This document shows, piece by piece, positions 1 through 64,000 of a stretch of 64,000 nt of DNA. The stretch covers positions 99,262,001 to 99,326,000 of the forward strand of contig OZ024742.1 of NCBI GenBank assembly GCA_964016885.1, in the 5' to 3' direction. This DNA is from Eledone cirrhosa. Lineage: Eukaryota. The stretch's first letter is position 1; every line of letters begins with the position of its first letter. The notes under the pieces were generated by a model, which made no database searches, was not told the origin of the DNA, and saw only the letters and a list, made by a program, of their open reading frames with translations. A program made the position numbers and the translations under genes.

Positions 1-800
1 AACTTGACTATCCATGACCTGATTGTGTCCCCTGGAACCCCCGACGCCCGACTTAGAGCTGAACAACGCACCATCTTCCAATTATAGACAGACATGCACC
101 CCCGACCCCACCTCGGTTTCAGCTCTCCACGTTTCTTCTTTTATCCCCCGACTGACTGCTTCTCTCACCCACATATACCTGCCTGTATACACATCTATTA
201 CCCTCACGCACACATAGTAGTACCAATATCTCTCTCACCCACCAACCTCTCTTTTGCAGGCATCACCTCCTCCTCTCCCTATCACTCACTACCCTGCCAT
301 AATCACCCTCTCCACCCTCTCCTCCCACTCATTCGACTTGAACATTTCCGGTTGCGCACGTCGCACTACCATTTCACTTCCTCATCGCCATTCACATACA
401 CATACTGTCGCTTTCTCCCAGACTCTCACGCTTGCATGCACATATACACATGATCAGTTACCTCTACACATACACGCACAGAACTTACTTTCTGCGATCC
501 CACCTCTTACACACTACCACACTCTTGCCATCCCAGATCCGTACAACCATTCCACCACTTCAGTTTCACTTTGTTTTAATTCGGTTTTTATTTATTTTGG
601 CTTTGATGTTTATTTTTATCTCTCTTTTTCCCGTCCTTTCATGTTTTACCTATTTTTAAGCTCATTTGCTCTCGGATTTCCTCCCTACTTCCCTGATGGA
701 GGGCTTATGTCCGAAACGTCGTGTACCGACTCCACTGTCACCAAGCGTGAGCTAATAACACTATGTACCATTGACTCCGACTTTTGTTTGTCCTTTTGAA
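1..800 (+). mobile_element. 3' end remnant of a Penelope-like element (Neptune-like): GIY-YIG C-terminus, 3' UTR, degenerate HHR
   Basis: A frame at ~50-105 reads DLELEQRTIFQL*TDMHP, like the PLE endonuclease tail (E..LIFQLGTL.P). CTGATGGA-GGGCTTATGTCC-GAAACGTC lies at 693-720, and the element ends at (TA)n at 802. Confidence 0.5.
690..722 (+). ncRNA. Degenerate minimal hammerhead ribozyme
   Basis: CTGATGG(A), stem II GGGC/GTCC, GAAA, palindromic ACGT, then C. Stem I pairing is poor. Confidence 0.4.
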
Positions 801-870
<70 letters not shown>

Positions 871-873
<3 letters not shown>

Positions 874-1440
874 TTTTATTGACCGATTAATCGCTTAAGT
901 TTATTTTAAAAACAACTCGGTAGAGAGCTTATTCGTTTTGTGCGGTTTTTGCAAATGTTTGCAATAACTACACATGCTGAATTCCCTCGCCAATAGGGGT
1001 TTTCTCCCCTTAGAATCTCACATGTGCTTTCACAACCTGAGAGATTCCGCCGAAAAATGATGAACAAAAACCCGTTGAGAAAGTGATGCCTTGTTCGATC
1101 ATTATACCAAAAGCTTATTTTTATTTGTATAAGCAGACAGTATTATTGATTTAGGTGTTGCAGAAACCCAAATTTCGGAGTATTATATCTTCCCCGAGGG
1201 TCCGGGTAACTATTTCAATCATATCTCATTTTGTTTGACACGTTTAGCTTGTTCGCTTTTTTGGCTATGGTGGCTATGGCTTCTTAACCATCGTCTCAGC
1301 GTGTATGACCATTTTAACTTATGTTTATAGCTCTGCTATCCTCTTCATATGCATGGAGCGCTTGTCTGCACATTATTGAAGTTGCGTTTCGCTAATTTCT
1401 ACCCGCTGAAATGCGATTCACGCTAAATTATATCTGTGTA
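871..1440. repeat. Unclassified interspersed repeat between (TA)n runs
   Basis: 1230-1430 is homologous, as reverse complement, to 2780-2850 and 2885-3030. Confidence 0.6.
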
Positions 1441-1460
1441 TATATATATATATATATATA

Positions 1461-1618
1461 TAGTTATGTAATAAACAACATAAGATAATTATTTCATTTA
1501 CCAGTGGTTTCTTGAAAGCAGATATATCTGTTTTCAGTCGTCAGAATGAATAAAACATGGTGTTTTTATTAAATATGGTAAATGAAATAATTATCTTATG
1601 CTGTTTATTACATAACTA
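1461..1618. repeat. Fold-back element with ~42-bp inverted arms containing an HHR
   Basis: 1461-1503 TAGTTATGTAATAAACAACATAAGATAATTATTTCATTTACCA is inverted at 1577-1618. Confidence 0.9.
1493..1550 (-). ncRNA. Minimal type I hammerhead ribozyme, intact core
   Basis: Minus strand: TTCATT CTGACGA c-TGAAAACAGAT-AT-ATCTGCTTTCA-a GAAA CCACTGG TA AATGAA. 6-bp stem I, GUA cleavage triplet. Confidence 0.85.
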
Positions 1619-1681
1619 ATAAGCTCTGTAGCCTACATAGAGCACTCTTTTTTCATGTACCTTTCCGACGGAATTACTTCA

Positions 1682-1731
<50 letters not shown>

Positions 1732-2480
1732 CATATATATATATTTATATATATATATATACATATATATATATAGAGAGAGAAACGGGGAGAGAGAAAG
1801 CGAGGGAGATAGGGAGAAAGAGAGAGAGAAGGGGAGACAAAGAATAGTATGTAAAAAATACGTTCCAATGCACTATAATATGACAAATACATCGAATCTT
1901 TAATATTTAGAGCGACTACGTTATCGATTACACCAAATTGATCATGCTGTATTGTTGTATTAAAATAGGTTACACTTATATATGTTTACTTTAGGAAAAT
2001 GAGGAAAGTATCGCCAATAGCAAATATCTTTGAACCAGCTATCAAACGTGACAACTGGAGGTTTGAAGTTTGGCATGTACTTCCTTGATCGATTATCCCA
2101 CTGAAAAGATAGCCACGGGAAATATCCTTGGAAAGTATATAATGTGCGGTCAGCGCTCAGAAATGTGGGGAGATTTAACTATTTGTGATGAAACCGTAAT
2201 GATTTTTTTTTTCTTAAATTTTATATTAAGTATGTATGGACTTGTATCTCCTGCCGAATTAGAATAGGCGCCATATTAACATATCCTTAGGCGTTTAATC
2301 CGGAGGGAGCCCATCCTTCTCCTGCAGGCTGTCGATTTCTTCCAGAGAGGAACTGGAAAAACTGAAGATGAAGAATCGAACAACTACCACGTTAGTACAT
2401 TTTTCAACTATAACGAAAATATGAAGAGCACTGTTGACATCGGTGAGTTTAGAAACCCTTAGTGCAGAGAGTGGCAATAA

Positions 2481-2693
2481 ATAATGGTTTCCTTGATAGG
2501 CACAAGGCCAGTTATTGGGGGGGGGGTCGATTAAATCGACCCCTGTGCATGACTGGTTCTTTATTTTATCGACCCCGTACGGATGAAAGGCAAAGTTAAC
2601 CTCGGCGGGATTTGAACTCAGAATGGAAAGGGTCGTAACTCTATGCGGCAAAGCATGGCGTCCGACCCTCTACTGATACTGCCAATCCACACC
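2481..2693 (-). mobile_element. tRNA-derived SINE, family 1 (Meta-like core), full length
   Basis: A box TGGCAGTATCAG, B box GAGTTCAAATCC, core GTTAACTTTGCCTTTCATCC...GGGGTCGATAAAATAAAG. Many copies in the window. Confidence 0.9.
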
Positions 2694-2779
2694 ATGAGAG
2701 TTGCAATAAATTATACAAAGGGTTTTTCCGGCGCTCTAACTACACTGTCAATTAGGCCGCTAGATTTATATTATAGCAT

Positions 2780-3132
<353 letters not shown>

Positions 3133-3458
3133 CATACATAAACGTGTTTTGCAACGGGTCACTTTGTGGCTCAATGAAAAGATAATAAATTAAATAATCA
3201 GAGCTATATATCATAAAACATGTCTATAGAATCACCAGATGAAATATATATAATTTCCTCTCCCAATTAGCATAATTAACTATATAAAAAATCGAATAGA
3301 CCAGGCTATAAGAATAAGGCTTCTATGAAGAAATCTCCTACAAATAACCGAAACTAGCCCTTCGCGTCAGCCGCGACGGAATATTTATCGAATATTTCGA
3401 CAGCGTAATCGCCCAGATACAGTCAATTAAACAGAATTAGGTGTAAAATAAACTAGGA

Positions 3459-3489
<31 letters not shown>

Positions 3490-3496
3490 GAACGTT

Positions 3497-3899
3497 TGTA
3501 TGTGTATAATAAAGCCAAAACAATGCAGGTATGGACATAGAAAAAAGAATGCAAATGCAAAAGATATTGTTGACAATTAGTCTTTTACCTTAGATTTTTA
3601 AAATGTCCTTAATTTTCGAGATAATATCTCTTCTTCGGAGGGAAGCAAAGCGGTTAAACCAGTGTTCTAAATATCTTGCCAATTCATGCTGACCATTTCC
3701 TGTCAGTATGAATTGGCAAGCTATTTAGAACACTGGCTTAACCGCTTTACTTCCCTCCGAAGAAGAGATATTATCTCGAAAATTAAGGACATTTAAATAA
3801 ACTAAGGTAAAAGACTAATTTGTCAACAATATCTTTTGCATTTGCATTCTTTATTCTACATCCATACCTGCATTGTTTTGGCTTTATTATACATATACA
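3497..3899. repeat. ~400-bp fold-back palindrome with an HHR-like motif in each arm
   Basis: Arms 3497-3693 and 3702-3899, 8-nt loop CATTTCCT, scattered mismatches between arms. Confidence 0.95.
3754..3788 (+). ncRNA. Variant minimal hammerhead (CCGAAGA core); mirror copy on the minus strand at ~3607-3641
   Basis: CCT CCGAAGA a-GAGATA-T-TATCTC GAAA AT TA AGG. Confidence 0.55.
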
Positions 3900-4015
3900 C
3901 ACTTTTATACCTCATTACACAATGCTTCAAGTGAACTATAACTTCCTCCATATATATATATATACATGTGTGTGTAATGCATATATGTGTATATGTATAT
4001 ATATATACATATCTG

Positions 4016-4090
<75 letters not shown>

Positions 4091-4182
4091 AGTGTAACTT
4101 AGAGCTACTGCAGGTTCACCCGGGTGAGCACTCGATGTTTAATTTCACTTCTGTGTCGAGGTGAAGAGCAATACAAAGTGTA

Positions 4183-4339
4183 ATATATTGAAAGGATAAC
4201 AAGACGATTGGTTACTCCTTCATTACATTTATTGGTAGGTGACGCGAGTTTCGCCACTGATCAGTGGCAAAACGCACGTCACCTACCAATAAATGTATTG
4301 AAAGAGTAACCAATCGTCCTTGTTATCCTTTCAATATAT
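4183..4339. repeat. Fold-back palindrome centred on GCCACTGATCAGTGGC; each arm carries the 3' half of an HHR
   Basis: Arms 4183-4260 and 4261-4339. Minus strand reads GTGGC GAAA CTCGCG TC ACCTACC. Confidence 0.9.
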
Positions 4340-5122
4340 ATAGTGTTAACATCTGTGTCTGCATTTGATGTCTATGAGGAGGGTGGGGGAACTAAGAAAG
4401 AAATGAGAGATAGAGTGCTGTAGAAAGGTGAAGTGGTGCTTTAGCCTGATTTTATATGCATCTTTCAATTAGGAATATATTGCACAGATCAAGTTCAACA
4501 CAACATGCAATCACACCCGCCTCCGCAATGTTCCTGTGCAGAAGTTGTTTAGAAGTAAATCTATTTGATGTATATCAAATCACACTGTAACAGACACCAT
4601 GACACCACTACTGGCACGCATATGTAAGCCACATGCGTATATAGATAGATACATGTTATTATACGTGTAACACCCCTCTCATCTACTTTATAAATTAATA
4701 CACCAATTGAACTAAGATATAGCCACACTATTCACACGAATCTCTTCCTGTCACTTCACTCCCGTACCATTTTGTCCTCTGTTGACTTTGCCTCAATACA
4801 CTCCCTCTATCAATGTATGACATGTACTTCACCGTACACATCAGTGCATCATTACCTCTTTCTCCACAAATTGTGTTACATCTTTAGATATACACCCTGG
4901 CACTTCATTCATGCAATATGTGATCACATAAATATAATCAGTCATACCCCCCATCCTTTATCCTTGTAACTCTACACCTTTCTTCATACACACGTTATAT
5001 CTATCATTCTAGCTATACATATATATAAATATATATATATATTTATTTATCTAACTCACTCTCTCTCTCTCTTTCTCTCTGTATATATATGTATATAAAT
5101 ATATATATATAAATATATATGA

Positions 5123-5210
<88 letters not shown>

Positions 5211-6745
5211 TGGTTTATAAAGCTCGTAGAAGAGATACGGTACAGTTTCGGCAGTCTTTTACAAATACCATATATTAGATCTAGTAATTTAGTAATCGTC
5301 GAATTTACGACTATGACAATTATGATTCGTAAACCGCTGTTCCAAATACTATGCAACCCGTAGGTACAACCATCTATCTTCTGAGTTAAAATTCCTTTCT
5401 CTTAGTAATTGTACTTTTCTTTTGTCTATTTTTCGTCCTTCTATTACACTGTTTAGGTTCTGAGTTGAAATCTCGATGCCGGAATGAAAATTACCATCTA
5501 TTGTTTCATTTCCGTGTTCAAACTCCCTTCAAAGAACTACTAGTCCAAGTAATATAACTAGACACGTGTAAGTTAGATATATTCCTCAACATCTTTCACC
5601 CTCAAATGTTGTGGACCTCTGCCAATATTAGAAATCAATAGTGTCACAACTATATGGTCATTCCTGATTTTGTCTTTGAAAGTGACAACTTATTCCACTA
5701 TCCTAATGTTTGCCATATTTCCATGATTGTTCTTTCAATTGACTTTTTTTGGCATATTGTATTTTCTCTTTCTGTCTATCTATGCTCCTCTCTCCTCTCT
5801 CCGCTCTTTCTTCCATTCTACCTCCCCATCTCTCTCTTTGTTGGATTCATCCAACTGGCGTCAGACAGATGAAGAAACATTGCAATACAGTCATTTAGGT
5901 TATCGTTGCTGTTATTGCCGTTGCACTTGTTGTATTCCTTATTGTTGTCTCTTTGCTCATATTATTTTTATTGTCGTTATTGTTACTGTTGTTCTTCTTC
6001 TTCTTGTAGTTTTGCTATTTTGTCCATCTCTAGTCATCAGCATAATTTCTACCTTTGTTTCACCATTCCCTGTCTGATCTGCTGCCAATGTCGTAAATAT
6101 TGGAAATATTTCATTCAATTCTTTTACAACCTTATTCCTTCCGTCTCTTATGATTTGATTTCATCTGATTTGATTTTTATCCACATATATATTAATTGCA
6201 TATCTGTCTGTTCTTTTAATATTTTGGCACTATCTTTTCTTATTATTATTATTTCTATTCTTCTGCTAGACATTTCTATTTCCAGATACGATGTTCTTTT
6301 CTTTTATTTTCTTCATCAAAGATGAAATGATTAGGCATTATATAAATTGTCTTTATATTCTTTGAAAAACTTGCAACGGGGCGAGTCTGTAGAGACAGTC
6401 AGTATATTGAAATAAAGTGCTGGACTGCCGGTTTACATCCTGCCATTGGTTTATTGCATTGTCTCTGTGCCAACATCACTTAAACACTCGCTGCTCTAAT
6501 GCATGTAGCGTATAAATGGGATGCAATATGGTGCAAGTTCTGAACCATAAACAGCAGGATCAATGTAACATCGGGTTTTTAGTTACGAAAGTAAAACAAA
6601 AAGATTAGATATAAAAGGTAAATCTATGCTGGATTTAAAGACGAGATCGATTATAAAAATGAGGATCAGGATCAGGTTTATGAAAATAATGATGGTAAGA
6701 ATTATAATGATCGTGATGTTGGAGGTCTGGTGATGACGGTGACGA

Positions 6746-6930
6746 TGAAGAAGAAGAAGAAGAAGAAGAAGAAGAAGAAGAAGAAGAAGAAGAAGAAGAA
6801 GAAGAAGAAGAAGAAGAAGAAGAAGAAGAAGAAGAAGAAGAAGAAGAAGAAGAAGAAGAAGAAGAAGATGAAGAAGAAGAAGAAGAAGAAGAAGAAGAAG
6901 AAGAAGAAGAAGAAGAAGAAGAAGAAGAAG
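6746..6930. repeat. (GAA)n microsatellite
   Basis: Near-perfect run of about 60 units. Confidence 0.99.
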
Positions 6931-8292
6931 AATTCCTCATAACAGACTGAAAATTAAAGAAGAATCGGCGTATTCCTAAGGACCCTCTTCTGCGTGTTTA
7001 GTTTTTTATTCATTTTATTCGAGATCTCTCATTTCCTAAACCCTCCACCCCTTTACAGATATATCCTACTATTTCCCTCTGCTATATTTTTTCATTTGTC
7101 CTGCTTTTCTTTCTTTCATCCTTTCTTAATTTTTCTTTTTCATCCTCCCATTTCTTTTTCCTGTTCCCATTCTTCATTTTCCTCTTCCTTCCCTCCCTTT
7201 CTTGTTAATATCTCCCTTCTTTATTATATATTTTACCATCTGCTTTCGTTATAATTTTTGCGCAGTTTTCCCCCCTTTGTATTTTTTTTATTTTTGGTTA
7301 AATTTATATTTTACAATTTGTTAGCCCTTTATTTTTTTTTTTCAGGGTTTTTTTCATTCCTGTTTAATTTGACTCGATTATTGTATTTATTGTATTCTAT
7401 TTTGTTTGTTTTGTTTCTTTTTTTATTGTTCCTGATACATTTTTTTATTTGAGGGTTCTCCTGAGTCTTTCTTTCATTCTTTTTGCTTTCCTTTCCTTTC
7501 CTCAACTACATTTCTTTGAAATTCGTTGCTCTATTTTTGTATGAGCCATTTGAAGGCTTCTTCCTGTTCTCATTCCCCCACGTCTCTACAAAAGCCAATC
7601 TTGCTGATAATGACGTCTTGTTTCCCGGAAACATTTGGTAGTTACTTAATATATCATTCTTAATTCTTCTTTTTCAAAATTTCTTTTCTTATTTATTCTT
7701 AAAAATTATTCTAACATTTTTACTTTTTCAAATTTTTCACCATCTATTTCTATTTCTCATTATAGTTTTCTGTCATTATTCTGTTTTGGTCCCCTCTGGG
7801 GTTTCGTTAACGGAGTTCAAATTCCAGGGTCCAGAGTCAACATTGCTTTCATAATCCCAGAGTAAATAACATGAAGCAATTCTAAATTACTGCGATCAAT
7901 ATATTCATCTTCAATTCTACCCCAAATTTGTTGGCATGTACAAATTGTAGGAAACAATATTTTTTATAGACATATATTTCAAATGTTAATATCGACTCCG
8001 AGTTTTCCTGTTCGACTAAGAAGCAGCATGCTCGTGAAATTAACACGCATTCCATATGCACATGTACAATTACCACAGATCTTAGGAGTATTTAGTGTGA
8101 CCCGGTGTGTGATAAGGCGGGTTCTTTGAATTATGAATTCAGCTAATTTTTTTTCCAGATACGTAGAATGGAGAACCCTTCGCTGAAGGCACAATTCACC
8201 GTCACGAATCGAATTCACACTTACACACACGTATACACACACACACATATACATATAATATATATACATGTATATATATATATATATACACA

Positions 8293-8341
<49 letters not shown>

Positions 8342-8488
8342 CAATGGATAGGAAGAAGTTGAACATTCAACAGGAGAGTAATTTACCATACCTTTATATG
8401 TTATCATAAATAAAACCCCTTAAAGACTTGAATTTCATTTTCAATATCTTTTACTGATGTTGAATATATTAAAAGGACGTTCCATTCG

Positions 8489-8530
<42 letters not shown>

Positions 8531-8538
8531 AATATATA

Positions 8539-9940
8539 TCCCTATCCGGGAAATGCCTCTCTAGTAGCATTGTCTACAAATGTAAGGTTGTAACACCCAC
8601 GTCCCGTAGGGCCTTCATAGGGTTAACCGCCAATAGATTCAAGCAGCGTTTTACATGCATACCCATTATTTTTGTTACCCTCTAAGAAGGAATATGACGT
8701 CACTTTCAGCTTATATCTGGAGTCTAAAAGACAACCACACCCAATATAAGTTACACTGGGAGATCCTAGCTAGGGCTAGATCGTATAACGGAAATAAAAG
8801 ACCATGTGACCTCTGCGCCGCTGAGGCACTGGAAATACTCTACGCCACAGACCACATCTTAAACAAAAAATCTGAGGCAATTTCGGCTTATAAACATAAA
8901 TTGCACAAAACTTTCCTGTATTACAGCCCCACATTATACCCTAACGGATAGTACGATCTATACGGGGATATTTTACGTCTTGATGTGGTAGCTAAGTATA
9001 TGTTTAGTTTATACCATTACTTATTTGCATAGGTAAGTATATATTACCTGTATGTTTTGTGAAGGTACGTATACTTTCTCGTACGTATATTTGATTGTAT
9101 ATGTTATGGGGTATATGTTATATATTCTGGTAATATGCTTTTGGTTATTTGTATACGTGAGTTTTGCATCTGTGTGAGTATACGGGTCCGTACGTATGTA
9201 GGGTGTGTGTATATGTGTACTTCGTGTTTTGGTTGACGTTCGTCTCCGAACATATGTGTATTTACATGTAGGTATGTGTGTGCGCCTGTTATATACGTAT
9301 TTATTTATTTATATACGTTTATTTAATTATTTGTATACACGCACACACACACATATTTATATGTGCGTGTATTTGTATACCTATGGCGAGTGTTTTCGCG
9401 TATGCTTGTACGTATATGGATGCGTGTATGTATTTATTTAATTTCAATTACCTCTGTATTTTATTTACTTTATTCTTAACTCTGAAGCCGAGAATCATTC
9501 GGTTTCCTAGTAAGAATTTTAGTCTACGACTTCACTTATACCATTTACGTGGTTTTGTCTTTGCGTGAAATTGTTCTCCACGCTTCACATATGACGTATT
9601 ATGTTCGTTTTCCGTTCATTGCCAGAGAACGTCTCTATGTACCACCTAAGAGAATATTAGTCTACGGCTTCTTTTATACAATAAACGTGGTTTTGTCTTT
9701 GTGTGTAATTGTTTTTCACCGCTCCAAATAATGACGTATTATATTCGTTTTATCCCGTTCTTTGCCAGGGAACGTTTCCACGATCCAACGTATCGTCTTC
9801 CTGTTTTCCTGCGGTTGCAACGCTTTTTGAAATATTAATTTCTGCGTTCACAGATTGATTTGTTAGTTTTAGAAGATCCTGTTAAGGGTGAAAGCAGCGA
9901 TTCTTTGCTTAAACTTTAATCTTTTATTTTAATAAATGTA
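8539..9940 (+). mobile_element. 5'-truncated Naiad-type Penelope-like element (family A): GIY-YIG endonuclease pseudogene plus long 3' UTR
   Basis: Reads LSGKCLSSSIVYKCKV...FIGLTANRFKQR, then a frameshift, then LSAYIWSLK...WEIL...CDLC..E...LNKKSEAIS. Flanked by (TA)n. Second copy at 23670-25078. Confidence 0.85.
9520..9790 (+). repeat. ~139-bp tandem duplication inside the PLE 3' UTR
   Basis: TTAGTCTACG...CGTGGTTTTGTCTTTG...ATGACGTATTAT...GCCAG.GAACGT occurs twice. The same duplication is at 24658-24925. Confidence 0.8.
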
Positions 9941-9944
9941 TATC

Positions 9945-9981
<37 letters not shown>

Positions 9982-10004
9982 TTATTAAAATATATATATA
10001 TATA

Positions 10005-10560
10005 TATAAATGAATAAACAAGAGAGATGAACACTAATATAAACATACATGTGTTCCATTTGTAAAGACCAGTTTTGCTAGGGTGAAAAAATACTAACTG
10101 CAGCAATGTGGTTTGTCAGACTTCATTTTAAGTAGTAAATTAAAATAACAGACCTATATTGGGCAAAATGCCTGGTAACAACTAAACAGTTTTGGGAACT
10201 GTTCCGCAATATGTTATCATGTGAAGTCCACGTTTTGCCCTGCTCCTCAGTAGTTGTTGAGAAATTAATGATCCTTTCACTTCTAAAAATATTAGAAGAC
10301 TGGAAATTGTGCTATAAGACTTATACCACGTGTCTTCGGAACCCAGCTTGACTCGAAATCCCATGCCGCTAAAAATAGCATCCCGGTTAACAAGACATTA
10401 GCTCTACATGACGGAGCCGACAAATATATAGTGAGTTAGAAACTCAGAGTAGTCTCTTACAATTAAATAGCTCTAAGAAAAAAGCATTTCCGAGCCGCGT
10501 AATATAAATGATTCTTAGAGCTATTTAATTGTAAGAGACTAATCTGAGTTTCTAACTCAC

Positions 10561-10566
<6 letters not shown>
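10005..10566 (-). mobile_element. Diverged member of the ~500-nt HHR unit family, with a terminal fold-back
   Basis: Collinear with the unit at 20180-20850 (e.g. GACGGAGCCGA, AGTCTCTTACAAT.AAATAGCTCTAAGAAA, GGTGAAAA.ATACTAACT). Inverted arms at 10426-10479 and 10512-10566. Confidence 0.8.
10179..10256 (-). ncRNA. Type I hammerhead, mutated core (GGAA)
   Basis: CAACTA CTGAGGA GCA..TGC GGAA CAG-ttcccaaaa-CTG TT TAGTTG. Confidence 0.75.
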
Positions 10567-10611
<45 letters not shown>

Positions 10612-10750
10612 TTTTTTTTTTTTTGTTGATATATTAGGGAATGGACATGGTGCCAGTATTGCCAATGAAAATTACACACACACCCTATGATTTTTACCTT
10701 TTCACTTTATATTTAATACTAGTTATTGGTTAGTTTGTCATATTATATAA

Positions 10751-10840
<90 letters not shown>

Positions 10841-10841
<1 letters not shown>

Positions 10842-10936
10842 GAAGTGGTTACACAACAGTTAGTTCACCATACAGAGAACAATTGTTTCACCTTAGCGGA
10901 TCCTCAGCTCGTAATTACGAACTGAGAATCCGCTCA
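10841..10936 (-). mobile_element. Solo 3' terminus of Naiad family B with HHR and a short fold-back
   Basis: Matches 54303-54373. HHR at 10875-10910: GAG CTGAGGA TCCGCTAAGGT GAAA CAATTG TT CTC. Hairpin centred on GTAATTAC. Confidence 0.85.
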
Positions 10937-11130
10937 GTATATACTACAATTTCAATAAATATTCCAACGACATACGTTTTCTCATTTTTTAATATCAAAT
11001 ATCATCCATAATATAAAACTTTCACGATATGTTGGATTTATATTCTATCAACGATTTCAAGAAGCATGTGAGTAACGGTCAAATAAATTTTACATTTGTT
11101 TATTATGTAAATATTCAATTATTAATGAAT

Positions 11131-11221
<91 letters not shown>

Positions 11222-11329
11222 AACTTAAACGGAAATAACAACACAATCGTTATAGTGTATGGAAGGAATATATTAGTTTAACGTTTGAAATAGCAGGTAG
11301 AGGATCTGAACACCAGAGGGCATAGACAA

Positions 11330-11870
11330 AGTGGGTCCAGGTGAAGGAGTGGCGAATACTGAATGAACAGTTGGTACCTGTGAGAATGGTGAGGTTGGTA
11401 ATGAAAGGACAGGTGTTATAACGGGGACGCGAACAAGGATGAGAGCCGGGTGGAGTCGTAGGAGAGGAAGAGAAGGAACTGCTAGCAGGAGGTCGCGGAG
11501 TTTACGGGTTCGCTTAAATGCGGTGATAGGTGGGTTAGGAAAAAAGCGAGAAGTGACAGGGTCAGAAGAGTTGGTGTGGAAGGAACGGAGAATATGTTAC
11601 CGGAGAGGCAGGGTGATGGGGTGGTAGTTGAGAGGGAAAGGAAGGTTTTGGGAGGGCACTGATGGAGTGAGAGGGCTGTTCTACGGTCGGTTTCACGCGC
11701 AAAGGTGAGAGCAGCTTAGATCAGGGTGGGGGATATCCACGCTGGAAGAAGGGGAAGGCGATTGAATGGAATGGGTTTCGGAATCGTGGTCCTGGCTGGA
11801 GATCCAACGTAGACGGAGGAATTGTGAGTAGGTTATAGAGAGGTTAGTGTGGGTTGGATGGGAATATATA
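11330..11870 (-). pseudogene. Neptune-type PLE fragment (RT thumb and Cys-rich linker)
   Basis: SITYSQFLRLRWISS; YHPITLPLR*HILRSF...DPVTSRFFPNPPITAFKRTRKLRDLL; PGSHPCSRPRYNTCPFI...FSIRHSFT. Confidence 0.8.
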
Positions 11871-11932
11871 TATATGTGAGTCCCGGGTTCAATCGGGATT
11901 AACCACACTAAGTAGTGTACTCAATACAACCA

Positions 11933-12064
11933 ATTTAATATACAAATGGCTTCTACAGGACTAGACTGTTTCATTCGGAGGAAATCATTAAATCATCAGG
12001 GCTTACCCAATACTTTCTTTCCTAATGAAACAGTTATAGTCCTGTATTAGCTATTTCTATATTA

Positions 12065-12067
<3 letters not shown>
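11933..12067. repeat. Fold-back element with HHR-like core boxes on the minus strand
   Basis: Arms ~11933-11975 and 12024-12067. Minus strand has CTGATGA...GAAACAGTC, but stem I is not evident. Confidence 0.65.
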
Positions 12068-12097
<30 letters not shown>

Positions 12098-12098
<1 letters not shown>

Positions 12099-12974
12099 TA
12101 GGTGGGTCAGAAAAGTTCCAGGACTGATGTCACAAAAGATTTATTTCAAACCCAAACTTCACACTAAGAGTTTTCTCCTTCAAAGTAATCATCCTGGAGT
12201 CTAATGCACTTTTCCATTCTTTTCTGCTACGTTTGCATGCACTCCTGGAAGGATTCTTCCGTGATCCTCCGAAGTTCTGTCGTCACAGCCTCTTTGATGT
12301 CGTCCACGTCTTCAAAACGGGTCCCCTCCGGGTCGTACTTGAAGATCCAAGACTCAACACCGGTGATGACTGTCCCTAGCAAGTCTGGTCCGGTTTCAAG
12401 ACGCTCGAGGATTTCCTGGCACACTTGCATGCGTCGACCCTTCTGGTCATCGTTCAGCAGTTTTGACACCATCTTCGCACAGACTTTCCACATGACCAAA
12501 TCTTCAGTGGGAATCTTCCAGGCGCTGTCCCGATTCATGCCCAGCTCATTTGCCATCAGTCGAACAGTCAGCCGACGATCGCTACACTCCATCTACCTGA
12601 CGCGCTCAACATTCATCTCAGTCCTGGTTGTTAGGGCCTTCCGTTACTGGGGTCATCTTCCACGCCCTTGCACCACTCAAAAACACGTGAGCGTGACATT
12701 GCCTCATCTCCATACACTTGCTGCAACAATCCCAATGCTTCTGGCGGAGTTTTCAAGTTTGTTCGTGGCTCTGTGCTCATTGTTTGACGACCCGAAACAG
12801 AAGACATGTATATAAAATTATGAAGAAAAATGTTTGATCGCTGCAGAGAGCTAAGATTACAGTTACATACTCCAGGGGGATTACTTTGAAGGAGAAAACT
12901 CTTAGTGTGAAGTTTGGGTTTGAAATAAATCTTTTGTGACATCATCAGTCCTGGAACTTTTCTGACCCACCTCG
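12098..12974 (-). mobile_element. Internally deleted mariner (Tc1/mariner) with ~100-bp TIRs and TA target duplication
   Basis: TIR C(T/G)AGGTGGGTCAGAAAAGTTCCAGGACTGATG at both ends. Transposase motifs VYGDEAMSRSRVFEW, VEDDPSNGRP, DRRLTVR, ITGVESWIFKYDPE (fused to GTRFEDV) and DYFEGEN. Confidence 0.95.
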
Positions 12975-13095
12975 TATATATTTATATATATATAAGATTG
13001 TTTGTGTGTGTATTGTGTATGTACATATAAGTGTGTATATATATATATTCATATATATATATATATATATACACGCACAGATATATATATATATA

Positions 13096-13127
<32 letters not shown>

Positions 13128-13732
13128 CTATGCAGAGAATGCTCTATAGATACTATGAGTGGGTAATTTGTCACGTATTTACACATTTTCACGAGCTTCA
13201 AATACATTAAATCTGTACGTTCACCATTTCATATTGAGATAAAAATATACCACTTCTTCATTCTTCAGAAAATTTGAAGTTTCTTCATTATTTTAGGATT
13301 TAGACAACCTTGAAAATATTTCAAACAGAACTGAAAAGTAAGAAATATATTTAGAGGGGGAATTACTTAAGTAATAACACATTTTATTTTATCTCTTGAT
13401 GTAATGGATCAATAGTGATTGATTTTTCTTTAAGATGGATAAATGTAACTCAGTAGCTGTCTATTCTTTATATTACATTTCTTTCTTGTTTCATTTTCGA
13501 GTCAGTACCAGGTCCGTTTTAAGCAGTCTAAACCATTTAGCTACTTGTTGTCAATTTCCTGTCTGATAGTTCTCTCTCTGCATGTAACCAGCGTCATTAT
13601 CTACATTATTATCGTTACCATCTTAGTCATCATCACTTCTATTTGTACTTACATCCTCATCAGCCATCTTCGTTGTCATCACCAATACTATTCATCATCA
13701 CCGGCATCATCGTTATTGTCATCGTCATCTTT

Positions 13733-13850
13733 ACCTTCTGAGTTCAAATTCCGCCGAGGTTAGTTTTGCCTTTCATTCTTACGCAATTGATAAAAAAAAC
13801 ACCAGTAATGCACTGGGGTCGTTTTAATCGATTTACCCCCCCCCCCCCCC
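13733..13850 (+). mobile_element. SINE family 1, partial
   Basis: TTCTGAGTTCAAATTCCGCCGAGGTTAGTTTTGCCTTTCATTC. Confidence 0.8.
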
Positions 13851-14587
13851 CCCCAAGAATATATATATATATAAACCTTTATTTGTATGCTTCTCTGTTT
13901 TGTTCCCGTCTAAATTTGCACTATATATATATATATAGTTAAATTTTGTTGAGAATATGTGTTTAATAACCAAATCAGTAAATGTTTTGCTGTCATTACA
14001 CCCTGTCGAATAACAAGTACCTAAAATCTTAGGTGCCTATCTTCTAACAGCAATTGAAATTACTGAGTGTTTGATATTTGAACATTTATCATATTTCGTT
14101 TTTGGTATTTTTTGCATAAACGTCAGCAATTCAACTTCATCTGTCTTATTCTTCATTTTCATTTATTCATTTGCTATTTTGTCAGGAAGGGGAGAGGAGT
14201 GCATATTATCCATTGTGAGAGTCTGCTAGATTAGCTAAAGTCAGTAGGGTAGGGAATATTAAACCGGAGAACTGAAAAAAAGGCTTGCAACAATATGGCT
14301 TCCGCTAAGGACACACAAAAGCCTGGAGGTGGTGCTAAATCGAGCCATGAGTTATGTCTCTCATCAAAAGCAGTATTAAATATGCATTTACATTCTGCAT
14401 AAGAAATAGAAATTCAGTAGAACTGTAATTAGTGAGTCAGGCACGATAGCAGGCGATAGGGTATGATGAAAGGAAATAGAATACCAAATGTGTACATTCG
14501 TACGAACAGTATCACCATATTTAATTAAATATGGTCATACCGTTCGTAGGACTTGTGGGATGGTAAATATCCCGGACAATTACTCGT

Positions 14588-14777
14588 ATTGTGAATTGGT
14601 AGTATCGGTAAAGCGTCAGACACCATGCTTTCCAGCATAAAGTGACGTCCCTTTACGTTCTGAGTACAAATCCCGCCGAGGTTAACTTTGCCTTTCATCC
14701 TTACGGTGTCGATAAAATAATGTGCCAGTAATGAACTGGGTAATTGCTCGCCTTGTGCCAAAAGTAAAAACAATTAT
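14588..14777 (+). mobile_element. SINE family 1; older degenerate copies follow to ~15210
   Basis: Head TTGGTAGTATCGGTAAAGCGTCAGAC, core, and tail CCTTGTGCCAAAAGTAAAAACAATT. Confidence 0.85.
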
Positions 14778-15362
14778 TAGTGTACTTCCGGCTTGTGTTT
14801 TGGGACAATTGTATTTCTTCGGCTACGTTATGTTTCATGTTTTAATCCCTTCCTCGGTCACTTTTGGCGTTATGCTTTCAGAATGGGTAAAGTAGAGTAA
14901 CACTCAATACCGGATTATATATAATCAATAGTCACTTCCCAATTTCTCGCCTTGTGCCTAAATTAGAAACTATTATTATTACTATTATTCATTAATATAC
15001 TACATTGGTAGAACCGAGAGAGCGACTGTTGGGACAAATGCATAGCAGTCTTTCTTCAAGCTCTTAATGTTCTGAGTTTGAATACCTCTAAAAACCAACT
15101 TCACTTATCATCTTTCCGTTGTCAATGAAATGCATTACAAGTCAAGTAATGGGGTAGATTCATCGATCTTCTCCCCACAAATTGTTAAACTGTTTTCTAA
15201 CTTAGAAAGCTTTATTACTGTAATTTACTGTTTTGGTTTTCTTTATCCATTTAAGACATCATTTGGCGTTCTACTACTGATAAGATAAATTTTATACGAA
15301 GAAGGTCAGCCTGCAATCCAATAAATAAATTCTGAATTCAAGCATAGAAATTAGTATATGCG

Positions 15363-15394
<32 letters not shown>

Positions 15395-15515
15395 CATATA
15401 CTTATATATACATATGTGTGATTATGTATGTGTGAGTGTCTAAATGTATGTATTTTGTCGGTGTATTATACATAATAATTTTACTGCACAGACACACATA
15501 CACATACACACACAC

Positions 15516-15569
<54 letters not shown>

Positions 15570-16090
15570 GTGTGTGTGTGTGAGTGTGTGCGTGTGTGTG
15601 ACTATGCAGTAAAATTATTATGTATAACCAGCAGAAAAACCACCCTTCGGGTGGTTTTCTGCTAGCATGTGTAGTATGTATATTGATATTATATGCAAGT
15701 CAAGTATATATACATGTAGATATGATACATCAAATAAAATCGTAATTGACAATATAAACAGAAATTGAACGAAGACTGTGTTACACTGTCTTATGTAATC
15801 AGTAACGTAATCCATGATACATTAAAAAAAGACGATATTATATATAAACTGCATTAGGAGAAAATTAGTATGTTTATTTAAGTGATCGCCACCGGAAGTG
15901 TTGACATCACACACTCTCTCTCTTTCTATATATATGGTAATTTAAGTGGTGGTGGTGGTGGGAACGATATACCGGAATTGCAACTTTGAAAAGAAGTAAA
16001 TTTTAAATTATTTATTTTTACGAAATTATTTTTGTTTACGAAATTTAGTAGATGAATTATGTAATATTCATTCATTATTTATTCAAATTA

Positions 16091-16196
16091 ACCCGCCGAG
16101 GTTAACTTTGCCTTTCATCCTTACGGGGTCGATAAAATAAAGTACCTGTAATACACTGAGTAATTGCTGGCCTTGTGCCTAAGTAGAAACAATTAT
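16091..16196 (+). mobile_element. SINE family 1, 5'-truncated
   Basis: Core and tail match the other copies. Confidence 0.85.
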
Positions 16197-16328
16197 TTAT
16201 TCAAATTAATCCAACTTATTTTACTAACGGGATAAAAATAAAACCTACGCAGTCCCGCAAACCTTCCTTTATTATTGTTTAAATACACAGAAAAAATACA
16301 TAAATATATACACTCACACATACATAAT

Positions 16329-16429
<101 letters not shown>

Positions 16430-16967
16430 TGTATATATATTACGATGTAGCTATCAATATACGAAGAAATATACACCACACATAATATACGCTTATGCAA
16501 GTACATGTGTGTATTTACGCTCACACACACATATACACACACACACACAGAAGCCAATATGGGCTATTACGTATCATAAGGAATAGTGGATAGAAAGTAC
16601 ATTCGATTCGAGTATTCTATTTTTCGTCGCCAATCTAGAAGTGTTGAACAAAGAATTTCCCCAGCTCGGCAATCTGAAGAACGAACGTCCACCATTATTA
16701 ACTAAGCTGTCCAAAGTAATGGTCTACTTTTTTTTTCTTATTCACTGAACTAATATAGCTTTATGTAGGAAAAGAGTGTTTCTTTTGATGTGTTAGACAC
16801 TTACCATTTTAATAATTGGGCGAAGCTTTTAGTTCTGTCTCGCCAATGGAAGGCAATTCACAGCTTTTTCTTGATAAATCTGATGGATTCTGTCCTTTTC
16901 TTTCTACTTTACATTTCATTTTATTTCATTCTTCCATTCCACGCCAAGGCCCCCACCTATATAAAAT

Positions 16968-17002
16968 TAATAATAATAATAATAATGATGATGATGATGA
17001 TG

Positions 17003-17036
<34 letters not shown>

Positions 17037-17064
17037 TAATAAAAATAATAATAATAATAATACC

Positions 17065-17095
<31 letters not shown>

Positions 17096-17110
17096 GCAGC
17101 AGCAACAACA
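16968..17110. repeat. Compound (AAT)/(GAT)/(AAC)/(AGC) microsatellite
   Basis: Read directly from the sequence. Confidence 0.95.
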
Positions 17111-17244
17111 ATAGAATACGAATAGAAATAAGTGATCAAGAATAAGTGAGTTTTTCACTTCTTTAACTTCACAGTTAGCACTAAGAAAGTAACCAATTAC
17201 TTGTACATATTTCTGTATTTCTGTGGCTACATGTGGTTTACATT

Positions 17245-17246
<2 letters not shown>

Positions 17247-17291
<45 letters not shown>

Positions 17292-17338
17292 GCATATATA
17301 TATATGTAAATTCCTGCATACAGACACACACATATATC

Positions 17339-17399
<61 letters not shown>

Positions 17400-17401
17400 G
17401 C

Positions 17402-17441
<40 letters not shown>

Positions 17442-17442
17442 G

Positions 17443-17488
<46 letters not shown>

Positions 17489-17546
17489 TATATATATATA
17501 TATATTCATATATATATATATATATTCATATATATATATATATATA

Positions 17547-17582
<36 letters not shown>

Positions 17583-17600
17583 TATATATATATATATATA

Positions 17601-17685
<85 letters not shown>

Positions 17686-17697
17686 TTATATATATTG
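17247..17697. repeat. Interrupted (TA)n tract with periodic TTCA
   Basis: Read directly from the sequence. Confidence 0.95.
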
Positions 17698-20020
17698 GTT
17701 CTAGTTATAGACGACATGTATGTAATAGCCGGAGTACATCTGATCACAACGCATTACATTTATACAACACAACACTCCGCCATCTTGTGAATATCCTATT
17801 GCATGCCAACATATCTACATACATTTATTTTCGTATGTCAATTGATATTGGCGTTTATAAAAGACTCGGAGTTACCCCGAAGTTGTATTAAGAATTAATA
17901 GAGTAATGAGCCTGTAATAATATTTCTTTTTTGTTTCTTGATATGTTTTGAGTTCAACTGCTGCAAGTTCTTTATTTTCAATGTACTTTCTATTTAAAGA
18001 ATCAACAAAATGAAAAAAAAAAACGTAAAAGATGCCACCTGACCACCATCATGATATACAGCTATTTTTATTTCAAACTTCTATATACCAAGAAACCCAT
18101 GACAAGAGTTTGTACTTAAACAATTTGAACCACATATTTTATAATGACTCATGTAAACTAATAGCAAACAATCTATATAATATGCCAGATAATATTTTCG
18201 TATAACACATCCATATGAAAATAGATCCAATTTAATGACTAAAATTTAGCTCTACTTCAACGTTACCCTCAATGAAGACTTAGTCTATTTTCACATGTAA
18301 TGTTTCTTTTTGTGTTAGAAATGTCTCCTTCTCCGTTCAGTCAAGCGCCTAATGCATTATGCGAAATGTACAAACGCGTTTATTGTGAAGAGCATATTTC
18401 GTAATTTAATTTATTTCTGGAAAAGAAATATAGGTCTCTCATGCATTTTACATAAAGTGACAGGATTATATGTGAGATAATGTATTTCTATTTCATTTGA
18501 AACTATCATTAAACGTAATATTTTAGATTTTAAGACGAACTGTTTTAATTTAAAAAATAACTTTTACATTATGTGGAAACAGAAATTTTTGCGAGGTAAA
18601 TGACCCATAGGAATAAAATCAATCTTAAAATGTGTGGAAATAGAGAGGTTCAGATAAAACTCACATAGAGCGCGTGGCACTTTTTCCTACACTTTACTAT
18701 CTACCGCTTTATTTGGGTTAATAACAGACACTTTAATTTAACATTCATCCTGCAAGATTTAATAGCCGCATTGCCCTGAAATTACATCCTACCATCTTCG
18801 AAATAAAAGATCACATTGGATTATGTATGATTAAATGCGAACTTTTCCAGAGAAGGAGGGTTAAATCTCGACTACAATTATCATCAGATTTCTGCTCAGT
18901 TAAGGCTGACAGCGGGATTATCAGTAGTAACAAAACGAAAGGATAAAAGTCAATTCTTAGTTGCAAGGAAGCAATGTTGCGAATTGTCTTTCTAGCAGTT
19001 ATACAGCTGCCCTTCTCATCTCTTGGCAGAAATGAGTGGATTTTGAACTCAGATCGAAGAAACGGATCAGATTACTACTTATTACCAATTCCGCAAAATC
19101 TAGACAAAATTAGAAAGACAAACATTCTTTGACAGTACTGACAACACAAATTAAATTAAATATGGAGGTTTTATTAACAGAAATATTCAACACGAATATT
19201 ATTCGAATGATGTAGAAGGTGAGATTTAAAATGGAGCTTCCAAGATTTATCTGCCAGCAGATGCAGTATCTCATCTGCAGAATTAACAAACCACTCGGGT
19301 TTCTTTTAGTGATTGCAGAAAGTTTTTGTTTGCTTTTTCTGACAATTTCGGGTTTTCAAAAAGCGAGCGCCAGAGGCCTTCAATTTGAATTTCCTGATTT
19401 TTTTTTGCCAAGGCTGATGTATATGCATTCGAAGTTTTGTTACTTTTCAGAAGTTTGGATAATTGCCTCGTAAATATGCGTGAAGTACGACAGAGAGGAG
19501 GGAACATACAAGAAGTTGATCCGTACAGCACACTGTATCTTTCATAATTCTAATTAGAGAGCCATGGCAAGTACCACGAAATGGGAAGATAACCTAATCT
19601 AAGGCCTGATAATTTACAGATCATGGGTGATTCCACGTAGTTTTCTGCTTGCTTGCAATTGGAAGATTAGTTTGGTCATAAAAGGCTAGTGTTCCGCACA
19701 AAGCAAGAAAAATCCGAGCCAATTTGAATTCATGCTATCCACTCTATCACTCCCAAATATAGTGGTTTCACATACATATTTCACAATGATATGTTTCCCA
19801 ACTGTCGAATCGCTGCTTATTATTGAATTCCTCTTTTTTCAGGAACATTCATGCTAAGTCCCTTTCGCGACGAAAGCGCTAAATTCAAATTATAAACAAT
19901 GCTTTTGTATTATATATATATATTTTTTTTATTAAAGTGATAAAGAGTGATTAATTACTTCTGTCAATGATACTTTATTAATATATTATTCTGAACTCTA
20001 ACGAAATATTTCTCCCTACC

Positions 20021-20112
<92 letters not shown>

Positions 20113-20244
20113 CATACATATATATATATAAATGTAAGTATGCACCCACACGTACATATGTATATGTATATATGTGTGTGCCTGTCTCAATTTAAGAAAA
20201 AATCAAGAAAATAAATACAAACCCGAATTGTGATAACTACCAAT

Positions 20245-20320
20245 CACCCAGACAGCTCTTGGTGCTGTTTCGCAATATTAATTGTTGATAGAAATACCAA
20301 TTCTTGCTCATCAGTGGGTG
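20245..20320 (-). ncRNA. Canonical type I hammerhead ribozyme
   Basis: CACCCA CTGATGA GCAA...TTGC GAAA CAGC-accaaga-GCTG TC TGGGTG; GUC triplet. Confidence 0.93.
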
Positions 20321-20742
20321 AGGAATTAGTATTCTAGATATTTCTAAGTATATTAAGTAACTGAATAGTGTGCTATATATAATAACGCACATGGTATCTT
20401 GGCGTGTCTCACAAACTTACACCACTAAAGATACCAGCCACGTTTATTCGACATTTGAAATAGCTCAACAAATTAACGGAGCCGAATATATATTGAGTTA
20501 AGAATTCAAAATAGTCTCTTACAATAAAATAGCTCTAAGAAAGTGATATTTCCGAGCCTTGTATTATAATTGAATATAAAAGAAAAACGAACACAGATAT
20601 ATACATATATGTGTTCAAATCGCAAGGGACCAGATTCGCTAAGGTGAAAAGAATACTAACTACAGACAATAGGGTTTGCCTGTTTCAATTTAAGAAAAAA
20701 TCAATAAAATAAATACAAACCGGAATTGTGGTAACTACCAAT

Positions 20743-20818
20743 CACCTAGACAGCTCTTGGTGCTGTTTCGAAATATTAATTGTGAATAGAAATACTAAAT
20801 ATTGCTCATCAGTGGGTG
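20743..20818 (-). ncRNA. Canonical type I hammerhead ribozyme, second tandem copy
   Basis: Same motif with single mismatches in stems I and II. Confidence 0.88.
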
Positions 20819-21196
20819 TTGAATTAGTATCCTAGACACTTCTAAGTATTCTTTTCACCTTAGCGAATCTGGTCCCTTGCGATTTGAAAATATATATATA
20901 TGTATATATCTGTGTTCGTTTTTCTTTTATATTCAATTATAATATACGGCTCGGAAATATCACTTTCTTAGAGCTATTTTATTGTAAGAGACTATTTTGA
21001 GTTCCTAACTCAAAATATACCTTTGATATATTCGGCTCCGTTAATTTGTTGAGCTATTTCAATTGTCGAATAAATCTGGCTGCTATTTTTAGTGGTATAA
21101 GTTTGTGAGACACGCTAAGATACCATGTGCGTTATTAGATATAGCACACTATTCAGTTACTTAATATACTTAGAAGTGTCTAGGATACTAATTTAT

Positions 21197-21272
21197 TATC
21201 CACTGATGAGCAATATTTAGTATTTCTATTCATAATTAATATTGCGAAACAGCACCAAGAGCTGTCTGGGTG
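21197..21272 (+). ncRNA. Canonical type I hammerhead ribozyme
   Basis: TATCCA CTGATGA GCAATATT...AATATTGC GAAA CAGC-accaaga-GCTG TC TGGGTG. Stem I is kept by G-U pairs. Confidence 0.93.
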
Positions 21273-21951
21273 ATTGGTAGTTACCACAATTTCGGTTTGT
21301 ATTTATTTTCTTGATTTTTTCTTAAATTGAAACCCTATTGTCTATAGTTAGTATTCTTTTCACCTTAGCGTATCTGGTCCCTTGCGATTTGAACACATAT
21401 ATGTATATATCTGTGTTCGTTTTTCTTTTATATTCAATTATAATATTTAGATAGGAACATAACTTTTGAAAAAATATCATCCTGACGCTGTCATGTATTT
21501 GATGGGTAATATTGGTGTGAAATATTCTAGTTATTTCCAGTTGCTCTATTGTCAGACAATATCAATGTCATACAAAAAGGAACATACTGAATAATAAAAA
21601 GACATTTCTAGAAAGTATTAGATGTATTTGATGTTCAACGTAATTACTTGTAGCCTATTTATATGGCAGAGTTGTTAGTTCAACGGCTTAAATGCCACGG
21701 CATTTCTTCTGGTTAACTGCGCTGTGATTCGTGTTCTACTCACGCCTAGGTCAACTTTCCTCTTTTCAGGGTCGATAAATAAAGTACAAGATCAAGGACA
21801 TTGGATTAACAGAATTCTTAAAATGTTGGGCGGGATGTTTTGTGGTATTACATTTCTAAGGCTCATCCTGAAATATTGAAACTGTGGTTGAATCAGAAGA
21901 TTTTTTTTCCTGTTGTGACCAGGAAAAGTGATCAAATTGAGTAACGTGTGT

Positions 21952-22112
<161 letters not shown>

Positions 22113-22138
22113 ATATATGTATATAAGTATGTATACGT

Positions 22139-22696
22139 ACAGTAGTATGTATATATATACATACATGCACACATATGTATAGTACTGTACGTCTGTACAC
22201 ATATATCTATGTAAGTATACATACTTATATTTAGGTACCAGCCGTACTAAGGGTGAGATATGAAATTTCGTTTCATTCTTATCCATTTATCGTTTCGACT
22301 AACTCACTCGATATGCAAATTAGGCTGCTCAGCCGTTTATATGCATAAGGAAAGTATGCACTTTCAAACGTTCAATCATCTGAAAGAAAGGTATACGATG
22401 CTGACGATAGCTAATAAGCTTGAAACTAGTACATCGTTCCTGTGTCAGTGTTGAACAAAAGGGCGGCAATGGTTGCCGAGCACGGTACGGCGTAATTCTG
22501 GCTGGTTGTTTACAAACAAACCGAACATTATAATAAATGTTCGGTGAACCCATACGTACGTATATATATGTGTGCATGTATGTATATATATACATACTAC
22601 TGTAAGTCTGTACACATATATGTATGTAAGTATACATATTTATATGTAGGTATCAGCCGTACTAAGAGTGAGAAATATAATTTTGCTTCATTCTTT

Positions 22697-22702
<6 letters not shown>
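22139..22702 (+). mobile_element. Non-coding ~415-nt HHR unit with ~100-bp terminal direct repeat and a short 5' inversion
   Basis: 22183-22285 is repeated at 22598-22700, and 22139-22180 is the reverse complement of ~22565-22603. Second copy at 50603-51248; fragment at 23570-23645. Confidence 0.88.
22395..22437 (+). ncRNA. Minimal type I hammerhead ribozyme, intact core
   Basis: ACGATG CTGACGA t-AGCT-AATA-AGCT-t GAAA CTAG TA CATCGT. Confidence 0.9.
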
Positions 22703-22741
<39 letters not shown>

Positions 22742-22861
22742 TAATCTTGATCCTCATTGTGCATCCACTTTCACATATATCTATGCATATATATATATAC
22801 ATACATACATATATCTGTGTGTGTGTGTCTGTGTATGTATGTATTTATGTATGTATGCATG

Positions 22862-23095
<234 letters not shown>

Positions 23096-23477
23096 TAGTG
23101 TGAGACGTTGAACAGAATGCTTTGCCGTATTTGTTTGTTCCGAATTTCAGTCAAAATCTTGCAAATCTTGCCGAACTCAACTTGGCCGTCCACCCTTCCG
23201 GGGTCGTATTAAAATAACAGTTAAATAGTAGTGTCGATTCTTTTTGTATATTCCTTTTTTCCTTGCTTTCCAAATCACTCATTCATTCTCCCTCACTCTC
23301 TCCCTCAGTCTCTCCCACTCTGTCTCTCTCTGTATATCGGATGCATTCTGACCCAGAGTGGAATAGGCTCCGGTAAGTTTACACGCCTCCTACGATTCCA
23401 TGAGATAGATGTTCATGACTCAGACGTGCATGTGTCTATATTTCTCTCTCTCGCTTTCCCCCCTCTCCCTCTCCCTC

Positions 23478-23520
<43 letters not shown>

Positions 23521-23669
23521 ATAATAATAAATTTGAAGACTAAAATCCAAAGAGGTCTCGATAAGGCTAAATATATACATACTTATATTTAGGTATCAGC
23601 CGTACTAAGAGTGAGAAATAAAATTTGGTTTCATTCTTTTCTATTTATATATGCCTCTCTATTTATATA

Positions 23670-25071
23670 TGCCTCTCTAGTAACATTGTCTACAAATGTA
23701 AGGTTGAAACACCCACGTCCCGTAGGGCCTACATAGGGTTAACCGCCAATAGATTCAAGCAGCGTCTTTACATGCATACCCATTCTTTTCGTTACCCTCT
23801 AAGAAGGAATATGACGTCACTTTCAGCTTATATCTGGAGTCTAAAAGACAACCACACCCAATATAAGTTACACTAGGAGATCCTAGCTAGGGCTAGATCG
23901 TATAACGGAAATAAAAGACCATGTGACCTCTGCGCCGCTGGGGCCCTGGAAATACTCTACGCCACAGACCACATCTTAAACAAAAAATCTGAGGCAATTC
24001 GGCTTGTAAACATAAATTGCACAAAACTTTCCTGTATTACAGCTCCACGTTATACCCTAACGGATAGTACGATCTATACGTGGATATTTTACGTCTTGAT
24101 ATGGTAGCTAAGTATATGTTTAGTTTATACCATTACTTATTTGCATTGGTAAGTATATATTACCTGTATGTTTTGTGAAGGTACGTATACCTTCTCGTAC
24201 GTATATTTGTTTGTATATGTTATGGCGTTAATTTTATATATTCTGTTACATATGGTTTGGTTATGTGTATACGGGAGTTTTGCGTCTGTGTGAGTATGCA
24301 GGTTCGTACGTATGTAGGGTGTGTGTATATGTGTACTTCATGTTTTGATTGACTTACGTCTCCGAACATTTGTATATTTACATGTAGGTATGTGTGTGCG
24401 CTTGTTATATACGTATTTATTTATTTATATACGTTTATTTAATTATTTATTTATTTGTATACACGCATACACACACACACATATTTATATGTGCGTGGTT
24501 TTGTATACCTATGGTAAGTGCTTTCGCGTATGCTTGTGTATGTACGTATTTGTATGCGTGTATGTATTTATGTAATTTCTATTACTTCTGTATTGTATTT
24601 ATTTAATTTGTTCTTAACTCTAAAGCGGAGATTCATTCGGTCTCCTAGTTAGAATGTTTGTCTACAACTTCTGCTATACCATTTACGTGCTTTTGTCTTT
24701 GCGTGCAATTGTTCCCACACTCCACATATGACGTATTATCTTCGTTTTTTTCGTTCATGGCCAGAGAACGTCTCTATGAACCACCTAAGTGAACATTAGT
24801 CTACGACCTCTTTTATACCATAAACGTGGTTTTGTCTTTGCGCGTAATTGTTTTTCACTGCTTCTATTAATGACGTATTATATTCGTTTTTTCCCGTTCT
24901 TTGCCAGCGAACATTTCCACGAACCAAAGTATCGTCTTCCTGTCTTCCTACGTTTGCAACGTTTTTTGAAATATCCACTTCTGCGTTTACAGATTGACTT
25001 TGTTAGTTTCAGAACATCCCGTTAAGAGTGAAAGCAGCGATTCTTTGCTTAAACTTTAATCTGTTATTTTA

Positions 25072-25078
<7 letters not shown>
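23670..25078 (+). mobile_element. Naiad-type PLE family A, second 5'-truncated copy
   Basis: CLSSNIVYKCKV...AYIGLTANRFKQRLYMHTHSFR...YIWSLK, then a premature TAG. Collinear with 8554-9940. Confidence 0.85.
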
Positions 25079-25135
<57 letters not shown>

Positions 25136-25137
<2 letters not shown>

Positions 25138-25250
25138 CGTTTCTGAATGTGTTTAGCAAGATTCTTTATCTGAAATCGTGTGTTGAAACCGATATTGTTA
25201 TACTTTGGGAGGGTCATGTTGCCAATAAGAAACACACGCACCAAAGTATA

Positions 25251-25334
<84 letters not shown>

Positions 25335-25390
25335 TATATATTGTTATACGATTTCAGATAAAGAATCTTGCTAAACAAATTCAGAAACTA
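25136..25390. repeat. Fold-back remnant of the PLE family D terminus, split by (TA)n
   Basis: 25140-25180 is inverted at 25348-25388, and 25190-25243 is the reverse complement of 58307-58355. Confidence 0.75.
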
Positions 25391-25428
25391 AATATATATA
25401 ATTATATAGAAATATATATATTATATTT

Positions 25429-26266
25429 GATATATCTCATATGAAATATTACACCCAATTTTCCACACAATACAATTAGTTAGCACCCCGAACGTTTAAT
25501 TAGGAATATACTCACTTATTTCCTAATGTTTGTTGAGTGAGTTGGGATTTGGCCGGAGTATCGCTAAAAGCTTCCTCCGATAATGTATTTATTTATTTAC
25601 TCTTGGTGCAACAGATTTGAACTTCCCGATATATTGTTAATTTTTTTTATATATGAAGATTGATTGTTTCTTGTATCTCATTCAGTTATTTTGCCCGAGA
25701 AAATATTTATGTGTATCATGAGACGATGTACACACATGGATATTTTTTCAAATTCGAATTGAGTTCTAGCACGTGGCCTGAATTCCTTTTAGAATTCATT
25801 GTCCTGCGCATGTATTGTTTTTTTTGGCGGTAATATACTTCCTCATTTTTTAATCAGTTTGAGTATTTCTTTAGAACTGCAACCTAGCAGATACCTCAAG
25901 CACTGATGGTGATTATCGCTAAATACTGATATTGATTTGATTATCAATATTAGTATTATTGGGCACCCACTGAAGAATTATAAGAGCCCACTTGAATAAG
26001 CATCTGTTGATCTTATACAAGCTTCTGCATAAATTGGTATAATTTCACCCAAATTTGTAGGAATCTTATGATGAAACGAGACGCCCGTCTGGGAAGAGAT
26101 ATATTCGATATATCTCATATGAAATAATACAGCCAATTTTCCACACAATACAATTAATTAGCACCCCGAACGTTTAATTAGGAATATACTCACTTATTTC
26201 CTAATGTTTGTTGAGTGAGTTGGAATCTGGCCGGAGTATCGCTAAAAGCTTTCTCCGATAATGTAT

Positions 26267-26272
<6 letters not shown>
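25429..26272. mobile_element. Unclassified element with ~166-bp terminal direct repeats (period 678 bp)
   Basis: 25429-25594 is repeated at 26107-26272; flanked by (TA)-rich tracts. Confidence 0.8.
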
Positions 26273-26315
<43 letters not shown>

Positions 26316-27114
26316 ATATTAAAGATACTATTTATAGTTATGTATATACTAAACTATAAACAACTATAAACAGGGAAGGTGAGTAATTTATTACTACCTT
26401 ATTACCAGTAAGAGAAATAGCTCAATGTAAGAAAATCAGTTGTTATACAGAGCAGTAATATAGATTACACATGGATAAAATAACACCAAGTTACAATCCA
26501 TTACTATAACAAACATTCAATACAGATATAACTTAACATATGTAATGGATGTGAAATCTGTAACTTTCATATTCTACACACATACAAATTTGAACTATAC
26601 AGAAAACATCATCGCATTGCACCCATAATAATACACTAACATATTCGCTTATAGTGCTAGTATTTCATGTAATACCTTGCCATACAGTACTCATATATGC
26701 AGGATATATTTGCTTGTTCCATTCCTTTATATATGACTAACGCATGTACTATCTCATTAATTTAATTATTAGACTATTCTCTTGTAATATCTGTCGCATG
26801 TATTCCACCCTTTGCTTTTAATTTTAATTTTTTATTTTTTATTTTAATTTTAATCTTAATTTGAATTATTGTACAATTCTCGTCTAATATATGTCGCATC
26901 CATTCCTCCCTGTAAACATGAAACTGTTGTCCACAACATCAATATATATGTATCTGTATGATTGTTCAGTTGAACAGGAGGTTAACTATATGTACAAACA
27001 TTAATAATGCTCCGTGGACTCCAAGCTTAAGTTTGGAAGAAACAATTGTCAGCGATTAAATGTTTTAAACATAAGTTTGATACTTGTGTAATCTATATGT
27101 ACATATATATATAC

Positions 27115-27195
<81 letters not shown>

Positions 27196-27514
27196 TACCA
27201 CTGTTAGTCAACTAACTGAGAACGAAGGACAACCACGGACACGAACTCTCCTCTCTAAATATATATGTAAAACTAATAATTTGTCTTCCCCTTCTTAATA
27301 TTCGTATGAATATTCAACTTAACTGCATTGTGTACATATGCAGTTGAAAAACCATATAATGCTGAAACCATTGTTAAATGCGGAAATCCCCACTTTATAA
27401 ATAAATGTTTTGATATTATAATGAAAAAATCTCTTTATAAAAGCATGTTATACTGAAATTTCCTTTTCCTTTTTACTATTTGTTTATATATCAATTCGTG
27501 TGTTACTTTTCTAC

Positions 27515-27582
<68 letters not shown>

Positions 27583-27584
<2 letters not shown>

Positions 27585-27720
27585 TATTTCTGACGACAGC
27601 ATATATATGTGTAGGTATGTATATTCCCTCTGATAGTTTGTATAAATATTGTACATAGATCTATAGAATATGCATACCAACTCTAACACATATATATCCT
27701 AGAAACGATCGTAAAATGAT
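27583..27720 (+). ncRNA. Type I hammerhead with a ~105-nt extended stem II
   Basis: ATTATTT CTGACGA [long hairpin: ATATATATGTGT/ACACATATATAT and GGTATGTATATTC/GAATATGCATACC] GAAA CGATCG TA AAATGAT. Confidence 0.8.
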
Positions 27721-27906
27721 GAATTTTGTTAATATAAGGAACTGCTTCTTTGTTTATTCATTATTTTATTAATTTATCTTGACTCTGTTTTCCGTTTATT
27801 TTTCACTGAAAGTAGTTTTTGAATGCATCTTCTCTTTTCATGATATCCGGATTACATTGAGTTCTTCATACGGATTGGACACTACCGTAAACTTTTGGTA
27901 GATTTA

Positions 27907-27950
<44 letters not shown>

Positions 27951-27983
27951 GTAGAAAAGTAACACACGAATTGATATATATAA

Positions 27984-28195
27984 ATTCATATCAAACTTAT
28001 ATGCATACAAATATAGAAACACATATACACGCATACAAATGCACACAGACACACAGACACATGGACACACACAATTCGTTGTATATATATATATATATAT
28101 ATATACAACTAATTGTGTGCGTCCGTGTGTCTGTGTGCATTTGTATGCGTGTATATTTGTTTCTATATTTGTATGCATATAAGTTTGATATGAAT
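27984..28195. repeat. Fold-back palindrome centred on a (TA)n run
   Basis: Arms 27984-28081 and 28105-28195. Also 27483-27522 is inverted at 27941-27983. Confidence 0.9.
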
Positions 28196-29098
28196 CTATG
28201 ATTGTAAGTAGATAGGTCAAAACGAAAGTAGATATTCGTTTTCCTTCCAGTTTACAGTATCTTCACATAATTTTCTGCAACGCTGTAATTTTTGTTGATT
28301 TTTAATATGTATGTTTATATGTTACATGTTATATTTTATGGTGATCATTTAGCCCAACAGAGATTTTCTGGCAGCACATGCCGATATCACAGACTGAATA
28401 ATAGTATGCCATTTGAGAAGATTTATGATGTGGATGCTGGAATATCTGGGGTACCATTTCTAAATAGTGAAGTGCCGATATGACAGAACCTGCTATTACC
28501 CAGAAGATATATATTCATTGAAACAATCTATTGCCACCATTAGAATAACACGCCTGGTTCTGTTGCTGCTGCATTTGTTGTTCTTCTAGTTGCTACTGTT
28601 GATTCTGTTCTTGTTACTGTTTTGTTCTTTCTATTGCTATTTTTTGCTGTTTATATCTAATCAGATCTGGCTAACTGCATTGGTGTAACAAAAGCATTGT
28701 TTTACAAGTGATAAATAATTGCAACAAATATATAAAAAGAATAGATTCAAATTTATATATTTAGTATGAACGATAATAATGATTTCGAACTTTGGCACAA
28801 AGCCATATATGTTTTCGGTGTGACGTGGAAATGGGGTTCTTTCACACCTCTTCAGTGGCGGACCTAGAACTTCTTTAAAAACTCCCCTCTCCCGACATCG
28901 TTCAACCATCAGCAATCCATCTGTCTTCCGTTGCTGGGTGATTTATCACCTGACCAAAGCCGACCAATTGAAATCGGAGAATTCATAACAATATTCTCTG
29001 AACAGTCAGTAATGTTCGCTTCCATACCTCTTCGTACATTCAGAGAAATTCTGAGCAGAGGCCATATGAAGCATAGGCTTCGAACACATATATTTATG

Positions 29099-29152
<54 letters not shown>

Positions 29153-29168
29153 CATTTTATATATACAT

Positions 29169-30297
<1,129 letters not shown>

Positions 30298-30309
30298 ATA
30301 TATATATAT

Positions 30310-31126
30310 AACAAAGGAATTGTGGTAAGGAACCAGATGGAACATAACGTACCAGAGTACTCAATACTTAGGGTATTAGAGTGGGAAATAGGAAAAAGTA
30401 TGACCCCGACGGCAGAGCTCAAGCCGTTTCGACGACTATTCCTGGACTAAATTAGAATTTTTAGCCTGGTGAATAAATAGCCGAACTTTTCAAGGGGGTA
30501 CTACCTTATATGGGAAGATTGTAGTTGTCAAGAGGATTGGTTAAAATTTCTTGTAAAAACAAATAAGTCTAGCATGGCATTTGGTGGGGGTAGGGGTGGC
30601 TAAACTTGCGTGTAGAATAATAGGGAGTGACAGGAGCGGTCAATCGTTGACAGTGATATGTATACAGCAGATTCTGAGGATAGAGTATGAAGTGGAGGAG
30701 GGAGGTTATAGAATAGGTAAATCGAATGAGAGTAGGATACAATAAAAGATAATAGAAATAAATAAAAAATATATGAAATTAGATAGTGAGAAAGGAATAA
30801 AAAAAATCACAATGCTATCTTACAATTACAGGTTAATAAGTTGAGAATAGAACAAACTTGTAGAAATTGAGTAGTACCAAAACTGATACAGAATTAAAGG
30901 GGTTTAACACGTCTGCTATAAGTAGTTAGTAAAACGTATTCGGCCAATTCTATCTTAAGATTACAGGGTTCGGGCTTGATGCTACAGATGCCCGATGGGC
31001 TGCATCGAGGTAGGCGAAGGGGAAAAGCAGACGAGGAAGAAAATAGGGGTAGAAGGAAATGATAGGATGAGACAGGGGGAAGAAGAAGACAAAGAGGAAA
31101 AGAAAAGAAAAGAGACTGTAAGGTGA
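30310..31126 (-). mobile_element. PLE family C 3' region with degenerate HHR
   Basis: Terminal ~125 bp shared with 35767-35915, 46341-46665 and 52690-52800. HHR scaffold at 30403-30499: ACCCCC TTGAAAA ..CGGCTATT/AATAGTCG.. GAAA CGGC/GCCG TC GGGGT. Confidence 0.7.
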
Positions 31127-31309
31127 TTTAAAATCACCCTACAAACGTCCCTAACCCGAGTCAATTTCCTGGACGTTACCCTTAACCTCGAAAATGATCT
31201 GAACTACCCATACAGGAAATCAAACGACAACCTGCACTCCATCCTCCGCCGCTCTAACCATCCTAGAAACATCACCAATAACCTGGTTAAAAACGTCTCC
31301 TGCCGCATA
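31127..31309 (+). pseudogene. Naiad-type RT/thumb fragment
   Basis: FKITLQTSLTRVNFLDVTLNLENDLNYPYRKSNDNLHSILRRSNHPRNITNNLVKNVSCRI. Confidence 0.85.
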
Positions 31310-31875
31310 TTGTTTCACCTTAGCGGATCTTCCGCTCGTAATGGACATGGTTGTACGGAACAGGAAGGACACCCGTATGAACGCGCATGCGCAGAAACGG
31401 TCTCGTCACTCAGGCAATACTAAATTGCGTGTGAGAGGTGTAAGGGGGATAACTGCGAAAGTCCGAAAGTTTTTGTTGATAAGAAAATTAGGATGTTGTT
31501 GTAATTCAATCCGGAGCTTTGTAGTCATGTAACAGGTGTTTCCAGATGTGTGGAAAACATGTGAAGAAATCATATCTTGAGTTTAGGCAATAGCTATTGC
31601 GTAATCTCTTTAGAATATTTATTCATTCATCAATACACAGTCCACACGACGGATTTCCCCTTGCGTATGGCTTGGACTTAGTGATGGCTTTCCATTGAAT
31701 GAAGTAGTCTATACTTGATTCCTTGAGGAACCATACGTGGCTCACGAGTTTCGTGGATGAACGTCTGTCCGGGTACATAAAGGTCGACTGGTGGTTAAGG
31801 AAGCGTTCCCTAAATCGGCCCTCCGCCATACCCACATAGGATTTGACCTTCTGAGGTTGATTTTGTCGGTTGGAA
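31310..31875 (-). mobile_element. Naiad family B 3' fragment (GIY-YIG, UTR, degraded HHR)
   Basis: YVGMAEGRFRERFLNHQSTF...WKAITKSKPY...CGLCIDE; homologous to 54345-54905. Confidence 0.88.
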
Positions 31876-31910
31876 CCAACTAAGTCATGGGTATTCTAGT
31901 CCAAATATAT

Positions 31911-32095
31911 ATAATTGTTTCTACTTTTGGCACAAGGCCAGCAATTACCCAGTGCATTACTGGTACTTTATTTTATCGACCCCGTGTGGATGAAGGGCAA
32001 AGTTAACCTTGGCGGGATTTGAAATCAGATCATAAAGGGCTGTAACTCTTTGCTGCAAAGCATGGCGTCAGACCCTCTACTGATACTGCCAACCA
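31911..32095 (-). mobile_element. SINE family 1
   Basis: Head, core and tail as in the other copies. Confidence 0.88.
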
Positions 32096-33305
32096 CACGT
32101 GCATGTTTGTGTGTGTACGTAATTGTTTTCTATAAAGAGGAATAACACATCTCAATGACTGTGTAGATTTTGATTCTTAAGTGTACTTAGGCTCCCAGAC
32201 ATTGACCTGTGTGTCATTGTTACTGCTTTACAGCTATAATATATCAAGATGAGGGGAAGTTACCTGAAACATACGTTGAAAGAATTGAAAATAAAAACAA
32301 GATAAAAATATATAAACTAACATATGAATAATAGAAAGATATGATCAGTGGAAATATTTACGACGAATAAGAAGAGATATGATGTTTTAGTTTCAACATT
32401 TTATCAAAGAAGTGCAAAAATATTAAATAATAATGAATAAGAAAAAGAGTAGGAAAGAAGCGAATTTGAAGAACAGATATTATTTATAAGATCATATGAG
32501 AAATAAATATCCGAACGACCATTTCATGCCGGCTAAATTTTGTAACAATCTTTTGCTGTTGATGCCAGTCATTCACCCATCTCATTACATCAAGCTATTT
32601 CCATGTACACTCAAAATTTACACACTTTTATTGTCGTCAATAGATTTACTCTAACTTTGATCAACCCATTGTCTCTATAATTACACATTATAGAATCACT
32701 TTTATTAACAACTGTTTTATTAATTGCTGTTGTTCATGATGATCATCATCATGATTATGATGGTGTCGCTAATGAGATTATGATGATTCCCCGGCAATTT
32801 CAACGATAAAAATGCACTTGTTCGATCAAACGTCTAACTCGTGAATCAATTGGTTGAGTATGTAACAGGTGCAATATTTGACAAGACTGCTCATTGAATT
32901 ACGAAACCGTTTTTCACAATCACATCTTCACTAAACGTATATTGCTATACATTTATTCATGCAGGTCCCCCAGCATGTATGTAGGTATAGAAATAAAACT
33001 ACCATTTCACCCAGAGAAGGGAAGAGAGTGAGAGAGATGAAGTGAGTGAACGAAGAATCGAAACGAATTCAATATTGGTTTGGTTCATATTTCATTGACC
33101 TCGAAGCGATCGCCGGCAGAATTGAACTGAACGGGTTTTGAACGTAGACAGCCGAAACGTTTATCATAACCCAATGCATTCTATCGAACGTTTTAAATAC
33201 AGTGCCAATTATCTGACATAATGAATCAAAGATCACCGTGTCATTAGTGGTGTTGGTTTAGGGAGGTGTTTAACGAACAAATATATTTTGATGAATTACG
33301 TAAGT

Positions 33306-34310
<1,005 letters not shown>

Positions 34311-34915
34311 TGGTGGCTGCCAACTCGTTTTCGAGTACGGCCACTACTTTATATCCATGTAGGAGAACCCCTACCGATGCGCTAAACAAGTGTGACTTTT
34401 TAGTCCAGCCAGCGACTTGAAAACTCCGGTACAAACACTACACTTGTGACAATTATTGACACAGTGCTGGGCCCATGGTACCATGTGACGACAAGTGCAG
34501 AGAGATCTCCAGATATAAAGCAATGCCTGTGCCGTGAAGCTTTTATAGTGAGTAAAGGCACTGCACAAAGCCAGTCCCACTCTGTTAACCAAGATGATAT
34601 TTAGCAAAAAGAAGAACAAGTCAACATCATTGGATACCATCAGAGTTGCAGGTGTTATATCAGAGTTTTCCTTCTCCTAGAATTCTGCCTTGACAAAGGC
34701 TAAGGGGTCATCTCTCCCGGTGATTTTGGATGGCCATTGACTCTTAAGAGCTCCTTTGCCCTTTGACAGGTTTTGTTTTTAGTCCCGCAGGATGTCCAAA
34801 GTCACCCTCCTCACCAAGAAACCTTGGTGGGATTGCCAGTTTAGTCGCCAACGACCCGACCATGAGACAGGTTGTACTGGGATACATGTTACCAGTAGCA
34901 CCAACTGGTGACCTG
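34311..34915 (-). mobile_element. RTE-like LINE deletion derivative (5' UTR fused to 3' end)
   Basis: 5' UTR motif CTAGGAGAAGGAAAACTCTGA. C-terminal HKCSVCTGVFKSLAGLKSH zinc finger. 3' hairpin CTCGAAAACGAG. Homologue at 56232-56680. Confidence 0.65.
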
Positions 34916-34917
34916 AC

Positions 34918-34937
34918 ATATATATATGTGCATATAC

Positions 34938-35012
<75 letters not shown>

Positions 35013-35013
35013 C

Positions 35014-35107
<94 letters not shown>

Positions 35108-35196
35108 ATATATATATATATATACGTACATATATATATATATATATATACATATATATGTATATATATATTTATATATATGTATTATTTATACAT

Positions 35197-35264
<68 letters not shown>

Positions 35265-35289
35265 CTATCTATGTATATACATATATATA

Positions 35290-35349
<60 letters not shown>

Positions 35350-35555
35350 TAAATATGTATATATGTATTTATATGTATATATTTATATATATTTATATAT
35401 ATATATACATATATGTATATACATATATACATATATATATGTACATATACATATATATATATATATGTATGTATATATATATATATATATACGTATATAT
35501 ATATATATACATATATATGTATATATATATTTATATATATATATTATTTATACAT

Positions 35556-35620
<65 letters not shown>

Positions 35621-35650
35621 ATTTATACATATACATATATACATATATAC

Positions 35651-35710
<60 letters not shown>

Positions 35711-35766
35711 TACATATATATATTTATATATTTATATATATATATATACATACATATATATATATA
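34918..35766. repeat. Interrupted (TA)n field
   Basis: Read directly from the sequence. Confidence 0.95.
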
Positions 35767-35912
35767 TAGGAAAAAGTATGACCCCGGCGGCAGAGCTCAG
35801 GCCGTTTCGACGGCTCTTTCTTTTTTCCTATTTCCCACTCTACTACTCTAAGTATTGAGTACTCTTATGCGTTATGGTATGGTCCATCTGGTTCCTTACC
35901 ACATTTCCTTTG

Positions 35913-35915
<3 letters not shown>
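35767..35915. repeat. Short fold-back remnant of the family C terminus with the HHR 3' half
   Basis: 35767-35812 is in one orientation and 35822-35915 in the other. Confidence 0.8.
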
Positions 35916-35962
<47 letters not shown>

Positions 35963-36314
35963 TCCTACTGTGATTTTTATTGTAACAATTTCATACCACA
36001 GTAGAACAAATGAACAGAGCCCACATCGATCACATCAAAATCACTATAATAATAATAATTACCAAGATAAAAACAACGAAAACAACAACATCTGCATTTA
36101 TTATAATTTATAGCAATCTTGTCACTAAGAGCTCACTTTTTTTACTCCTTCAGTAGATGGTGTTGAAATAACTATAAATATTTTGTCTTTAATATTCATT
36201 ATTTTACAACAATGTTTTGTGGAACAGAGTGGGAACCGAGGAGAATGTTTTTATCAATTGTTGAACATTATAGTTATTTATTTAATAGCCTTTCCTACCG
36301 TTTTTGTATTGAAC

Positions 36315-36975
<661 letters not shown>

Positions 36976-37071
36976 AAAACTTAATGGCGAATAAAATATA
37001 TAAAAAGCACAATGTCCATATTGTGGTTTAGTCAGGTATTGAATTCCTATTTTCTTGTAGAAAATACACTA

Positions 37072-37150
37072 AATTGGCACCACACATATAAAGTACAATT
37101 GGCACCACACATATAAAGTACAATTGGCACCACACATATAAAGTACAATT
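37072..37150. repeat. 25-bp tandem repeat, three copies
   Basis: AATTGGCACCACACATATAAAGTAC x3, identical. Confidence 0.95.
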
Positions 37151-37374
37151 CTATTATAGAATATTTTTTTTACCGTTTTTATATATGTTGTGAGTAGATT
37201 TGTGGGTTTGGTGGCGGTTGATAATTTTCAACTGAATGCTTTTATTTTCTTCTCCTACCAGAATCCCATTAATTATAAATTATGGAAGCTTTTAGATAGT
37301 TCCCTTATTTTCTTCTGAGTTTATTGTACTTTTAAATCATCTCTTCAATATCATCATTTTCATTATTATTCGTA

Positions 37375-37378
37375 TTAA

Positions 37379-37450
<72 letters not shown>

Positions 37451-37500
37451 CATCATCATCGCCGTCGTCGTCATCATCGTCGTCGCCGACGTCGTCATTG
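37375..37500. repeat. Compound (ATT)/(ATC)/(GTC) microsatellite
   Basis: Read directly from the sequence. Confidence 0.95.
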
Positions 37501-39361
37501 CATTTATTATTGTTGCTATCCTCGGCATCATTGTTGTCATTTTGTAAAATGTGTTAATAAGTGCATTCAGTGTAATTTACTATAGATTTTTAACACTATA
37601 ATTTACTCGTAATGCTTTTTAAACTACTTTTTTTCTTGCGTGTATAGTCAATTAACAATTTTGTAAATTATTATTATTTTTTATTATCATTAATATTGTT
37701 AATATTATTATTGTTATTATCATTATGCGTGGGGAAACAAAAAAAAGTTCAATGCACTACCATACTCACCAAATATAATAGAAAAATATAGTAATATCAT
37801 TTTGTTTTTGTTGTATCGTTGTATCTATTGCTTTGTTTGAGTGTAAAACGTCTTCTTCCCCTTGTCATAACATAAAAACATTTCATTTAAGTCCTGCGCT
37901 GATTTATAGCATTATTTAGCTGGAGATTTATGACAAGGGTCTGACATGAGTGGAGATAAAACTTCTCAGCCTCTTCTGATATAGTATAGAACAACGAAGA
38001 GATAGTTTAGCAAGAAACTATAGTATTTGATGAACTGTATAGATTCTGACAGACACGTATAATAAATATTATTTTACTACTGTTGATTTGGTCATATTGG
38101 CTAACGTAGCATGTGTAGCTTGACTAGTTAATTTACTGGTCTACTAATTGCAATTTAGTTTGGATGAGGCGTGTGACATCGAGCACTCACAATTGTCTTC
38201 TGAAACGTAACTGCAGATAAATAAAGACCTCCAATAAATTACAGAATGAATATCATTCATTGCTGTAATCATAACTAAATGTTTAGTTTTAAATATGGGA
38301 GGAAACGTAGGTGTTGCAGGTCGATTGTTGTAGGAACAATAGATGGAAACACATAAACAATACCTTGTGAGATGAAATATATTGTCTGCTTATATATTTA
38401 TATCATGCGTGAGTATGTGTGTCTGTGTGGCCCACCACATGAGATGTGTGTCTGTGTGGACCACCACATGAGATGTGTGAGCATCTAAACCCGCAACTGC
38501 ACTCTGTATGTGACATTGGCACATAGACAATCTAAGTTGGCCACTTTCAATCAGTGTTCACAGAATCGGCTAGGTTGCAGCACTTTCTCTCCAACCCCCC
38601 CTACTTCTTCAAGAGGTACTTGAAAATATTCCAGGGCCTGGAAGGGTGGAAAAAAGACCTGATGTCAATTTACTCAATTTTGTTAAACACACTAAGCCAT
38701 AATAACCAAACAAATGCCTCGCGTTGCTATAAGTTTAGATATTTCAATGAGAAAGATTAACCAATTTGATTGACTGCGGCCTGGCATTTTAGCCCAGCAT
38801 TGCACACTGTGTGCCACTGGCGAGGGCAAAATAACCTCCGCAAAGAATCTTTTAAATGTATCTCCAGGAAAAAAAGATCATTATCAGCATAATAATCATT
38901 TCTACTTGAAAGCTGGTCAATTGGACAACGCAATACAGTCGAGTGAACTGCTCGGAATCAAAGAGTGAAAGGGACATGGAAATTAATACATTATTGTCCA
39001 CTACATTCGGCAATCTGGAGTACGTTTCTTTGTAGTTCTGTTTCGTGTAAAGAAGTCTTTATAAATTATATCCACAGTATCCTTCCAATAAGATACGTTC
39101 CGAACAGTCCAATGGTAAAAATGTCCAGAACGAATGGAGTTAAGAACATGTTGTATCTAACATTACATCCTTTCAAACTATATGAATCCTTTTCACTTAT
39201 TAGACCAGATATTGGACTTCCCTGTAAACCTAAAATGGTAAGCAAGTGATGGAAGAACCACGGAGTGTGCTGCTAATTATATTTTGACTCGCTGACAATC
39301 ACAGAGGATATACTAAAATCTTCTCCTCTACGACATTTAATAATCTCATTGTCGACCTTGG

Positions 39362-39403
<42 letters not shown>

Positions 39404-42400
39404 TGTGTGTGTGTGTGTTTGTGTGTGCGTGTGTGTTTGTGTGTGCGTGTGTAAAGAGAACTACACAGACGTACAGCAGATTGTTGAATATTGTGGACAA
39501 TCATCGTGTTCCCCGTTGGTTTGTTATCACCGATAACCACTACATTGTTTTCAATTACCACACACTTAGTTCTCAATGGCCGAATTTCTTGAATGCAAGC
39601 TAGTATATAAAATAGCACCATTCAGCTTATAAACAATATGTTAATTGTTTGCTTGTGGTGTTAAATTCAATTACAACCTTTTAAAATATCATTTACAGTA
39701 GACTGGTGCTCTTCCCATACGGAAATTTATTTTTTCCCACCTGACGACTGAACATATGTGAAGATCCACACCATTTGACCATGGAAGATCGGGTAATGGA
39801 CTTAGTATTTCAAAACTATTCGAAATGTTCAACCCACGCATTATTTATTATCTAGCATAACGTATGTCTTCCTATTCGTATTATCAAACCCTTTCCTCTA
39901 TCTTTGTTACCCAAATATATCCCCTTGCCCATAATCTGTACTTACATCATTTAATATTCAGCATTAATAAGGTAGAGTGGCGAATAAGACGCCATTGCAG
40001 TATTAGCTCTGGGTATTTACATTTTGATTTCCAATTCCACCGATATCAACTTTACCTTTCATCCTACCGGAGTCGAGAAAATAATGTACCAGTCAGGTTC
40101 TAGGGTTAATAAAATTTTGTCTTACTTAGAAATCAATATTCTGCATTTTTCTCGAGATGGAGAAACCTGAGGACAATATACAGGATTACCTTGATATTTT
40201 CTGTGCTCGAAGTTGATAGCATTATTAGCGTAAATGGAATAACAATAATTCAATAGACAAAACAACATTCTCTACATATTTAAATCTTTGAGACAAAGTT
40301 AGACATATATATTTTCTATGAACTGTAATCAAGCACAATCTTGCCAGATGAATATATTTTTAAGTAACTACCAGAACCCTAGCTGATCATTTCACAAATA
40401 ATCAATGCTCTATCAAATAAACAAGATTTTGTTTATTTTTTATATAATTGACATTTTTGAAAAATAAATTTGCTACATATTTTAATAAAAAGAGAGATGT
40501 CCATGGGTCAAATCCTTATAATCCAATGGGAAGTTCGTTGTTACATGCAAGGCCACTATTGTTGCAAAGAATATTTCATATAAATTATGTTGGTAATGCT
40601 TTTCTTTACACTTAGGCAAGCCATGATCGAATTGATCTACAACAAAAGGTGCACCAGCCACGACCTTGCGGTCATATGTTTAGTCTCAGGTTAACAAGCA
40701 TTATATAATCTATTTCACACTATGTTATAATATGAGGGAGGCTTGGCAATCACTTCTATCAGATCGAGTAAACTCGGAGAATATCCCACATTGGCTCGAT
40801 AGAAATGCTCTATTTTTCAGAACTATCATTTCATTTGATCATGCAAAAAATGTCTAAATCCGCTGAAGAAACAGAAAAGGTAGATGTTGCCTATTCTACT
40901 AGAATGAACGTTTCATTAGAATAAAATAAATGTGCAAGAAGAAGGAAGATTTGGAGGAGGTAAGGGGGAAGAGAAGAACGAGATTATAATGTAGTCTCTC
41001 CATACCTGGAACCATGAAAATAAACGTTATATTTCCGAAACACCTAAAGTGCAAATAACGACGTTTTCTTCCCTTTCCCTTTTATTCCTCATCTCCTTCC
41101 TTCCCCAATGTTCTCCCTATCCTTCTCTCGTCCTCTCCACCTTTCGCCTCTCCCTCTTCTTTCTCTCTTTCTCTCTTTCTAGTAGTCAAATAGTAATATG
41201 TGTAGTAATTACGAAACTGATACTTCCCACGGTACTTACTTAGAAATTAATAATTTATCAAAAAATAAGATGGCAATTGACATTTTTATGAACGCCATAA
41301 GTAAAAAACAACAATAATAAAGCTTGAAAAAAAAAACAAAAAAACATTTTCTCATAATTAATTATTTTTTCTATTGTATTCCAAATTTGCAGAAAACCTA
41401 GAATTAATCATTCTTTCGTCATTTCCTTACGGTTCTTTACACATATTTTCTATAGAAATAATGGTATTTATTACCTATTAGGAATTCCCAGTATGATATA
41501 TATATATATATATGAATGTTCCTGAATTATAATCTAATTTGATTCGATTTATTGTCATGATGTATACGATGTACAAAGTAAAGTTGTTACACAGTAGAGA
41601 TAGTTGTATTATCATGTGGCTGTTTAATCTCGTGGTGATTCAGCAAATCAATACAAATTTATGTTATGACATACAAAATTGCTATATGAGCATGTAAATT
41701 TGTATTCAGCATTCGATTACTTGGTAAGAGTTCTGCCCCTCTTCTTCTTGTTCTCCACATTGCTCTGCTTTGTTGTTATTGTTGTATTGTTATTGTTGTA
41801 TGGTTATTGTTGTGTTGTTATTGTTGTGCAGTTGCTGTTGTTCTTTCTGTTATTGTTATTGTTATTATTGTTTATGTGTTTTCTTTCCTTTATTACTGTT
41901 TTCGCTCTGGCGTGGTATGTCATTAATTCTGAGCTCATAGTTAACACGTCTGATAGTTTCTGTCCTAGTTTATCTAACTGAAGGACAGTTTCATCAATTT
42001 CCATACTATGCAATGTGATGCACATCTGGTTTTTGTTGTTAGCATTTCTATGTAATTGGCACACCAGAAATAATAGCGCAGAAAAACCGTTTCTGCTCAC
42101 ACTAAAATCTATAATTGTATTACGCCAAGAAGTATTATCTTTACTTTTTAACATGATTATTTTCCATATTATCTCGCCATTTTTCTTCTGTCTCCATTTT
42201 GTTTCACATTGATTCTTTTTTCTTTTATTTCGTTCTTTTTCTTTGCCATTCGTTTCTGTTTCTGTTTTATACTATAAAAGTGCCATTTTCTAGTCTCTCT
42301 TCCTTTTCAGTTATTTAACCTTCTTACATTAAAACATTTTATGTTTCCCTGGCTTCAAACTAATGTACAGAATCTATGTTTGTCGACACAAATCAGTGTT

Positions 42401-42747
42401 CACCTACACCACATATTTGCTTCTAAAATACTTGTCAAAATACAATGTTCATGACAAAAAATGGGGTACATTCCGTCAGAAAATTGGAAAGGCCAATCGC
42501 CTACCACATGAACTGTATTTAGCTCAATTATAGGAATTTCTCTTTCATGTTTTATGGCTTTCACCAAACCAGGGTATTTTCATTGTAAATCACCGGGAAG
42601 TCTTCACAATTCTCTCCGTCTTAGAATGTACATTGTTCTGTGATCATATCATACGTTTTTCTTCACAGCCCCCACTATATTTTTCTGTATATACATATTT
42701 CTATATAATTATTGACAGCATTACGCTTCCCAAAGTATATATATATG

Positions 42748-42785
<38 letters not shown>

Positions 42786-43581
42786 TGGGGTGAGGGAGAG
42801 AGAGGGAGAGAGTGATGGTGAAGAAGAGAGAGTGAGAGAGAGAGTTTGATTGATACATAGATAGATAGATAGATAGATAGTTAGATATATCCCAATCGCT
42901 TCATAATCTACGAAATAAGCAGACATTTATATACCTATAAACCTATTAGATAAAACTTAGTCACTAACATTAATCTGTTCTGCATTCCATTTCTAAAGTA
43001 AAATTAAATCCAAATAAAATTGGTCAATATATAAAATATATTTGAATTCAGAAACTCAGAAAAATAAAGAAATGCACTAACACGTAATATTCTTATGTTG
43101 TTAAACCTATTAACATGTGTTTCGTGGAAAGAGAAGGTAAGCAAAATCCTAGCGATGACTGGTAAAGCTGAATGAGCAGATGAAATAATTTCAAGATTGT
43201 CTCTGTCCCGACAGAAGCACGACTCATAGCTGGATCTCCCATACAAATGACGGATTGTCTTTAACTCAATTATTTCTTCAGTTCCCTCCCCTTCACATTA
43301 AATGTCGCTAACCATATCTGCTAAACATTTGGTTACATTCTGGGTCTAATTTCGTAGCTGTAAACAGTTTGGAGACCTATTAGATAGGTTGTAGATGTAA
43401 TTGAAAGACACAGCTTTACTTCACAATGTCAAACCTTTCTACACGAGAATTACACGTAACACTGGAATACTCACCCACTTACACATTAGTTCAAATAATA
43501 GGATTCTCCATTGACTAAACAGCTGGAACTCTCATCGTCGAAATGCGGAAGATGCACACAGTCACACCCACACACTCATAG

Positions 43582-43646
<65 letters not shown>

Positions 43647-43999
43647 GCATGTGTGTTTTTGTGCATGTGTATATATTAACACACACCCATATATATGTAC
43701 GTATAGTGTTATCATGACATATTTCTGCATTACCAGTGGTTTTATAGAAGTTAAAACGATTATCTCATTCAGATATCTGTAATTAAGTAAAACAAAAACA
43801 AAGAAAAAACTAAAATGAAATATACTATTTGAGTCCATGTTTTAAAAGTTCTGCATCGATTGATTTAGATCTGTTGGGGTTATTGTTCCATTGAACATGT
43901 AACTACCAGATGCAAAGTGCCTTTGGAATGAAATCACCTCTTTTTCTACACCTAAAGAAGTGTACATGCTAGATATATATAAACTTGAACTCGTTAGCT

Positions 44000-45480
44000 G
44001 GTAGGCCTGTATATTTCATCTGAATTCCTTCTGGTGTTATGATTGGAACTCTTTAGAACACAACCATCGTGAAGCAGGATCTACAAAAGAAAGGTTGGCA
44101 GAGATTCAATTGTTACAGATGGGTGTGCGCGCGCTGAGGTTGGTGTGAGTGTGTATTTTGTTTCTATCATATTGGCAATGATGTTATCTAGAGAGTATTG
44201 GCTAACTACAATGATATGTGATATGAAGAGCTTATGACATATGAGCTTATATTTTAGGGACAAGGTCTACATCTATATTGATTGGAACGTCGAACCAAGT
44301 TATATTTCTCCTTCAAATTCATTTTGGGCTGAATGTTCTCCATGTGTACTGTTGTTTTTCTTTATAGTGTCTTAATGGGATGCAGTCTTGTAGAAGATCT
44401 CTCTGGTGGACAATGAGTTAAAGATACGTCTGTTAATCCCATTCACTGCCTTTCTACATGGGTAGGTTGATTTCCTACATATATACATTTTTCTCTCATT
44501 AGGATCTCAGTAGGGATTTAATTTGAAGTCTAGAAATTCGATTTCGCTATGTTAATGGTAACCCTGAGTTTAAAGCTTAACACTTTCAAGAAAATGATTA
44601 GCTCTTCTCTGACGTGGCTGCTCGTCTGACTTAAGATTGCCTGACCATCATTACTATGCATTGCTGAAATATGGGGAGATTAATTTTAGAATGTCAAGGT
44701 TTAATAAACCGATGCGGTCGATGACCCCAGTCTAGGTGTAAGGCCTCTGAGAAGCGTTGAAAAGAGACATCCTTCCCTTTTCAACCAGTATCATTATTTT
44801 GAACAGTAGTAACATTCTGGCATTCAAAATTATTCTAATATCGAAGTCGTTGATCATAGTGAGAACTTGGAACACTAAATGTTCAGGATAACTCCGGCAA
44901 TCTCCAGACTATTTTATTCTCAATAGTGGGAGACCAGTTGATGATGCCGTTACTCCAACTTCATTGGAGTGGGCAAGTTGCCTTTCTGATTTTGGAGTTG
45001 ATGCCATGGAGAAAACGCTTGCTAATTCTGACAAATTCCCACTTGGAGAAGTAAATTAACCGGCAATTAAGATTGGAGTTTGGTTTGTTGAACTTAAGCG
45101 AGAGTTTGTGTGGTTCAGCTGAAGGGGAGTGGTTACCTGCTTCACTTCTGTGTTTATTCAATCGTATACTGGACGTTTCTTTTCTTGTGTATGATATTGG
45201 CCGTGCTAGACAGAAGTGTTATGTGTGGTGAACTCTGTTTCATAAATGTCATTTTTTTTTTTATTTTGTCGACAAAAATGTGTACATTCTGGGATAGTTT
45301 GAGATGTGTAGGATAATTGATTAAAACATTGCCGAAGGCTTACCATTTCAATGAGGTTAACTTCGAAACTCATAAGAGGTGGGTATTTACATAACTTCAA
45401 ACCGTACCAATTAGTAGAGGTTCTAGTGGTTATTTTCTTGAAAAACCAGTCGACCGTGCGCATACACCTGATCAGTCATT
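44000..45480 (-). pseudogene. Ancient, highly degenerate Naiad-type PLE reverse transcriptase
   Basis: YGLKLCKYPPLMSFEVNLIEMV; NKPNSNLNCRLIYFSKWEFVRISKRFLHGINSKIRKAT; DIRIILNARMLLLF; HSNDGQAI (resembling YRDDGL); IEFLDFKLN. Confidence 0.7.
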
Positions 45481-46178
45481 CGTGTTTAGAAATGTATGTG
45501 TATGATATTTTACCGCACACACGCACCCGAACATATATATGTATGTGTATGTGTGTGCGTTTGTAAATGTATACATATATGTGCTTGCGAGTATGTGTAT
45601 AAATACAAATATCAATCCATCCATCCATGCATACATACAGACAGACATCATTAAAATCATACTGTCAAATGTTTAAGAGAAACATGAGATATTCGTGGCA
45701 ACTAGACTGGAGAATACAAATAAATAAAAGAATAGATGACATGGGTAGCGTTTCAAAAGTAAAGTGTATAGAATTCACTGCCTGTCAGAGTTAAGAAGAA
45801 AATAATTGTTTCGAGGTATTTTTCAGAAGTAAGAATTTGGGTGAAGGGCTGAATACAGATCACGTTTCTTTCATTCTTTTTTTTTAAGGCGTTCATAAGC
45901 TGAAACGGAAGAGGAGACACCCCTACGTATTCAATAATAACCATTAAGTGTTTGTTTGTGTGTTTTTAATATATATGTGGATTGTTGACTGGATGAATTT
46001 CTGAAGAAATAATTTATTATCGTAAAGATATTCCACTGAGATTTTGTCGACAGGGGATTTGTTTTTTTTGTTTTTTGTTATAATAAAAATAAATAAAGGT
46101 GAAGTGATATAGCTTTGCATTGAGTTGAAATGTTCCAGCTCCCTAGAAAGATAGGTGGATATATATATATGTTTTTAA

Positions 46179-46750
<572 letters not shown>

Positions 46751-47235
46751 TTAGTACTGCATCATCTGCATGCAGCCAAGCTAACGAATGCAATCTCGGT
46801 GTGCAGCTAAGCACTCACTAGGGTATATTACCCTAGAGTTATAACATTACGTTTAGACAGCTTTGCAAATTGAAGACAGCGACCGATGGACGGGCCGCAG
46901 TGACCAGAGCGACGAAATAAACTGAACTCAGGATAAATATTTGACTAACCTGGACCATCGCGTCGACATCAGACACAACACATGATATATACCATATAAT
47001 ATACATCACATATAATATATAATATCTCCACTAGGTTTCTGTATATAATCGAAATCGTCAAAATCCACTTGCAGGGTCTGCAAGTTAATGGTTTTTTGGA
47101 AGATAGAACAAGGAATTTACTTCGTCAGCAAGTTTTTCGTTCTCGTCCGCCCGGGTTTGAGTGCTAGCAGTAAGCACTGTTAGAAGGCACATGGTTATAT
47201 ATATATAAAGAGAAAGAGAGAGAAAAAGATGGATG

Positions 47236-47990
47236 TATATATTGTTATATTTAGGGATGGTCAGTTTGCCAAAATTCCCAATGGAAAGAATCACAATCAC
47301 CATATAATTTTCAGTTCATCTTTATCTTTATTGTTTGTTATTCATTCGTTGTCAAAGTTATTTCGCCTGTGACCTTCTCAAATACTATCTGTTTTGTGCC
47401 TCCTCTTTTTCCTGGTCTTAAACTTCTACTCCGTCTTGTGTATGTTTTGTGGTGCATTTTTCTTGCGTCTATCTTTTATTATATGTGTAACGGTGGTGGA
47501 TTGGCAGTATCGGTAGAGGGTCTTACGCCATGCTTTGCAGCAAAGGGTTACGACCCTTTATGGTCTGAGTTCAAATCCCACCGAGGTTAACTTTTCCTTT
47601 CATCCTTACGGAGTCGATAAAATAAAGTACCAGTAACACACTGGGATAATTGCTGGCCTTGTACCAAAAGTAGAAACAATTATAAGTGTAACCTCCGTAC
47701 TTTTTCTAAGTGTTGCCTCAGTACCTTGTGTGGATAATATCTTTATTTGCATGTTATCTATTGAGCCCCAGTATTCTAGTTTGGCATGTTGGTATAGCAC
47801 TAATGTGCTTTTCTCCTTGTTAGGTCCTCGCCAGTGTTCCTTTAATTTATCTCGAATAGTATGGGCTGTCTCTCCTATGCAGTGCAAAATCTTGTTTTTG
47901 CATATACTATATACTATATTTCTAGTATTGCAGTTTATCTTACAGACTATGCAGTTTCCATCAGTACACAGGTTCGGTGCTACCATATAG
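47236..47990 (-). mobile_element. PLE family D-related 3' fragment (GIY-YIG, degenerate HHR) interrupted by a SINE
   Basis: CTDGNCIVCKINCNTRNIVYSI...CIGETAHTIRDKLKEHW...LYQHAKLEY. Terminus GGTCACAGGCGAAATAACTTTGAC resembles 58173-58204. Confidence 0.8.
47492..47681 (+). mobile_element. SINE family 1 with target-site duplication
   Basis: Full head, core and tail. Flanked by TTATA(T/A)GTGTAAC at 47479-47491 and 47680-47692. Confidence 0.9.
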
Positions 47991-48217
47991 GCAAACTATG
48001 CAGCCGCCGAGGGCGATGGTTTCATGGGGCTCATTTCTGCAAATCAACAATAATTTTGAAAAATAAATAAATAAAGTTCAGTTTTATTGAGGGTCGCTTT
48101 TCATCCTGGTTTATTTCATACAGGGACAAATAAGCGCGTAGATTCAGTCTGATCAGAACAAGCAAAATGAGTGAGTAAAAATTGCACGTATACGAACGTT
48201 TCAGGAGGTAATTACGC

Positions 48218-48505
48218 TTGCGTGTTTTTATAGGCCACGAGTTTTTTCAACAAAAATATTTAGATAATTTCCCTTATGCTGTTATTGCATTGAGGATCCT
48301 TCTCGCATTTCCAGTATCAGTGACAAATGATGAGAGTAGAGTCTCAAAAATACGCTTCTCAAATATTACATTCACTCTACAATATTGCAAGAGAGACTAG
48401 TTGCCTAGGCAACTATATTAACTTAACTTGCTCAGGCTTCATCACTTGGTTTAGGTGAATTGGTTAAAACCTTGGCCGAAAAAGAGGCACACAAAATGAG
48501 ATTTT
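48218..48505 (+). pseudogene. hAT transposase C-terminal dimerisation domain remnant
   Basis: LDNFPYAVIALRILLAFPVSVTNDESRVSKI resembles the FPN..IALRILLT.PVSVAS.ERSFSKL motif. Confidence 0.7.
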
Positions 48506-49544
48506 GAATTGTCTTTCTCTCTGCATTTATCCCTCAGCCAAATTTGGTTTCAAGTGTATTAGCAGAGGTGGTTGAATCCTTTCTCAATTTGGAGGGGGGG
48601 GGGCAAGATTTGGGCAATTTAGTTGTAGTTTAGCTCTTTGACCTCTAAAATAGTCAGAAAACTTCGATATACGATAAATATAACATGTACATAAATTGTA
48701 GCGCATATCCAAATTGATGTGTGTTTTGGTAGTTTGGAGAGAAAATAAAATTATAGGAGGAGGACATGAAAGTTCCACGGACACTGTATATGTATAATTT
48801 TAAAAATTACGCTTCATACCCTTCCCTAAGAGGTTAATATATGGAGCTTCTTCGCATTTGGTAAGAAACTGGTATTATACCCAATTTTTTCATCTCTCAT
48901 ATATATATATATATATATATAATAAGTTGACGGAACTAGCATGGGTTTCACTGCTAGGACCGGTTGCATCTCAGCGCACTCAATAAGTAATATATATATA
49001 TATATACATTCATTTTCTATGGCTATTAGTGAGCTTTGTTACTCTACAGTTTCACCTACGCACTCACAGGATCACCTCTCTTCTCTGGTGAGTACGCAGG
49101 TAGACTCCAGAAAACAAGGCTTAGCCATAATAAATGAATATTTAAACTCTACTTCGCTATTGAGATTTCATACATACGTCCGTCAATAATACAGGTACTC
49201 TCAGATCTTAAATAATCTTCCCCACCCACCTTATTAATTTTCCCATGTTTTACACCCCCAACCCACTTATTAATTTTTGCTAATCTATCTACGGCGAAAT
49301 TGTGTTGTAAGTGATTCATATTGATACAGCAGCTGGAGAATCTAGTAATTTTATTTTACATTAAAAAGACATTATATATGACAAAACGAGAACATTACAA
49401 GAAAACCCATATCTAACAACTTACACTATACAATTACTAACTAACTAAGCCCCCCCCCCATTATTGCCACGTTATTGCCAACCCATATATATTTGGGACC
49501 CGGGAGGGCCACAAAAGTCTCCTCTTCTCTATGTCTATCACACA

Positions 49545-50210
49545 AACTCTCTCCATTACCACTCTCTATATTAATTAACACCAATCTCTCACCCTCTCTA
49601 TATCTACTACAGGGAAAGCTCTTCCAATACTCTTTTCTATCTCAATTAACACCAAATTGTCCCTCTCTATATATCTACTACACGGAACTCTCTTTCAATA
49701 TCCTCTGTATATCAATTAACACCAAGCTCTCCCCCTCTCTATATCTACTACACGGAATTCTCTCCCAACCCACTGTCTATATTAATTATCACCAAACTAT
49801 TCCCCTCTCTATATCCAATATGCAACACTGTCTTCCAATCCCCTCTCTATATTAATTATCACCAAACTATCCCCCTCTCTATATCTACAATAAAACATTC
49901 TCTTTCGTTCCCTCTCACTCTATCCATCACTAGCAACCTCTCTCCCTCTCTATCAATCCTCTCACTCTATTCATTACCACCAAACTATCACCCTCTCTAC
50001 TGCAAACATACAACACACTCGCCCAATTACCCCTTAATATCAATTAACACCAAACTCCCCCTCTCTCTCTATATTTACTACATAGAATGCTCTACCAACC
50101 CCCTCTCTATATCAATTAGCACCAAGATTTATCCCTCTCTATATCTACTACACGGAATACTCTTCTAATACCCCTCTCTTTTTCAATTAACACCAAATTC
50201 TCCCCCTCAT
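49545..50210. repeat. ~70-bp minisatellite, about 9 degenerate units
   Basis: AATTAACACCAA...CCCTCTCTATATCTACTACACGGAA recurs at ~49572, 49642, 49712, 49781, 49851 and onward. Confidence 0.9.
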
Positions 50211-50494
50211 AATATATGTTACTTGAAGAAAATGACATGCAATATGCTTGCACCCGTAATCTAATAATTGCAAAGCAGGCTTCTTAAACATTCGGTCATG
50301 TTGCATTTACATAGGCGAGTAATAAGACGTATGACGGCTAATTCCCGAAATTGTTGCAAATATATCTTCAGAAGCTATGGTTGTATATCCATGTGGTAGT
50401 TAAGTGGTTGTTTTTCTATTTAAGATTCTCATTGTGATGGTAATTTAAAATGTAAACTTTTGTGTATAATATAATCTGTTTGGCTGTCTGGGAC

Positions 50495-50606
50495 GTGAAG
50501 TCGCAAGGCTTAGTTGTTAGAGCATTTGGCTTGCAATCGGGAGGTTGTGAACTCAATTCTCGGACCGAGTAGAGAATTATCTCCTTGAGCAAGATATTTT
50601 ATTCAC
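50495..50606 (+). mobile_element. SINE family 2, 5' part
   Basis: GTGAAGTCGCAAGGCTTAGTTGTTAGAG...CCTTGAGCAAGATATTTTATTCAC. Confidence 0.7.
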
Positions 50607-51246
50607 CGAACATTTATTATAATGCTCGGTTTGTTTGTAAACAAACATCCCGAATTAAGCCGTACAGTGTTTAGCAACCATCGTTGCCCTTTTGTTCAAC
50701 ACTGATAAAGGAACGATGTACTAGTTTATTACGTCTGTATACATATATGTATGTACGTATACATACTTATATTTAAGTAACAGCCGTACTAAGACTGAGA
50801 AATGAAATTTCGTTTCTTTTTTTCCATTTATCGTTTTCGGTGAGCCCGGCCGATTAACTCACTCGATATGCAAATTAGGCTGCTCAACTGTTAATATGCA
50901 TAAGGAAAGTATATACTTTCAGACGTTCAATCATCTGGCAGGAAGGTATACGGTGGCAAGCTTGAAACTAGTACATCGTTCCTTTGTCAGTGTTGAACAA
51001 AAGGGCAACGATGGTTGCTAAACACTGTACGACTTAATTCGGTATGTTTGTTTACAAACAAACGGAGCATTATAATAAATGTTCGGTGAATCTATACGTA
51101 CATATATATATATGTGTGCTTGTATGTATATATATATACATACTATTGTACGTCTGTATACATATATGTATGTACGTATACATACTTATATTTAAGTAAC
51201 AGCCGTACTAAGAGTGAGAAATGAAATTTCGTTTCATTTTTTCCAT

Positions 51247-51248
<2 letters not shown>
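50603..51248 (+). mobile_element. Second copy of the ~415-420-nt HHR unit with a ~120-bp 5' inversion; HHR 5' box deleted
   Basis: 50603-50727 is the reverse complement of 50965-51090, and 50730-50828 is repeated at 51150-51247. AAGCTTGAAACTAGTACATCGT is retained. Confidence 0.88.
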
Positions 51249-51319
<71 letters not shown>

Positions 51320-51726
51320 CACACATAGATATTTGACACTAGGTTTATACATAATTGGAATAGGAAGTAAGAAGGGGAAGATTGAACGACGACCAGGATA
51401 ATATTAAAAGAAAAAAAATAGACTCTATCAAAAGTGGATGATGATGGCTAAATTTGAAGACCAATGACGTATCTTTTTGTGATGAGCTTCTAACGTGTAT
51501 TTCAGGAAAATGAACAATATCAGATTTCAAAATCGGATATCCACATTAAACCGTGGCGTGGGTTTATTAGGTTGGTAACTGTCAGATAGACTCAAAGGCG
51601 CTTTTACACATCCACTCACTCAAGTATATATATATATGTGTGTGTGTCTGATGTAATCAGATGTTGCGTACAAAACCATAAATATTACTCTATCCACGTG
51701 GGTATGTATGAATGAAAATGGCAACG

Positions 51727-51773
<47 letters not shown>

Positions 51774-51810
51774 GTCTATCTATCCATCTATCTCTTTTCC
51801 TCTCTCTTTC

Positions 51811-51917
<107 letters not shown>

Positions 51918-51929
51918 GTATTTATATAT

Positions 51930-52282
51930 ATGAATGTATGTATAGTATATTTGGCAATATACCGTATGTTTAATTAAAAACATTTAGAAGACCATACGCT
52001 ATCGGTTTTAAAGTAGTCACTATGTCACTTACTTCTTTTCGGCGAAAGAACAGAGAGAAGCTAAAAGTCTGTTTCGCGCTGTTTGGCGATCATCAGAGCT
52101 ACGCAGTCCCTGCTTCCACCGAAAATTATAGAAGCTGGATTCTTATAGAATTCCAGTAATAATCAGGAGCTGATTATACAGAGTGATTGCCGGTCCAGCA
52201 AAAATTAGGTAATAGGATTGGTGCTCTGAAATAGCGATGTATACATGAATGTATGTATAGTATATTTGGCAATATACCGTAT
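51930..52282 (-). mobile_element. Non-coding 315-nt HHR unit with a 38-bp terminal direct repeat
   Basis: ATGAATGTATGTATAGTATATTTGGCAATATACCGTAT at 51930 and 52245. Confidence 0.8.
52059..52100 (-). ncRNA. Minimal hammerhead, one stem III mismatch
   Basis: AGCT CTGATGA t-CGC-CAAACA-GCG-c GAAA CAGACTT TT AGCT. Confidence 0.7.
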
Positions 52283-52821
52283 AACAACAAAAAGCCGGAC
52301 GAGAAACTTGATAATTCAAATTCCGCGTAAACAACATACATCTTTCAATGGTCCAGCTTCATCATCTGAAATTATGCAAGACGCAGGAGATTTCATCAGG
52401 TGTTATTGCAGCATTAGTTATATAAGAAATAGAGATTTCGCGGAATTAAAATTAAAATGTTACCAATTCGTTCATAAGTTGTTGATTTTAATAAGAATAT
52501 TTCACTCCGTTCCAGCACCAACCGTTGGATACCACAGCAACGATGGATGATCTGTATAGCGTCGAGTGCTTTAATTTATTGCTTCATTATGTACTACTGG
52601 AATCACAAGTTCCATGTATCTGAAAACAACGTAAGATAAATGATGTATATATACATACAATTTATACCAATAAAATACCAATACATAAAATACCAGGTGG
52701 ACCATAACACATCAGATTACTCGATCCTTGGTGTTATAGAGTGAGTAACAGGAAAAGTTCAGGAGCGTTTCGACAGCTAGATCCGAACTCGGTGCTCAAC
52801 CGTCTGCGTTCTGAATCTTTT

Positions 52822-52933
<112 letters not shown>

Positions 52934-52959
52934 GATAGATAGATATATACATATGTATA

Positions 52960-53042
<83 letters not shown>

Positions 53043-53043
53043 A

Positions 53044-53109
<66 letters not shown>

Positions 53110-53359
53110 ATTATATATACTTATGAAGTTAATTCATAACATTCAGTGTAACAGTTATAAGTTCCTCTTATATATAAGCCCAACGGACTGTCGAATGTAT
53201 AAATAAGTTATGTATATTAATACAGAAAAAAGACGCAATTACTCAATACTTCTTATATTCGGTTTCTAGTTTTACAACATAAAACAAGATTCATTCTGTA
53301 AAACTATTGACAGAATAATCAATTTATACAAATACTCTCCGCCTCTCTCTCTCTCTCTC

Positions 53360-53414
<55 letters not shown>

Positions 53415-54236
53415 AAATATAATGCGCCGGGTGTATGTATCTGTATATGGGTGGGCGTTTATATATGTATGTGTGTATTTGTGTGAACATAACTATAGTG
53501 TAAGCCTCTTGTTATTACCATGGATAGTGAAAGCTGTCGACTGGCAGTATCGACAGAGTGCCGGACAACATGCTTTGCAATATACCGTAGAGTTACCTTC
53601 CTTTACGTTCTGGGTTCAAATCCCACTTTTCATCATTTCGGCGTCAATAAATAAAGCACGAGAAATGTAATGGATGCGATTTAATCGACTTTCCCTTTAC
53701 CCCAAATATTTTGGCCTTTGTCGAAACTAGAAATAACTATTATCATGGATAATGCTTCAAACGTTTATTTAATATTAAAATACGTTGGCTGCAATACACC
53801 GAGTTTTGTTATATCATCTGCTGAAATTTATCACCCGGTTATAATGATAGCAAAGGTTCTTCCCTATAGTGATCCCTATCCCTTCCACCCTCTATTTTGG
53901 GTTATATAGCTCACACTGTAGGTCATTTATCCAGTGTCAGCAGGAGATCACGACGACGATCACATCCTCCACTCATAACACGGCAGCTGATTGACTGAGT
54001 CGCTAGAACGTCGTATTAATGTCTTGCTTATTTATCGCAACACTCGACATTCTGCGCTCAAATCCCGCTGAAGTGTACCTCGCTTTTTATCCTTCCGTGT
54101 TGAATAAATAATTCGCCTTTTCATATCGGTGTATTGGCATAATCAACAGATCATCTAACTAAAAGTTTAGCTGCATTTTTTCTGGTACTGTGAGTAATTT
54201 GGCTTATAGTCATTGCTGTAATATATATATATATAT

Positions 54237-55942
54237 AGTGGTCGAACACTGGAAGGTAATATCCGTAGTGGTAGAGCACTCAGTCCAAGGGACGAGTTAG
54301 GTAGAAGTGGTTACACAACAGTTAGTTGACCATACCGAGAACAATTGTTTCACCTTAGCTGATCTTCAGCTCGGAATAGGCATGATTATAGGAACAGGAA
54401 GGACAACCGTACTAATGCGCATGCGTAGAAACCCGGTCACCTCGCACAGGCAATACTAGACTGCGTGCAAGAGGTGAAATGGAAATAACTGCGAAAGTCC
54501 GAAACATTTTTAGGTTGAAATAAAATTACAAAGAATCAGTTCGGAGCCTTGTATTTATGCAATAGTTGTTTGGCGACGTGTGGACAACGTGTGAAAAATT
54601 CAATTCTCGTGTTTAGGCAATCACTATTGCGTAATCGCTTTAGAATAGTTATTCGTTCGTCAATACATAAGCCACACGTCGGATTTCCCCTTGCGTATGG
54701 CTTGGACTTAGTGATGGTTTCCATTGAATGGAGTAGTCTATAGTTGAGTCCTTGAGGGACCATACGTGGCTCGCGAGTTTCGTGGATGAACGTCTGTCCG
54801 GGTATCTGAAGGTAGACAGGTGGTGCAGGAAACGTTCCTTGAATAGGCCCTCCGCCATGCCCACATAGGATTTGACCTCCTGTGGTTCGTTTGGACGGAT
54901 TGGAAGTGACCACAGCTTCATAGATTACAGCTGGTGTGTTGCATTGCTGTTGAAGGAGGCAAGCTTCAGGCTTACGGCAAGAACACCATGGTGGGGTGTT
55001 GCTCCTAGGGCTGCTGGTGATGTGGGCCTTCATGTTCTTAGCGCAGGAGTAGCCTAGTTTAACTTTGTGTCGGTTAAAGATGGAGCGGTATTCATGACAT
55101 ATGGGGAAGTGTCTATCTAAGAGGACTAGAAATTGTTTTCCTACATTGGTTTTAACGTTGAGTGAGAAGGGAGGAGAGAACCAGATAGTTTGTCTATTGT
55201 TGCACTTACTTTTCTTAATGGTGTTGTTTCTAGTGGGAGAGTAAATGATAGGTTGTGAGAAGCCGCTGTTAGCCAACGCCCTATTATAGTAGGGTGCCGC
55301 CCTGTCAAAGATAGCCTTATTAGAGGAGAGGTTTGAAATTCTAGCACTGATATTCTTAACGAAGTTTCTAAAAACAGTGGGAGTGTGGCATGAGTACTTG
55401 TAAATGTAATTAAGTTTCTCGTTTAGCTTATGAAAGGGCCTGTGGGTGTGTGTGCGAAGGTCTAAATTAATGTCTAAGAAATCTAAGCTAGAGAGGTTGG
55501 TGGCTACTGTAATCCTACGACCTAACTCATTGAAGGTAGAAGCTAAGTCTTTTTTAAACCGGTCGAGGTCGTGACCACTTTTATGGCTCGATAAAGTCAG
55601 TCCATCGTCACGGTATATTCCCGTGTGGAAGTCCGGGAATCTAACACGTAATATGTTTAAGATAAAAATGCCAACCAAGTCACATACGTCAGCACTGTCA
55701 AACGATCCCATGGAGACGTCGAACAGGTCTGAAGATGAGGACTTCTTTGCCCAGGCTACTCCGTCGTTGAAGGGGAGGGTTTTCCGGGAGTGAGCGTTGA
55801 TTTACCTGTCTAAATCATCGACGGTGGTATAAGTGGTACAGAATTCCAACGCTTTGTTTAACAGGGTCTCTTAGATCGACGGGTAAAAATCGACAATGTC
55901 AAACTGTGTGAACTTCGCTTTTTGGGATTTTGAGGAGTTAAA

Positions 55943-55945
<3 letters not shown>
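54237..55945 (-). mobile_element. 5'-truncated Naiad-type Penelope-like element (family B): RT, thumb, Zn knuckle, GIY-YIG, 3' UTR with HHR
   Basis: FTQFDIVDFYPSI; FDVSMGSFDSADVCDLVG; GIYRDDGL; LDFLDINLDL; IWFSPPFSLNVKTNVGKQFL; CSCRKPEACLL; YVGMAEGLFKER; CGLC...CPH. Contains stops and frameshifts; (TA)n on both sides. Confidence 0.95.
54335..54374 (-). ncRNA. Minimal hammerhead at the Naiad B 3' end
   Basis: CCGAG CTGAAGA TCAGCTAAGGT GAAA CAATTG TT CTCGG; palindromic stem III. Confidence 0.85.
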
Positions 55946-56011
<66 letters not shown>

Positions 56012-56078
56012 GAGAGAGTCAGGGTTATATATATACCGAGCCCCCTTCGGGTTTTAGACTCCACATCTACATATATTA

Positions 56079-56200
56079 TCTGAGTTCATATCCCGCCAAG
56101 GTTAACTTTGCCTTTTATCCTTACGGGGTCGATAAAATAAAGTACTAGTAACACACTGGGATAATTGCTGGCCTTGTGCTAAAAAGTAGAAACAATTATT
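56079..56200 (+). mobile_element. SINE family 1, 5'-truncated
   Basis: B box, core and tail present. Confidence 0.85.
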
Positions 56201-56231
56201 ACTATATATATATATTTATGTCAGTTTGCTC

Positions 56232-56680
56232 TCGCGTGCTACTGGCAACATATAACCCAGTACAACCTCGGGTCATCGGCGACTAAACCGGCAACAACAC
56301 CAAGCTTGCTTGGTGAGGAGGGTGATATTTGGACACCCTGCCGTATGAAATACAAGACCTAACAAAGGGCGGAGGAACTCAACAGAGTCAACGGCCATCC
56401 AAATAGTACTTTTTTTTTTTTACCAGAGAATGAAAGGGCCCCAGTTGTTGTCACAACGCATTTCTAGGACAGGGAAACTCTGAAAAAAGAAAAATGCGGC
56501 TTCGTACACATCCGATGATGTTGACCAGTTCTCTTTTCGGGTAGTGTTTCCGATGCTCAGAGAGTGGGATTGGTCGAGTGTAAGGCCCACTTTAAAAAAA
56601 ACCTTCAAAGCACAGGCATTGTTTGTCAGGATATGTTACAGGTTTGTCTGATTGGCCGTAGCCTAAAAGTGCACCAAACT
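56232..56680 (+). mobile_element. RTE-like 5' UTR fragment related to 34311-34915
   Basis: GTGCTACTGG.AACAT...CCCAGTACAACCT...GGCGACTAAAC...TTGGTGAGGAGGGTGA...GGCCATCCAAA shared with the other copy. Confidence 0.65.
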
Positions 56681-56948
56681 CTATAATCTAACAAACGATT
56701 GCAGTAATCTTAGCAGAGTATATATATACATATCGAAGAACCCTTCTGTCACGAATGATGAAGAGATTTGCACGTAGAAAGTTTCCCGCCGAGGCACGAG
56801 TCTAGGCAAGTCTTTTTTCAGAAAAACCAACAGTCGGCCATGCATACAATCCTCCCCTCTCCACGCCATCGATGATGTCCAAGGAGAAGGCTACGGCCGA
56901 TACATATATATATATATTTATACATACATATATATATATGTATATATA

Positions 56949-57000
<52 letters not shown>

Positions 57001-57082
57001 TAAACAAATAATGAACAAACAATTCCTTATATTAAACAAAAAAAGTTCACTATTTAACGATCGTTTCTAGGGTATATATGTG

Positions 57083-58349
57083 TTCATGTTTTCTATTTAA
57101 TTTTGGTTGGAGTTCATTTATGTTTATTGCCTCTGTGATTTGTCTAAACATTGCGTCTTTTCTGTGTGTAGATTCTATTTTTATTTCTATGTTCTCTAAT
57201 TTACCCTTATGTTCTATTTTAGCATGTTGGTAGAGTACAGATGATTTTTTTTACTATCTTGAAGGTCTCGCCAGTGTTCATTTATCCGTTCCCCTATACT
57301 ACGAGCTGTCTCACCTATTTACACTATACTCTTATCTCTACATTGTCCTTCAGTTCATCTTATGCTATATACTACATTTCTAGTTTTACAGTTAATGTGG
57401 GTGCTTAATTTACAGATTATACGTTTCTTATCTATACAAGGAGGTCTTTGAAAAGAGTATGTATTGCTAATAATACAAATTTAGAAGGGCTCTAGATAAA
57501 CATAAACTCAATATTAAGATATTAGAAAGACCAGGTACCCCATAAAAACACTTATTTGCAATACATAATCTTTTCAAAGACCTTCTTGTATAGATAAGAA
57601 ATGTATAATCTGTAAATTAAGCACCCACATTAACTGTAAAACTAGAAATGTAGTATATAGCATAAGATTAACTGAAGGACAATGTAGAGATAAGAGTATA
57701 GTGTACATAGGTGAGACAGCTCGTAGTATAGGGGAACGGATAAATGAACACTGGCGAGACCTTCAAGATAGTAAAGAATCATCTGTACTCTACCAACATT
57801 CTAAAATAGAACATAAGGGTAAATTAGAGAACATAGAAATAAAAATAGAATCTACACACAGAAAAGACGCAATGTTTAGACAAATCACATAATCAATAAA
57901 CATAAATGAAGTCCAACCAAAATTAAATAGAAAACATGAATGAGACAGCAACATCACAACTTATAATTAAGGACAAAATGAAAACACACACGCACATAGA
58001 ACAAACAACCAACCAGTAACCTGTAAATAAATAAACAAATATAAACACACACAGACACCCGGATGTAACACATGCGCAAACTAAGCACACAACACACACA
58101 AAAACAAGATGGCGTAGGACAGAACAAAGGAGAGGCACAAAAACAAAGAAAAGAATCCCCAGTCACTGAAGAGGTCACATAATGTGTGACGAAAGAACTT
58201 TGACAATATATAAACAATCATCTGGTTGTGGAACCAGCCAACCAACCGGAAATTTATAAATTCCTGAATTTATAAATTTATTATAATAAATTGAAGTGAA
58301 AAAAGTGGTGCGTGTGTTTCTTTTTGGCAACATGACCCTCCCAAAGTAT

Positions 58350-58356
<7 letters not shown>
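57083..58356 (+). mobile_element. PLE family D: GIY-YIG, 3' UTR and HHR, preceded by a ~385-bp inverted duplication
   Basis: IKILERPG...CIICK...CKTRNVVYSI...YIGETARSIGERINEH...LYQHSKIEH...RQIT...PKLNRKHE. 57083-57467 is the reverse complement of 57559-57940. Confidence 0.9.
58162..58204 (+). ncRNA. Minimal type I hammerhead
   Basis: GTCA CTGAAGA g-GTCACAT-AAT-GTGTGAC GAAA GAAC TT TGAC. Confidence 0.8.
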
Positions 58357-58408
<52 letters not shown>

Positions 58409-58420
58409 TATATATATATA

Positions 58421-58610
58421 TATTAAAATAACAGATTAAAGTTTAAGCAAAGAATCGCTGGTTTCACCCTGCGATTCTTTGCTTAAACTTTAATCTGTTA
58501 TTTTAATAAATATTTGCTCTATGGTTTTATATATTTCCTTATATATATTATCCTTATCGAGCCCTCTTCGGATTCCACTCTTCACATTTATTATTATTTC
58601 TATTACTACT
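58421..58610. repeat. Fold-back solo terminus of Naiad family A
   Basis: Perfect 38-bp arms at 58421-58458 and 58471-58508, matching 25038-25075. Tail 58553-58600 is related to 23521-23567 (inverted). Confidence 0.85.
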
Positions 58611-58685
<75 letters not shown>

Positions 58686-59069
58686 TGGATGTATGTATAA
58701 ATAGACGCGTATATGTTATCAATGAGACAGAAATAGAGAGTGTGAGAGGGAAGGAGGGTGATATATATGTATATACAGAGGGAGAGAGAGAGTGAGAGAC
58801 AGGCATACGGAGAGAGAGGGGGTACATGCGTGCGCACACATGTTTGTGTGTGCATAATCTGGAATATAGTTACTGAGGAATAATCTTGAAAGAAATCTTT
58901 AGGGAGCAATATTGATGTAATGAGGGAAGGTTAGGGATTTCGAATCTCCTCAAAAACAAAGTCAGGAACTTTATATCGATGCTGCCCAGTACAAATGAAA
59001 TTATAGAAATTAAATATTTCTGTCTATCTTTCTATCTCTTGCGCCATCAATTTATAGATACGTGCGCAA

Positions 59070-59690
<621 letters not shown>

Positions 59691-60186
59691 TGTGTTTATA
59701 ATGGATGTATGTGCATATACATATGGCTATGTATGTCTGTGTGTGATATTATAATATAGTGGAAGAAATAAAATTAATATAAAACATGAAATATGATATA
59801 CGTGTTATATGATATATATGATATACACGCTTTATCTGTTATATCTGCTGTACGGTATAGTATCATATAATACGCTTCGTTTGTTCAATGTAAGAATGCA
59901 AAGCCTACTGGGTGGAATAAAACACGAAAATATATAATCACCAGGTGGCGCCCCCCATTCAAACATTATCGGGTTATATCATGACGGATTCAATGAAATT
60001 TCATGGAATTAGCCACGAAAGCAACACTCAAAGGTGAAATAAACTACTAAACAGAGGAGATAGGTAGGTGCATGTTATTGTAATGGAAGCCCAACTGTTC
60101 CTACATTTCTGCTACGTCCGGGCTTTACAATAAGTGAGTAATCATATCCACTGGCATCTTCTCCATCCACCTCCTCAAACATTTAA

Positions 60187-60191
60187 CGTCG

Positions 60192-60226
<35 letters not shown>

Positions 60227-60245
60227 GTCATCATCATCATCATCA

Positions 60246-60286
<41 letters not shown>

Positions 60287-60410
60287 AGCGTTGTTGTCAT
60301 CGTCGACATCGTCATCTTCATCGTTATCATTATCATCATCACCACCATCATCCTCTTCACCGCCACCACCAGCAGCAGCATTACTATCATCATCATCTTC
60401 GTCTTCACAA
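60187..60410. repeat. (ATC)/(GTC) microsatellite; a degenerate continuation runs ~60670-61000
   Basis: Read directly from the sequence. Confidence 0.9.
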
Positions 60411-60448
60411 ACACTAATTACTATCAATATTGTTGCTATTATTATTTC

Positions 60449-60670
60449 GGTGGATTGGCAGTATCGGTAGAGGGTCGGACGCCATGCTTTGCAGCATAGA
60501 GTTACGGCCCTTTATGATCTGAGTTCAAATCCCGCCGATGTTAACTTTGCCTTTCATCCTTACGGGGTCGATAAAATAAAGTACCAGTCACGCACTGGTG
60601 TCGATTTAATCGACTTCCCCCACCTTCCCCCAAATTACTGGCCTTGTACCTAAATAAGAAACCATTATTA
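60449..60670 (+). mobile_element. SINE family 1, full length
   Basis: GGTGGATTGGCAGTATCGGTAGAG...GAGTTCAAATCCCGCCG...GGCCTTGTACCTAAATAAGAAACCATTA. Confidence 0.92.
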
Positions 60671-61152
60671 TGATAATCATCATCATCAACATCTCCATCA
60701 TCACCACTATCCACAACACCATAACCAACCTCTCCGTCATCAAGAGGAACAGTATCAAAACCTCTATCGTCAACCTCACAACCGTCCATAACGTCAAAGC
60801 TACCACTATCATCATTACAACGGGCAATACAAAAACCACCACCATCATCATAGCCAACAACAAGCGCAAGGTCCATCGTCATCACTAATAACAAAATCAC
60901 AACCACCACCACCACGACCATTATCACAACCGCCATCACCATCATCACCACCAATAAGAACATCAACACACTCATTATCTTCATCATCGTCACATTCAAT
61001 GCCACATCTATTTTAACACAAACCCTCCTCCAACTACAAGTATCTGCTACATATACATCACAACTGTAATCTACGTTTGTTGTTTATTTCCTTGAAATTC
61101 AAATTTTATATCTGGATTTTTTCGTTAATTCAAACTCACGTTATACACACGC

Positions 61153-61195
<43 letters not shown>

Positions 61196-61196
<1 letters not shown>

Positions 61197-64000
61197 TAGC
61201 AGTTTAGATCGGCGTTGCTCGGGTTTGTTCATTTGCTATGAAAAGTTACAAACAGGTAAACGTAGCTTGAAAGCGCATAAGCTTATCAATTAAGTGCATA
61301 AAGCAGTTGAACCGGTTATTAATAATTACGAACCAATTAGCATTTTGGACAATCTTCCAATAGCGAATTTAGTAGACCAAAGTTGCAAGATGGTGGCCCT
61401 GATGCTGCTGGGTGTCAGATCTGTCCGCTAAGTGTGACCCTACCAGTTTTCCAGACGGCATAGCTCCAACACCTGCACCAATATCTATAGCACCTCTTTG
61501 TAGACGATATTGCGTGTCATCCCTTGGAGGAGTGTAAGCAAAAACTTCATTCCTGCTCCCTACGCGGGAACAGGCATCATAAAGTTGGCCATGGGAGAAG
61601 CATGGCTCCCCCAAATGGATGCTCTCCACCCACAATGTTTGCCCATGTGACTTGTCAATGGAATTGGAAAAACATGGTCTCACCGGAAATTGGGATCGCC
61701 GGAAATCGAACGGGATATCTGACGCCGAGGGGGAAAAGTTCATCCTTGGAATGAAAACATTCTCCCCTCTGCCGCACCCCATTACAATGGTGGCCTCAAT
61801 CAAGTGGGGCGTCGGTGACTTGACGACCATGCGAGTACCGTTGCACTGCTTTGGTGGACGCAAGTTCCTTATTATCATAATGGGACAGCCAACCCTAATC
61901 TTAAGAATTTGAGGTGGGAGCCCTGGGGGCTCAAGGGAATTTAATAACTCAACCGGATAATTAACGATATCGTCGGGGTCTGACGTCCGGTCGATAGATT
62001 TGAAGATGTGTTCTTTACCGGGAATTTTCTCAATCAGCTGCTCGTTAATAAAATTAACCATGGTATTTTTCGAAGCGATGATGGCTCTTTCGCTGAGCCA
62101 ATCAAGGTTTTTAAAGTTAGATGAGATATTAGGAAAAACTGCTTTCCAAAGGTCAGAAGGGCTGCTCACAATGTTGCACAGGGAGTCGATTGCTATGCCG
62201 CCCTTGTCATCTGCAGGGACCTTGCCCTCACCAAGTGCTAAAATATTCTGAGCAAATGCTGCAGACATGTTGTCACCATGCAAATGAGCACGCATATTTG
62301 TGCTCAGGTACAAACTCTTCACCAGGAGCCACAACATGGACGGCTTAAGACAGGCACGCACTTCATCAGCTCTTGTCCCTTTGGGGATGACAGGCAGCGT
62401 TTGCCGAAAATCCCCTGATAGCAGAAGGGTTACGCCACCCATAGGAGCCGTAAAATTCCTAATGTCTTTCAGGGTCCTGTCCAATGCCTCAACGGCACCC
62501 TCGTGTGCCATTGTGCACTCATCCCAAACAATGAGGCAACATTTTTGAGAACCAGAGCTTCGTGTAAACTCTTGCTGATATTGCATGTTGGTGTCTCAGC
62601 TTTTACCAAATCCAAGAGGAGTTTAAATGTCGAATGTGCTGTCCTGCCTCCCGGCAGCAAAGTAGCAGCGATCCCGGACGATGCAACGGCCAGCGCAATT
62701 TTTTTCTCCTGAAGAATTTTAGCGAGAATCAATTTCGTTACATAAGTTTTTCCGGTACCCCAGGAGCATCGAGAAAGTAAATACCCCCAGTCTGATTTTG
62801 AACCGCATCAATGATAGTTAAATAGGCCAACCTTTGGTCCGACAGAAGTTTGGGTTCATCTTCCTCTAAGTATTGGGAAAGAGATTCGATGTCATATTCT
62901 GTTTCCCGCAACAAATCCGGGGCCAACGAGTTAGCTTCCTCTCTGACGGTTGACGGCAAGCCATACGTCGTCAACTCACTCCCACCCATGCCGAGGAGGG
63001 CGTCCTCGATATCAATGAGTGCCCTGTTGTAGATAATGTCGCTGTAACCAACTTCCACTGAAGTATACTGCAGATGAGCCAGGCGCAGGAAGTCCTCAGA
63101 CATGAAGTCTCTGTACTTGACCCATAAAGATTTGGGATCACCCAATTCACACTTTTGAAGCAAAATAGCAAAGAGTTCCCTTAGATCTTTAGGTGATTTC
63201 AACAAAGCACCCTCTGCTAAAGTGGAATCCCATTGCGAATCATCTTCCAAAAGACCACGCTTAAAGCAGGCTTCCCGGTACGTATCACATATTTCTTCAT
63301 CAACAGTTTTGATGTCCTGAAAACTTTGTGGGCCTACAACTTCGTGCAGAAGAAGGCAGAGATGAAAGCACTCATGCTGACTTGGGGACACAGTGAAAAC
63401 CCTTCCAAGACAGCTGTCAAATTTTACACCAGGATGTCTTTCACCAGCCTGACCTGAATTTCTTCGCACCCAAGTGTTTTTCGACCATATAAAGTAGGAT
63501 GGAACCTGGGAGTACACAATTGTTTGCGCAAATGTATCGAACTGGAAAAGTTTGAAGAAACCCGTCAGAGTGGTCTATTTCGGATCGGCGGCCAACTTCG
63601 CGGCGGGTTGGTCCGTAAAGTAAACCCTTTGCCCATTTACCACATGTACCGCAAGCTGTACGATGGTGGGGTGACGTTGGTGTAGGGATAAACCAAATAG
63701 GCGCCAAAAAGCTTCATTGCTACTGATGTACCGCCCCGCCAGGTATTCTGTGACCTCGTCCCTGCTATTTTCAGCTTGAAATGCGAACATTGCGGCATCA
63801 GAACCCTTATTTACATATTTGCATATATATTTTATCGACTTAACGGAGTTGCAAAACTCAACGTTGATGTGGGCGTTGAACATCTCCAAGAGAAGCGGGC
63901 AGTAAGGGACCACCCATCTATTGTCGACTTGACCTCCCCTTACTGTTGTGGTGAAGCCACCGTTCTCGGACCGTCTCCGCCTGTACAGGGGGTACCCGTC
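61196..64000 (-). mobile_element. Helitron: frameshifted RepHel (end of Rep domain plus PIF1-like SF1 helicase) and 3' terminus; runs off the window
   Basis: VVPYCP..FNAHINVEFCNSVKSIKYICKYVNKGSD; FLDAPG (Walker A, frameshifted); AVASSGIAATLLPGGRTAHSTFK; WDECTM; GDFRQTLPV; CNGTR; KSHGQTL; FSHGQLY..CSRV. 3' hairpin CCGAGCAACGCCG, then CTAG|T at 61196. Confidence 0.96.

What the first reader, a model, noticed from the sequence alone, without database searches (positions are those of the whole stretch)
22139..22702. 415-nt HHR unit with 1.25-unit redundancy and 5' inversion, present twice
Seen: an intact minimal HHR (6-bp stem I, palindromic ACUAGU stem III). Both copies, here and 50603-51248, start their direct block at nearly the same point (TACGTCTGTA), end at the same point against (TA)n, and have different inverted leaders. 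No ORF. Established: palindromic stem III minimal HHRs cleave as dimers. Inference: a non-autonomous circular or tandem RNA template with fixed 3' priming.
Basis: partly seen in the sequence, partly recalled or inferred. Interest (0 to 1): 0.75.

Follow-up and report, generated by a model that had tools for sequence, protein, structure and literature searches.

The report
Penelope-copied hammerhead retrozyme, paired ends
This is one of roughly ten thousand copies of a 430-base non-coding repeat with a hammerhead-ribozyme motif, inserted at TA microsatellites as back-to-back arms that almost always end at two different fixed points, which likely records a Penelope-type retrotransposon enzyme copying one small RNA, probably a circle, from both cut DNA ends.

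Summary
Real, and mostly a known kind. The two copies belong to a 431-nt, ORF-less repeat family: 3,352 exact ribozyme cores, roughly 12,000 estimated. It carries a type I hammerhead whose stems co-vary across four subfamilies, so it is a non-LTR retrozyme by sequence. Corrections: copy 2 has lost its catalytic core, the shared 5' start is coincidence, and there are two fixed 3' ends (A and B, about 60 nt apart), not one. In two-armed insertions one arm ends at A and the other at B in 52 of 55 cases. An autonomous Neptune-type Penelope element in this genome does the same (11 of 11), so a Penelope enzyme very likely makes these copies. cDNA runs through the ribozyme cut site (23 of 24), and repeats within one insertion share variants, which favours a re-ligated circle; uncut multimers are not excluded. 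A 60-kb array proved to be later DNA-level expansion. Cleavage, circles and the partner enzyme are untested. One-sided tails are described qualitatively in print, and this scan noted the same pairing in other families.

The parts
22121..22176 (-). Copy 1 inverted arm; outer end at fixed site A (unit position about 216); covers about u216 to u135 with an internal deletion
   Evidence: left end at 22121, class A; read by eye. The region is near-palindromic, so the alignment is ambiguous here
22179..22705 (+). Copy 1 direct arm, about 1.25 laps of the unit (u165-168 round to u276), ending at fixed site B
   Evidence: alignment blocks, 94% to the family majority sequence
22395..22437 (+). Type I hammerhead: stem I 22395-22400 with 22432-22437, core 22401-22407, stem II 22409-22420, GAAA 22422-22425, palindrome 22425-22430, predicted cut after 22431
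   Evidence: covariation; cleavage untested
22646..22705 (+). About 60-nt 'tail' between site A and site B, present on only one arm of two-armed insertions
22706..22739 (.). (TA)n tract at the site-B end of copy 1 (likely target DNA)
23571..23648 (+). Third, short 5'-truncated fragment (u199-276) ending at site B
50602..50727 (-). Copy 2 inverted arm (u423 to u117); outer end is not at A or B
   Evidence: 97% identical to the matching part of the direct arm
50730..51250 (+). Copy 2 direct arm (u174 round to u276), ending at site B; hammerhead core deleted at 50955-50958
51251..51319 (.). (TA)n tract at the site-B end of copy 2

Best explanation
This is a protein-free 431-nt hammerhead repeat whose arms end at two fixed sites next to (TA)n, one site per arm, and it is likely a retrozyme copied by a Penelope-type enzyme from a probably circular RNA. 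Shown: a dispersed family of thousands, two fixed ends about 60 nt apart, A-with-B pairing of the arms, seamless laps, read-through of the ribozyme cut site, and a co-varying RNA fold. Inferred: copies with two or more ribozymes are transcribed and cut as dimeric hammerheads, and the monomer is ligated by a host ligase. A Penelope RT-endonuclease, perhaps as a dimer, then cuts both strands of a (TA)n tract and primes one DNA end at site A and the other at site B of the same RNA. Each cDNA runs round the circle for a variable length, and the two 5' ends are joined head to head, or one arm is lost. Some insertions later grow into long arrays by DNA-level duplication.
For: 3,352 exact 36-mers of the ribozyme core, reversed control 0; 11 of 39 unselected ribozyme sites are exact, giving about 12,000. 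178 of 217 segments end in two windows, peaking at u219 (50) and u276 (66); (TA)n follows 115 of those 178 and 2 of the other 39. Two-armed insertions in 168 loci: 57 rows, 53 AB, 3 AA, 1 BB, expected AB 28.5, p 3e-12; after removing two double calls, 52 AB, 2 AA, 1 BB of 55. A Neptune-type PLE of this genome has a 60-nt tail and 11 of 11 two-armed insertions are AB. In vitro, an anole PLE protein cleaves and extends both strands of AT-rich DNA, starts at two internal RNA sites that bound the tail, and is predicted to be a dimer (PMC11167929). In loci not chosen by the ribozyme, 23 of 24 arms that reach the cut site pass it (counted). Subfamily variation in the ribozyme falls on free positions. 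20 of 103 predicted pairs show two-sided changes against 7.1 in shuffles; circular fold z -7.7. Laps and arms of one insertion are 4.8% and 5.2% apart against 8.7% between loci, rare alleles are shared about 12 times more often, and 18 of 19 multi-lap insertions have laps closer than the median outsider.
Against: Neither cleavage nor a circular RNA is shown. In the anole PLE, ribozyme-dead RNA was used equally well and uncut RNA was the main substrate in vitro. Eight of nine Xenopus retrozyme dimers did not cleave. Long arrays exist (about 60 kb at C2:382.98-383.04 Mb) and could supply linear multimeric templates. That array is not a clean one-pass product: some units 2-40 apart are identical, and 550 unit pairs share three or more derived alleles against 331-416 in permutations. 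Laps were closer to each other than to every outside unit in only 5 of 19 insertions, so lap similarity may largely reflect subfamily. No autonomous partner with shared sequence was found. The stem II base pair in this subfamily is U.U. Much of the covariation comes from one distant subfamily, and the structure was derived from the same alignment. Copy 2 itself does not show the A-with-B pattern.
Confidence: 0.65

Rival explanations
1. Same element and same Penelope enzyme, but the template is an uncut linear multimer transcribed from tandem arrays, primed internally at A and B. No circle is needed.
For: Arrays of 8 to about 136 units exist. Uncut RNA was the dominant substrate for the anole PLE. 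Read-through of the cut site is expected for uncut RNA.
Against: It does not explain why the ribozyme core and stems stay functional across subfamilies up to about 30% apart. The large arrays sampled are 5-12% heterogeneous, whereas young multi-lap insertions have laps about 1-3% apart. No lap-specific alleles were seen at 55 sites. One homogeneous 9-ribozyme array (7 units compared, 1 substitution) could however serve as such a template.
Confidence: 0.25
2. The unit is simply the pseudo-LTR (solo terminal fragment) of an autonomous Penelope-like element that I did not find.
For: Same tail, inversion and (TA)n footprint as autonomous PLEs. Li et al. report that 24 of 57 Xenopus retrozyme families match known elements, nearly all PLE termini. 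Genome searches score only the best candidates.
Against: Past site B the sequence returns to the ribozyme with a period of about 430 nt instead of entering an ORF, in every multi-lap copy examined. In the Neptune-type family the tail is the start of the ORF, while this unit has no such frame. Where PLE-ORF loci held the unit, it was a separate insertion or an abrupt junction, not a terminal repeat.
Confidence: 0.07
3. A DNA-level satellite or fold-back element spread by recombination or circular DNA, with the ribozyme incidental.
For: The long arrays show block duplication. The unit has strong internal palindromes.
Against: Most copies are short and dispersed, with one fixed end at (TA)n and one variable end. 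A-with-B pairing matches an autonomous retroelement. Many stem changes keep G.U pairs, which points to RNA.
Confidence: 0.03

Closest known systems
Metazoan non-LTR retrozymes (Cervera and de la Pena 2020, PMC7229834; Li, Clavereau and Pollet 2026, bioRxiv 10.64898/2026.07.22.740005)
   Same: Tandem unit of 150-450 nt with one type I hammerhead, low GC, no ORF, highly self-paired as a circle, monomers to long arrays, living beside PLEs. Mussel and axolotl examples give circRNA. One axolotl ribozyme also has a U.U pair at the base of stem II.
   Different: In the parts I read, insertion ends, inverted arms, a tail and paired start sites are not described for retrozymes; the PLE link there rests on co-occurrence, shared ribozyme type and pLTR similarity. 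Here no pLTR similarity was found and the link is the insertion footprint. Expression is not shown here.
Endonuclease-bearing Penelope-like elements: partial tandems, inverted 5'-truncated copy, tail, microsatellite targets (PMC8557442, PMC3846280, PMC11167929)
   Same: Head-to-head arms, a tail on one end, two internal RT start sites, (TA)n targets, and a hammerhead in the repeat.
   Different: No RT-endonuclease ORF. The tail is about 60 nt, not 30-40. The papers say the tail is often or optionally on one end; here it is counted as near-obligatory A-with-B pairing. The in vitro study saw no strand difference in start-site use and did not report pairing.
Non-autonomous Chlamys elements such as MRC1 (PMC8557442, passage)
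   Same: Protein-free PLE derivatives forming pLTRs and head-to-tail multimers.
   Different: Those generally resemble their autonomous partner at the 3' end; no such match was found here.

Membership tests
Non-LTR retrozyme | Short tandem unit (about 150-450 nt) with a type I hammerhead in each unit | tested here: met
   431-nt unit; tandem monomers of 408-518 nt from cut to cut at many loci
Non-LTR retrozyme | No coding capacity and no LTR structure | tested here: met
   Longest ATG frames 47 and 74 aa; ends are not LTRs. PBS and PPT were not searched for
Non-LTR retrozyme | [quoted passage not shown] | tested here: met
   16 of 178 arms cross the cut site two or more times (the sample was enriched for tandems); arrays. 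Not met by either window copy
Non-LTR retrozyme | Conserved, highly self-paired circular fold | tested here: met
   z -7.7 against 60 shuffles; covariation above shuffles and slides, with the caveat of shared ancestry
Non-LTR retrozyme | Self-cleavage, probably as a dimer | not testable with these tools
   Core intact in 33 of 39 unselected sites; palindrome duplex -6.8 kcal/mol; no assay
Non-LTR retrozyme | Expressed as linear and circular monomer RNA | not testable with these tools
   Needs raw RNA reads or a northern blot
Non-LTR retrozyme | Target-site duplication longer than 4 bp when present | not tested
   Ends lie in microsatellites (both flanks in 51 of 57 rows), where a duplication cannot be read
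PLE-mobilised element | Partial tandems plus an inverted 5'-truncated arm | tested here: met
PLE-mobilised element | Tail bounded by two fixed RT start sites | tested here: met
   Ends peak at u219 and u276; that these are RT starts is inferred from PMC11167929
PLE-mobilised element | Microsatellite or AT-rich target | tested here: met
PLE-mobilised element | Sequence match to the terminal repeat of an autonomous partner | tested here: inconclusive
   None in the PLE loci of three families that were compared; the search was not exhaustive
Autonomous PLE | ORF with RT and GIY-YIG domains | tested here: not met
PLE minimal hammerhead (min-HHR, PMC4209133) | Helix II of 7-8 bp, helix I of 4-5 bp, almost no helix III | tested here: not met
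   Helix I 6 bp, helix II 4 bp, palindromic 2-bp helix III: the canonical metazoan type I form

The most novel reading that the evidence does not exclude
Penelope-type insertion is an obligatory twin-priming reaction. One dimeric RT-endonuclease holds a single circular RNA and starts the two cut DNA ends at two different sites about 60 nt apart, both running rolling-circle. That would explain the one-sided tail, the head-to-head inversions and the partial tandems in one step, and this 431-nt retrozyme would be a minimal natural substrate that recruits the enzyme by shape rather than by shared sequence.
Probability: 0.4. Interest if true: 0.78.

Novelty: new member of a known kind. Interest (0 to 1): 0.5.

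Why it matters
How Penelope-like elements make their tandem, inverted and tailed insertions, what their hammerheads are for, and which enzyme moves animal retrozymes are stated as open in the papers read (PMC8557442, PMC7229834, the 2026 preprint). This family shows a retrozyme carrying the PLE footprint itself, and turns the 'optional tail' into a counted rule (52 of 55, and 11 of 11 in an autonomous family). That gives a sharp in vitro prediction: single integration products should pair site A with site B. A 431-nt RNA and young intact candidate enzymes in the same genome make the test easy to set up. The class itself is known, so the gain is mechanistic rather than a new system.

Tried and rejected
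Rfam at gathering score: no match in the window. Fixed 5' start: rejected. An apparent pile-up at u121-131 came from the palindromic TA-rich hairpin confusing the aligner. Segmental duplication: rejected, no flank similarity. The 60-kb array as a single rolling-circle product: rejected as stated, because its units show block duplication; the first two units of the 8-ribozyme array also share many alleles. The all-arm cut-site test (1 stop in 152 arrivals) is biased, because most loci were chosen by a pattern spanning the cut; only the, 34 set is used. First-pass A/B counts (39 AB, 4 AA, 0 BB; 49 AB, 11 AA, 1 BB) held false A ends from the internal palindrome and were replaced. Partner search: two protein searches from window ORFs, one from L202 and one degenerate ribozyme pattern gave no ORF-bearing element sharing the unit; L097 was a chance neighbour. 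Tail length does not pick the partner: Neptune-type 60 nt, one Hydra-type 57 nt, another about 67 nt. Sequencing runs: no RNA holder listed; laying contigs of four runs of unknown kind added nothing on expression or ends. Search of earlier findings by sequence: nothing.

Full report
Observation. Copy 1 carries a complete type I hammerhead at 22395-22437, with the predicted cut after 22431. Its stem III is the palindrome ACUAGU: 2 bp as a monomer, and a 6-bp duplex of -6.8 kcal/mol between two copies. Helix I of 6 bp and helix II of 4 bp make it the canonical metazoan form of PMC4209133 rather than the min-HHR. The base of stem II is a U.U mismatch. Copy 2 has lost the CUGACGA core. The periods are 415 and 419 nt; both are deletion variants of a 431-nt family unit. 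The flanks of the two copies have no similarity. A third fragment lies at 23571-23648. Unit coordinates below (u1-u431) start at the first base after the cut.

Family. The genome (3.0 Gb) holds 3,352 exact copies of the 36-nt ribozyme core, with 0 for the reversed control. In 30 loci picked by a pattern outside the ribozyme, 11 of 39 ribozyme sites were exact and 33 of 39 had an intact core, which suggests about 12,000 sites (rough, from one chromosome). That the animal is a cephalopod is my guess from genome size and repeat content, not a tool result. Four subfamilies appear, with units of about 430, 440-500, 420 and 467-470 nt. On 14 cut-to-cut monomers, 20 of 103 predicted pairs show changes on both sides (shuffles 7.1, slid controls 4-6), including stems I and II and a long-range helix next to site A. 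These monomers were picked by a ribozyme pattern, the structure came from the same alignment, and many changes belong to the most distant subfamily, so this is supportive rather than a clean statistic. In the unselected loci, the common variants inside the ribozyme fall on N7, the cleavage-site H (A or U), the mismatch at the base of stem II and a G.U/A-U pair of stem I. The unit folds as a circle at z -7.7 against 60 shuffles.

Ends. Of 217 distinct segments in 120 loci, 86 end at u205-232 (peak u219, site A), 92 at u255-278 (peak u276, site B) and 39 elsewhere. (TA)n follows 115 of the 178 and 2 of the 39. Both sites sit at a short TAT that can pair with a (TA)n primer, and several B ends join (TC)n instead, which suggests the microsatellite is a target. 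The 5' ends are spread round the unit, so the shared start of the two window copies is chance; an apparent cluster at u121-131 is an alignment artefact of the TA-rich hairpin.

Pairing. Many insertions have two arms head to head. In 168 loci the final classifier returned 57 rows: 53 with one A and one B end, 3 AA and 1 BB, against 28.5 AB expected if ends were independent (p 3e-12). Two rows were double calls (L030 listed twice; a false A in the flank of L123), leaving 52 AB, 2 AA and 1 BB of 55. Both flanks are microsatellite in 51 of the 57 rows. Some loci were chosen for having ribozymes on opposite strands, which favours two-armed insertions but not AB over AA or BB. Copy 1 is AB: an A arm at 22121-22176 and a B arm ending at 22705. 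Arms of one insertion are 5.2% apart against 8.7% between loci and share rare alleles about 12 times more often, which fits one RNA, or one source locus, for both arms.

Link to Penelope-like elements. The genome holds young PLEs with long open frames. Pfam gives only sub-threshold RT and GIY-YIG hits, and my labels 'Neptune-type' and 'Hydra-type' are by eye from motif layout and passages of PMC8557442, with no tree. The Neptune-type family (20,092 exact 38-mers) has two ends 60 nt apart, and 11 of 11 two-armed insertions in 30 loci are AB. Hydra-type families have tails of about 57 and 67 nt. None shares the unit's sequence. Weak hints for the Neptune-type family are the 60-nt spacing, the same six bases around site B, and one composite insertion in which a Neptune A arm and B arm enclose two unit arms with no TA between them. 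One direct junction with a Hydra-type ORF also exists. The partner is unresolved.

Circle or linear multimer. In the set chosen outside the ribozyme, 26 distinct arms carry the pattern; 2 stop before the cut site, 1 stops at u2 and 23 pass it (counted). A cut, unligated monomer is therefore not the template. A conserved ribozyme plus read-through points to cutting followed by ligation. Laps within one insertion are 4.8% apart, closer than the median outsider in 18 of 19 insertions but closer than every outsider in only 5, and first and later laps show no clear position-specific allele at 55 sites (lowest p 0.05). Against the circle: long arrays could give uncut multimers, and in vitro an anole PLE did not need its ribozyme. 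I tested whether the array of about 60 kb on C2, which ends exactly at site B plus (TA)n, was one long copying event. Mean divergence is flat with distance, but some units are identical at lags of 2-40 and derived alleles are shared above permutation (550 against 331-416), so it grew by later DNA duplication. Of the three other arrays tested, two showed the same excess (279 against 177-213; 74 against 46-66) and one did not (71 against 88-102). I put the circle at about 0.65-0.7 given the rest.

Unexplained. This suggests target deletion, or TA growth at primed ends.

Literature seen. bioRxiv 10.64898/2026.07.22.740005: parts 1-3 of 5, main text; its supplements are closed and could list more families. 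PMC7229834: parts 2-4 of 6. PMC11167929: parts 1-2 of 4. PMC4209133: parts 1-2 of 4. PMC8557442, PMC3846280 and PMC13282606: passages only; the last, an octopus repeat annotation, has no occurrence of 'ribozyme' in its main text. No supplements were read. The one-sided tail is described qualitatively in PMC8557442 and PMC3846280, and a circular PLE template was proposed in PMC4209133. Seven searches listed no paper that, by title, abstract start or the parts read, counts A-with-B pairing or describes two-armed retrozyme insertions; most subscription journals and Repbase are outside this library.

Earlier notes of this scan. After my counts were made, a word search showed that other agents had noted the same two-armed, paired-end footprint in a 310-nt family and in other elements of this genome, and in other genomes. 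These are unchecked AI notes and not independent support.

Verdict. A real, young, high-copy non-LTR retrozyme with a Penelope insertion footprint. The kind is known; the paired use of two start sites is a useful, testable constraint on an open mechanism. Interest 0.5.

Noticed in passing
window 54240-55801 (-): 5'-truncated Penelope-like ORF (421 aa, Hydra-type by eye) followed by a hammerhead-like motif near 54369 and a tailed end against (TA)n; member of a large family (99 matches scored) with a tail of about 67 nt.
   Followed up: partly
window 57900-58360 (+) and 47606-47995 (-): Terminal repeat of the Neptune-type PLE with its hammerhead at 58166, ending at that family's site A; a decayed GIY-YIG-like fragment at 47606-47995.
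   Followed up: partly
window about 28800-28865 (-): Another hammerhead-like motif with a long stem II and a palindromic stem III, unrelated in sequence to this family.
   Followed up: no
window 61369-63574 (-): PIF1 helicase (Pfam E 1.6e-29) with upstream frames; looks like a broken Helitron (recalled, not tested).
   Followed up: no
window 12227-12981 (-): Frames that look like a broken mariner-type transposase by eye; no Pfam hit for the one piece scanned.
   Followed up: no
window 49510-50208: 70-bp tandem repeat upstream of copy 2; the 5' junction of copy 2 lies inside a tRNA-SINE-like sequence (recalled) that does not resume after the (TA)n, hinting at target deletion.
   Followed up: no
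L278, L277, L276, L275, L224, L212, L223 (G000 C2:382.98-383.04 Mb): Array of about 60 kb and about 136 units of 442 nt that ends exactly at site B plus (TA)n and shows internal block duplications; other arrays over 10 kb at C1:97.0, C1:132.7 and C2:60.6 Mb.
   Followed up: yes
L289:300-1800 (G000 C1:70.93 Mb): Composite insertion: a Neptune-type A arm and B arm, both cut off at about the same position, enclose two retrozyme arms placed tail to tail; may record a template switch or capture.
   Followed up: partly
L205:800-2300: A different 310-nt tandem hammerhead repeat with another palindromic stem III, beside a Neptune-type element.
   Followed up: no
L203:4412-8632 (-): 1,407-aa open frame in which a Hydra-type RT piece runs in frame into a Neptune-type ORF; probably a chance chimera.
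   Followed up: no
L093, L103, L110, L154, L170, L211: A further group of hammerhead motifs with an AU-rich 7-bp stem I and a long, variable stem II.
   Followed up: no
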